Source of the DNA: Rhizodiscina lignyota
Taxonomy: Eukaryota
DNA: 64,000 nt
Assembly (NCBI GenBank): GCA_010015805.1
Contig: ML978136.1
Span: forward strand, 558,001 to 622,000
Direction of reading: 5' to 3'
Below are positions 1 to 64,000 of this stretch, in pieces. The notes beneath the pieces were generated by a model. It made no database searches and was not told the DNA's origin. It saw only the letters and a program-made list of their open reading frames with translations. The position numbers and the translations under genes are program-made. The first letter of the stretch is position 1. Every line of letters starts with the position of its first letter.

Positions 1-3000
1 CACTGGCGGGCAGACTGTAACACTTCAAAGATCCACTGGCGGCCCTGTCGCCATTTCTATTGCCCCTCGTCAGGCCTCGAACTCTTCCGTCGTTCATCCC
101 GTCTCATGATACAAATACAGTGATTCGATCCGGCCTGGGCAGGGCAAGCCTGAGAAACGGTGTTGATTCATCGAGCGTTTCAATCGCTTCCAAACCTTCC
201 CAATATCAGCCTGAAAAGCAGATGTCACGAAGTCCACAGGCATCGCAGCAGCTATGACGTTCGAGTTTATCGAGTTGCCAAATTCGGGGCAAGTCTCCGT
301 TCGGGAACGCTTCATAAGCGACTGCTACGGGGATTGCAAACCTTGCGAGTGCGACACAAAAATCTCACCGCGCGCGCTCTTCTGTCTCTATGAACCCCAG
401 CAGTAAATGTTTCAGATGGCACAGATGCAGCGCGCACCCCATTTGTGTCGCGAATCGGCCGTCACTTTCCTCTCTCGGAGCCGACTCCAGCATTCAACAG
501 CTTCTGAACCCTGCCGAAGATGCCGATTCTATACAGATCAAGGGGATCTTTTCATGGATAGTAAGCACTTCTCAATGCTTCTCAATGCTTCATGAACGTT
601 ATTGAGCAGGTTCGCACTCGCGTCTCGCTTCGATAGTTCCACGCGACAATGACGTTGCAGTTCCATTACCGCGCGGTACCAATTTCTGTCGCGTGCGTTG
701 TGGTCGGCAGTTGTTCAACAGTTCGACGTGGTATTTAACAATCCCACCACCACCTTTTGCATTTGTTCACCTCCGTGCCACTCTCTTGACAACCAGGCAT
801 TGCCTTGGTTTGGCGATTTGCAAGGCCTGGTCGCGACTCAAAATGCCCGCGCAGTCCGCGAGCTACCCCGGCGAATAGCAGGAGGTGTCTTCAAGGGACG
901 CCAAGTTTCTAAATTCTATATTGAGAATCCATTTGTTTGAGTGGAACTGGATGTTATAGACATGGGTGAGATCATATAGGGTTGGCCAATAGCTCAATTT
1001 CTTGTTTGATATTCCAATTCGAGCTTTCATGAATCATGGCGCTTCGGATTCAATATTCACGTTTTCTTTTCAATCTCCGCCCTCACAAAACAACATCTCT
1101 CATAGACACATCTCGTATCGCATAAGTGGTGGCGCAATGCCTTCTCTTGCCCGATCGCTCGGAATTGCGCTCGTGGCCTCGATCACAAGGCTCCAGTGGA
1201 TCATTGCGATGTGCACAGTCTGCGAAGTTCGCGTACGGCGCAAAACAACCACGAAAGCATACGCCAATCACACGCTTCGGAACCGATCCGCGAAGCCTAT
1301 TGAGCCTCACCACCTTGGGCAGCTTGGGCAGCTGCAGGGCCTCCAACAGGCCGATATTCCCCGCCGCTTTGACACACATTGATCTCCATGTGAGGCGTGT
1401 GCCAAGGGCAGCTAATAGCTCCGAGAGAAACAAGATCTAGACACCTTGTCTAGGGCTGCACCGACCGATCGAAAAGCAACCACCTGGCTTCACGGCGCGG
1501 GATCCGAACGACCAGGTAAGTCGGCGAAGGCACTCTGTGCATAAATGAGATGGTCCACTGAATGAGCAGTATTACCACCATCTCATGGATTTCCCAGAAC
1601 CTAGCTACCAGATCGAGTTCCAACTGCATCACGCTTCGGTATGGTCGCTCGAATCACACACGAAAGGCCCAATCCGCTCTTGTGCTGTGCACTTCTGCGA
1701 ACGGGCCTGCACCTTTCACTTACTCATCTCTTTCATCACTTCTCTCAATTCAGATTTTGCACTTACCAGACTCTCACTCACCCGCAGGAGCTTTCGGTCC
1801 CGTGACTCCAATCACAGCTCAAATCCATCCCAGAACGGTGTTGAAGCCCTGGGATGTATTCCTGATAAGATTGTCTGGCCCCAGAGATGCTCGCGCGTTG
1901 TGAGGGTTTCCAGTGGGCAAGAGCAGAGCATAGGCACTGCCCGCATCGACTTTTCACGACTACCAGAATCAGGAAACCAGATGTCCGGGGTCATTGCTCA
2001 ATCGATCGCCCTCTTAGTCAGGATGCTGGTCGATTTGTACCCAAAACCCGCACTCTTGGAATGCTTTTTAAACCGCCACTGGCCAAGCTGCGCGTGCGAT
2101 GATTTACATTCACATCTCAGCTTCCTCACAGTGGTTCGCAAGAGTTTAATGGCTTAGATGCCCGTTGCATACTGCCTTGCGCTTGTTCCAATGATCGCTC
2201 AACATACAACTGAGGCCTCATGTTTTTGGACTCAGCATTCAGCTTCGTTTCGAGCCCGGCTTTTTCGGGCATACAGCTTGACAAGGGCCCCTGCAACGAT
2301 CAATCCGTAGCTCCCAACATTTCATCACAGCGCGTCTGCAGCACATCTCTGAAATAACCAAATTCACCACTGCCATCCGCGCCACAAGATTTGTGGCACA
2401 CCCGAACACCTCTCAATTGACCAATCCATCAACCAACACCGCCAGCCCTCTCTCAAAACCACCTTCGCCAGCTCCCCTCCGTTTCTCTATGACCCCTGAT
2501 ATCTTGCCCTGAAGCATTCCGCCCCCCTGTGCTCTACCTTCGTGCCCATGTCCCTGACGCAAAATACAAGGAAGTGAGGCACGCGGAGCGGCTGCATGTG
2601 TGGTTGGTTGGTGGCTCGCCCTTCCCGCCGACTTTCGGCGTCCGCCTGAGGTTGTCTCGAAACCTCGCATCAGCGCTGCCCCTTCAGTCCGTTCGGAAAT
2701 ATTGTTTTGGATCTGCTGAAAACACGAGGTGAAACGCGCGGGTTTGAAGTGGCGAACCTCCTCACTCGCGCTCCCGTGAAGGCCATTGCTGGAGGCGACC
2801 ATGTCCTGGGGCAAATCCGTGCAGGGCGAAATCCGACGTTGCTACGCTGGAGCAGCTGAGGACAGGTATCAGGCCTCTTGTTGCGGATCACACGGCACTT
2901 TTTACCGCCACGAATGTTGGCATTGTGAAGACGTTGTGATTGGAACTAAGATGGCGTGAAATTGAGATTATCGAGTGTTACGTGGGAGCTGAAGCGTGTT

Positions 3001-4553
3001 CTTTTCACCTCCGCGACAGGGAAAAGGAATTGGTTACCAGACGCGATGTGAAGATTGGCAGATTAGTATCTGGCAAAGCTGGTCGCATGCATTCTTGATT
3101 GTCAGAGGAGCCTCCACAAGGGAGAAGAGTCTTAAAGGCCCCGAAAGGTCTGAAATGGGCCCCAGGTCGGCAAGGAAAGGGAGTGAAAGTATCAGCGAAG
3201 TCGAAGACAGTGATACATCAGACACTTGCTCATTCGGAGACATATCTTGAATTATCCTCTCTACATCTAAAGCGTATTATGCGCGCCCTGAATTCATGGT
3301 AAAATGTTTCATCTTTCTATCCCGTGAAGTATGGATGTATATTGTGTGCACGATGGCTTCACCCAATATCGAGCCACTATCAGCGTGGCACATCGTGATC
3401 GAGATCCCTTCTCCTGGGACTACCAGCCTCTTTGTATATATAGTGACGCTACTCTACTAGCGATTCTGGAGACATACAAAGATGAGGGATGGGCCGGCAT
3501 ATCACAGGAAAGACAATCCCTATATGTGGCTAGGAAGTCATGTATCATTGCCAAGTAATGATGATCTCCACCTCCCTCGCATAATGAGCCTTTTCCACAT
3601 CTATCGCTGAAGATAATCATCATCGGATCGTATTGAAGAATCCTCGACACCCTGAACTCATAACAGGTATTGTGTTTGTGCTCTCCGACAACGTTAACCC
3701 TGTGGATGGATGTAAAGACGCAGGTCGGTCTTAAAAGAGAATGCGTGCATCTTTTGCTCGGCAAGCAACGTCTCAAAACTTGATATGGGGAACCACACCT
3801 TTTATACTCCACGATCCCCCTCCCAGAGTGGAATACGTACAGTCACGGATCCAATGTAATCACAATTCTCACGCACAGAAGTTATAACCATACTTTTGCT
3901 TCAACTAAACTACTGAGCGTATCCTATATCGCACCGCCTGTCTCACCAGCCACCCGGTCCAGCGCACTCGAGCAAAGTAAAACAGTCGCAACAAAGAAAG
4001 TTGAAAACCCATAATTCCCTTGCGCGTCCCGTGAGGGACAAACGCATCATCCCTTCCATCGCAATATCAAAAGTCCCACCAAAGAAAAAAGAGAAAGCAA
4101 AGGGCCGTGTTTGCCAATTCGCAGTGAACGAAAGTCATAAAACAGGTCAGAGCCGAGAGTCTCAATCAGGGGAAGCGATAAAGTCAGCGATGGAAAAGCC
4201 CTCCGAAGCCATGAAATCTTTCAGAGAAACCTCGGGCACGTTACTCTGCTGGACCCTTGTAAATCGTGAATAGCTGGGCTCAATCTCATCAACCGGCTTC
4301 CGCTTCTTCCTCATCTCCCTATGCCGCTTTTCTCTCTCATCCACAGTTGTCGATCCATCAGCCTCGTGAAGGCCAGCTAAATATGAAATGTGATAGATGT
4401 CATTCCACCCTTGAAAATCAGGGGCGTGGCGAAGTCCGCATGGACAGTGCTCCGGCGTGTAATTCTCGAATCTCGCAATAGTAGAAGACAGATCTGGCGT
4501 GGGAGCTTCAACCAAAGCGACGTTAGCCCGGGTCTTCAATATAATCAGGGGGA

Positions 4554-7500
4554 TTATTGAGGGCCACGGTAGTCGGTATAACTGCGGTGGCTATATGTCA
4601 GCTGACTGTCCCTCATTGAATTGGAAGCAAAGTAAGCGGAAATGGAAAAAGGAGAAGAATAGGTTAAAACTCGGAGAAAACGCGAAATCAAGCTAGCAAA
4701 GAACACGTCCAGAGAACAGATAGCAGCGTAGCATCGGCAGTACGAGGCGGGAGCTGAATCTCCACGAAAGGCACCAGTGGATCCGCACCCGCAGCCATGA
4801 AACGCGCTTCTCCAGGCGGTCAGTCGTTCAGGGTCCGTGGTTCTAGGAATTTCCGTATCCAGCGCCAAAGTAACGAAATTGCAATACCGCTGTACTCTTC
4901 TCAATCCCGACGTTGCGGGTCGAGATGATGAACGGCGCTGCGCTCTCCCACTCTGCTGGAACAGCTCATGCCTGTAGGTCTGTAGGAATGCCGATCGCAA
5001 CAATGGCTCGAAGGGAAGGGGCATTCAACTGCTATGCCCAAAATCCCATCATCCGGCATCCCACGTATTCGTCTCGAACGACCGTTGAAGGTCTATCGAC
5101 GAGGAAGAACGCAGAGAGAATCCTTCCGTGCGCCAGGCGCAAGGAGGTGTCAAAGCCCCGAGACGCAGGACTCAAGCCAAGCGACGTGTAGCCCTGTCGA
5201 CTGGGTGCGTCATCCCGCTCGACAATTTGACAAGTCGAGGGATTCGCGAATGCCCATCTCGTCGCATATCGAAAAGGATCGGCGGTCAAGAGATCAACCG
5301 GAAAGCCGTTGCGCCAGGGTCGTGCGAAATCGCATCCTCCTGCCTTAGGACGGCAAAATAGGCTCAGCGCGGGGGGCCATCTCGACGCCAATCCCGCAGA
5401 ACTGGGGCAAGGCGCATGAGGCTCTCGTATGTATCATCGGAAGGCGTCGTGATGTGCTCCATGCGCTGGATGCAAATGTGAATGCGAATGCGCATCCAAT
5501 GGCGCCGCAGGATGAGCTAGTGCGGAGAGGATTCCTTCGTTTACTCCCGCGTTGGCGTGCAGCGCGTGCATTGCTGGAGAGGCACTGATTGTCGTCGTCG
5601 AACGGCTGTCGAGACTCGGACGGCGCCGTGCGCGTGGGATGGTCGTTGCGCGACAAAAGCGGGATGCGCCGCTCAGCAAACAGCTTCTCAGCCAACCAGC
5701 CCAACCACCCATCTCACCCGTTCAAGCCACAGCCCACACAATTTCCACGCTGGTGATACATTGCACACCGCATAGTAATTCTCCCACAATTTGAGTGCTG
5801 CACGCCGTGTGCCCCAAGCTCGGAGTGCATGCAGTGCGCAAATAAGCTTATAGTCGACTATAGTGGAACACGTTGCGCGGCAGCCGCTATCGAGAGGTGT
5901 GTTGCGCGCCCGGTTGGAGTCCCAGGGTACCGGCGAAAGCTTGTGCGTTCCTGCGGGTGCATGCGCCAGCCCCCAAACTTGCCTCGAGGTCGTACGACAC
6001 CCCGAAGGAATAGCGACGAGTTTAGATGCCGACCAGCGTGGGGAAACGCAGCGCAAATCGGTATGCCGGCTGATGCGCAAAGGGCGCAGCGATTGTGAGG
6101 AAAGATAGTCGAAGAAGAGCCGATACGGGAGAAAGCGAAGGATCCAGAAAACGGCGACGGGAATGATGTGCGCCTTGCAGCGGGAAGGATCGCGCATAAT
6201 TTTTCGCTCCCGAAAACAACACCACAAACGAACAACACACGATATGCAGAGTAAGAGCAGATCGCGAAATAAGACGGCAATTGGAAACGAGCGAATAATG
6301 GAGAAAGACGACAATAGCATGTGAGAGGACATGGAGGTAAGACACATTCCAACATGGAAAATGAAAGGCCATATTGGGAAGTGAGAAAATAGTAGAGCAC
6401 ACTGACCTCCAGATCCTCGCCCTCATGTCTCCACTTCCCGTAGCGAACAGCTTGCCCGTCGGACTGGGGGCGACCGAGATGACTGTAAGACGAGCAAATT
6501 AGCAGCTGTACACGTGCCGATAGTAGCTAATGCCCTTGGTTTGGCTGGTGTTGTTGTTGTGGCAAACGTCAATGTCTGAAAATCCGGGGAAAGATGCAAG
6601 CAGACCCGCTTCTGCGGTGATGTTTGAACCCCGATAAGTTCAGGCAAAGCCAACATCACACTACCACGGCCCGCTGCATGGTTTAGCGTGGGATGGGGAC
6701 ATGAAGATGTCGATTGTCCATGAATGGAACTATCGACATCCGTACATATCTCGCGTCCAGCGACCACTAAATGCGAGCGATCGCCGCGATGATTTGCATC
6801 TAGTGTCTCTGCAATCCTTCCATCTCTTCCGGAGAATTGAGCTTGACCCCACGGGTATTCGAGAACATTGGAGAAACGCGTAGGATTCGAGATAGTACGT
6901 ACCGGAGTTCTTGTGTCCCTGCAACATCAACTGAGCGCTGCCAGTAAGCGGATCCCAAAACTGCACACCACGATCCTTTGATCCAGATAGGACCCAGTTG
7001 CCGTCGATGGTGAGCGCGACGCTAAGGACAAAGTCCTAATTTCCACTCCGTTAGCATTCATCCTATCTGCAACCACGAGGGTCAGCATCCTCAATCAGCT
7101 CACCTTGTGTCCTTCGAAAGTGCGGATGCACTTTCCACCCCTTGGGCCACTGCCTGGTACATTTCTTGGCGCATTCGCCAGCTCCCACATCTTGATCGTC
7201 TTGTCAAGACTGCCCGAGACCAAGTCTCTGCCGTTCGGGGCGAACGCAACACTGTAAACGCTGTCTCTGTGACCAACATCGCCCTCCAGTCTCTCGACCA
7301 GGAATCCGCTAGTCGTATCCCAGACGCGAACGCTCTTATCCAGCGAACCAGCAGCCACCAGTCTATTATCAGGAGAGATTGCCACCGTGGTGACTCCGTC
7401 GTCGATCGTCATGGAGAGAATCTGCTCGTTGCGGTCGACGTCCCAGAGGCGCACGGTGCGGTCACCCGAGCCGGACGCGATCAGGCGGCCATTACGGGCG

Positions 7501-9316
7501 AAGTCGAGGGAATAAATGTCTTGCTCGTGGCCGCGGAATTCATTCTTGATCGTGCGGTTGGCGATATCCCAGACCTGAACAGCGCTGTGTTAATAAAACA
7601 TCGTCCGACTCCAATAGTCTCCCCGGGTCGCATACCGGGAAATAATGTAGAATGCATTTGCCGACAGAACGGAGGTAAGGAATTGTTAACTTACCCTGAT
7701 GACCTTATCCTCAGCACCAGTCGCAAGATACTTGCCATCTGGGCTGAAGCAGACGCTCCTGATATACAAGTCGCCATCTTCTGGCAGGTCACGATCCTGC
7801 AGATGCGCCACCATGTTGCCAGTGTCAACATCGAAAATCTGCGCACTCCTGTTGCAGCCAGTGGCAACGTATCTTCCATCTGCGCTAAATCGAACGCAGC
7901 AAACTACGCTCGCATGTGGTAAGTTGTGCACCAGATCAACGTCCAGGGTCCGGTGGACACGCGGATTGAAGATGGCATACCAGTCCTGGCCTTCCTTGCG
8001 CTTCGATGGAGGGAGATCAGTCAATTCAAGTTCGGCGAGGCAGTTGCCCACGTTTGGGATGTTGCCCTGCAGAGAGTGTTGGTTCTGAGCTTGGAAAGGA
8101 GGGGCTGAAGGGGGCGGCACCTGTGGGGAGCCCGGATACTGGGCTGGGTTTTGCTGTGGAGTTGGCGGGCCTGGGGGACCTCGAGGAGCAGGGCCGGCAT
8201 TTCGACCTCTGCCGGGACCTGGAGAAGCAGCTGGAGGTGGAGCTTGTGGGGCGTAGCCTGTTGTAGAGCGTACAATGTCAGAATACGATTAAGGACACGG
8301 GCATGGGAATGGAAAGGGGATGCTCAGTGGGAATGGCGCGCCATCCTGAGGAGAAGAGTTCGAACAATGTCTTCTCTCGCACTTCCACAGCGGAAAGCTT
8401 TCATCCAAGAAGTGCACGTGTAGCTCTTCGCTCTCAGAAAGGCGATACCATATAATGAAGTTGTGGGGCTTGTTGTCCAGACGTACCGTTTGGTCCTGGT
8501 GGAGGCTGGCCGTAGCCACCGAACGGGGGAGGTTGAGGAGGGCCAGCAGGAGCGGCATTGAGACCTGGCGGGCCTTGTGGGAGGTGTGGAGGGAGGCCCT
8601 GAGGTTGCGCAGGCTCCTGCGGCGGAGGTGCTAGGCCAGGTCCACCTTGTCCAGCACTTCCAGCCATTATGCCGCCAAAGAGATTGCTGGGTCCATGACC
8701 GAGAGCAGGTGGAGGAGGCTGTGATGGACCAGCCTGATGAGGACCGCCAATATGCGATTGAGGAATGCTACCACCAGCACGTTCGAGTTCTTGACGGAGG
8801 CGTTGGAGCTCTTCTTCGTATCTACAAACAGAGAACGCAGTCAGAACTAGTATCTTCACTTCAGCGTTTCCTGAAGCTGTGAAATGGTCGTGGTGTACTT
8901 GTTCTTGATGTCCAGCTGAGCGCGCTCAAGCTGATAGACCTTGGTGCGAACCATCTCCATCTCGTGAATCTGCGCCGCGACTGAAAGCTTCAAGTCAGCA
9001 AAGAACTCGCTCGCCATGACGATTTTGATAGGCCAAGCGATGCAGGGTTCACAAAAAGCAAGTCAGGAGGGGTTGCGCAAAGGTGGACATGGGCGCTCAA
9101 GCTCAGGCGGAAGCTGAGAAGTACTCTGTGATGCTCACACTGCTAAAAGAGGCTCGTTTGAATAGGTGCAGTGATGAAAGCGGACTTACGCTGCTGCTCA
9201 TACTCTCCCGTGCGTCCGGACGACACGTCAAACTCTTGCCGGATCTGCTCGAGCAACTCATTGAGACGATTATTTGGCGCAGGAGGCGGCACCATGCCGC
9301 GATGCGAATTGTACAT
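4554..9316 (-). CDS. tup1: Tup1/RcoA/Rco-1 WD40 transcriptional co-repressor, multi-exon
   Basis: Starts [29 protein letters not shown] (Tup_N, ATG at 9316). A Q/P/G-rich linker follows, then WD40 repeats ([85 protein letters not shown]). The last exon (4554-4581, S-YTDYRGPQ*) is inferred from splice signals; coding sequence is certain only down to 6407. Confidence 0.93.
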
Positions 9317-10781
9317 CTTGTCCGCGACTGTGTTTGCTTATTCCCGGTGCGTCAGGAAGCTTGTTCAAACGGCAGCTGCAGGGCGTGAGGATGCGTTTGC
9401 GAGCGCGGGGATTGCTATTGAGCTATGTGGCAATCAGTCCGGTGTAGGTGAGAGGAGGCCACGGCAGTCTGGAGGGTGAGAGTGGTGGTGTGCGGCGTAG
9501 AAGTTGGGCGGCGAGGCTGGAGGCGCAAACAAATGTTTGACAGTCGTTTGCTGGATGGACGGTGGCGGTGCCGACCACGGAGAGCGGGCGAGTGGATGAT
9601 TCTCGCGGTCCTTGAGTTGGAGACTGGCGATGCAGCGCAAGAGAAGCTGGAGATGGGCGGAGAGTGGTGGTGAGAAGGAGGAGAGGTTGGATTGGAATTG
9701 GCGCTCAGCTCAAGGCGACTTGGGGCAGGCAGGCACGGAGCAGCTGTGGCACCGCCAAGGCCCAACCTTAAGTGACGGTGCAGGGGCCCAGTTCGGCAAG
9801 CACAGCCAGCCTGCTCCACATTACCGGCAACGACATGATAGATCGCATCGCAACTGCCCAGGCAGCCGGCCCGCGCGCGTCTGCTCTGCTGCCGTGACCT
9901 GTCGTGCAACAGCGAGCAAATATCGCGCGCAAGCCAAGTTGGCGCGCGCAGGAGCATTTTCTCGCCCGCCCTGCTGCCACACGCGCAGTCTGACCCCGGG
10001 CGCGAGCCACGTTGTGTCATCGTCCAATTGAGGCTCTGCCCTAAATATAAGGTGTGGCAAATGCTGCACTACTCATGTTCCCCGTTCCGACGCCGCAGCT
10101 TACTCGCGCGTCACATCTGCACACCACTCCACGTCGTATTTGCTGCGCTGCCTCTTCCCTTTAGCCCGGCGACACTTCCGAGTCTCCCTGCCGCTGGAGT
10201 CGAGAGTACGACTCTTAGACCTCTTTGAACCTCTTTGAACCTCTTTGTTCGCCGAACGCCTTCCGTGCCAATTAGCGTTTTGCCCTGGTCGCGTGCGCCC
10301 AATGATCGTGTAGCCAGATCAATTACAACCACTCCAACATGCTGGACATGTCCCGACGAAACGAGCCTCGCCGCATTAACTCAAGAGCATATCATCGTGT
10401 GCATGAGTGGTATTGCAATATTTAAAGGCCACTGGTCTTTCACTTATCGTAAATCTGCATATGACACTGTAGTGAAGAAAGAATGAGGTCACAGGGTCCC
10501 CATATCCGGTCTCGCCGAATTAAGGTTCCCTTGCTTGTGTCACTACAACATAACAAGTTTCGCAGTTCCGTTTCAACATTCAAGCTTCTGCCTATTCCCT
10601 CCTGTGCAGACCCTGCCTCAACTTGTGAAATCTAAAGCTCATACGTATAGCCCCCGTCCGATCACGCCTCCAGGTGCCGTCTTGGCAATATCAAAAACGC
10701 GCGACTCGCTCGCCTTCATACTTCTCGGCTCTACATTCGACGTTGATATCATCTGGGACAACAGCCATATCCCTTTTTAAG

Positions 10782-13089
10782 ATGCAGACTACAAGCGATA
10801 TCCCGGATCGATCCAAATCACAGAGCAGCATCGCCCACAGCTCTGCCTCTTCACGTGCACGCCGCCAGACGTGGCCAATGAACATGGCACAGCTGCACAA
10901 TGAGAAGACCAAATACGAATTCGAGGCGCAGGGCTCCGTCAAACATCTACAGCGACTTGAAAGAGCTAGAGAGAAGGGAGGCGATTATAGTGTCAACCGA
11001 CAGGTGATAGATCCCGATCCATTTCTGTGTATTTCTGGCTCTGACATCTTTAGATCCTATTCCTCGGCATAGCGGCATTTGTGCGTGAAAATAACCAAAT
11101 AGACATTGGTTTCACCTCCCACGATGGAACTTATTCAGTCGATTTCGCGTTGCATACAATCAGTCCCAAGACGACCTTTGCACCAGATGGTTCTCACGCG
11201 CACACATCAGACGACGACCACGATGAAATTGCAGAGTCCATTGCAGACTATGTCCTTGACAAGCTCAAAGAGTATGAGAAGGAGCACATGTACAAATTTG
11301 TAGGCGCAGGTATCAACAAAACTGCCGCCACGATCAGTCCTCAACTCCCAGCGCGCCTGTGGGCAGAGCTGGACGCCGTGCCATTGGTGTTTCAGCGCGG
11401 ACTCGAGACCGATCGAGGTTTGGATCTGACTGCTGATGAAGAGGCAGACACGATGGCGAGAAAGTGCTTGATGTAAGCACTGCATTCTATTGCGAACCTT
11501 TTGAAAGAACAGCCGCTGACAATTGAGACAGGATGTTCGGTCCAGGCATACAGCCACGAGTTGTAGTCGGGTTCCGGAACATTGTTGAAGTCGACGCCAG
11601 TGCCCACGCTCGTCTCACCACTCTGCAGCAATACATTGACTCCGTTAGTCCCCAGACTTGGAAGGCAGTCTCACATTACGCAAGGTCCCTAAAGGAGCGC
11701 AACATTAAGATCGCCTTCTTCAATAGCACTCCTCAAGGCGGTGGTGTGGCTCTCATGCGCCACGCCCTCATCCGCTTCTTCCGTGTGCTCGGCGTCAACT
11801 GTTCATGGTATGTACCAAAGCCCAAGCCAGAAGTCTTCCGCATCACCAAGACAAACCACAACATCCTCCAGGGAGTGGCCGATCCATCTTCACGACTCTC
11901 TTCGGCCCAACGTGCAATACTGGAAGAATGGGCAACCTCAAATGCGCAGCGCTACTGGACTGTTCCCAACGGCCCACTCGCGTCTCGCGACAAAGGTGGT
12001 GCAGACGTAATCATTGTCGACGACCCACAAATGCCGAATCTCATTGTCGAGGCCCGCAAACAGGATTCTACTCGTTCAATTCTGTTTCGCTCGCATATCC
12101 AGATTCGTTCCGACCTTGCTGACAAGCCTGGGACGCCGACATCTGAAGTATGGAACTGGGTCTGGGATTCCGCGCGGCATGCTGACGTTTTCATCTCGCA
12201 TCCCGTTGCCGCTTTCGTGCCATCCAGCGTTCCGAAGGACAAAGTCGCGTACATGCCTGCTACTACGGACTGGCTCGATGGCCTAAACAAAGAACTTAGC
12301 TCCTATGACAGCCAACACTACATTCAGGAATTCAATACCGAGTGCTACAAGTCGAAGATGACCAAACTTGCGTTCCCAGCGCGCGACTACATCGTGCAAA
12401 TTGCGCGCTTCGACCCATCAAAAGGTATCCCGGACGTCCTCGCCTCCTATGCAGAGTTCCGCCGCACGTACCTTCCATCCTCAACGCCGAAGAACAAAAT
12501 CCCGCAACTTGTAGTTGCCGGCCATGGCGCGATCGATGACCCGGACGCAAGTCTGATTCTCGACCAGACCATGGAGCTGCTGGATACCAAGTATTCCGAC
12601 CTCAAGCAGGATGTCGTCGTCATGCGTCTCGGTCCCACAGACCAGCTCCTCAACGCGCTGCTCTCAAACGCAAAAGTCGCGTTGCAGCTCTCAACCCGCG
12701 AAGGGTTCGAAGTCAAGGTTTCGGAAGCGCTGCACAAGGGCATTCCCATTATCGCGACTCTCGCCGGCGGCATTCCTCTGCAGGTCACGCACGAGAAGAA
12801 CGGGTTCCTTGTCGAACCGGGCGATTACAAAGCCGTGGCGGGACATCTGGCGACGCTGTTCAAGGATGAGGAGGTGTATCGGAGGATGAGTCGGTATGCG
12901 GCAAGGCATGTGAGTGATGAGGTTAGTACGGTGGGAAACGCGCTGTGCTGGATGTACCTTGCGGACGCATTGACGAAGGGCGAGAAGGTCGTGCCTAAGG
13001 GGAGGTGGGTGGCGGATTTGGCGAGGGAGGCAGCGGGCGTGCCGTGGGAGAGTGGAGAGGATAGACTCCCTAGAAACGTCGGGGCTTGA
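10782..13089 (+). CDS. Trehalose synthase/phosphorylase, GT4 glycosyltransferase (Neurospora ccg-9-like), 3 exons
   Basis: Motifs FFNSTPQGGGVALMRH, VFRITKTNHNILQG, QIARFDPSKG, LQLSTREGFEVKVSEALHKG. Introns ~11004-11053 and ~11473-11532 join ORFs 10674, 11081 and 11533. Confidence 0.92.
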
Positions 13090-13414
13090 AGAGGTGAGAA
13101 GATCGGGTTGCTGGTGCGATGCCCGGAATTTATTACAGGGGAGAAAACACTAGAGATGCTTTATGGCGAATGGAAATCATCGCAGCTTTACTGCTGTTGT
13201 GAACAGACTCAAGCACATTCGGGGAGTAATGGCTCTTTGGGATGAAGAATCTACACTGCAAAACCTGCTACAAAGGATAGACTTGTTAAATACATCTCTT
13301 TTCGCAGATAGATCAATGAAGACGGCATTAGAAATCATTCGCTGTACTTCGTTAACCGTCCACCCTTTCCCAAACATTCCTTAGAAGCCGTCTACCAAAC
13401 CAACCCTCCACCCA

Positions 13415-13804
13415 TTAAATCACAGGCTGAATCGTAGTCCCGTCCTCAGCCAGCTCATCCTGCGGCGACCGCTTCTCCGTGCCGCTCTCTTCAACCTCTT
13501 GAAATAAGCCCTGTGGCGCGCGCTTCTGCTCTCCAGAGTCGTCGACACTCAGGTAACTAAGTTGAGCAGTTCGTTTAATGACTGGGAGCTCGCTCCCGTC
13601 GGCCTCTTCAACTTCGGGAAACAGGCCTTGTGGGGCACGTTTCTCCTCTCCAGAGTCGTCAACAGTCAGGTAGCTGAGTTGAGCAGATCGTTTTATGACT
13701 GCCAGATCACTATCGTCGGTGATGGCAGGATAGAGGCCTGCGACGGGTGCGGCGAGGGTAAGAGTGGCCGCAGATAGGGCGGCGAGGAGTGGGAGGAGAA
13801 GCAT
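13415..13804 (-). CDS. Secreted Kex2-processed repeat protein (KEP, peptide precursor), 129 aa
   Basis: Hydrophobic signal peptide MLLLPLLAALSAATLTLA. Five KR sites delimit alternating repeats [ST]AQLSYL[TS]VDDSGE[EQ]KR and APQGLF[PQ]EVEE...KR. Confidence 0.85.
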   Translation of the reverse strand: MLLLPLLAALSAATLTLAAPVAGLYPAITDDSDLAVIKRSAQLSYLTVDDSGEEKRAPQGLFPEVEEADGSELPVIKRTAQLSYLSVDDSGEQKRAPQGLFQEVEESGTEKRSPQDELAEDGTTIQPVI

Positions 13805-14502
13805 GACTGGTTGATGGTGTATATTAATGAAGACTGACTTGGGTATAGGTCAGAAGTGGTTGTATCGTGGTCGAAATATGGTTCGAGAAGCTTTGCAATC
13901 GACGGCGATGTTGAGGTCATCACAGCTCTCCCGCTGTCCTTTTATATTGTGGTTTTTGCGCTAGAGTCTGCCTAGATGGCATCTACTTCTCGTCTGCCTT
14001 GCGACGATCCAAACATATCGAAGTCTCTCGGTGGGGCCAAAACCGAGGGATGTCTTCGCGATGCTTTTTATTCGCAAGGTCGAGTGGAGTGAGGTTGTAT
14101 TACAACCCATGTCCGGTATGCGATCAGGCACCGAAATATGCGATGCTTATATACCTATATTCCTGCTTCAGTTAGCTCTAGAAGAAAGTCTCGGGCACAT
14201 GTAGAGAGTATTGGCGAAGTTGAAGCTGAATCAAGTTGTAGATAGCAACTTCAACTGCACCTAGCACTTAGCGCCCGTGACTTTTGCGTAACTGTATCAA
14301 GTTGGATTGTGATGGAAGAGATTCCTGTTTTGAATTCAATGGTATTTGTACAAGAACTGAAGAGAATTGATCCTTGGTCAAGCGGTGTGAAGCTTGACAA
14401 ACGTGAGTTCATTGACCTCCTCTGATGCCTCCTTAGTGAACGCCATGCTATGCAACAAATCATCAAATCGTGGAAATGACCTCGCTCGTAAACCATTTGC
14501 CA

Positions 14503-15234
14503 TCACTTCTTGATCTGCTTTGAGACCGTACGTCGTTGCTTGACAGCGGGGAATGTCATGCGATTCTGCACCTTCCGAGATCTCTTGATACGTATCTTCC
14601 TGCCGTCATCGCGTCTGCCTCGAGTCGTTTTAGAGTGCCGTCGCTTGCCAGTCGTAGGTTCGTCGACTTCCATCTCTGTAAAAGAGGCGAAAAATCAGTA
14701 TGCATCTCCAAAGTGCTCGGGATTTACCCGGAACGTTGATGGTAGTGCATCCTTCAAGACGTCGAACTTGAAGCCAAGGCCTTCTCCTCCTTCCGCAAAT
14801 GCCACATCGCGCGAGAGGCCTAGCATGAAGATGAACCGTCCCGAAAGCTCCTTATTGATCTCGCTCTTCGTCTTCGGCGCCATTGCCTCAGAGGCGCGTG
14901 ATGCAGTACTGTGCGGGGTGCCTGCAGAGGCTTGAGACCCACCTTCAGTGTTGCCGCTTGCTGGCTCATCGTGTGAATCGGTTGGGTCGTTGCTTGCTGC
15001 CTTCTCTGGATCTGCGAGCGCATCAAATTTCGATGGTGAAGTAGGCTGAGATTTTAACTGACCGTTGGCCTTGTCCACCTCCATCTCTGGCCTCTCTGGC
15101 TTCGGCTTGGCGGCTAGATCCTGGAGTCTTTCTGAGAGGCGCTGTGTACGTGCAGATTCGACAGGACCGAAGACAGCAGCTCGAAGGCGTGACCTTTTGG
15201 CCTTGTTCGTACTCGCACGCGCTGATTTCGCCAT
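14503..15234 (-). CDS. Small basic DUF2423/UPF0642 (YBL028C-like) protein, 3 exons
   Basis: N-terminus MAKSARASTNKAKRSRLRAAVFGPVESARTQRLSERL is typical of the family. Introns ~15011-15063 and ~14677-14942 lead into a K/R-rich tail EMEVDEPTTGKRRHSKTTRGRR...QIKK*. Confidence 0.75.
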
Positions 15235-15881
15235 CGTTCGTGTTGAATGGGGATTCGATGGATTTCGCTGGTGATAGGGGTTGGCTTGTGGTGTTGATTG
15301 TTGATCGATGGGAGCGGGGTGGGGTGTTATTTATAAGGAAGACGCGAACGCCAAATTTGCGCGACTGCAGGCAGAAGCGAGTGAAGTCGGTGGTGTGTTG
15401 TGTCGAAAATAATGTGGGGCTCTCTCGGAGCCGCGCTGCGGGATGCTTGGCGGGCTCGACGACCTTCAATCGATAACTGATCGTGAGGCTGCCTGATGAA
15501 ACCTTATACCTCCTCGAATGCTGCCTGAGCTGGTTCTTTGCGCTTGACTAGCCCGCCGTGTGAATTCCACGCCGTTTTCCTGCCTTTGCCACCGTTTGGT
15601 AAGACAGCTTTCGAGTGAATCACTGGCGACACCGAGCCATGACCGATAGCTGCCGGTAACACAGTCAAAACGTTCCCAACTTCGACCTGCCTTTTCACCT
15701 CCTTCAACCATTCGCATCTGCCATGTCCACACGCCACCGACCCAAGAGCTGTCGATTTCTATTGGTTTTCCTCTCAACAGCGCGCCTTCCATTTACGGGA
15801 GTTGCGACAGACGCCTCATCTTGACGCTAAGTTAGACCAACGGTGCTTTCTACGGGCACACGCTCGCCGGAACAACGAAAA

Positions 15882-17803
15882 ATGGCGTCTGCCTATTCCA
15901 GTACCCCGTCGCTGCAAGCACAAGCGGATACTCTCTCTCGAAGAGTAAAACAATTGATCAATACCCGCTTGAAAGCAATATGCAAGCAAGAAAAGCTGGG
16001 GGTTACTGGAGTGAAGGCCACCCTTCAGCAGAGGGTGATTGACCGTACGTTCCTCATTTCACCATCGAGAATTATTAGTTACGCGCAAACACCTTGTTAT
16101 CCATTGATTGGACGACACCACTGACTGGTTGGTCGCGTGACAGATATTCACCAACGCGCACGAAGCGGAGACACAGCTGCAATTGCACGATTAACCTCCG
16201 AGATCCACCCTCAAGGCAACCCTCCGCCCACTGGTGCGCCTGCCTATAACTTAAGTTCATCGCCACCGGCTGGTTCACACTACACTATGACAAACGGTTA
16301 CACTACTGGGGCTCACGGCTCGTCTTCGCGATCCCACCTCGCATCCCATCAGCGTAAGTGGAAAATGCGATGGAGTTGAAGTGTAGCTAATATTGGGATA
16401 GGCCGAATCAACTACAAAAAGAGCCCGTTCTATGAAATTCTGGAGTCTGTGACAAAGGAACTGGAGATTCCAAGTAAGCCAGAGGGTTTGTCTTCCCCAA
16501 GCACTTGAAGAAACTAAAGCACCTTACAGAACTAGAGGGACATCGCCAGTCACTTGCGTTGAAGATGGAGCTTTTAGCAGCTCAAGTGGATCGTATGAAG
16601 ACGGAGCAGAATCTCCGCATCATGCTGTTCTGCGCTGGAGACCCAATCATAGGCTCTTCCCTCTCCAGCGTAGATATTGCATTTCCCCATCAACTGGAAA
16701 TAAAAGTCAACAACGAAGAAGTCAAGGCTAATTACAAGGGGCTTAAAAACAAGCCCGGAACCACGAGGCCGGTAGACATCACTTCGTTCTGCCGTACCAA
16801 GGTCGCGGGCGCCGAGAACAACATTTCCGTCATGTTCGCACTGACATCCAAGAAATACTACATGCAGGGCATGTTAGTCAAGAAGCATTCCGTGAAGGAG
16901 CTGACTGATCGCATTCAAAATGGCAACCAGATTACCAAGCAGCGTGTGATCAACGAGAGTATGTTAATTGAGAACGAGCGTTTAATGCACGGAAGCTGAC
17001 TCGACTTAGTGCTTGCAAAAGCCAATGACCCTGACATTGAGGCGACATCCACAACCCTATCACTCAAAGATCCAATTTCTACTTTACGACTGAGATATCC
17101 CTGCCGCTCTATCACCTGCTATCACAATCAATGCTTCGACGCTATGATGTTTCTCGAACTTCAGGAGCAAGCTCCAACATGGACCTGTCCCGTTTGCAAC
17201 AAGGTTGTTGTATTCGAAGGTCTTGCCGTAGATCAATACGTCGAGGAGATTCTTCGGGAGACCTCGAAGTCTACCGAGCAAGTAACAATCGAGCCGAATG
17301 GTGTTTGGAAGGTTTCCGCAGAGTCCACATCCAATTCTAGGAACAGTGCTCCAGACGATGACGACGATGATAGCGATGATCTCGTCGAGATTTCCGGTTA
17401 TCGCCTCAAAGACCTCAAAGCCGAAACCCCCGTCACACCCTACTCCTTCACCAACACTCCGCCTCTTCCAGATCCTACCTCTGCAACACGTAACGGTACA
17501 GGCGGAGCAGGATCGAAGCGCAAGGCTGAAGTTATAGACCTCACGCTTAGTGACGACGATGCCCCGGCCCCAAAGCGGCCAGTACACTCTTCCGCTCGTT
17601 CATCTTCCCATCTCCACGATCCTCTGCGGAATGGCTACTTGACACCAACTGGAGGTAGCACTACTCTCTCTTCCAACGTAATCGATCCCTTCAGAATCAA
17701 TAGCACCTCTTCAAATCACGGCTTCTCGCTTCCTCAGCCCTCCCGCACCACACCCCAGCAAGGCGATTATTCGCGCGGCTACCCATCTACTTACAACCGA
17801 TGA
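15882..17803 (+). CDS. Siz/PIAS-family SUMO E3 ligase (SAP, PINIT, SP-RING/zf-MIZ), multi-exon
   Basis: SAP-like LKAICKQEKLGVTGVKATLQQRV, PINIT-like GLKNKPGTTRPVDIT, SP-RING LSLKDPISTLRLRYPCRSITCYHNQCFD...WTCPVC, and SIM-like EVIDLTLSDDD. Confidence 0.92.
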
Positions 17804-20397
17804 CAGACACCCGCTGCCTCGTTTCGCGAACCTCGGACAACACAAGACATTGATTGCATCTTACTCTAAGCATTCGTTTCTTGCTGACCGTGTTTTTTCT
17901 TTCAAGACTCCGTCAGCCAACCGGTACCCGTTCCTAACGAGATTAAGACAACGCTACGAGGCAGCCACCTGAAGATGTCTTACACACAAAATGAGCGCGG
18001 CAGCACCACATCGAACCTCAGAATCAACCCTGGGCTCAAGAATCGTTCAGCACGAGACCAAAAAATGACTGGAAGAAGACAAAATCACATCAAACAGAGG
18101 CAGCGCAACCGGGAATTTGAGCAGACGATGGTTGCGGCACTTGATCAAGTGATTGCTGAGGTGATCGCGAAAATGCGATAGAGGGAAAAGTCGTAATGCA
18201 TTGTTCGGAGCATATTGCGTGGCGTTCTTCTGGGTTTATTATGTGGGGTTTGGGGCATTGCATAGGCGAACGAATGGGCTGCGAAACGAAAGATATCCAA
18301 GGGTGGAGTTCATAGGCCATGATCTGTCGGTTCTTTCTTTTTTTCGCTTTCCTTTCGCTTCTTTCGGTGTCTTTCATAGAGCTGCTGGGCATGTTTTCGT
18401 ACAACTACATTCGTGTAGTAAAACGTACCTCAACGATCATGGTTCAAAATGCGCCGGGCATCTTTTTGCTTCCGCTATGGCTGTGCGTACTTGATCTTGA
18501 AATATGACTGTTGAACTCAGATCTCGTTCGCGTTCAGAGTTATCTTCAATGCAGAGGCTTAACTTGCAACAACTGAGGATTCGCCTTGTTCAAGAGCCCC
18601 AACATGTCGCCTGTCATTAAAGTGGCCTACGAAACAAGTGTCCCATTGACAGTACTAACAGACGAAAATGGAGATGGGAAGAGAATGGTTCAAAGAACGT
18701 GCCTCGCAATTTGGAACACCCATAGTAAATTGTGCTTATCACTAAGTCTAACTATTCCCAAGATGTACAAATGTCTTAGGAGCGTCTGCAAGTTAAAGGC
18801 ACCGGTAACGCAGATAAGTTAAGACTAATATGTTAGACGACCCCAACCCCAGCTGTCCTCGCCCCAATACTGTCTTACATCAAGCAACGATATCGATCTG
18901 CAGGGAATATAATATCTAATCACTATGTAGGCTCGAGCCTTACGGTGCACTGGGAAGGGAGAAGTGCCGTGTTGATCGGCTTTCAATTTCAAAGCAAAAA
19001 CCTTGACGCGCTCCAGAGAGCAGAGATATTTACCAAGAGAGCTCATCGTCAGCTCGTTGTCAGATGCAGCGGTGCGAACGGATGTCTTGCATCGGATCCA
19101 CGGTTCAAACATATCCGGCTGCGTTTCTTGAACAACATGGACATAGACCTCTGGAAAACAACATAGAAATTTAAGCTGAATAGGCTATGACTCTCGGGGA
19201 AGGGCAGAGCGTGGTCAGCCCGGCAGCCGTGTGAATGCCGCGATGCGTTGATGGGATATGCTGCTCATCCAACCCCTTCCAACTCTGGAAGGATGGATCC
19301 ATATGACTGCAAAGAAGACATGTTGATGTAAGAGAACGCAAGCAAAGTTGCGAGAGAACTGCCAGTAGCAGGACTCGTAATTGTGGTCGGTATGTTGTTC
19401 ATCTGAATTGGGTGGACTAAAGGAGAGTCTAATTTAACAGTTTTCCCTAAGACGCATTGGGTAAGTAGGCAGGCACCGATCCGGTTTTATTCGCTGGAAA
19501 GGGTATAGAGTTGCAGCTAAGAAAACTTTTCTCACTCGTGAAATCACAACGCCCTCGTTGGCTACGGCAGTCGCTTCATCAAGTACGAAAAGGCAGGGGG
19601 TAGTAAAGACGATATTAGATTCTTCCTAATCGAGGGCGAAATCGTACGCGCGCGGAACAATCAGACTCGAAGGAGGAACGCGGCGTACCGTGTATTTCAA
19701 GGAATCATGCCGACGTGTAACCCCAGTTTCATGTTTGCTTCGCCATCTGGCACTTACGCAGGGCTTGTCGGGACCCCGCATAGTATTATCTCATGTCAGC
19801 CACAATCGAAACAAGAAACGATATGCAAAAGTAGAGATGTCGAGGCCGCCATAACGCTACCTTATGGCGAGCGCAAGAACCTCGTCAAGAACGAGACGCC
19901 GTCCTGCTTAGTTCCGCCAGCCGGTTAATCGCATTGCCGTTACCTCCAAGAAGCCTAGTTCTCCCATAATACCATAACGTATTGGCCATCCACCCGCAAT
20001 TTCACTGGCGCAAAACGCCAAGAGTCTTCTCCACACTTCAGAGCGCGACGGGACTAGCGGCCGAAGAACATCCTAATGGAGCAGGTGCAGGCCGTCTCGT
20101 GGCTGGGCCTCGTCACGAACGCCGAGCGTGGTTTGTCGTGTTGTTGGAAGGATTGCATAGCGCCTCCATACATTTGTGGTCCTAGTCATGTCGGATGTGC
20201 GACTACGATGTCTATGGTAAGGCAGAATCGGCCCAACCACGTCCAGAGGCGGGTTACCGCGAACCCGTCACACAAAATTTTGCGACTGGCGCACTTGGCG
20301 CTTCTGACAGCCGCCTGAGATACAAATAGAGGACCCTTGGCTGTAACCTGAGCCGCAGCTCACTCTGTGCAAATTCTTCTCGCACGACATCGCCATC

Positions 20398-22435
20398 ATG
20401 GGCACCGAATCACCAAAGTACGACGAAAAGGATGTCTATCCAGCGGCCACTGATGTCGACCAAGGCGAAGTCCACGAAAATGCGGACCAGCTTCAACGAC
20501 GACTCGGCAATCGACAGATCCAGCTCATCGCCATCGGTGGCTCAATTGGTACTGCCCTCTTCGTAAGTATCAACTCGGCTCTGTTTCATGGCGGCCCCGG
20601 CTCGTTGTTCCTGGCGTACACTATCTACAGTATCATGCTTGGCCTTGTCAACAACTGTGTCGCCGAGATGTCCACCTACATGCCTGTCTCTGGAGGCTTC
20701 ATTCGATTATCGGGCAAGTGGGTCGACGATGCCTGGGGCTTCATGGCAGGCTGGAACTTCTTCTTTTATGAAGCTCTCCTGATCCCCTTCGAGATCACTG
20801 CGCTTAATCTAGTGCTGTCGTATTGGAGAGATGATATTCCGGCCGGTGCTGTTTGTGGCGTGGCCATCTTCCTCTATGCGTGAGAATATACCCTTTCTTT
20901 CCTTCTTCAGGCCCAAAAGCAGCTCCCACCGGAACGGATCAGCTTAATCCAAAGCGCCAACCAGTCCAAAAGCAGCTTCTCCATTCCTAAAGCACCTACT
21001 TACCCCCAATCCGACGTGCAAGTGCTAAACACTCATCCTACAGTTGTCTAAACGTTCTAGCAGTCAGGGCTTATGGCGAAGCTGAATTCTGGCTGTCCGG
21101 CGGAAAGGTCATACTTATTATGATCCTATTCTCTTTTACATTCATCACCATGGTTGGCGGTAATCCGAAGCACGACGCATACGGCTTTCGCTATTGGAAT
21201 AATCCTGGGTCCTTTGCGCAGTACAGAACCACTGGCGATCTAGGTCGTTTCGAGGGCTTCCTCGCCGCACTCTGGTCTGCATCTTTCTGTGTTGTAGGCC
21301 CTGAGTACATTTCCATGGTTGCCGCGGAGGCCAAGAGGCCGCGCATCTACATTAAGCAGGCCTTTAAAACCGTATACGTCCGATTCGGCGTCTTTTTCAT
21401 CGGTGGTGCTCTGGCTGTTGGCATTATTCTTCCGTACAACGATCCAACTCTCACCGATATTCTGACTGGAAGTGGAAGCGGCTCTGGCACTGCTGCTGCG
21501 TCGCCCTATGTCATTGCTATGACCAACCTTGGTGTCGAAGGACTCCCGCACCTAGTAAACGCTCTGATGATTACGTCCATATTTTCCGCAGGCAACACAT
21601 ACACTTATGCCGCAACCCGCACTCTTTATGGCTTGGCGTTGGTAGGTTACCCTGTACCAGCCGTTGGCGCAAACATCAATTTTGGAATTGTGCTAATTTG
21701 AATTTTAGGAAGGACGGGCCCCGAAGTTCCTCCGCTATTGCACAAAAAGCGGAGTTCCCATCTTCTGCTTTATTATCGTCATGTGCTTCCCATGCCTGTC
21801 CTTCCTCCAGCTATCTAGCGGATCAAACGAGGTTCTTACATGGCTTGTGAATCTGATTACGGGTGAGTCACAATATTATTCCACGGCAGACTCGACCCTT
21901 GCTAATGCATTCTATGTGACTTAGCTGGAGGTATTATTGACTACATCGTTATGTGTGTTACTTATCTCTGCTTCTACTATGCTTGCCAGGCTCAGGGTCT
22001 CGATCGGAATACGCTTCCTTATACTGGTTGGTTTCAGCCATACTGCGCATATATTGGACTCGCGTGGATGTTTACCGTGGTTATGTGTTACGGATATTCC
22101 GCTTTCAAACCATGGGATGTCACGACCTTCTTTACAGACTACACCATGGTCGGGGTAGCGCCTATCCTGTTTGTCGGCTGGAAGCTGATCAAGAGGACGA
22201 AGCCTGTTAGATCTCACGAAGCGGATCTCGTCTGGGTTCGTATCCTGTTGTGCAAACATGAAACTCGGGCTTGCGCTAATTTGCTCCTCAGGAGGCTCCA
22301 ATTATCGATGCATATGAGGCCACATTCTACGAGAAACCTCTCGGGTTCTGGATTGAGCTTGTGCAGATGGTCGGTTTCCGCAGGAAGGGCTTGGGCGACA
22401 GAAGGCGGAGCAGTGTAGTCGTCGATCCTGAGTGA
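20398..22435 (+). CDS. Amino-acid permease (YAT family, Agp2-like), multi-exon
   Basis: LQRRLGNRQIQLIAIGGSIGTALF, YGEAEFWLSGGKV, GFRYWNNPG, SPYVIAM, LPYTGWFQPY and many TM segments. The spliced last exon ends ...RRSSVVVDPE* at 22435. Confidence 0.93.
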
Positions 22436-22945
22436 GATTACGACTGGCATGCAATGATTCGGCCTTGTAGGGTGGCTCAAACTCTTTACCCATTGCTTTT
22501 GTATATTAGAGTTTGATAGATACCCAAGTTCGAACGTTCGTTAATGTCACAAACGAGTCAATGACGTTTTCGCGCACGAATGGAAATTCTGAATGTATGG
22601 ATTCCAAAGAGAGAGTGAATCCCGTGACGCGGGATTAAACTGTGGGGATTTGTCTAACTAATAAGCCGGACATGAAAACATGGGAATTAGTGGCGCGTTC
22701 TCGTGTAATCCTCAGCATCTGATTTGCCAATTCGTCTGTGGTGCAGTGCTTCGCTTCGATCCGTTGCTGCAGATCTGTCAATCAGATCATTCCTACCCGA
22801 TACTCCCTGCTCTCCTGCTCCCCTGCCGCACATATTTCTTTTGATGATACTCAACAGCATTGTGCCTTAACCCCCTGTGAACACTGTCGTTCTGGACTCA
22901 CAGAGTCGTATTCGTTGTGAAGCCCTAACTTAAGCCTTCTTTCCC

Positions 22946-24066
22946 TCACAACATGCTCCCACCAACGTTGTAGGTCTCGTCGATCTCCGTCACAACTCTG
23001 GCTCGGACACTTCGGCCTCGGACTCGGTTCAGCTTGCCTTCAGTGGTGCATATGATATTGTATCTTTCATACGACTTATCTCTGGTGGCCTTCAGTTCAC
23101 CTCCTACTACGATATCTTTCGCCGTCTTGAGAATCAAGGTGGCGTTACGCTCCGCAGCTGGGACCTTGACCAGCTTTTCCACCATAATTGATCGAATGCG
23201 CTCCGACACCTCGTCACAAAAGGTGTGAGGTGATATAACAACGACCTTGAGCTCGTGTCCTGGTAGGATATCGAAATGGACCCAGAACATACATTCTGCA
23301 GGATATCGTATACTTGTAGCCTGACGATCAAAGTAGTGGGCGCTCCACTCCAGATCCAGATGTCTAACGTTTCCCATCGGCGCGTAGTTTATCATAGACG
23401 ACAAATACGAATCGGCGACCGCTTTTTCTTCCTCTGTTGTGTATGATACGTTGCCACAGCTCACCCGAAACCGTCGGGGGCTGTAGAAGATGGGGAGACT
23501 CTCTTCACGAATTCGTCGATTCGTTCGTGCGATGGGCGGACTGGTAGGGGGTATGAAATGGCCCATATGGGGTTCAACTACCATTTTCACTCTGTCATTG
23601 CCGCAGGTGGCGTTGTAGAAGGCCTCGTACACGAGAAGTCGAAGGTCGGTTGGAAGATCAAGAAACCTGAAAGGCTCCTTCACTGTTACAATTGATGAGA
23701 GCAATACAACTGCCTTAGAAGAAAGGCTGAAATGAGCTGACCCAGGTCCTCTTCGTCTTCGAATGGTTCCAAGCCGCTAACCAACTCCGTCGATGTGTCG
23801 AGATCCGTGATGCCGTAAGAGCCAAGGTCAAGCTCCTTTTTGTCTTCGATTGGGTTTAAGATGTGCTCCAACGGATCTTCTGCCAATGTGTCGGAATCCA
23901 TGTCGTGAGAGTCAAGGCCAGGGTTCTCTTCGAGTTCGGCTGGGCTCAAGATGCGGTACTGCTTTGGAAATGGGTCTAAATCTGTGTCGGAAGAGTCAAG
24001 AAGACCAAGGCTTTCGTCGTTAGATGCATGGATGCTATCCAACTCCGTCGATATGTCGAGATCCAT
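22946..24066 (-). CDS. F-box-like/2EXR-like fungal protein with acidic N-terminal exon, 2 exons
   Basis: PFRFLDLPTDLRLLVY motif followed by PPIARTNRRIREESLPIFY. The D/E-rich exon 1 splices in frame (G|gtcagc...gtaacag|TG AAG). Confidence 0.7.
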
Positions 24067-24084
24067 GATGCCGTAAGAGCCAAG
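23781..24084. repeat. 46-bp direct repeat (23781-23826 and 24039-24084)
   Basis: ccaactccgtcgat[g/a]tgtcgagatcc[g/a]tgatgccgtaagagccaag, 44/46 identical. Confidence 0.9.
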
Positions 24085-24305
24085 ACAAAGGCTGTATGTT
24101 GTCTCAAGAGCAGATGGCTGAGGACAAGAGGAGGAGGAAGAAGGAGGAGAAAAGGGAAAGAACCCGCGGGAAGAGAGTTAAGGAGCGCGTGCGAAAAATA
24201 AACAATATGGTTCCGACTTCGGCCCCAGCGGCTGTTACCGGTTCTACGGCAATGTACAGAGTATCTTATTATATCATTTCATTCGCAAACAGAGCGTCCA
24301 TCCAC

Positions 24306-25241
24306 TCAAGACTTCGATTTCGAATCCTTGCCAAGGATCCAATTGGATTGAAACTCTGTGAAGTCAACCATACTTCCTGGCTCGTACACTTCTTTTGTAT
24401 TCTTAGTCGTAACCTGATCCATCTTCAGCAAGCATTCCTCTACCGTCCGCATTTGGTTATCTCCCTCAAGCACTCCCCACACACTCTTTCCTACCGCCCA
24501 ACCTGACGTGTTAAACACCTCACCGCTGATCTTGCACCCTTCACTCGCTAATGCTAGGATCATCGGTACATTCCCTTCCGGCTTGTAGCGCGTCTTGAAT
24601 AGCTCCTGAACATCCTCCGAGAACCGCTGGATATGCCTCTCCATCGTCGGTGCATATGCAATCGGACTCACACAGTTGACTTTGATATTGAAGGGTGCAC
24701 CCTCCATTGCGAGCGTCTTGTTCACACCGAACAGCGCCCCCTTGCTGAAGGTGTACGTGCTGGCCGTTGGAAAGCCTAGCATCCCGTCCGAGGTAAAGTT
24801 TACTATGCGTCCATAGTTCTGGGCTTTGAAATGCGGCCAGGCGGCTTTGGCGATGCTAATTGGCGCAAGAACGTTTGCTTCGAAGCTCGCGCGAAAGTCA
24901 TCATCGGTCAGGTTCTCGAAATGCTTCCAGGGGATCGCACCGAGAATTGGGTTGACCACAGCGTCGACACGGCCGAACTTGCTCACCGTCTGTGAGATGA
25001 TCTCGGAGCCATTCACTGCGGATAGCGTGATACCGTAGGCGGAACGCCCGTCAGAAACAAGCTCTTCTACCAGATTGGCGGTTGCTTCAGCGTTGATGTC
25101 GTTGACGACCACGTTTGCGCCCCCCTCTGCTAAGGCGCGGCATATGACACGCCCAAGCTTTCCGGTACCTCCTGAAACTATCACCGTCCGATTCGTGAAG
25201 GTATCTGGCCCGCAAGGTGCCGGCATGCTTGATGCATCCAT
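24306..25241 (-). CDS. Short-chain dehydrogenase/reductase (similar to the peroxisomal multifunctional enzyme dehydrogenase domain), 311 aa
   Basis: VIVSGGTGKLG Rossmann motif, GANVVVND, AAWPHFKAQNYGRIVN and catalytic YTFSK. Single intact ORF. Confidence 0.88.
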   Translation of the reverse strand: MDASSMPAPCGPDTFTNRTVIVSGGTGKLGRVICRALAEGGANVVVNDINAEATANLVEELVSDGRSAYGITLSAVNGSEIISQTVSKFGRVDAVVNPILGAIPWKHFENLTDDDFRASFEANVLAPISIAKAAWPHFKAQNYGRIVNFTSDGMLGFPTASTYTFSKGALFGVNKTLAMEGAPFNIKVNCVSPIAYAPTMERHIQRFSEDVQELFKTRYKPEGNVPMILALASEGCKISGEVFNTSGWAVGKSVWGVLEGDNQMRTVEECLLKMDQVTTKNTKEVYEPGSMVDFTEFQSNWILGKDSKSKS

Positions 25242-25896
25242 ATCGGCGCTTAGAGAAAAGAGAAGCCAGGACGCGACGAGCCGCCTCCAACTGGTTCCCT
25301 GGTGTTCACTGCTACCTCAAGTACCGTACTCTTGACAATTATTCTACTTCTAACAGAACATGATTTAATAGCTGATGTTTTGCGTCAACGTCATCCCATG
25401 GGTGAAAGATGCTCCGAGTCAGATGAGAGAATGGATCCATGGATGCATCCTTTGGGCATGTTCCTGTATACACCGACGATAATGGAGTCTTAGAGGCTGC
25501 TCTGTTGGCATATCTCAATGGTCCCAAGAATGAGGGATGGATCTCGTCGAGTTGGCTGTAGATCAAGTGTTGAAGGATTCTCTTACTCGCGCCACAGTAG
25601 AATAAGGGATAGCGTAAGCTTCACTAAAGAGGAATAGCGGCACACGAGGTCTGAGCCCGCTCAGCACAACTTCGAGAGCATCTTTCTTTATATGCACATG
25701 ACATGAAGAGGTCATTGATTGCGATGATGCTCTCCGCTACTGGCTCGATAAGTATGTATCCTGCTATTCCCCGCGTGCGGGTAAATGCACAAAGCTGGAC
25801 TGCCCAGCGAAGCGGCAGTTCATTCCGAGGCATGTCAGGTATTTCTACTTCTGAAGCCATGCTTTCCAAATATACAAGTTTCCTGTAATCCTCACG

Positions 25897-27327
25897 ATGG
25901 CTCCTATGAGCTCAGAGAGCACCAGTAGCATTAATGACTCGTCCTCCCGGCCGCTCAACGTCGCCATTATCGGCGGCGGCATCGGCGGGCTGTCTCTACT
26001 CATCGGCCTCTTGCACAATGCAAATCTGAATGTAATCAAACCACACATCTATGAAGCTGCAGCGAAGTTCTCAGAAATTGGTGCCGGAGTGGGCTTTGGA
26101 CCGAATGCTATCGAGTCAATGCGTGTCGTCTCGCCGGAGTTTCAACAACGATTCTTCGCCATGGCCACCGATGCAGACCCTGAAGTCGTTAATGGCGTCG
26201 AGGTCCCGGTCTGGAATGAGATGAGGATGGGTATGGATGGCAAGAGTGAGAAATGCCCGTTGAAAGCTGGGGATGTGATCACGAAAGTTTGCTTCAGTGC
26301 ATGGAAGAAGAATGTACATCGTGCACACTTTCTTGACGAGATGGTTTCAATGCTGCCTGGCGGAACTGGAGAGGGCTTCGTTACTTTTGGGAAGAGATGT
26401 ACTGACATCCAAGATGGTGAAGGGGGAAAAGGAGTCGTAATAAAATTTGCAGACGGGATGGAGGCGGAGGCTGATGCGGTAATAGGCTGCGACGGAGTCA
26501 AATCAAGAGTCAGACCAATTCTGTTGAGGAAAATTGGCGATGAGGAAGGAATCAACCCGCGATTCTCTGGCAAATATGCATATCGCGGCTTGATCCCGAT
26601 CGATGAGGCAGTCGCTACAATCGGAGATGTCGCGAAGCGGAGCCATATGTGGTATGGATATGATGGTCATTTTGTATGTTTTCCAGTTGACCGAGGGAAA
26701 GTGCTAAATGTAGTCGGATTTCGGACAAAGTTCGACGGGAAGTGGGAATCGCAGGACTGGGTGCTACCAGCAACGGTTGAAGAAGCACTGGAAGACTTCG
26801 TGGACTGGCCTGACAACATCAGGAAGATGGTGCAGTCGCTGCAAAAGCCGGATAAGTGGATGTTGTTCGAGCATCCTCCAGCGAAATCATACTGTGATGA
26901 AGCAGGCAAAATCTGTCTTCTCGGCGATTGTGCTCATGCAAGGTGAGACTCAAAGCCTCGGCAAAATTTGAGAAGACCTGACCGTGTCGACAGTACTCCA
27001 CATCATGGTGCCGGAGCGGGTATGGCTATAGAAGACTCTGCTGTGCTGAGTAGATTACTTGGTGCTCTTGAACAACCAGATCCTCGAGCTCTTGCCGCAG
27101 CGTTCAGGTCATACGATACGGCACGACGGGTACGAACCCAAAAGCTTGTAACAACTAGCAGGGATGCAGCTTTGCTGTACGAATTTCAGACGCCAGGCAT
27201 ACTTGATGATATAGAGAAAGTCAGAAAGAACGTGCAGGAGAGGCTGAGATGGATTTGGGACCTAGATGTCGAACAACATTGTATGGAAGCTGTGAACAGG
27301 CTGAAAGAAGAAGTCAAGTTACTGTGA
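25897..27327 (+). CDS. FAD-dependent monooxygenase, salicylate hydroxylase-like, 2 exons
   Basis: IIGGGIGG, EIGAGV, GCDGVKSRVR, and LLGDCAHA|STPHHGAGAGMAIED joined across an intron at ~26942-26993. Confidence 0.9.
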
Positions 27328-28044
27328 TGGTTGCTGGATACTGCAGAACAGGCCAGGGATCAGAAGAGATTTTCCAATCGCCTCGCTTGGCTGTGAACCA
27401 GTTGATAGTTCCCAACGGGTGTGGCTCCAGCGGACTTGACTCATATCCTTAAGCTGCCTTCACCTTGCTGGTTCTCAGGGCGCGCATAACCCACTTTTCT
27501 ACACTGTCTAGTAAGATGAGGATCTCAAATCTGTTCACTATTAAAGATTGCATAAATAGAAGCATGGCGAAAATGAAACCGGCCAGTTATTTGCATAGAA
27601 GCAGATGTCATTTGATGTCGCCGGTCTCTGGATAAGACTAAGCTAGAATAGGAATCGCTTACGTTACGGTACCTAGCTAGCTCCAACCCGCCCCTGTCAT
27701 CCATGCACGCCATGCAATACCAACGTCACCCATCGTGCCTTGATTCTGCTGCTTCCAATCCGAGTGCGAATTGTTCGCACATATACGCCAAATCCACTGT
27801 CTTTCGTGCAATGACGTGCGGACGAGTCCATTTACGGCTCAACGCCTGGCTTACGAGCGAGCCATGCGCTAAGTGACTGGGTTTCGCATATATGTGAATT
27901 AACCATCAGGTCCAAAGTATTCCATCTGTTGATCTACTTTGTCTCACTATTTACTTTTCTGTTGCTTTGGGTATTTTATAGATTCTATTCGTTTTGAACC
28001 ATAGACCGCGCGACTATTAGCTAGAACATTGACGTTCTACAACA

Positions 28045-29751
28045 ATGGGGGAGAAAGGTCGGTATATCCCTTGCACATAAGTACGCCATTTCTCTTACGA
28101 ATGGGATCGCAGACACCGAACCCAGTCCCCCTAACTCCGTCCTTCTGCAAGCTTTCGAATGGAACGTGCCTCCGGATAACGCGCACTATACGCGCCTCGC
28201 GACCGCCCTACCCTCGCTCGGCTCAATCGGTATCACTGCACTATGGCTGCCTCCCGGCTGCAAGGCTGCCAGCCCTGAGGGCAACGGTTACGATATCTAC
28301 GACCTGTACGACCTCGGTGAATTCGAGCAGAAGGGGGCGCGGGCAACGAAATGGGGCAGCTTGGAGGACCTGTTCACACTGAAGGACAAGGCCGACGAGT
28401 GTGGCGTCGCGCTGTATTGGGATGCGGTGCTTAACCACAAGGCAGGAGCGGACAACACTGAGCGGTGCCGCATCGTCGAGGTAGATTCCGACGACAGGAC
28501 CAAGGAGGTCAGTGAGCCGTATGAAATCGACGCATGGTTAGGCTTTGACTTTCCGGGGCGCGGAGAGAAGTATAGCTCGCAAAAGTACCATTGGTATCAT
28601 TTCTCGGGGACAGATTACAACAACGAGAACGGGAGAAAGGCGATCTACAAGATTCTGGGTGACAACAAGGACTGGAGTTCCAGCGTGGATAAGGAACAGG
28701 GCAATGCGGATTACATGATGTTTGCGGACATCGACTACTCGCATCCCGAGACACAACAAGATGTTAAGGACTGGGGAGTTTGGATCACGAAGAAGTTGGG
28801 GTTGAAAGGCTTCAGATTGGATGCTGTTCAACATTTCTCGGAGAGATTCACATCCGAGTGGGTAGACTTGGTGCGGAAAGAATGTTCAGAAGATATTTTC
28901 TTCGTCGGTGAATTTTGGGATGGGAATAGACAGTCCCTCATGGATTGGCTGGATAAAATGGGGAGGACGTTTAGTCTCTACGACGCGCCACTTCTGAACA
29001 ACTTTAGCAGCATTTCGACGGCCGAGAAAGCCGACTTGAGGAAGGTATTTGATGGTAGTTTGGTGCAACAGGAGCCCGTGAATGCAGTGACGGTGGTCAT
29101 GAACCACGATACGCAGTATGAACTCCTGTGCCTCAATCTCAAAGCTTTGCGAGATACTGATGGAAACGCAGGCCTGGCCAAACCGTGGAAACGCCGGTCG
29201 AGGGCTTCTTCAAGCCCTTGGCATATTCGCTTATCCTCCTGCGGCAGGAAGGATATCCATCCGTTTTCTACGGCGACCTGTATGGCACGCAAGGCAAGCA
29301 TGCCGAGCCGCCTTCATGCGGTGGCAAACTTGCAGATATAATCCTCGCGCGCTCGCTTTATGCCTTCGGCGAGCAGGACAACTATTTTGACGAGGCAAAT
29401 TGCATAGGCTGGGTACGCCGGGGGACGCACGATAGGCCATCCGGTCTGGCTTGCGTGATGAGCAATGCAGACCCGGGCCAGAAAAAGATGGTCGTGGGTA
29501 AAGAACACAAGGGAGAGATATGGACTGACGTGCTTGGCTGGGAGACGGGAGAGGTAGAGATTGATGATGAAGGGTGAGACTGGTCTTCCAAAAATTTGCT
29601 TGTCTGGTAGAGTGACAGTGCTAACTCTATCATATCCAGATGCGGACTGTTCCCATGCCCTGGGGTGTCGGTCAGTATCTGGGTAAACAAAACCGCCGAC
29701 GGTCGCGACAGATTTCCCGTAAACTTTGATAGTGACATCTATGCCAAGTAG
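28045..29751 (+). CDS. Intracellular GH13_5 (bacterial liquefying-type) alpha-amylase, multi-exon
   Basis: LLQAFEW, GYDIYDLYDLGEFEQKG, DAVLNHK, GFRLDAVQH, VGEFW, VMNHDTQ and EGYPSVFYGDLYG. No signal peptide. Confidence 0.92.
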
Positions 29752-31497
29752 TAAGGTCTGCTGGATTAGGATCTGCTTTAATAAAGGATGTTTGGAGACT
29801 GTTGATGGAATGCGCAGCGTCTCTTAGTTTTGTCGTATGACGGTTGATAAAGGCGCTATATATAGAGATTCGTGACGAACGGAATAGACTTAAGATCCCA
29901 TTTGAATCTCTAGTCTCATCTGGATTACTTTACCAAACCAGGCAATGATCCTGTCTCAGAGCTGGAGGACAACCAAGTTTGAACGGGTGTTCTACTAGTA
30001 ACTGAACCCAGGTGCCCCATAGAGCTAGTCTCTACTCTGAGGTGGGAGTAGCATAGCAGGTACTGAGAACCCCATTTTGCTGTGAGAAGCTGCGCATGCA
30101 ACACGAAGTGAGCAATGCACTTTGGATGGAGTGAGAGGGCCTTGGCGAACAGGCAGACAAGCACGATAAGCCAAAAGGACAGCATAGAAGATACACGGAG
30201 CTTCTGACACGATAGCAATAAGCTTCGAGCATTCACCGCCTTCACAGCCACAAGCCAGGGGCTTCGTCTCCCTGTTTGTATTTCTTGTACGGAGTAGCAA
30301 GATTCTTCCGAGAGCGAGGATCTTAGGGCAGAGTGGGTATAGTACGATCTAATTGGGAATAGTGCGAACGGCAGGACGGGAGACGGGATTCCAAATTGCA
30401 CATGCGCTCGAAATGACCTTGACGCGTCGACGCATCTCGACGATTATGGCGAGACTGGCCAGAAAGAGCAATGGTGAAGCTATTCAGCCGCACAGCTGCA
30501 ACCACTCTTGACACGCCTTGGCCTCGGTCCTCCTGCTTTCCCCCTCTCTCGCCTAAGCTTGACGAGTGCTGGCTCCAATTCGTGCAGCAAGCCGACTGGC
30601 CTCGACCTCAAAGACCAAATCATCCCTTGCCAACATGATCTTTGCGATGCCGTATTCTGAAAAGCCATATCCAGCGGACCGATGCCAACCTGGATACGGG
30701 TCGTATCTCAGCCTCACCTGATGGCGAACCTACAGATAAGGCGCATGCGCTTCAACGCCAGTGAAGCTTCGCTTAGAGGGCTGAAAAGCTTGACTATACT
30801 ACGACCGTTCGCAGCCCAAGCCATTGGCCAGGAAAGCAGCGCTGCATGCTGCCTTACAGCCACGGGGCTCCTCTAACCCTTCCCTTATGTCGCTTCTGAT
30901 GCAGTTGATCTAAATGCATACATTTTTGAATGCAATAGGACGTCATGTACCTTGGGCCTGCTTGAGGACGGCAACCGCTGAGAGCGGTCAAGAGTCGAGA
31001 CCCGGCTCATGAACTGCTTGAAGCTGGAGCACTTGGAGGAAATGCTAACTCATGATAGGAAGACACATTTCGAGCCGTTCCTTATCTGTCGACAGCGGAA
31101 CATCAAGGTAGCCACTACAATGGCGCATACCACTCATTGAGCTATGATGTGGCGCAATCTAGGCATCCCAATTGCCTCGTTTGAATGTCTTGGAAGACGC
31201 CGTCAATTCTTCGTACACGCCCATTCTGAAAATCTGAGGCGGCGGCTGCTCTCAAATGGCCTTCAGACATCCTAGTTTTCTTCGTAGATTTCAGCCTTTC
31301 AATCCAGCTCAGTTTTTGTCTTCAGCTCTTCTATCAACGAGGTGCATTGACTTGTTCTTTTGTCTGAGTGCGTTGCACGATATAAGTATAGTCTTAGGAA
31401 CGAAGCTAATCTCATGATCTTGCAATAACCTATCACTTTCAAATACTCTCAATTCCACTATACCCTGAAGTGTCTTTCTGACAGTCATCGTTTGACA

Positions 31498-34400
31498 ATG
31501 GCCACAGACACGGTACCGCAGACTGGGATACCGCAGACTGGTGTGTCAAGGGTATACGCCGGAATTGGTCCACTCTACCGTATCGCCAATACATCGGAGA
31601 ACAACAACATGCAGGACCAAGTTCATGCGTTCTGTACTGCGATGCAGTCAGTTCCTGTGATTGATGATGGAGCGTACGCGGATAAACTCATACAGGCCGT
31701 GAAGAATTCAACACCTGTAACTGCAATCTCCAAGTATTTCAACGACGTGCAAGACGTCGGACAGACGGATAACAAATTCGATGGCATTGATTGTGGTTCA
31801 ACCATAAACGATTTGGCAGTAGCGAGCACGGCATATGCCCTTTCCGGCGTCACGGACTACAACTTCAATAACGGAATCGACGGGGTAAGGCAGTCCTTTG
31901 ATGGAGCTGCAACACTTGCTAAATTCCTACAGCCCGGTGCACTAGATATGCTGAAGCGCTGCATCACTACGTTGATGCCCGCCATGTACGGCGATCACAT
32001 CAATCAGTGAGTCAGGGCGGTTAGAAATTTGCACCATCGGCTAACTGTAGCAGGCAGCTGGCAAAACTCGGGCAATCAGATCTTCGGGCTTTATCTTCCT
32101 CGCCTAGCTCTGATTTCATAAACGCATATCAGTCAGAGCTGGAGAATCCCAGTGAGCTCTAACGCCGTTGGAAATATAACTTGCACTCACGTTGAAAAGC
32201 ATTCGCCCATTTGGTGAAAATCTATGACGACGCACACAATGGAGGCAATTACGCCCTGAATCTCCTCTTCGCAAACGCGTATCTTCACTATGGCCCTGGA
32301 TTTACAATGTCTTCGAACGTCGATCTAGTGGTTTCTGAGGTCACTCATTGGACCGATATCATCAACAACTGGGTCGAGCAGATGCACGAAGACCAGCAAA
32401 GCCTTCAGGCCGCCAGACCCAATGCTCTGCCGCAGGAATTCGTCCCTCACATCTCATCGGTGTGCGGGCTGAACGGCTACCCAGACGCGCAGGCAACCGA
32501 CCTTGTGACCGCAGTGAGTCAACAGATCCATCCAGAGCTGGATGAATGGAAACTGGGACAAGAGATTCAATATTACCAGACACTGGGGCAGAAGATCATG
32601 GGGGGTTGGGAAGGGAAGAACCAATCGTTCGTGAATGTAGCGAGTACGTCCGTCCAAGCGAATTGGCCCAGTTCCGTCCCACCCTTCGATGAGGCCGACA
32701 ACCCCGGAACGAGTGTCATTAAGACAATGTATCATTATGGTGACGATGCGATGGCATTCGTCAATGCGAACAGGTCTTATAGCTTCCTCGCCAACGAACA
32801 ATCCGGTGACAGAACGAACGTGGTAACTCAGAACGTGGGCATTTTTGGCTCATGTTTCAAGCCTGGCACCAAGGTCCTGACCATTGGAGGAGAGGTCAAC
32901 ATCGAGGACCTGTACGAGAATCTGGAGATTCTCACACGAGGCGGCGACGTGCCTCAGATTGGGATATGTTCCGACGAAAAGGTCATGGTTTCGACGGCTA
33001 GCAGTACAGGGAGCCCCACACATCTCTTCGGATTTAATGATGAATCTCCCTTCTTCACCGCTGGCCATGTGTTCCACACGACTACCGGACTGAGAGCGAT
33101 CTCTCCGCACATAGCAAGAATGGAAAACCCTTGGGTTCAAGTGGGAGAGCTAAGGAAAGGACACACACTTCTACGAACCACCAATGGCAAGACCTATGAG
33201 CAAATTACAATAAGGGCATTCACTGTGTCCCAGGCAGACTGTGACCATGTCTACGGAGTGCATCTTCGCGAAGGCATGCGCAGTTATCACGCCAACGGGT
33301 TCTTGGTTCACCTGAACTACCCTGAGATCACCTTGAAGAGTATCTCAAGGACTTTGCTCACGATACCGTCGAAGGAGAGAATGGGCATGCTATCATGTGT
33401 GCACAATCTCAAGCCATTGTTCGAGCGATTCGGCATCGAAGCGATCTCAGACCTTGTAAACCGCGAGCTCGCTCATCTCAGCACCCTTCCTCCAGCGGCG
33501 CTGAAAACCAGACCTCAGATTTCGAAAACTGGAGGTCTACAGCATGTCACGCGATCTTGGGCGCTGAGGGACACGCGATCGAAACGCGCGGATGGCTTCA
33601 AAGGAGATTTACCAGAGCTTGACGTCTATCAAGGCGTGGTGTACGTCGAATCGAAATACTGCCCAAATGCTCAGATCAAAGAAAACACAATCATCTGGAG
33701 TCGCGATGTTGCCAACGGGACCTGGGAGCATGGATTTGTCAAGTTCGAGAGAGATCTCCTGTTGGGGCATGGCGCAGTTACGTACGGAACAGAAGATGCA
33801 TCCCCCAATGTGCGACATATCGCGAACGTCAGGCGATTCATCGCTGAGCCAAGAGCACGGCGGCCACCTAAGCCCTTGAAGCAGAAGGCGCAAAGTTTCG
33901 CTTCAATCAAGGCTGCCACCAATTCGAAGGAACGCGCAGCACATGTCGCTAGTGCTATCGAACAACTTGACAAGCCGGCTACCACCAGTGGCAATGGGCA
34001 TGCGAAGCCTGTAGTCAAGGTTACGGAGCCTCAGCAGCCAAGTTCTTCTGACCCTCAAAGGGCCGCAACTTCACCTAGCGACGACGATAACGACGACAGC
34101 ACAGCATCCTTCACCCTCATGGACCCGTATAATCTTTCTTACGATACAAGTGATTGGGTTGACGGCCAGGCAACAGCGAAGACGCCTGCAGCTTATCTTC
34201 AAATCTACACTGCGAACGAAAATACGTCACAGCATTTCACATGCAGGATTCCCGATCTCGACACTTTGAGGGACAAAGTATGTGAGAAGCTGCAATCCGA
34301 TCAGAGTATCAAATTGGAAACTGTACCAAACCTGTATGATTGCTTCAACCTCGTGAACGACGACCAGACGGCCAGCTTCTACTTCACTATGAAGTACGCT

Positions 34401-37400
34401 AGCATCATAGCTTCTGCTGCGGACAACTATGATGACAAGAACCCAAAGTATTCGAATCTCACATTCAAGAACCTTGGACTCGACCTGCAGCTTCCGTTCA
34501 TCTTTTCTTCCATGCGCCTTACGCTGAACTGGGATGGTTCGGCGATGAGTGGAATCATTCGGGAGTTTGATCCCACGATGCTGGACGATGATGGGAAGAG
34601 GCATTTTGTGCAAGGCTCCGTTGCCGACGAGGACGTTCCCGCGGAAGTCGTTCGTGCCTTCGTCTCCAAGAACACGGTTGGAAACCAACCAGAAGCTCCG
34701 CTGGCATTGAAGAATTCTGCTCATCTTCCGCCAAAGGCGCCCGCCGTTGCCATGGTGGAGACTGCCGCAAACAGCCTTCCCGACAACTACTCGGATGGCG
34801 CGAAGGAGCTGTCTACTCTTCCGCTTGATAATTCTCAGCTTTCGCAAGATTCGAACTTTTTGCTGTATCTTGCTGCTAAATTCCAAATGAAAGTTGACGA
34901 CCTCAAGACCTTCACTGACGGTGTTAGGCCAATCGAAGGCATGACCAAGGGCCAGCTTCCCGCGGAGCTTGCATCGAATCTCCCTGGTAATCTCGCGACC
35001 TGGCTTCAGGAGGAATACATTCCAGCTTTTATCTCGACGAAAATTATCTCACTAGATCCTTCGGTAAAAGCTGCCTGGAGAATCAACTTTAGCGACATAG
35101 AAACAGGGAAAGTCACCCACTGGTTCAACGGCAAGGGCAAGGGTTGTCTCAGTCAGGTTCCGGAATATACGCAACTGAATGAACTGATGTCGACGTATGC
35201 CACACTTCAAGAGTTCCCACGCATTCAGGACTACCTGAGCGACACAGAACCTGACCCTGTAACCAAAAAAGTTGGTGGCGAGAAGTGGGCTGAGGCTCTA
35301 TACAACTCCCAAGGGAGGAGCTTTGCTCTTGCAGCGATGGCAAATACTACCAATGTTTCAGTAAGTATACTTCCGGAGGTTTATGTATCAGTGACTCATT
35401 GCGATCTAGGGCACGTCAAGAATGCAAGTCATTTGCAACGGTATGTTCGATTCTCTAAACTTCCGGTTAGCATGAAAGGGGGCTAACTAAAGACAGTGTT
35501 GAATACCTTGTCACCAATATATGCAAAGTCGATACAGACTTCACAGACCGCTACTGGTGAAAACAAGGCAGTGACACCGACCGTAAGTTTGTACACTGCG
35601 GTAGCGAGTATTGTTTAACATCAACAGAATCTCCTTCCTAACGATGATAAGCCATACGCCCTGCGTATTGTCGAGGCATTGAAAGCATACAAAGCATCGG
35701 GCTTCCATGCGAGATACATTGGCCTCCAAGACGATACTAACTCCGAGCTCGAGTATCAGTTCTTGAACGACTCGGTGCAAAGCCTCTGGACTGAGCTCCT
35801 ATCGACCGCACCTGGAACGCTTGGAGGAGACCTTGCAAACAGTCTGCAGCAAGATGCTCAAGATTTGGTGACAGAGATGGGCGTCGACGAAAATGAATCA
35901 GCTGCCAATAAGGCGTAAGTAGCTCCCTCCCAGCAAAAGCGAGTGGCACAGATTTCTCAGGCTGCGTTCTTAGTGCGACGATGGCGGCTATTGCCTCAAA
36001 TCTCATTAGAGGGATTGCAGAGGCCTCAAAAGTCATCGGTCCCGCAGTCAAGGGCTTAGCGAAATCATTTCAAGCCGTCCAAACGGCTCTGGATAAGCTG
36101 GAACCCAAAATGGCCAAGATTGGGAAAATTATGGGGCCATGTATGGTCGTTCTAACGGTAGGTCAGCTTTGAATGACACGGAAATCCACACATTCAGCTA
36201 ATGTTTATGCGAAGGCGGCAATGTTTGTATACGCTGCAGTTGGCGCATATCGAGACTGGAGCAATTTGACTCCCACTGAGCGAGCTGTGCTTATTCTCTC
36301 CACGATTCAAACGACCCTACAAACCTTTCAGGATGGGGCAGAAGCTCTGAAGCCTGCCTGGAAGTGGCTGTTCCCAGACAAAGCCCCAGATGTCAGCATT
36401 GCACAGCGAGATGCCTCTTGCGCATCCGCCGAGGAAAATACCCAAACTCGACTGCCGGAAGTTTCTCAGAACTCTCGAAATATTGGCTTACTTACCGATG
36501 AAGAGCTTAATGACAACGCTTCCGCTCTTCCTGGCGGCATTGCCGATGATGAGGCGATGGCTAATCAAGTTGGTGATGACATGGTAGGGGCTGTTGATGG
36601 CGCTGTTAAAGACGGCGTCGAAGTCGCTATTGGCGAAGCAAGTGTGGAGGTGGCCGGATCCATAACGTCAAAGCTCAGCACCATGTTCGCATATTCCACA
36701 CAGGCTGTGAAAGGCCTTCTAGTGGTAGTGGGAGTTGCGGTGACGATTGCAAGTGCTATCAGTCTCGCCCAAAATTGGTCGGACATGGACACCATAGAGC
36801 GCCGGCTCAACATCGCCAACGTGGCAGTGATGGGTATTGCTGCTGTTGCTCCAATACTGTCCGCTGCAATCGAAGCCGGTTGCGTGGCGGCCGGAATAGC
36901 AATTACAGAAGGAACTGTTGCTGCGGGACTGATAGCTGCTTGCTCCTGGGCCGGTCCCCTAATGCTAATTGCGGGTGTAGTGATCGCTTTCCTCATGATG
37001 TTCCACCAGTCCTCGCCAGACCCACCGCCATCTGCACCAGAACAGTGGATACAGGATGTTGGACAGGGATACACCGATGGACTTACGCCGCCTCCAACAT
37101 CGCAATTAACGTGGACTCTAGGTCCTCTGCAAGAACAAGCAACTGTGCAGACGCTTACTGTCACTGGAAAGAACACATCCAGCGACAAAATCACACTGGC
37201 AGACATCGAGATTAAATTCCCAGCGGGCGGCTCGCCGGGCATGCTCTACTCGGAAATGACATTTGCTGCGACCTCCAGCGGCACCGCCGCAACCACTCCT
37301 GGACAAGTCAGTGTAAGCAACACCACAGCAGAGACTCCGGATGTGCAGCTTGCCACCACCAGCGAAGTGGTGGGTAGTGTTGCAGGTACGGCGGCGATAA

Positions 37401-37654
37401 CATGGCTTGCCAAGCTCGTGGGCCCGCAGCCTCCAAATGTAGACAACGACCCGAATAAAGAGCAGCCTCGCGACCTTCTAGTATTCAATCCGGGAGAGCA
37501 GATTCAACTTTCCATAGTTGGAACTGTGGAAGTAAGGGTGCAAGGGCACGATGGGCCATCGATTACGCTTCACGAGGATTGGGTCGACGATAAGAACAAT
37601 CCGTGGGATCAGTGGGAGAATGTGGTGCCGGTATGGGCTCCGACCACGTCGTGA
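31498..37654 (+). CDS. ~1,930-aa protein with an internal Hint (hedgehog/intein) domain and a C-terminal hydrophobic toxin-like region, 8 exons
   Basis: Exons 31498-32006, 32054-32151, 32200-35360, 35410-35440, 35497-35582, 35628-35914, 35974-36157 and 36215-37654 join in frame with GT-AG introns (5796 nt in total). Hint motifs CFKPGTKV, FTAGHVF and YHANGFLVHLN. Confidence 0.82.
32853..33317 (+). other. Hint (intein-like) autoprocessing domain, 155 aa, no homing endonuclease
   Basis: Block A S|CFKPGTKVLTIGG, block B TxxH (FFTAGHVF), blocks F/G VYGVHLREGMRSYHANGFLVHLN|Y. Confidence 0.85.
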
Positions 37655-38022
37655 TGCTGTAAGCTTCTGGTTACGGCAGTCAGTCCTGAGGATGTTTGAT
37701 CACCTTTCCGAATTACGCTTCGCAAGCCATGTACTTATCGTTTCTTTTCTTATTTTCCTTCATTAGGTATCTATTTTGTCTGTTGGTTAACTCGTCGATA
37801 CTACTAATCTAATCTTCTGTCTCTGTTCTGCACTGGCCATGAATTACATCACATGCTGCTGCCCATTATGAGCGCTCTAGTATAGCTTCAACGCTAGTTT
37901 TCTAAACCATATTTACAAACTGTATTGTATTGTTCGTTCATAATCACGACAAATAAGGCGGAGCCTACTTGGCGGAATTCGGAGGTTATTACTGTATATG
38001 GTAATAAAACTAGAAATATAGA

Positions 38023-38310
38023 TAACGTTTTTCTCTGTGTGCCGGCTAGCACCCCGTGCCGGCTAGATTAAGAGGTACCTGACATTAAATCAATTCGGAA
38101 TTTGTATATGCCTCGAAAATTCCCGCGCTTTTATATAGACTGTGTATAGTAATTACTCCAGAGTATTTAATACGTCTTCCGGCCTAAAGATTATGATTAC
38201 GTCGTCGCCTTCGCGCTAGGCTTATAGAGAGCCTCTTTTAATAGCATAGCCTATATTCTATACCTTAGTACTACTATTATCTTTTTACTATTATTAAAAC
38301 TTATAAATCT
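38023..38310. mobile_element. RIP-degraded DNA transposon relic (pogo/Fot1-like terminus)
   Basis: Begins TA|ACGT, followed by an 11-bp direct repeat gtgccggctag (38039-38049, 38056-38066). The sequence after it is AT- and TpA-rich with no ORF. Confidence 0.5.
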
Positions 38311-39316
38311 GTTACGATCATGGATGGAACACGGGACTTCAGGGTTAGGGTTGATCAATGTGAGCAGGAGGCTGTGATCACGGGGTGAGCAGTTCTGTAA
38401 ACTGGTATATAGGAAGCAACTTGTCGCTTCGTTTGACAAGTTGCGTTTAATTTCTTAATCAATCAATCCATATACTGCTACTTGCACTACCCTTTCGGCT
38501 TAGCCTCATTTCATAACAAGATCTCACACGTGACCTAGACGCACAGGAGTTGCTGTGGTCATAACAAAATCGCTCTTATACGAACCTTAGACTCTTCTAA
38601 GACTATTAATAAAGTAAGACCAACCTTATAGCTCTTATATAGCGCATATTCATACGCTATTAGCATACTAGTTAGTTACCTCCAATCAAAATGTTAATAC
38701 GCCGAAACAACCCCGTACGCCGCACGTGAGGACTGAAACGATACTGACTATTATGTAATGACTTAGCGTCTAGTAGACTACAACAGAAAGATAGCCAAAA
38801 CCATGGGAAGTTAAGTGACCCATAAGCAACCAAAAACAACAAACGTCTTGGCATATCCTTGCGTCACAGCAGTCCCGTAGCTTGTCGAATCTTGCGGCTG
38901 AAGTGTAGCGAGAAAGGCCGACGCCGTTTCTGATAGTCTTAGCGGGGCGGGAACAACCTCTGTTTCCGCCCGATCGAGGATTTCTTGAGGACGCACCCTC
39001 GGGCTAGCCACCAGCTGGACATTCACCAACAAGGATTCATCTCATATATCAACGACAGAGAATACGCTATTGTCTTATCCGTGGACGTTCGATTGCTTTC
39101 AGTGTAACTATAGCTGTTGTTGCAACTGCGGGCAAATTCCCCGGCTTCTATTGCCAACCAACTCTGACTGATCTTCAAGCCTCGGCTGACACGTAAGTCA
39201 ATATGGAACCTCAAAGTGTCAGCTATCTCGTTGTTGCGAAGCTGATGATGTAAAGGTATAATTCCCTCGTTAACAGCAAAGAGCTGCAATCGGAAATATC
39301 TGCTGCCTACGTGACG

Positions 39317-39679
39317 ATGGCGTCCACTCAGGGCCAACGCATCGAAGCAAACTGCAAAACTATCTGGGGCAATGACTGCGAATATGACCTCGACATCGAA
39401 ACCGACGACTATGTTAACTATACATGCCATGTGAAAAAGGACTTTGGGACTTCGTTTGGACCGCCATTGGCGATAACTAGTCTCTGTTATTCAAGCGAGG
39501 CTGCTTGTGCAGAATTAGACAAGATGCTAGAATTGTGGGCGAACCAGGTCAAGCGCGGAACACCAATGACGAGGGATGAATCGTTAGAAATTTTTGGCGG
39601 ATCGAAGGGGGAGCACAAGAATCTTTTGAGTAAGGTTATGGATGCGTTCGAGAAGAACGAGGGTGAAAAGCTGGTATAA
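39317..39679 (+). CDS. Hypothetical protein, 120 aa
   Basis: Intact ORF MASTQGQRIEANCKTIWGNDCEYDLDIETDD... with globular-protein-like composition; no family recognised. Confidence 0.6.
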   Translation: MASTQGQRIEANCKTIWGNDCEYDLDIETDDYVNYTCHVKKDFGTSFGPPLAITSLCYSSEAACAELDKMLELWANQVKRGTPMTRDESLEIFGGSKGEHKNLLSKVMDAFEKNEGEKLV

Positions 39680-39894
39680 GGATTTGAAAGGAATCTGTCT
39701 AGGATGGAGTGCTGTGCTACTAGCTGATAAGCTGGGAGATATCCTCTCGAAAAGGTGCCCCGTCTAAGCGGCCTACTAGCTTATCTCTGCCAGCGAGGAT
39801 CCAGGGATAGAAAAGAGAAGTGAGCGTTGCTAAAGTTGCTAAGGATGGGACTGAAGCACAGAATCTGGAAATCACTCTGATGACTCTATACATT

Positions 39895-40848
39895 TCATGG
39901 ATAGTTTCTTACGCAATCTAGGCAAATGCTTGCTTCCCTCTTCAAAGTTTCCAGAATTCTAGGAAGCCTTTTGTCATAGCTTTCAGGATCGTGATGATAG
40001 CTAATATAGCTCTCAGGATGGTATTTCCCTTCTATACGTTCGCCTGCAACTTGTCCAATCTTTTCAATGACCTCCGATATAGGAACTTCAAGAATCTTTA
40101 AGGGTCCAAAGTCCTTTCGAAGTGATGCATATTTGTCGGAGCGGTTTTTGCCCCAACCACACGAGCAAGCGGCATCTTCTCCCCTGATTAGCAATTGAGC
40201 TACTTCCGCCCGCTTCTAATAGGTCTGGATAAGTTAGTCATTCTTGCTACTAATTCATCAGAGCTATGACATACGGAATGCTTTCAGAGGTACAATTTTA
40301 CTAGTAAACTCGTCATTCAAGAATTCCAAGTAAGACCCGTTGTAATTAAGGACAAGCGAGAGAGTGTGCGCCATGAATGTGCCGACATCACTAGACAGGA
40401 ATGCCGCTGCCATAAGATATCCCATGTCTACCCTTTCTACATCGATTCTGGGCTTTAGCCCCTGCATATTGGCGAACCTAAGGGCAACGTTAAGATCGTA
40501 TTTATCCGCCACAATAGCGACTTGGAGAACTGCTTTTGGTGTCAAGAATTGCGGCACATCGTCGTTACGATGATGAATAACTCGGCAGATTGTTCGTAAC
40601 GCTTCAGCGTCATCTTCTAGTAGTAAAACTTCCGATGGAGATTTATAGGAAATTCCTTCACCTTCCATCCATTGGGGTCCGAACATGGCACCGAAAACTT
40701 TGGATGCACACCGAAGGCATTGGGAATGAACTCTTAGCCGTACGTGCTGAGGACCGACCACTAAGATAACATCGCCATCTAGAGAAATGTTTATGACCAG
40801 ATTTGAATTGTCGTAAGGCTTCGCGGTGTCTGTGTTTTTGGCTAACAT
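39895..40848 (-). pseudogene. BTB/POZ-domain gene, apparently frameshifted after its intron
   Basis: BTB signature DGDVILVVG..LRVHSQCLRCASKVFGAMFGPQWMEG...LLEDDAEAL..IC.VIH...VADKYD. The C-terminal ICLDCV region (ORF 39895-40194) is out of frame with the acceptors found near the branch site of the intron starting at ~40274. Confidence 0.6.
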
Positions 40849-41044
40849 GGTCGATGCGTCGTTTGTGAATCATGACTATGTCAAGGTAGTTCAACTTCAG
40901 CGCGATCGACGTGCAGCTGACCTCCGGGCCGACCAGGAAGGCATCGCTTAGTCGTCCGACTATCGAGTCATCTTGCCAAGCGCGGCACCAGAAAATTCCA
41001 GCCACGCAACCATGTGAAAAAGCTTGGGTTCTTTCGTAACTCCG

Positions 41045-41250
41045 CGCTATTTTATAGCAAGTCTTTTATACTATTACTTTGCTCTTATTTTTAATAGCTT
41101 CTATCTCTTTTTTTTATAGCCTTTTTATATTTATAGGTATATTCTATAGCTTAGTAATATTAGAATAGCTTTTAATATTTTTACTTACTAGTATTTAGAA
41201 CTATTTTACTATATTTTATCTTTAAATATCTAGATAAGCGGAACGTTATT
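41045..41250. mobile_element. AT-rich RIP-like relic
   Basis: Abrupt ~200-bp block almost devoid of CpA/TpG and very rich in TpA, ending in ...AACGT|TA. Confidence 0.55.
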
Positions 41251-41448
41251 TAATTTGTTATAGCCTATGTCATTTCGTATTTCGTCGCCTGATTATTGCC
41301 ATTGATTCGCCTCTCCAATTTTCTGATTAGCTCTTAATTGTGACCTGCAACGCAGGTAACAAAATACCTGCGCCCGATTAATTGAACAGCTGTAGTAAGA
41401 TCAACTTTTGCTATTTAGAACGAGCGAGAACATCTCTAAAGGCTGAGT

Positions 41449-43323
41449 TAAATATGCACTAATGGACCGCCCTATGCAGCGAGAAGCCCTGTGCAGCGAG
41501 AAAATCGATAGGTACTTTGTCCTTAGAGCAATCTCGACTTCGCATATATACCTATTCGCACTTACTTTTGCGTACGTCCTGTGGTTGGGCCGTTTTCCAG
41601 GAACCCTGACATCTCTCGACCGAAAATTACGTTGGCATCGCCGTCTTGTCGCCTGGTTTGCGGAGAGCTTCCTTCTAGTAGCATCACGAGACACATCCAC
41701 TACAGATCCACTATGGACCTCTCATCACTCCTAATAGTCATAGTTTGGCAGTTTCCGAGCCTAGACGACGATTATATTCCAACTCCGCGGATGCTTGCTG
41801 TGAAGACTGGAATTCAGATTGGACCAAATGCATAAATTTGACACCAAAAGTTTGTCAATTTTCTGTTCTCGCCTTCTCGATTCTAGCACGCTCGTTCTCG
41901 ATCGTCGTACTTTCAATATATATTACCCCTTCTCTTACCTCTTACCGCCCCTGTCAATAATTCTTCATGCTTATTATTAAATGGATTCGGCGGCATCGTA
42001 GTTGTCCCACTTCCTGCCCTCAAACAAAGTTGCTTCCCTAACTCGTTCTGCTCACAGAGCACCCGCTGAAACTCTTCTGATCGTTGAAGACTTGATAATC
42101 TTAATGCTGCTAGCCAGAATATGTGATCGCGCATAGGATCGTCTCTGGGATATTGGCATTCAGTAATATCGCGGCATGCAACGGTAAGTAATCTGCAAAG
42201 CTCTCCGGTCTCGAGTGAGTACGCTTGAATTTTGTCGATAAACACTCGAAGGATTGCATCTTGAAAAGTTTGGGCAGCAAGGCGCTCTCCCATTGCATAC
42301 AGCTCCGAGAGGTGTATGAAATCAGAGCCGTTGTTGCAGGCTGGCTTCCAGCCTGGGATATAGAGGAAGTCGGCGAAATGGGAGAAGATATCGGGCGATT
42401 CATCAAGATTAATCTTCAATGATTTTGCTTCCTGAAAACCGCCGGCTAGACCTTTCTCAAATCTTTGTGATGCCTGACAAAGGAGGGAAGAGTGGAGATG
42501 ATATGTCTTCTCTTCTCCAACTTCGATCGCAACGATGCGGGAAGTGAGATAGCTGCTAAGAATTAGAGATTCGGCAAATGAGATGCGCAGCGATTGAGAT
42601 TCTCACTCAGAGTAAATGGGATTATGAGTTTTCCTTTCGCTGACTTGTAATGGAGCAGCAATTAGGCTGTCAAACAGAGCCAGCATTGCGCCAGCCTCGT
42701 CGCTAGTATGGACAACAGCCAGGTTGGGTGAAGCTTTCTCCATGTCGTGTGGTGTAGATTGAATGGCATTTTCAGTATCGTTCGCTTCATCTTGTTCCAT
42801 GGTGGCTTTTGTGCTAAACCTAAAGAAAAGCTGACTGTGAAGCCTAAAGGCTGGAGTTGAGATGCGGTGTAGATTTGCGGGCAAGAGCTAGGTATCTACA
42901 TGACGCAATGAATGAAACACAGAGCTTTGACGCCTGAACGGGCTGACTTGCGGGCTTCTCCCACGACACACGACATCCATCCGGCCCGCTGTGGGATTTT
43001 ACGTTGACTCTGCCAAACGAAACTAGCCCGCAAGAGTCTCTAGAACCTTCTATAGTACGCCACAGTACTGCGCTCGAACCTCTGCAAGCCATTCAGCGCT
43101 AATACGAAAGCATGATAGTGTACTATATAATACATATAATACACAGTCAGCTAAATTTTGCCGATATTGAGTAGTATTCTGTGGAGAAATTGGTCAGAAA
43201 TAGTGCTATATTAAGTAGGATTCCACAAACTCATATGGAAGAGACTTGAGGTACCCGATCTGTGAGCCCATCTCGTTGCATAGGGCTTCTCGTTGCGCAG
43301 GGCGGTCCGTTAGGGCGTATTTA
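41449..43323. repeat. 53-bp imperfect inverted repeat pair (41449-41501 and 43271-43323)
   Basis: taaatatgcactaatggaccgccctatgcagcgagaagccctgtgcagcgaga versus the reverse complement of the right copy, taaatacgccctaacggaccgccctgcgcaacgagaagccctatgcaacgaga: 45/53 identical. Confidence 0.85.
41913..42800 (-). CDS. BTB/POZ-domain protein, 2 exons
   Basis: After an intron at ~42553-42607: YLTSRIVAIEVGEEKTYHLHSSLLCQASQRFEKGLAGGFQEAKSLKINLDESPDIFSHFADFLY...LYAMGERL, the typical fungal BTB pattern. Confidence 0.78.
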
Positions 43324-43493
43324 TCGAAAACACGCAGATTCAGTGTGTACAACTTTGTATTAGCTAATGACGATATACATCTCGCGGTTCGACATATTGC
43401 AGCTACGACTCGACTATTTTGTCTCCCGCTTGCCTGTCCATTCCATAACCGGCTACCGAGCCCAGTCCCTTCAGGCGCAGACTTGTGCAGGTG

Positions 43494-44273
43494 CTATTGT
43501 CCTGCAATCGGCAGTACCATCTGCGTCTCCGTGACTTGCTTCTTTCTGACGTACCGGATCGTTTCACGAACTCTGCGACCACCTTCGACGAATGAATACT
43601 TTGCGTTGATGCGATGGTACCCGTTGAGCCGAGGGAGAAGATCCAGACCTTTGCGCGCATTTTCGTTCATGCTGATCTGGTGGACGATATGAAGGAGTGT
43701 GTGGCCGTTACATGACTGCGTGAGAGTAGCACAATCAGCCGTACTTCTCAATATCTCCAGTATGGTGCTTACGGCCGAGTCAAGAAGGATTCGGGGAGAA
43801 ATGAGCCCAAAGATGAAGTTAGCCTTTTCAATACGGAGGTCGAGATAGACAGTGAACGGTGTTGGTTTGGAGCCGTCCACTACGAATGCCGACATAAGTG
43901 TCAGGTGCCGAATATTGGTTGTGAGCTCGTTGGTTCTGATAGCAGCCCAGCGAGCACTAGGTAGGAATTCAATTCCATCCAAATCTTTCGAGAGGATCAT
44001 CAAAGAGAAGATTCGCTGACTGAAGGACAGGCAAAGGCTCTCCTGTCGACAGAGTTTATTCACACGCGTGATCGCCTCATGCTTTAGGGTATCGCGATGT
44101 CGGCTAGGTCCCTCAAGGCATACCGTGCTTCGCCCGGTTACGAGCTTGTAAATCATAGTACGAATTTCTAGGGGCAAGTCTAGAAACCTGAAAGGTTGTG
44201 AAGGTTGTGCGACTGAGGTTGAGAGAGTCGACACCTCCGAGCTTGAGCGTCGGCCTGCCATCTGAGGCCTCAT
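43494..44273 (-). CDS. F-box-like/2EXR-like fungal protein
   Basis: QPFRFLDLPLEIRTMIY and AITRVNKLCRQESL. Likely start is MRPQMAG at 44273. Confidence 0.68.
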   Translation of the reverse strand: MRPQMAGRRSSSEVSTLSTSVAQPSQPFRFLDLPLEIRTMIYKLVTGRSTVCLEGPSRHRDTLKHEAITRVNKLCRQESLCLSFSQRIFSLMILSKDLDGIEFLPSARWAAIRTNELTTNIRHLTLMSAFVVDGSKPTPFTVYLDLRIEKANFIFGLISPRILLDSAVSTILEILRSTADCATLTQSCNGHTLLHIVHQISMNENARKGLDLLPRLNGYHRINAKYSFVEGGRRVRETIRYVRKKQVTETQMVLPIAGQ

Positions 44274-44858
44274 GGTTGCTGTGTTGAAAGAGAATTCTAG
44301 ATTGACTTTCAAGCTTGGTTCTTGATATGGTAATAATGTGTGAAGTGTGCTTGATCCGTGGTAGCTGAAATAGCGAGAACATGTGAGGTGACGAAGTGTG
44401 AATTGCATTGTCAGTGTTGGAAAAAGTGAGCTTAAATTGAACAAGTGAAAAACTAAACACAAACAAAGACAATCCATATAGACCGTAGTTGTGGTAATGT
44501 ATTGATAACAACGATACATAAGTTTTTGCTGAATGGAGAAAGATGCGCTCGGGCAGCCGGAGCGTACCTAATGAACGTATTACGCATTACCAATATCTGT
44601 CTCATGACAATAAGATGTCGATTGCCGAATAACACATTATCCTAACCACCAACAAGGCGTGACACCGCCTTCAGTGTTTCATTCTGATATCGAACTGACA
44701 ATCCATGAAGCTCATGAAATCCCACATTCTTCATTGGTATGAGGGTTCGATATTCCGTGCTTGACTAATGGATGTGTGGCGTATAGTGGCGATTTAGAAA
44801 GCGTCAAGAAAATCCCACCGCCGGGTTCTCACATCCCGTTCATCCTCTTTGAGGGCTC

Positions 44859-45089
44859 TTAAAAGGATTTGTCGTCCCCAGGAAGAATGCGATTCGGGGG
44901 AACCTCGCCACCACTGGAAGGTGACACGTGGATTCCGCGGTGCGGAGGTATCTCACCTCCCGACGAAGGAGAAACATGAATTGTGTCCGGGACGACGACG
45001 CCGCCCGAAGCTGGGGAAACGCGGATTGGCGTTGCGGCGGAGAGGGCCGCGAAGACCGTGACGGCAATGGGGAGGACGGAGAAACGCAT
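44859..45089 (-). CDS. Small secreted protein with three I[RH]VSP[AS]SGG repeats, 76 aa
   Basis: Signal peptide MRFSVLPIAVTVFAALSAA followed by tandem 15-16-aa repeats. Confidence 0.7.
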   Translation of the reverse strand: MRFSVLPIAVTVFAALSAATPIRVSPASGGVVVPDTIHVSPSSGGEIPPHRGIHVSPSSGGEVPPNRILPGDDKSF

Positions 45090-45716
45090 AGTGAGAAAGA
45101 TGAAGGGAACAAAGGAACAAAGGAACAAAGAAATTAAGAATTAAGAAATTAGAGGGGAAGAAATGCGATGGTATTGATTACTGAGGACTTTTTGGGGACT
45201 CTGAAGTTTGTAAGAGAGAGAACTGGTAAACGGGAGTCGTGCGTTATTTTATAAGATCTTACGTCTCCACATGATACCAAATCTGCGAAATAAGACGGAA
45301 AGTTGGGCCATTGTTTGTATGGCTCATTGGACAACGTGGAGACGTGATCTTCTAGAAACTCTGTAAGAGACGAAAATAGGGTGAGCACAAGGGTCGATGT
45401 TGTGGTGACTAGGGCTTCGCGGCGGGAGAAAGTGCCTCATTTAGCAAAGGGTTGTGGCGCAGGGAAAGGCCTGCCGACTGCGAATCCCCTCAGCACTAGG
45501 AGCCCATGTCACGTGAGATGTCCCTTGAAGCGGTTGCAGATACTTGCCATATTATTAAGCCAGTTGACGGTGAGAGCTTTGACAAATGGTGTCTTTTCAT
45601 CTCCATCATTTCTCAATAACTAGACGCTGTTCCTTCTGTGTGCGATCGACAAAGCTGAAAGCGGACCTCATTCAATCTCCTCTTTGGGAATGTCATACAT
45701 CTCGTATTAGGTCATC

Positions 45717-48085
45717 ATGTTCACGACCTTTTCTGGCATCCCCCCTGATGAATCTTTGCCCCAGAACAGTGACTTGTCCGGCAGCGGCGCAAAAGATTCG
45801 CCGCGACTAAAACGACAGCAGGTTGCAAGAGCCTGCGACTGGTGTCGAGCGCACCGTATCAAATGTGATGCCAGTTATCCTTGCCGGAATTGCAGGAGTA
45901 AGGGCCGCGAATGTAGCACGACCGGCTCGCATGAGGTCCGGACTTACTCCCTTGCGATTAAGTTAGTAACCAGTCCGATCGTTCTCATAATTATATTAAC
46001 TCATACGCTATCAGGGAGATTGAAAGACTAAAGAACCGGGTCGAGGAGTTGGAGCATCAAATTGATGGCCATTGCTGCACTATCAAGCACAGTCGACCGG
46101 GCGTGTCACTGCCTGCAAATCTCGATCCTCTCAAAGAGCATGGCGGAAACAGAAGATACTGGGAGTGCATTTACACCAAAAGTGCTCACTCCCAGTCTAT
46201 CCAATGCTATGGCCCTTCATCTGCGTTTTATTTCATTGGACGATTCAGCGCGTACTTGAGCAGACTGCTTATGCAGCCGCAATCCGACGAATTAACGCAA
46301 CTCCTCTCGGCAAGCAAGGTCTTCGCAAAATCGTTGGGAGTGGGTGTCAATAGGGCCGGTGATGGCCGACTAACTGAAGACGGATTTAGACAGGGAAGCA
46401 ATATGACCAGGGCGGAAGAAGAATACTTCTTGAGTCTCTTTTGGTCCTCGTATCATTGCATCTATCCGATCCTCGATGAACATGAATTTAAAGGCCACTA
46501 CGCATCCCTGTGGCAACCTTCGGGGCATTTCCGGAAACCTTCAGCCCTGGTTGACATTGTTCTGGCCGTCTGCATGCAGTATGGGACTGCCCTTATTCCT
46601 CCTGGAACTTCCAATGCGGCTGAGCATTGCAGAGGTGGAGGTCGCGATGCGATGACTGCGGGTCGGAATCTCTACCGGAGGTGCCAGGCTTTATTGACAG
46701 AAGAGTGGGAAGGCCCCTCTGTTGCTACTCTGCAATGCCATCTTTTCTCTGTCATCTATCTCTCAAATGCTTCTTTCCCGAATGCCGCACATAATGCCCT
46801 GGCTTTAGCCATAAGGACTGGGATTATTCTAGGATTCCATCTGGAACCTCCGGAGAGCCTTCCCAGAGCTGAGAAGGCTTTTAGAAAGCGTCTCTGGTGG
46901 TCGGTATATGTTTTGGAAATGAAGGCGGCCATGGAGCTCGGACGGCCTCTGGCTGTGAACATCTCCCAGGTTACATGCGGGATCCCACTGGTCGATGAGC
47001 CGGAAAGGGGTCTGAATCCAACATCTCAGATGTCTTCTGAGTACTTGAATTGCCTTGATACGAATTCCCAATTCGTCAAGCTGATGTTAGCCACTCGCAG
47101 CGTCTACGTCATGTTCTACAACAAGTCCGCCGACGTTTTGGGCAAAAATGGTCAGGATAGCTTGTATGAGGACCCACAAGCTCTCGAGAAGATGGCCGAG
47201 TTTCTGTCGTCGAAAATGGAGTACCTCCGCACGTGGTCTCGCGAAGTTCCCGAATCGTTGAAAATGCAGAGAAGGGACGCTGGAGACGCGTTCTCGACAG
47301 CCGGGTCAACGCTCGATCTCTGCCCATTTGTTCCATTCCAGCTCCAGCGTCAGCGCCTTTTTTTGGAGCTTCAATACCATAGCGTAGCTATGTACCTTCA
47401 CCGGCCCTTTATCTGTTGCGGTCAGACGCGAGGAAAGGACGCTCCGCTGATTGATGAAAATGCAAGTACCTGTACAAAGCATGCGATAGTCATTACCAAC
47501 ATGATTCATCAAGTTCTCAGCGAGACGGATCTTCTGAATGGCTGGAATGAGACCTTCCAATGGCAGTGGCAGGCCGCCCTTACCATGATTGGTTATGTCA
47601 TGGCCTTTCCTTTGGCACCTTCAACACCTTTGGCCCGTGAAAATCTTGATACTGCAATAGCAGTGTTCGATCATCTGTCCAGCAGATTTGTCATTGCAAT
47701 TAGCGCTGCTAATGTCACACGGGACCTCTGTGCGAGATCCGACTTTCTCATTGAGCGCTTCGCGGGCTTGAGCAGTGAAGAGTTGGAGGTAATTAATAGC
47801 GGTGGGTCCTTTGAAGCCGTGGGCATGGCCAATAAGACTCTGGCGGAAAATACACCATCGTTTGAATTTCCGAGTTCGTCTGAACCTGAACCGTCGAGGT
47901 TCAGATTCGACTGTTTTGCCAGTCTCGAATCCATTTGCACTGGTGGTACCAACATATCGGATACCTGGTCTTATGGTGTCATGGAAGATACCTCGCTGGA
48001 GCTTTTGATGGGAGACACATGGCTTTCCACGGAACTGTCAGTTTCAGATATCCAAGAACCGATTCCAAGCTTTATGCCTCCTTGA
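45717..48085 (+). CDS. Zn(II)2Cys6 transcription factor with fungal-specific TF domain, 2 exons
   Basis: ACDWCRAHRIKCDASYPCRNCRSKGREC, coiled coil IERLKNRVEELE, and AIRTGIILGFH...RKRLWWSVYVLE...LGRP. Confidence 0.92.
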
Positions 48086-48388
48086 GCTACTTTCCGTGTG
48101 GCGGGCTTAGTTTCAGTTCCTCAAGTCGATTCGAAGTACAGTCAAAGAGAAATGCATTCTCGTTAACACCCGGAGTGCTTGTCGCAACCAAGTGTTACAT
48201 CATCGGCCTAACACTGAAGTGGAGCACGCTCCGGCTCCGGCAGGAGTATATATATCACCGATTCCATGAAAAAAATTTCTCGCCCTTTCCAAACATCCTT
48301 GCCTTCTAAGAGGAGTACACATAACATCGCACAAAAACTCCTGCTCTTCTTTTCAAGACACAAATACCTTCCGAGACAGATCCCAACA

Positions 48389-49230
48389 ATGGCAAATTTA
48401 CTGAGTCTGCCAGCGGAAATGCGCCTGGAGATCATCAGATATGTTGTCGGTCCAGGTTTTGCGCGCGTTGGTCACGTACCGAATCGGTGAGCACCTCTTT
48501 TCCTTTGTTGATGGGTCTAAGGGCAAAAAGAATTGCGAATGCTTTCATATTTCTTCATATGCAAGCGCGCCAACTTGAATAGAATAAGTTTTATGTATAC
48601 AGTCTCCCAAACATCGCGCGCGTCTGCAGGCAGCTTCGCAATGAAACACTTCAAGATCTCTACCTCCACTGGATTCCCCACTTACACCTGGTCCGGGGTT
48701 TCTACGCCGCCAACACTATCCTCTCGAACTGGAACGCCTGGCAGGCTAATACCGCTCCGCATCTCCTGTCGCGGCTCAAGAGGGTCTTTGTCACCCTTGT
48801 AGCTCATGGCCAGGAGCAATACAACTTCGAGTTGAGGCTCTACTCTGCCAGCCTGCACGTCCGCCTGAGCTCACACTCAAGCATCGCTCCAGCAAGCTGG
48901 GGCGCTCTCGCACCCGGGTTTGTAGCGGCGGCGGCGGCACCAGCCAACAGCTGGGATGGCAATACGCTTATTGCGTTAGCGAACGCTGTCATCGCCGCGC
49001 GAGGCGCAATGAGAGCGAGCCCCATAGCGCCGCCTAACCGTGGCGCAAGAGGCGGCAGCTCGATCAACCTAACGTTTCAAGGGGACCAGGCGAGCGGAGG
49101 AGTACGCGTTCGAGCACGCGTGAGGGGTGGACATCTGAGCGCGATGGAGGAGGCGGAGGAGGTGCTGGGCACCCCGCAAGGCCAGGCTGTGCCGTTCATG
49201 GACATCATCAGGCGTGCGGCTGGGCATTGA
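48389..49230 (+). CDS. F-box-like hypothetical protein, 2 exons
   Basis: MANLLSLPAEMRLEIIRYVV. An intron at ~48488-48603 joins LPNIARVCRQLRNETL, in frame with ORF 48832-49230. Confidence 0.65.
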
Positions 49231-49462
49231 CGGCTTGTGGGCTTCGGGCATGGTGGAAGGTGCTGCGTCGAGGCGGGGAAGTACAGGTCGCTCAAGTTTC
49301 TATCTTCGGATTCGGCTGCTCGTGGAGGATTTTGAATTAATCGAATGCATCGCTATAATGCATGTACACACTGGCTTCTCTGTGTTTTGAGGACTTAGAT
49401 GGATAGGTTGCGTTGATATTGAACTGAATCAAGCATTGTACTGCTTTCTCGGCGTCAACTAT

Positions 49463-51026
49463 TTAGTAGTATTTGCCTGATGTGAATTGCATAGTCCACA
49501 GCGCCTGACCTGGCAACTCGAACTTGACCGAGCCCTGATTCACATGTGGCAACACGTTCACCTCCGTCCAGTCATCGTTCGGTGTAGTCTTCACAATTCT
49601 TTCGAGCCTTGATTGCTTTGTTGGCAATTCCAGCTGCAAGTCATACGACCTCGTCTGGTTGTTCATGAACAAAACACTCCACTCTCCACTGTTCGCTGAC
49701 TGCGTTGCAAAGGCATTCACTCCACTCGGCAATTGATCCTGTGGAACATCTAGTCTTCTCGAACCTGGGCGATGGAAGTAGCTAAAGTGCTTCAGCATGA
49801 AGGCACGCTTCGTCAGATAGAGCTTGTAGTCCCTAGTTTTGTTATAATTCCCATCGATATACACGAGGCCAGAGTTGTATCCTGCTGTTTCGTTGATGGC
49901 AGTTGCACACGCAGGATTCACTGTTGGCGAACAAGGAAGATTTGTTACGGCTGTCCACCAGTCGAAGGACTGCGCTTGCACAATGGTGAGGAATTGCCAG
50001 ACATATCGCGCGACAATGAGGGCGTTCGTCATCGTGGGATCGTACTGCGCACCGAAGACAGTGGAGCCGGAGCCAGCGTTCGTGGAGCAGCATGTTTCGG
50101 TGAACTTGACGGGCGGAGGACGGCCATGTGTCAGATTCAAGACCAACGCGCGATACTCGGCGAGAGATTGATCAGTCGGATAATCGTAGTTGTGCACAGC
50201 GATGTTGGATAGGTACTTTGTAGAAGAGGGAAGCCAGACAGGATATTCCGGGAATGCTTGAGTAGTTATCTGGCTGGTCTCATCGCCGATAATATCAACT
50301 TCGCTAGCCACTGGAGACGACTCCATTGCTGCCGCAATATCCTTGAAGACCAACGGTCTGAGTTCTGGACTCACAGCCATTCCTTCTTGGCCGCAGTCTG
50401 CTCGATTATTGTCCGGCTCGTTCATCGGAGAGATGTACCGCAGGTTGCCAATGCCATTGCTCTTCCAGTGCGCAAGCACCGTCTTAATGTACTGCGCGAA
50501 GCTTGGCGCTTTTGCTGCGGTCATGTTCCAGCCACAAGCAGCTCCATTGTCGGCAATGTGGGAGGGCGCGGCATTGACAAAGAACGTAATGTACGGCACC
50601 CCATAACTTTGCGCCATCTTCAGGAATTTGACACCGGCGTGATCTCGATTCCAGTCATATGTGCCGTTTCGGAGGAGGAAAGACTCAACGCGGGAACCGT
50701 TGGTCACGACTTGCTGCTCATCGTGGCCGCCGTCTCCACCCATGTTGTAGCGATAGGACGAGAGATACAATCCATCTTCTGAAAAGAGTAATTCACCAAG
50801 CTTTTTCTGGACCGACACTGGGAAGTGGATTAGATCATTCGGCCACCATGCGCCTGATGCGCCAAAGGATGTAATCAATTGCTTTGGGATAGGATCAATC
50901 TTGACTACGCAAAAACCGTCAGAGTATGCCAAACTTGCTTTTAAACTATCGAATACCTGTTGTAGCATCTGCTAGGAATGTGAAGCAGGCCAATGTTAGG
51001 ACAAACGAGAGCCGTACGGGAAACAT
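49463..51026 (-). CDS. Secreted GH30 glycoside hydrolase (endo-beta-1,6-galactanase-like), 2 exons
   Basis: Signal peptide exon MFPVRLSFVLTLACFTFLADATT, then FGASGAWW, GLYLSSYRYNMGG, catalytic-type ISPMNEPD and KFTETCC. Confidence 0.85.
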
Positions 51027-52533
51027 GTTGTCTTGACTGAAGAAAGCCGTCGCAAGAGTAACTGGACGGGTTGCCTACCTGTTCCTGAATATATGACGAC
51101 CTACCTGATTCCGGCAAAATGCAAACCCCGCTGAAAGGCTCGTATGATTCTAAAAGCTTGGTGATCGTCCCGCAAGATCTGGTGAAGATTGACGGACGCT
51201 GCAGGAACGTGTTATCCACGAGAACAAGTTCGTGAGGTAGCGCTCGGGGACCTTTCACCCGTTCGCGTTTATGAGGAGCCGCCGAAGGATTTGGTTTTGC
51301 CGGAGCCCCGGAGGGAAGGAGGCACCCGGAGATACGTCCACCCGGGGGACTGTGCCTACTAAAGCCTCGGTGCAGGCTACCTAGAGCTTGGTTGAGTCGG
51401 TCCCTCGGAGAATGCATATCGTCTTCCGAGTCGCCATTGCAACGTTGTGCCTCCGCAGTGATGGCACAGCGATTCCATCGAAATGGCACGTGGTAGCACG
51501 GGGGGCTGAAAGATCCTTTATACTGCCCTTGGAGGCGTGCGCCCGAAGAGGCCCCCGGGCTGTGCTGCAACACAGCCCGAGCCGAGCGCGACTCCAAGAC
51601 ATTGTGCTATCGTGCAAAGAAAAGAGACGAGCAGATCAATAGCGCGAATCAACCCCCTCATTTAGATATAGTCGTTCTCGGCCATGCTAATGCTGGAAAC
51701 AGGAAGTTTTAGAAGGAAGTTTGCTCAGCTCAGACACAAGCAAGGCGTCTGTTTGCATGGAAACAGACGAGATCCCGCCCTTCGCAACGCCCGTCTTGAA
51801 TCCTTCAGTTGCAGCCTCGGATTCTTTGCATTCGCCTGCCTTTGTCTGTGCAAGCTGGTTGCCAGCTTGCAGTTCATTTCCATTGTTCACCACTTGATAT
51901 TAGGGCGACCAGCCCGAATGACACATTCTTTAGAGGTGCGACCTGGGCTTTGGACAGAGACCAAACATGCCCAGCAAGTAGCATGAAAAGCGACCTTATA
52001 TGAAACAATTTTGCGATTAGCTGGCGGACAAAGTCCATTTTTGGAATGAGGATCTGGGGCCATCTCGATGTTTGATTGGGCCAGATGCAAGGTTTTGAGG
52101 GATTCGATCCATTCGTCACGGCTACAACCATAACCGTCACAGCCACGGCCCTGTCGCGCATCTCATTAGACGGCATTCGCTGACGACAATCCCTCCGTTT
52201 CCCCATCCTCCTTACACGTTTCAGGCAATAACGACGTGGAGATTGTTTAAGACATGGCCTTGCCTACTGCGAACCCTCAGCCTCGCGCGCCACTCTTATT
52301 TTTAATGTGCGGGAATGCCGTCATGTAAAAGCTCCATTCGTCCAAGATTTTCATTGCGGTGGTCAGTGAGCGAGCCTCCGCCTTAAGGCTGTTCAAGGTC
52401 CAAGCTCATTGGGTAGTATTTGCGCTCCACGATGGCCGTACTTAAGTACTTGTTAAATTCTTCACTGTGCTGTTTATCTAAAAGTCACCTTCAAACACGG
52501 AGTCTCGTTGAACACTCGCTCTCTACCACCAAC

Positions 52534-53514
52534 ATGACAAACTCCCAATCGTTCGCTACCAGGCTCTTTGGCCTAACGATCCTTATTTCTACCCTCTCTG
52601 GTTTCATCTCTGCCACGCCTGCTACGACGGACAAGAAAATCATATACTACCATTCAACGATCAATAATACAGACACGCCAGTGTCACTCCTTCCGCTCAT
52701 CAATGGGACGTCCGACCAAGTCGTAACAAACATTATCATCGGACAAATGCATCTCAATACCACTGGCCTATCCCTGAATGACGACCTTATCTCATCCCCG
52801 AAGTTCGATCGGCTATGGCCAGAAGTCGCGCAACTCCAGCAGAAAAACATCAAGGTGTCTGCGATGCTTCTGGATAAGTACAACGTACTCAAGGGCAACC
52901 AGACCGTCTTTGACGAGCACTACGCGTTCCTCCACGACGCTCTCAAGGCGCATAACTTCGATGGCTTCGATATCGATGACGAAGACCCGACAGCTCTCCC
53001 GATCCAAGGCATCGAGCGTCTGATCGACCGCCTGCGCCAGGATTTTGGACCTGATTTCCTGATATCTATGTCACCTGTTGCCTCTGCTCTCGCGGGCGGC
53101 TCCAACCTGAGTGGCTTCAATTACACCACGCTCGAACAACAGCGCGGCAAGGACATCGCCTGGTACAACGCACAGTTCTACGGCGGCTGGGGCGATGCAA
53201 GCACACCAGATGGCTACGACGCTATCGTGAATAACGGCTTCTCCCCAGACCGTGTCGTGATGGGCCTGTTGACGAACCCCTCAAACGCTGGATCAGGCTT
53301 CGTCGACCTCAACACCACCAAGGCGACCTTGCAGACTCTTACGTCGAAGTACCCTCAGTTTGCTGGCGTTGCGGGCTGGGAATACTTCAATAGCTTGCCG
53401 GGTGGCACACAGGCACCGTGGCAGTGGTCGGAGTTCTTTGCGCAAGCTCTGGGTGTGAACACCGGTTCTCAGTCGAGCAAGAGAAGCACACGGGCTGTTG
53501 CGTTTAAGGCGTGA
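52534..53514 (+). CDS. Secreted GH18 protein (chitinase/endo-beta-N-acetylglucosaminidase-like)
   Basis: Signal peptide, intact DxxDxDxE (FDGFDIDDE), WYNAQFYGGWG and FAGVAGWEYFNSLPGG. Confidence 0.88.
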   Translation: MTNSQSFATRLFGLTILISTLSGFISATPATTDKKIIYYHSTINNTDTPVSLLPLINGTSDQVVTNIIIGQMHLNTTGLSLNDDLISSPKFDRLWPEVAQLQQKNIKVSAMLLDKYNVLKGNQTVFDEHYAFLHDALKAHNFDGFDIDDEDPTALPIQGIERLIDRLRQDFGPDFLISMSPVASALAGGSNLSGFNYTTLEQQRGKDIAWYNAQFYGGWGDASTPDGYDAIVNNGFSPDRVVMGLLTNPSNAGSGFVDLNTTKATLQTLTSKYPQFAGVAGWEYFNSLPGGTQAPWQWSEFFAQALGVNTGSQSSKRSTRAVAFKA

Positions 53515-53645
53515 TTTCTGAATTGATGTTTCGTTTCGATTATGTATATTGTATTATAAATTTTGCGGGCACGGACATGATAGCGTTTGGGCAAGATTCA
53601 AAGCATGCGATACCACTGATTTAATTTTTATTTTGAACAATACAC

Positions 53646-55409
53646 TCAAGGTCCTGCTGTTCCATACTGCGGCTGCACATTGAACGTCTTATGGCAATAT
53701 CTCGACCATTGACGTCTTTCGAACTTTTCCAGCTTCTCTGCGCTCCAAGAATCTTTGAGAGGCTCATTAATCGGCTCAAGAGCCATCTGTCCACTTTTGC
53801 TCGAGCAGCGAAACATGATCTTCGTGCGATCCCAAGTTGTTGAAGTCGCATGCGCACCTTCGAGTAGCCTGTCGTCCCACCAGCTGCCTCGGGTAGCGCT
53901 GGCCATAGAGATGAAGGCCGTCTTTTGGAAAGGTTGTTTGGTGATAATGGAATATATATAATCCGCACAGCAGAGAGTTGTGGCAGCAAAGAGCATTACG
54001 AAAGCGACGATGACAACAGGAATGCGGACAATGTACACCTCGCGGGATGGTTCACCAACAGTTCTGATAACTCTTGTGCCCCATTCAAATCTCGACGCTG
54101 CAACGATGACCGATTTCGCTACCAAGCCTGTCAGCCCTTCGATACGTTTTGCGGTCGGGCTGTATCCGGGACAGTTGGTTGGGTTGACAGAGGTCGAGTT
54201 CTGTTGCGCCACTTTCCACGGAACTGCATTGATGTATTGGTACAGAGCATCCAGACCAATGGTGTCGAGGTCAGAAGTATCTTGAACGGGATTTCGAAGG
54301 CAGTCTTCCCAGGCAGCACCGCCCCACGTACATGAGGCGAGGTACCATTCCAGTGTCGGTGTGCACTTGACTCGACTTATCCACATGCCAGAATCGAGAA
54401 GCATACCCGTGTCACCACCTTCCCGAGCAATCTGGGCCTTATACATTTGTGTACTCGGTGCGCCTGCAAGCGCGACAAAGACGAGGTAGTTGGTCGCCCC
54501 ATGCGGCACTCTGTTCGACCACGACGACGCATTGTTATACAGAAACTCCGTACCGAGTCTATGAGGGTTGTTAAGATCCAGGACAGTACTCTGCTTTGAG
54601 CCATCTGGAAAAGTGAACTCTACGAATGGCTGGCTTGTCATGTTCAATAAGTACGATATTTCGGATTCCGCAGATACGCAGTTCCCGGCCCAGGAGTAGG
54701 CGACGATATTCTGGTAGACGACGTCTCTCTCAAAGGATTGTAAGTTTGGCGATGGTCCAATATCTCTCGGCAGGTCGGGTACCTCATCTGTAAGACTGAT
54801 CAGGTCGCCATAGAACAATGTGCCTGCAAGCTCCAGAATAACGTCGTTTTCGTCGAAGTTCGGCTTGAAATCAGCTTGGTTGGTACTGTTTTCGTTCATA
54901 GCGATATGTAACGGGCAAAGCTGTCCAGTCTTGGTTGGAACTGGAAGGACACTCTGTCTAACAGTTTGGGGAACATATGGACCGGTTGTGATTGAGAGAG
55001 TTCCGACAGGTACGAGCGATGCGCCGACGATCATGAGGACGATCTGGACTAGTGCCCTGTAGCAAGAACAACGGAATATGGTTGGAATAGAGCGCCATCC
55101 ACAGTTCGACATACGATCAAAGTCTGATACCGATACTGAAGTCGAAGAGGCGATTTGGAAAGGGTGGATCTGGCGGATTTCTGACCTGGTTTGCCGCACT
55201 ACGAGAGCGAACGAAGCAAGAATCAATGAAAGAATGATACCGGAGTAGAATTGATTCACTTTGGATAGATTTCCGACATTGAGTACTCTTCTCGTACTTG
55301 AAATGGGTGGGCCAGTGAGCGAAAAGATGGTAGCAATCAGTGCCGCAACCGTGAACAGAGAGAGGAGTGCAAGGTAGTATGTTAACGGTCTTCGAAGTAA
55401 ATGACCCAT
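53646..55409 (-). CDS. Fungal membrane protein of unknown function, 587 aa
   Basis: Long intact ORF with three N-terminal hydrophobic helices, a large Cys/N-glycosylation-site-containing loop and one C-terminal helix. Confidence 0.75.
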   Translation of the reverse strand: MGHLLRRPLTYYLALLSLFTVAALIATIFSLTGPPISSTRRVLNVGNLSKVNQFYSGIILSLILASFALVVRQTRSEIRQIHPFQIASSTSVSVSDFDRMSNCGWRSIPTIFRCSCYRALVQIVLMIVGASLVPVGTLSITTGPYVPQTVRQSVLPVPTKTGQLCPLHIAMNENSTNQADFKPNFDENDVILELAGTLFYGDLISLTDEVPDLPRDIGPSPNLQSFERDVVYQNIVAYSWAGNCVSAESEISYLLNMTSQPFVEFTFPDGSKQSTVLDLNNPHRLGTEFLYNNASSWSNRVPHGATNYLVFVALAGAPSTQMYKAQIAREGGDTGMLLDSGMWISRVKCTPTLEWYLASCTWGGAAWEDCLRNPVQDTSDLDTIGLDALYQYINAVPWKVAQQNSTSVNPTNCPGYSPTAKRIEGLTGLVAKSVIVAASRFEWGTRVIRTVGEPSREVYIVRIPVVIVAFVMLFAATTLCCADYIYSIITKQPFQKTAFISMASATRGSWWDDRLLEGAHATSTTWDRTKIMFRCSSKSGQMALEPINEPLKDSWSAEKLEKFERRQWSRYCHKTFNVQPQYGTAGP

Positions 55410-56681
55410 TTTGCCTTGAGGCGTTTAGAGGTAGGGGAACACTGACTTGTGAAATGATGAGGAGGAGAACATCAGTCCCGTTGTCCTCATGATGTCTCAA
55501 TGTTAATAAATGGCACACCTTCGTGCTCGGACGCCGGATATACAGCATCAGAACGAACATATTTGTTATTGTTCTCTTTAGAGGTCTCTATCCGACAAAT
55601 AAAAGGGGACTGAAATCATAATCTGTCTGAAAACGAGAGGGAAATGAGTTTGGCAGGGCACGTTGCTGATAGCATAGAGAGATGAGTTCAAAAAGACCTG
55701 TCAAAATGCAAGGCCGATCATTCGGTGCACACGTCACGCTGCAACGGCAAGCCGAGATCCATCGGCGGCAGGGAGTCAAGGCCACGCGAGGTACGGATAA
55801 AAGGAGCAAGGCACTATTTTGTTCTCTCCTGCCTTACAGCCTTATGTGTGGCGGCCGCGATACGCAGTTGTAAACCTGGACATCACATCGAACATCGGCT
55901 CGCTGGATGCATGTGCGCCGGGCAGGCTGACTCAGGCTCGAGTTGCTCCAAGCTTGTTAAAGTCTGTCGTCGTTTCAACACGCCTAGTGAATAGGGGATG
56001 TGCGAACGTTGATGAAGAATTCCGAATGTGGATGTACATAATATGTAAGGCTGAAGCAAAGCAGTCGAACTCCGAAGGACATAACTATTGCCTGTTTAAG
56101 GGTCTTTAGGGCTGAGGCGTTCAGGTACCGAAAATCAAGTGGGCCTGGGCACGTTCCGTACCCGCGATTCTGGTTAGGGCTACCCAGAAGTTGGTTGGCT
56201 GCTTATCATTTCCCGAGACTAATTCCTTTCTAGCCAAAGCTCACTGGAATGGCCTGCTTCAATAATTTTTCAAGTTTATCCTTTAGAATTCGAGGCAAGC
56301 CTGCAGTTTTTGGGGTACTTAGTATGCTGGTGCAGCAGTCCAGCAGTCTTGCATATCGGCAGTGCAGAACGGCAGATGCACAAAGTAAAGTCATTTCTGG
56401 GGATAAGATGGACCCAATGCAAAGACAAACAGCACAGGAAGAGTATGTTCCTTATTTGAGCGAATTCTAGCCATTCTCGTAGAAGAAGCTATGTAGTAAG
56501 TAGCATTGCAATATGCGTGGTGTAGCAAATCATTACCTTGATCTCAGCGTAATCCCACTCCGAATGGGTATGCAATGTATGTCCCATAAAATCTTTTCCT
56601 CGTCGGTGTCGTATGCAAAGGCGCCATAGGGCTGCCACATTCAAGCTCTCTCATCATTTTCGTCGCATCCGAGTCGCAAGA

Positions 56682-59600
56682 TCAAGTTCCCTTGAACAAG
56701 AACTGCAAGTCCTCCGGGCTCAACTTCTCCATTGCCACCTTGTCGTTGTTGATGCTCGCGCTAATCATATTAGCCTTCTTCTCCTGGAGCTGAACCATGC
56801 GCGATTCGACAGAGTCTTCGATGACAAGACGTGTGATGACACAAGGGCGCTTCTGGCCGATACGGTGGCAACGATCGGCGGACTGCCACTCGGCGGCAGG
56901 ATTCCACCATCTGGAGACATGTCAGCAATTATATGGAGAAAAAAAGGTAGCAGTGAAAGAAAAGGCAAGACGTACGGATCAACGATGAAGACTCTGCTAG
57001 CCTCCGTCAAGTTCAGCGCCACGCCACCAGCCTTCAAGCTCACCAAGAAGACCTCAACGTCCGTATTCTTCATGAAGTAGTCGATGCTCCTCTGGCGCTG
57101 GATCGGCGTCATACTACCATCCAGCATGACGGTATTGAAGCCCGCACGCCTCAGCCTCCACTCAATCAGCTGCAGCATGGACGTGAACTGGCTGAAGACG
57201 ATGCTCTTGAGCGTCTGTTTCTTGCTGCGCAACTTGTACAGATCGTACACCAGCATCTCGATCTTGGTTGACGATGTCCAGTTCTCCATCTTGATGCGGT
57301 TGATGATGGATGACTTCTTGACCAGCTCTTCATCCTGCTCGATATCAGGTTGCTCCCAGTCGATAGACAGCGGAATGTGGCAGCGCGGGCAGTCAGGATC
57401 AGTGCCAGCACCTTCGCAGGATTGGACGTAGTTCTTAACACAGGCGCGGCAGAACTCATGATGGCAGCGGGAGCGGATGGCTTCCTCAGCAGGCTCGTCA
57501 CAGATGTTGCACACGAGAATGTTCTGGCCACCTTCGGCGTGCTTCTTGAGCAGAAGATCAGGGTGATTGGCGACTTGACGCATCTGCATAATGAGGCCGA
57601 AGATGTTGGCATAGTTGTTGAGCATGACACCGCGTGAGACATAGGTATCGAACTGGCGCGTGGTATTCGTCATGATGCTGCTCGAGAAGTCGCGCTCGAT
57701 TTCGCCGAAAAATTCGTTGTGGATAACAATCTCCTTCGGCGGAAGTTCCATAGAAGACGTATAGTCCTTCTTCATGCGGCGAAGCATAACGTGTGAAGTG
57801 ATCATATGGAGCTTATCCATGGCCGCTTCGCGCATCCCCAAATCCTCGCCAGTGATAGGGTTGAGTAGCTCCTCATTGAAGACGGATCGGTGCTCAGAAC
57901 CGCTATGGCCGCAGTCGTCACACATGTATTCTTCGTTCAGTGACCAGTGAAGCTGTGCACACTCGCACCTCTCACAGAAGTAGTCGGCAAAAGGGCGAAC
58001 CTCCAGGAAGCGTAGAAGAGAAAAGAACTCGCCGATACGGTTTTGAACTGGTGTGCCTGACAAGCACCACTTGTAAGTTCCTTTGAGAGCGAAACATGCC
58101 TTCGCAACACCCGTTGTGCGCTGCTTGATGCTGTGGGCCTCATCAAGAATGAGGCGATGGAACTTGACGGCGTGAATGGGAGAGTCCTCTTTGACAATGT
58201 CTTCCCCACGGCTCCAGCCCTTGGTCTCCTTCCGGTAGAGTGATTCAAGGCTGTTGTAGCTAATGAGAAGGACGTTGTATTTCTTGATATCGCTCACGCT
58301 GAGGTTCTTTGATTTGGAGTTCGAGTTGTGGTATACGAGGACTTTGAGCTTGCCATCCGTGTAATCCCGAATCTCGTTCTGCCACTGCATGAGAGCAACA
58401 GGCGGGACAACAACAAGCGTAGGGTCCTTCGCAGGGAAGTCTGACATCACGAGAGAGACAGCCTGGATAGTTTTGCCCATTCCCATCTCGTCGCCTAGCA
58501 GCCCACCCTTGTATTGGGTCTTCTCTTGTTTCATCATCCAGTCAAGGCCTTCCAGCTGGAAGGGCTTCAGCTTGCGATTGATAGAGGCGGGCTGAGCCGC
58601 AGGAACCGGTTTAATGACAGGAATCATCTTTAGATCGTCCCACATGGTGTTAATCTCAGGATGAGCATTCTCAAGTTTGGCACGACGCCTCTCCTTCCTA
58701 CCCAGTCCACGCAAGTGCTTCATTTGAGCGATACGTCGACGATGGTTGCGCAACGCTTGAGATGTCGCGGCGCCTCGCGCACGTCGTCCTTGTGCTTGAG
58801 TGTTTGCAGCTTGCTGCAGAGAGGATAAGCTCGTCAAAGAAGAGTCAGAGTCATCAACTCTGTTAGCATGCGGTTCACGGGGAGGTGGCATTTCTTCCTC
58901 AGAGTCATACACGCTCTCAGAGAAAAGAGACTCGTCATCGTCGTCTATGAAAGATGCAACACTGGAGAGGTCCGATATTTCAGAGACTTGCGCAGCGCTG
59001 GTAGAAGCACTTGCCTTCACAGCAGCAGGCGCAGATTTAGCAGCAGACTTTCCAGGGTTCCGACTCGGAGCGGTATTGAGACGTTTGCGCTTCGAAGGAC
59101 CAGCCAAAAGCTCGTCATCAGATGACAGAATGTCCATGTCTTCATCGTCAGAGTCCGGTAGCACAACAGCGTTCTTCTTTCGATCTTGGGGTTTGACACC
59201 GCTGTACTCTTCTTCTTGCAGACGGCGAGCAAGATCCTCGTCGGCTTCCAGCATATCGTCCTGGACGGCCTCCATTTCCAAAGGACTCCGCTTTCTCTTG
59301 CTACTATCCCGCGCCATCATTGATTTCTTCCCCTTGTTGTTCGAAGCACCGGCAGGTGTCATAGATTTGCTCGTGGCAGGTGTCTCGTATTCGATGTTCC
59401 CAGCGTTGGAGCTGCCTGATTCTGAGAAGGCAGAAGCAGAGTCTTCGGAGTCGGGAAGGGTTGCTTTCGAGCTTGGCAGAATGACTGCTGAGAAGACTCT
59501 CTTTTTGGAGGGTTGGGCAACTATGTTGTCCATAACCTCTTCTTCGGAGTTATATTCAGGACCTGAGCTGTTCTGGACGATTGCTTTGTTCGAGAAGCGC

Positions 59601-59804
59601 GTGCGCCGTGTTGAGCGCAAGACAGGTGTTTGTGTACCACTGCTGCGTGCTGATTGCCTTGCGGGTGTCCTCTTGGACGCTGTTGAAGAATCGTTAGCAA
59701 AAGCGTCGCAAGGGACGGGAGCTTATTTGCCACATTCGGTGACAATCAAGTGAAGGGAACGTACACGAAGCACTGTTCGCGCTGGCTCTTTGGAGTCTTG
59801 CCAT
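56682..59804 (-). CDS. rad16: Rad16/Rhp16 SNF2 helicase-RING nucleotide excision repair protein, 3 exons
   Basis: [40 protein letters not shown]...CHHEFCRAC...[15 protein letters not shown] and C-terminal DLQFLFKGT*. Confidence 0.95.
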
Positions 59805-60013
59805 TTTGGGTCAGCACGCTGTTGTTCTTTGAACGCAATGCTGCGACTACGATGGGGGAAAGAGGGCGAGAAGGGGGGGGTGAATTACTCACATTTCGAC
59901 GGTCGAGGGTGGTAGATATGCACTAGCGTGGGGCCGCTCAGCCGAGCGACGCGACCGTCTCACCCCTGATACGCGCACAACCGTCGACTGGACGACGAAT
60001 TGTGGGCGAAAAC

Positions 60014-60194
60014 ACGCGTGGAGACGTGACAAACGAAATGCGAGTGTACCGCGATGGTTGTTAAACGGTAGCAGGCAAAGTACACTCTATCCCCAATTAC
60101 GATTTCTGCCTGCAAGCAGAACTCCAAAAAGAGCAGGAACGCGTGTCACGTGACAGCGTGATGCACTTTAGTGAAAAAGGCAACCCTAACCCTA
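60014..60194. promoter_or_regulatory. Candidate regulatory motifs upstream of rad16
   Basis: ACGCGT (MCB-like) at 60014 and 60139, perfect palindrome TGTCACGTGACA at 60144-60155, telobox-like AACCCTAACCCTA at 60182-60194. Confidence 0.4.
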
Positions 60195-60249
60195 GTGCAA
60201 TGAAGAGCAATTCTGCGCGCGAACTCTGAACGGCAATGCAATTCATCTA

Positions 60250-60342
60250 CGAAGGATCTAGTATCCAGGGAGCAAAATGCTTGGGTAGCAGATCGCTGAA
60301 AAATCAAGCGTAGCGTTCACTCCCTGGGTACTAGATCCTTCG
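60250..60342. repeat. Inverted repeat/hairpin, 23-bp arms
   Basis: cgaaggatctagtatccagggag (60250-60272) pairs with ctccctgggtactagatccttcg (60320-60342); the single mismatch is a G-U wobble on the + strand. Confidence 0.9.
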
Positions 60343-61022
60343 AAGTGTATTGATCCACAGGGTGACAAAAGGTTGTCCGCAGACTCGCAGTTTTCATGGT
60401 GCTGAATGGCGATAGCGTGCAAGTCTTTTATTTGGTTCGCTACTGTTTAGTATGCTCCAAAGAGCGTATAGCTGACATTTCGGAGATAGTTTCGCTTATA
60501 CTGAAGTAAAAGAGTTGAAAAATCCTCACCTTTTAGTGCTACTCTACATACAACTTCCCTGACGGCCAAATATTGTCACTCTCGAGCCCTCCGTAACCTC
60601 AAGGCACAATTGCCGAACAGAACGCCACAATTGAGAATACCAGTACCGACTATGCGCCACCGCTTTACCATTTTGTCCCCGTACCTTGGTCAAACAAAAT
60701 TGCCGTCATTCAATCCATGGGCCAGGTCGAAGTCGTCATGCATGACCCGAAGTCCTTCCGGGGAGGGGGATCTACAGTTCATGGATTTGGATACAAGGGT
60801 GCAAAGTCCCAAAAGACGTAGTTCACTAGTAGGGCCGCGGGATCGCGCACGTTGATTGATGGATTTATCAACAAAGTTGACAAATAAGCACCGCTTGCAG
60901 ATATACCGTCCCAGGATTCAGCATCGCAACTTTTATTGCAGCCACCCACTCCATCATATAAAGTGCGCTCAGAGGTATGTTTACTTATCCCGTTGTGATT
61001 CTAGAAAGGGAACAAAGCTAAA

Positions 61023-62224
61023 ATGCTGCTGCTAGTTTTTGCCCTCATAGCCATAGCTGCTAGGGCAGCCAGTCATGATCCATTCTCCCCTGCAAATTGG
61101 CCTTTGCCACACAACATCACTGGGGACTCGTTGACCTCGACTGGACAATGGGGTGGAGTCCACGTCCATGATCCGTCGGTTGTAAAGGGTCCGGATGGAT
61201 ACTACTACTCATTCAGCACTCACAACCTCGTTGCAATCTCCAAAGCGCCATCTTTAGATGGATACTGGAAGTTTATCGGGAGCGTCTTGAAAGGCGAGAG
61301 CGTAATTCCTCTAGCCGGTCGAAACGATACTTGGGCTCCAAATGTTGTACAAATCGGCGATACCTATTACTGTTACTACTCGGTCTCGACATTCGGGAGC
61401 ATGGACAGCGGGATCGGACTGGCGACCAGCAGGACGTTGCAACCTGGATCATGGACGGACCACGGGCTGGTACTGGAAAGTGGCGCGACCAAAGAGTATC
61501 CATTGAACGACACGAATGCCATTGATCCCAACTTCTTCCACGACCCAAAGACTGGAGAGAATCTGCTGAACTACGGCAGCTTCTGGAGCGATATCTGGCA
61601 ATTCCAGCTCGCTAAGGATCTGAAGAGCGTATTATGGAAACCTCCGCCAGTACATCTGAGCTTCGATCCGGTAGGGACGAATCCCGAGGAGGGCAGCTTT
61701 ATGAGCTACCATGACGGCTGGTACTACGTGAGTCTCTTGTCTTATGATTCTCTGAGCATCGCGAGCTTACGAAGGTGCAGTTATGGTACTCCCATGGCAT
61801 CTGTTGCGGTTATAACGTTTCAGCGCTTCCTCCACCTGGACAAGAGTAAACCTTCCTGTACTCCTTGACAAGTTTAGTCCTTCGATAACATCCGCCCCAG
61901 GTATTCTATTCGTCTTGGCAGATCGAAATCGAGTCATGGTCCGTTCCTCGACCGAAACGGTACTGACCTCGTTGATGGAGGAGGATACATCGTATACGGC
62001 TCACATGACTACGTCTACGGGCCCGGCGGTCAGGGTGTTCTCCAGGATTACCATGGCCGCGACGTCCTGTACTACCATTATGGTGTGTATCAATGTATTC
62101 TCTTGTAGTGAGATTGCTAATAGACGGAACAGTCCCAACGTACATCAGCTACTTAGACACGGACAAGCGCTTGGGATGGGACTACATTGATTATGTCGAT
62201 GGCTGGCCGGTTCTTGTGTATTAG
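61023..62224 (+). CDS. Secreted GH43 endo-1,5-alpha-L-arabinanase, multi-exon
   Basis: Signal peptide, [32 protein letters not shown] and C-terminal DGWPVLVY*. Confidence 0.9.
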
Positions 62225-64000
62225 GCACTTCGTGATCTGTTCCTAATTTCAAGAGTACTGCACCGTTTGGTCTTTCGTTGTTATTGGAGCTTAGAGCTGG
62301 GGCTTCTTACACTCATTCTCAGTGCCTCGGAGGTGACAAAAAGGTCCGCCGCAGTTAGATACTGAACAGCCAGAATGTAAAGCCTCTACAAGCTATAAAG
62401 TAACAAGTTTGTCAACAATGTGTTACTACTGTAATAATCCAGTGGGACGTAAAACTAAGCTTTCCGGTGCGATCTCGTATACGTTGAAGCGCAAAAGCTG
62501 CTCGCTATTTTGTCAACCTCAAGAACCCGATCGGTGGAAATTGATGGTACGTTTGAACAATACCTCTCTGTCAGTGGCCACCACCTCTTAGCGGCTATTC
62601 CTTTTTAATATGCATTCCTCCTTAACGTCCATCCCTTCCTAATATCCATCCCTTACGGATCGTCGCGTCGAGTATGAAATTCCCAATGGAAGATACCCAG
62701 CGTCGAAGCCTCAAGGCTCTGGATTCCGTCGCTCAAAATTAACTGGATTGGCAGGTTGAGATGACTGCTGTCAACGATGTCTCTCTCGAATGCCTCGTCG
62801 CGCCCGACCGGATCAGACTTAAGCTCTCGGTGCGAAGTCATTGAGAACACACTCTTCACTGGCTCTGTTGATTTGGTCCAGAGCAGCAATTGGTGCCTGA
62901 CAGCTCTCCTATCGATCGAATGGGTCTGAGGATTTCGGTTGCTCCATCGCCTAACGATCCCATCAGTTTGGGCACGTCCAAGAGGAGAGCCGTCTGTTAC
63001 GAAAGAGGTGTGGTCACTTCAGTTGCGTTATTGCCTGCGAGGAACATTTCTATAGAATCTGACAGGGATAGCATTGAAACAAACTATACTAAGAGCGCTG
63101 AAAATGCGACTTGTAAGCGAGGAAAGAAACATCATTGATATACTCTCTGTGACGAGAATGTCTTGGGAAGGCATAATGTAATGGAGATAATATGGTACAG
63201 CACCACTCAGAATCCTCCCATGAGTCCTCTCCCAATTGCAGCCGAGTATTTGGGCTCAAGAACTTTGATAGTTGAGAGCCCTAGCTCACCTCAGCCACGA
63301 AATTGTTGGTCTGGGCTTGTACAGGTAGGTGGTAAGAAGTTTGACGTACTACTGCATGGTGCACAAGTGATTATCCTCACATTCAATAGAAACCAGCAGC
63401 TTCGATGAGAGGCCAGCAGGTGCCTGGGTCTCATCCCGCAGGCTAATGAATGCACTGCTGTGCCGCATGCCTGAGACGCCGCTTCCCCTTCACGGGCAGA
63501 AGACCCAGATTGCGAATCGAAAAGCCACCGTTCGTATCTGTCGGTCATTCGGTCTTTAGCTGTAAGTCAATAGCGCTTGAGCATGGCTGCTGACCGTGGC
63601 AATGTTTTCTTATATCGAGATTAATGTCAGATCACCACCTATGTACGAGTTGCTCAGTGCAAGGACGTTGAGAACCAGGCTCGTATCTTACAATCCGGAG
63701 AGGCATGCCAGCACAGGTGACGACATCTTCCCTCTTTCGCAGTATATTCAGCGTTCTCGCAAATAAATCTCCCAGACTTTGGGGCTGTTTTCAATACGAT
63801 CACTTGTGCTTTACGCGCCGGTTTGATTTTATACCCCTGAAGTTGCTTACAGTCGTCTATCGTGCGCTGGTCCCGGCCCAGTGGTACTTAAGCGCCAGCA
63901 CCCAGTCTTCCGACAAGCCTCAGTTTCATCGCATGTCAGAAAACTGAACATGCTGTGCCTCTCTTAATGTCTGCGCTTTCATGGAATCGAATGGGATCTT

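Follow-up and report, generated by a model that had tools for sequence, protein, structure and literature searches.

A complete Hint domain in NA57DRAFT_80979, a member of a conserved and putatively membrane-anchored protein family, in Rhizodiscina lignyota

A gene in the 64,000-nucleotide stretch of Rhizodiscina lignyota DNA analysed here (the window) raises the question of what an intein-like Hint domain does within a very large fungal protein. Positions 31498-37654 of the + strand hold a single multi-exon gene, traced from start codon to stop codon through open reading frame pieces (31498-32010, 32196-35486 with 1096 aa, 35619-35918, 35912-36172 and 36173-37654) and splice sites, the pieces being connected in frame via GT-AG introns of 44-59 nt. 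The big exon is 99% identical to the public protein NA57DRAFT_80979 (Rhizodiscina lignyota, 1915 aa), which is reproduced exactly from nine exons of the stretch: 31498-31884, 31933-32006, 32054-32151, 32200-35360, 35410-35440, 35497-35582, 35628-35914, 35974-36157 and 36215-37654, the 31-nt exon at 35410-35440 being placed by the deposited model and reading frame only. The gene of 8 exons and ~1,931 aa described in an earlier note is real and agrees with a 1932-aa model rebuilt here. Compared with the deposited model, the rebuilt one reads through an in-frame 48-nt intron in exon 1 and differs by one residue where exons 1 and 2 meet; the two are otherwise the same. Three homologues aligned across the 48-nt site are 16-17 residues shorter there, which favours the extra intron of the deposited model. 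As all seven full-length homologues are collinear on the exons in tblastn (7/7), the exons constitute one gene and do not belong to separate ones. The gene is thereby confirmed as real, single and identical to the deposited NA57DRAFT_80979, whose numbering is used below; all its features lie on the + strand.

The protein has many relatives. Library proteins matching the family number 528 at E ≤0.001 and 103 at E ≤1e-30, and the named members represent seven classes of ascomycetes, with Galerina and Volvox in addition; the occurrence in the green alga Volvox reticuliferus rejects a fungus-only family. Across Ascomycota, Galerina and Volvox, the architecture is collinear in no fewer than 45 relatives, and a literature search found no paper on the family. 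The N-terminal domain (aa 1-404; 31498-32852, with three introns) ends in Gly403-Ser404 directly before the Hint cysteine. It is homologous in 39/45 relatives, being undetected in the Volvox-type clade and one further protein (P0202), and belongs to no known family in the Pfam scan, while an Atlas search gave nothing. Hydropathy displays no hydrophobic stretch upstream of residue ~1424, so a signal peptide is not apparent, as had been noticed before.

The part following the Hint domain comprises 1356 aa and is conserved throughout the family. It begins with a helical tail (aa 560-636; 33318-33548), in which the NYPEIT junction is followed by four helices (model residues 171-227), and which is conserved jointly with the Hint. 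Next come a small beta-barrel-like domain (aa 637-716; 33549-33788; model strands 243-322, pLDDT about 92) with weak structural matches only (Z ≤6.0, avidin-like and other small barrels), and a variable, probably disordered linker (aa 717-855; 33789-34205) of low occupancy, filled in 27/45 relatives, with low pLDDT at the model ends. The alpha/beta domain (aa 856-993; 34206-34619; model residues 16-153, pLDDT about 90-96) gave no fold match in a structure comparison that barely covered this part. The helical domain (aa 1033-1270; 34737-35582, two short introns inside; model residues 193-430, pLDDT about 90-97) carries conserved motifs in the family consensus, including YHM, TYxPAY and YFWxGxG. 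A first hydrophobic helix (aa 1419-1448; 36104-36250; model helix 579-608), Lys-rich on its N-terminal side and split by the last intron (36158-36214), has a hydropathy conserved family-wide. The long Ala/Gly/Val/Ile-rich block and beta-rich tail noticed earlier were found at aa 1597-1703 (36695-37015; A/G/V/I/L 62%, helices of pLDDT 62-72, with room for three or four membrane helices) and aa 1735-1906 (37109-37624; model strands, pLDDT 80-96). The hydropathy of the protein and of the family average shows the hydrophobic segments to be kept family-wide. The tail has Ig-like structural matches (Z ≤8.8), and the Pfam fn3 match of the Volvox homologue corresponds to aa 1731-1887 here, suggesting an fn3/Ig-like beta-sandwich. 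AlphaFold and Foldseek, as proposed earlier, recovered the Hint fold; the other parts checked matched no Pfam family and no informative solved fold.

The Hint domain itself spans Cys405-Asn559 (155 aa; 32853-33317) by translation, profile and fold, equivalent to residues 421-575 of the earlier note. Its key residues are Cys1 (Cys405), block B Thr473-x-x-His476, His541, His550 and the terminal Asn559, and the +1 residue is Tyr560, followed by the invariant Pro561. A profile search of the PDB gave one significant match among solved structures, the BIL 2lwy (E 3.2e-06). The AlphaFold model has pLDDT >90 across the domain; Foldseek aligned it to 6y75 (E 1.1e-08, TM 0.77 on the target), and the matches listed at E ≤0.001 are all inteins, BILs or Hedgehog. 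In the structure comparison, 28/28 chains with Z ≥8 are Hint folds, headed by Tetrahymena BIL2 (6tmm; Z 16.4, rmsd 3.0, 141 aligned), and the alignments stop at model residues 163-175, mostly 164-168, Asn559 being model residue 165. The Pfam Hint_2 match of the family is confined to the first 30-45 positions of the Pfam model and lies mostly under the cut-off. Profile, model and Foldseek thus confirm the fold and completeness of the domain claimed earlier, and the Hint is complete, intein-like and type A BIL-like. It is also not a housekeeping intein and, with 155 aa, carries no endonuclease, in agreement with the earlier note.

Catalytic residues were counted in 46 full-length rows, NA57DRAFT_80979 among them. 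Cys405 is kept in 41/46, Thr473 in 42/46, His476 in 42/46 and Asn559 in 44/46, with Tyr at +1 in 40/46 and Pro561 in 46/46; all four catalytic residues are intact in 36/46 rows (NA57DRAFT_80979 and 35 relatives). The Hint is also the best conserved segment, with a median identity of 52% against 16-30% elsewhere. Four relatives have lost the nucleophile (Y, Y, L and V in its place), and in all four the block B His and His541 are gone as well, the pattern expected if these residues cooperate. A complete fold with intact catalytic residues makes autoprocessing a fair expectation from sequence and model. A Hint that has ceased to process, and whose part in this large membrane protein is purely one of structure or binding, would accord with the clade in which Cys1 and the His of block B are gone while the whole protein is retained, and with the missing penultimate His: Leu or Val precedes Asn559 instead, and 14/46 relatives have a His two residues ahead of the terminal Asn. 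However, the catalytic losses are correlated and confined to few rows, which speaks for catalysis being under selection in the others, and this explanation is considered very improbable.

The intein-type residues, complete at both ends, also bring to mind a fixed mini-intein-like element, which would excise itself and join its flanks by the nucleophile-free type A BIL route to give a ~1760-aa product without the Hint. Type A BILs are described as able to splice without a +1 nucleophile, but they yield mostly cleavage products, and in the same account a BIL with Tyr at +1 failed to splice until the Tyr was changed to Cys (PMC4031507). Further, Tyr occupies +1 in most rows, the Hint insert is missing from 0/46 full-length relatives, and the domain stays in relatives with a dead nucleophile. 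The Hint being best conserved and the N-flank poorly is also the opposite of what a selfish intein in a conserved host site would show. Splicing of this kind is, hence, regarded as very unlikely.

The best structural match, BIL2 from the polyubiquitin-like BUBL1 locus of Tetrahymena thermophila (6Y75, 6TMM), shares Cys1 and the terminal Asn, is also eukaryotic and non-mobile, and processes the sequences flanking it. Identity to it is, however, just 16-19%. The flanks of BIL2 are small ubiquitin-like domains, one of which is reported to be ligated to lysines without ATP (PMC8616854), whereas here they are a 404-aa domain outside known families and a 1356-aa, putatively membrane-anchored part, and Pfam scans of family proteins found no ubiquitin-like domain. 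The type A BIL of Clostridium thermocellum (2LWY; Z 14.8, rmsd 2.6, 131 aligned) shares Cys1, the terminal Asn and the missing +1 nucleophile, and a Magnetospirillum BIL is reported to have Tyr at +1 (PMC4031507). Type A BILs differ in having His before the Asn, where Leu/Val stands here, and in their variable bacterial hosts as against a conserved eukaryotic one. Vint proteins (VWA-Vwaint-Vint; 8R2C) make up the other Hint family outside inteins to have been reported from fungi and similarly have a eukaryotic Hint-like domain (Z 9.4, rmsd 3.0, 120 aligned), but the present family has neither a VWA nor a Vint Pfam match.

Hedgehog cut sites have the junction G-C-F. The Hedgehog/Hog domain (1AT0, 6TYY) shares the Hint fold (Z 13.1, rmsd 2.6, 129 aligned), a small residue-Cys-Phe at the cut site and a conserved helical stretch after the Hint. 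Identity is only 8-13%, however, and here the terminal Asn is kept, the signal peptide is lacking and another 1200 residues and putative membrane helices lie downstream. Burglin 2008 reported that the Hog domain was not found in ascomycetes or basidiomycetes then sequenced (PMC2362128). A homologue on an acidobacterial (Pyrinomonadaceae) contig, from a metagenome bin and with its 5' side cut by the contig end, aligns to aa 357-610; in it, an N-region leads into a Hint of the same subtype, NYP junction included, and ~50 tail residues before a stop, which favours release of the upstream domain. This layout is that of Hedgehog, where the upstream part is the product, and suggests that the N-terminal domain is probably what is released here too. 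A Hedgehog- or BUBL-like transfer would go further: a chosen nucleophile (sterol, lipid, or lysine on a different protein), not water, would resolve the Cys405 thioester, and the N-domain would leave with the adduct, which the post-Hint helical tail and small barrel would recognise. In keeping with it, BIL2 is the nearest solved structure, the Hint and its tail form one conserved unit from bacterium to fungi that parallels the Hedgehog Hint and sterol-recognition layout, the pre-Cys junction G-[SGT]-C-F resembles that of Hedgehog, and the barrel weakly matches small ligand-binding barrels (avidin, Z 5.4, rmsd 2.7, 74 aligned). However, the barrel matches lie at background level, the Asn missing in Hedgehog-type Hints persists in nearly all rows, a protein with no signal peptide has no Hedgehog-like secretory route, and no feature points to a particular nucleophile; transfer of this type is therefore thought unlikely.

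The same layout bears on the earlier proposal that Hint autoproteolysis frees the post-Hint fragment, whose hydrophobic block would attack the membranes of a competitor or the fungus itself in antagonism, allorecognition or cell death. The intact Hint, the conserved block of small and hydrophobic residues, and sub-threshold Pfam matches within it (viroporin, holin and TcdA/TcdB pore region; E 0.0016-0.013, each 1/27) are in line with such a role, as are a family tree in conflict with taxonomy and two copies in some genomes, features of many conflict genes. The weak matches, however, spread across differing families, as composition would produce, and no toxin or pore-former fold rises over background: at E ≤0.001 none was retrieved by Foldseek, and the VIA matches, with Z ≤9.6, were to helical bundles of a generic type and to Ig-like domains. 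Bacterial polymorphic toxins with PT-HINT (PF07591) also place the Hint within a long protein, upstream of a potentially releasable C-terminal part, but PT-HINT matched 0/46 family-type proteins, and neither a signal peptide, a secretion-linked N-terminal domain or a trafficking domain nor a recognisable immunity gene among the scanned neighbour ORFs was found. Polymorphic toxin cassettes are short and variable, whereas here the downstream part runs to 1356 aa and keeps its homology across the family (45/45 relatives for the middle, 45/45 for residues 1560-1915 and 41/45 for the tail). This conservation marks it as no swappable cassette and speaks against the polymorphic-toxin-like architecture claimed earlier, and the bacterial homologue is without any C-terminal cargo. 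An ordinary membrane anchor would explain the hydrophobic block equally well. Nothing in the sequence and structure analyses shows the product to be a toxin, and the reading is judged improbable; of the membrane-attacking effector, the autoprocessing stands as an expectation, while the effector part finds no fold or secretion domain to carry it, leaving the first interpretation partly supported overall.

The location at the edge of a RIP/TE-rich accessory block, also claimed earlier, was not evident. The window is AT-richer only at 38-42 kb (GC 0.43-0.44, TpA/ApT 0.92-1.03), none of 34 translated ORFs in the scan (a pair of overlapping frames at 5.7-6.5 kb included) carries a transposon domain, and the neighbours of NA57DRAFT_80979 are ordinary genes, two BTB/POZ ORFs and one 2EXR ORF.

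With moderate confidence, NA57DRAFT_80979 is placed in a conserved family of eukaryotic proteins (about 1700-2080 aa) that are membrane-anchored and self-processing; the family is unstudied and has no role assigned. Lacking a signal peptide, the ~1420 N-terminal residues would remain cytosolic, followed by the hydrophobic helices (1419-1448, 1597-1703) and the fn3-like tail, a topology drawn from hydropathy together with a model whose pLDDT is 50-72 in that region; alternatively, the protein could be soluble, with the helices buried in it as a hairpin. By established Hint chemistry, Cys405 would attack the Ser404-Cys405 bond to form a thioester, water or another nucleophile would resolve it, and the ~44-kDa N-terminal domain would leave the membrane-tethered remainder. 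Asn559 may also cyclise, cutting Asn559/Tyr560, and with Tyr at +1 cleavage is likelier than classical splicing. Leu/Val in place of His before Asn559 means that this C-terminal cleavage may be slow or absent, and the strictly conserved Tyr-Pro-Glu-Ile-Thr after the Asn could mark a structural junction that is never cut. The four dead-Hint relatives retain the full architecture, so selection can maintain an uncut protein. The distribution of the family is patchy and at odds with taxonomy, which suggests that the role of the protein is accessory and not one of housekeeping.

Five long open pieces on the forward strand between 31498 and 37654 fall into a single frame when joined by GT-AG introns of 44-59 nt. 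Among 5.8 billion proteins searched, the deposited product P0157, 'hypothetical protein NA57DRAFT_80979 [Rhizodiscina lignyota]' (1915 aa), was recovered at 99% identity over 97% of the big exon, and a nine-exon model of the gene matches it letter for letter; residue numbers are those of this protein. The 8-exon count of the earlier note can be reproduced by an alternative model of 1932 aa, which retains 48 nt (31885-31932), changes one residue at the next joint and is otherwise identical to the deposited model. Since three homologues spanning this stretch align there with 16-17 residues fewer, the deposited 48-nt intron, and with it the nine-exon form, is the better reading. The one sequencing run containing the stretch, X1, consists of genomic DNA near-identical to the window, probably from the source assembly, and displays no junctions between exons. 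Placement of the homologues on the window by tblastn is collinear for all seven full-length proteins, which argues for a single gene and disposes of the possibility that the exons belong to separate genes; the N-terminal exon is matched by three of the seven and the last exon by five, and the large-exon match of one relative, P0001, starts upstream of the large exon.

The deposited model contains a 31-nt micro-exon at 35410-35440, flanked by introns of 49 and 56 nt. One 132-nt intron (35361-35492) in its place also keeps the frame and shortens the protein by 9 aa; the family alignment is gappy around 35410-35440. Two antisense open frames inside the gene, at 34227-35048 (-; 273 aa) and 36565-37245 (-; 226 aa), are taken for by-products of the sense-strand codon make-up. 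The contigs of six unnamed relatives (P0162, P0163, P0085, P0105, P0128 and P0033) exceed threefold protein length by only a little (1829 aa on 6323 nt, for instance) and look like assembled transcripts; if they are, these relatives are expressed as a single long mRNA.

The translated Hint domain extends from Cys405 to Asn559 (window 32853-33317, +), and displays the beta-fold, the nucleophile (Cys405) and the block B TxxH motif (Thr473-Ala-Gly-His476) by which the superfamily is recognised. The Pfam signal is weak. Hint_2 matches P0157 at E 0.013-0.027 over 44 residues, under the cut-off, and is found at E <= 0.001 in 7 of 19 relatives and at E <= 0.05 in 22 of 27, always limited to the first 30-45 model positions, with Pfam's own threshold reached by only three proteins. 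A 51-sequence profile searched against the PDB retrieved the solved bacterial intein-like (BIL) domain of Clostridium thermocellum at E 3.2e-06, with inteins and Hedgehog next, and phmmer connected the Hint region (E 5.7e-28) with a protein of Mucilaginibacter that contains repeats matching Pfam Hint families strongly. The AlphaFold model of residues 395-725 has a mean pLDDT of 85.9, with values > 90 across 405-559. Foldseek with this model retrieved Tetrahymena BIL2 (E 1.1e-08, TM 0.77), the BIL, mini-inteins and Hedgehog, and among the matches listed all rows at E <= 0.001 are Hint proteins. An aligner independent of Foldseek superposed BIL2 with Z 16.4 and rmsd 3.0 over 141 aligned residues, and all 28 chains at Z >= 8 are Hint folds. 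As judged from the profile and the predicted fold, the earlier note identified the Hint correctly, and activity of the domain is probable.

In the alignment of 46 full-length proteins, Cys405 is kept in 41, Thr473 and His476 in 42 each, Asn559 in 44, Tyr560 (+1) in 40 and Pro561 in all 46. Cys, Thr, His and Asn are jointly present in 36 of the 46 rows, and a further three rows differ by a change of Thr to Ser alone. The nucleophile is replaced by Tyr, Tyr, Leu and Val in four rows, from which the block B His and His541 are also gone, with Asn559 retained. This joint loss of Cys1, the block B His and His541 argues that the residues function as a set in the other rows. A nucleophile at +1 occurs only in P0085 (Ser) and P0128 (Thr) among the 46 relatives, and the position before the terminal Asn is occupied by Leu or Val rather than His (Leu in P0157). 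Going by sequence, the residue pattern is that of a type A BIL, though the penultimate His is missing.

The full-length relatives with a 'dead' Hint, P0049 (Fusarium decemcellulare), P0063 (Penicillium hispanicum), P0096 (Xylona heveae) and P0085, have their architecture whole, and three of the four form one supported clade with P0044 (Paramyrothecium foliicola), which has Cys1 and carries Ser at the position of Asn559. Such natural dead-Hint paralogues could serve as built-in controls.

The Hint domains known from eukaryotes make up four groups: those of inteins, of Hedgehog/Hog and Vint proteins, and of the BUBL loci of ciliates. A class 1 intein ends in His-Asn followed by Cys, Ser or Thr at +1, and its host protein also exists without the insert. 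The present domain differs on both counts: Leu stands before Asn559 and Tyr560 after it (Tyr in 40 of 46), and an insert-free host is absent, the Hint being present in 46 of 46 full-length relatives and their best conserved segment (median identity 52% vs 16-30% elsewhere). Hedgehog/Hog proteins are secreted precursors in which a Hint without a terminal Asn is followed by a sterol/adduct recognition region; the family resembles them in the conserved helical stretch after the Hint, but differs in Asn559 (44 of 46) and in that a signal peptide is not apparent. It also differs from the Vint proteins (VWA-Vwaint-Vint), as VWA and Vint Pfam matches are absent from P0157 and from 46 family-type proteins. 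The likeness to type A BIL domains comprises Cys1, the terminal Asn, a non-nucleophilic +1 residue and the best sequence match, which is itself a BIL, whereas the penultimate His is missing; cleavage is the predicted outcome here. In the passages drawn on here, Mills, Johnson and Perler (2014, PMC4031507) report that cleavage products predominate for type A BIL domains, and that a Magnetospirillum BIL with Tyr at +1 spliced only once this Tyr had been replaced by Cys. Those of Burglin (2008, PMC2362128) describe the Hog domain as absent from the ascomycetes and basidiomycetes sequenced by then and Vint proteins as present in some fungi, and a passage of Green et al. (2018, PMC5784728) gives the function of most eukaryotic Hint proteins as unknown. 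No paper dealing with the family, or with the six locus tags searched, came up in the literature; the supplementary list of eukaryotic Hint proteins of PMC5784728 may include members.

Outside the Hint, no Pfam or NCBIfam family is matched (NCBIfam none above noise), which leaves about 1700 residues of the ~1900-aa protein without a known-family match. In the AlphaFold model the Hint leads into a four-helix tail (560-636) and then into a small domain resembling a barrel (637-716, pLDDT about 92), whose structural matches lie only at background (Z <= 6.0). A second model, of residues 841-1915 (mean pLDDT 72.2), contains two domains with pLDDT > 90, one alpha/beta (856-993) and one helical (1033-1270), further helices including hydrophobic ones (pLDDT 50-72), a disordered acidic stretch (1510-1598) and a beta-sandwich (1735-1906, pLDDT 80-96), on which the Pfam fn3 match of the Volvox relative falls. 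With this model Foldseek gave no match at E <= 0.001, and VIA gave vinculin-like four-helix bundles, I-BAR-like helices and Ig-like sandwiches at Z <= 9.6, within its stated background, residues 856-1270 being barely covered in either search. The ESM Atlas yielded no usable match for residues 1-400 or 845-1275 and a single-sequence PDB search no match, and the whole-family profile against the PDB returned the BIL match alone, besides chance helical matches at E >= 0.065.

Hydropathy analysis detects no hydrophobic segment before residue ~1424 in P0157, and places such segments at 1424-1449, 1597-1624 and 1633-1703, likewise in the family average. Because lysines precede the first segment and no hydrophobic segment lies before ~1424, we infer that the N-terminal 1420 residues are cytosolic and are followed by a polytopic membrane anchor; an even number of membrane crossings by the block beyond the first helix would place the beta-sandwich on the outside. 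Self-cleavage by the Hint would free the N-terminal domain (aa 1-404) from the membrane-anchored remainder. On balance we lean towards a membrane-anchored protein that cleaves itself, probably setting free its N-terminal domain, and that belongs to a large family so far unstudied.

The earlier note had proposed a polymorphic-toxin-like architecture. In polymorphic toxins with a pretoxin Hint, the N-terminal body is conserved and the toxin domains at the C-terminus vary; they also have a secretion or trafficking domain and an immunity gene next to them. Profile iterations within 45 relatives, seeded by segments of P0157, recovered the middle segment and residues 1560-1915 in all 45, the tail 1700-1915 in 41 and the N-terminal domain in 39; the E-values are relative to these 45 sequences, and part of the C-terminal score may come from the hydrophobic block. 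The proteins missed are those of the Volvox-type clade and, in the case of the N-terminal domain alone, P0202. Family-wide recovery of the downstream part argues for a conserved body rather than a variable cassette, and the N-terminal domain is the more variable part. The pretoxin Hint family PF07591 was not found in 19 family-type proteins at E 0.001 nor in 27 at E 0.05; its matches are confined to P0116 and P0150, multi-Hint proteins of Bacteroidota. Pfam, hydropathy and fold searches found no toxin fold or secretion signal, and no immunity gene or secretion/trafficking domain was recognised, the neighbours considered being those of this locus only. The toxin reading is thus unsupported. The portions of the Aravind-group papers cited here (PMC3417536, PMC3239186) speak of the Hint as a peptidase that brings about release in polymorphic toxins of bacteria, not in fungal proteins.

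A bacterial homologue is encoded at L001:2-1513 (+) of a Pyrinomonadaceae MAG contig (DATHBF010000238.1), in an open frame truncated at the end of the contig; both the neighbouring genes and the base composition have a bacterial look. At least 290 residues lead up to GGGCF and a same-subtype Hint, after which come the Asn-Tyr-Pro junction, some 50 residues of the helical tail and the stop codon. The protein is 31% identical to residues 357-610 of P0157 (E 7e-35). Its upstream part is unrelated to the fungal N-terminal domain save for about 45 residues before the Cys. As the protein ends about 50 residues past the Hint, the Hint and tail would represent an older unit able to sit C-terminally; in such a layout only release of the upstream part would make sense.

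The gene is preceded by an amino-acid permease, a short-chain dehydrogenase and a GH13-like gene, and followed by two BTB/POZ-domain ORFs (40264-40869 and 41913-42602, both -), a 2EXR/DUF7730 ORF (43494-44567, -), a fungal transcription factor and GH30. Its supposed location at the edge of a RIP/TE-rich accessory block is not borne out: the sequence is AT-richer at 38-42 kb of the window alone, just downstream of the gene (GC 0.43-0.44, TpA/ApT 0.92-1.03), where the RIP indices are borderline, and no transposon domain was found in the 34 ORF translations scanned. A Starship or transposon context was also considered and rejected, transposase, reverse-transcriptase and tyrosine-recombinase domains being absent from the same 34 translations.

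The protein library, whose entries are 50%-identity cluster representatives, contains 528 matching representatives at E <= 0.001, 298 at 1e-10 and 103 at 1e-30. The named members are all annotated as hypothetical, by far the commonest label, or, automatically, as 'Hint domain-containing'. Named ascomycete members belong to Dothideomycetes, Sordariomycetes, Leotiomycetes, Eurotiomycetes, Lecanoromycetes, Orbiliomycetes and Xylonomycetes, and the carriers include many plant-associated and soil fungi (Fusarium, Trichoderma, Colletotrichum, Zasmidium). Named members beyond the ascomycetes are the basidiomycete Galerina and Volvox reticuliferus, in both its male and female assemblies. The Hint and tail of the Volvox protein are 36% identical to those of P0157 and 33-36% to others, and the middle and membrane regions are also common to them. 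This protein, P0064 (1644 aa), is built like the rest of the family, but Pfam recognises fn3 in its tail and its N-terminal domain is either different or highly diverged; it clades with four unnamed transcript-like entries (P0085, P0105, P0128 and P0140). When homologues of the middle domain were sought among proteins of 220-700 aa, only two short fungal entries were obtained, from Pseudocercospora and Paraphoma, which are probably partial models.

A quick tree, computed by maximum likelihood from 321 columns of the Hint-plus-tail region in 46 rows (6 of them unnamed), is in conflict with taxonomy. Among the 8 Dothideomycetes 8 label changes are required, of which starred branches force at least 6, and the figure for all groups together is 19 vs a minimum of 8. 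Such a conflict fits old paralogy with loss as well as transfer, both being compatible with a quick tree. Short branches join the cross-class pairs Nemania/Lasiodiplodia and Polyplosphaeria/Fusarium oxysporum copy, each with a support of 99. A further short-branched cross-class pair is Penicillium/Fusarium decemcellulare, and Galerina is nested among ascomycetes; these pairs and the position of Galerina may reflect gene transfer or assembly contamination.

A bolder proposal, which we regard as improbable, is that fungi and volvocine algae possess a Hedgehog-like system of their own, in which a Hint of the BIL type, together with its conserved tail and barrel, would sever a cytosolic domain of 44 kDa from a giant protein anchored in the membrane and pass it to a specific nucleophile (a lipid, a sterol or a protein). 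The released domain would then act as a signal or cell-fate switch, and the gene would move between distant fungi, as hinted at by the discordant tree. The family itself would add a further large group, with its 103 representatives at E <= 1e-30, to the eukaryotic Hint proteins, and its distinctive feature is a Hint with intact catalytic residues inside a conserved membrane protein of ~1900 aa.
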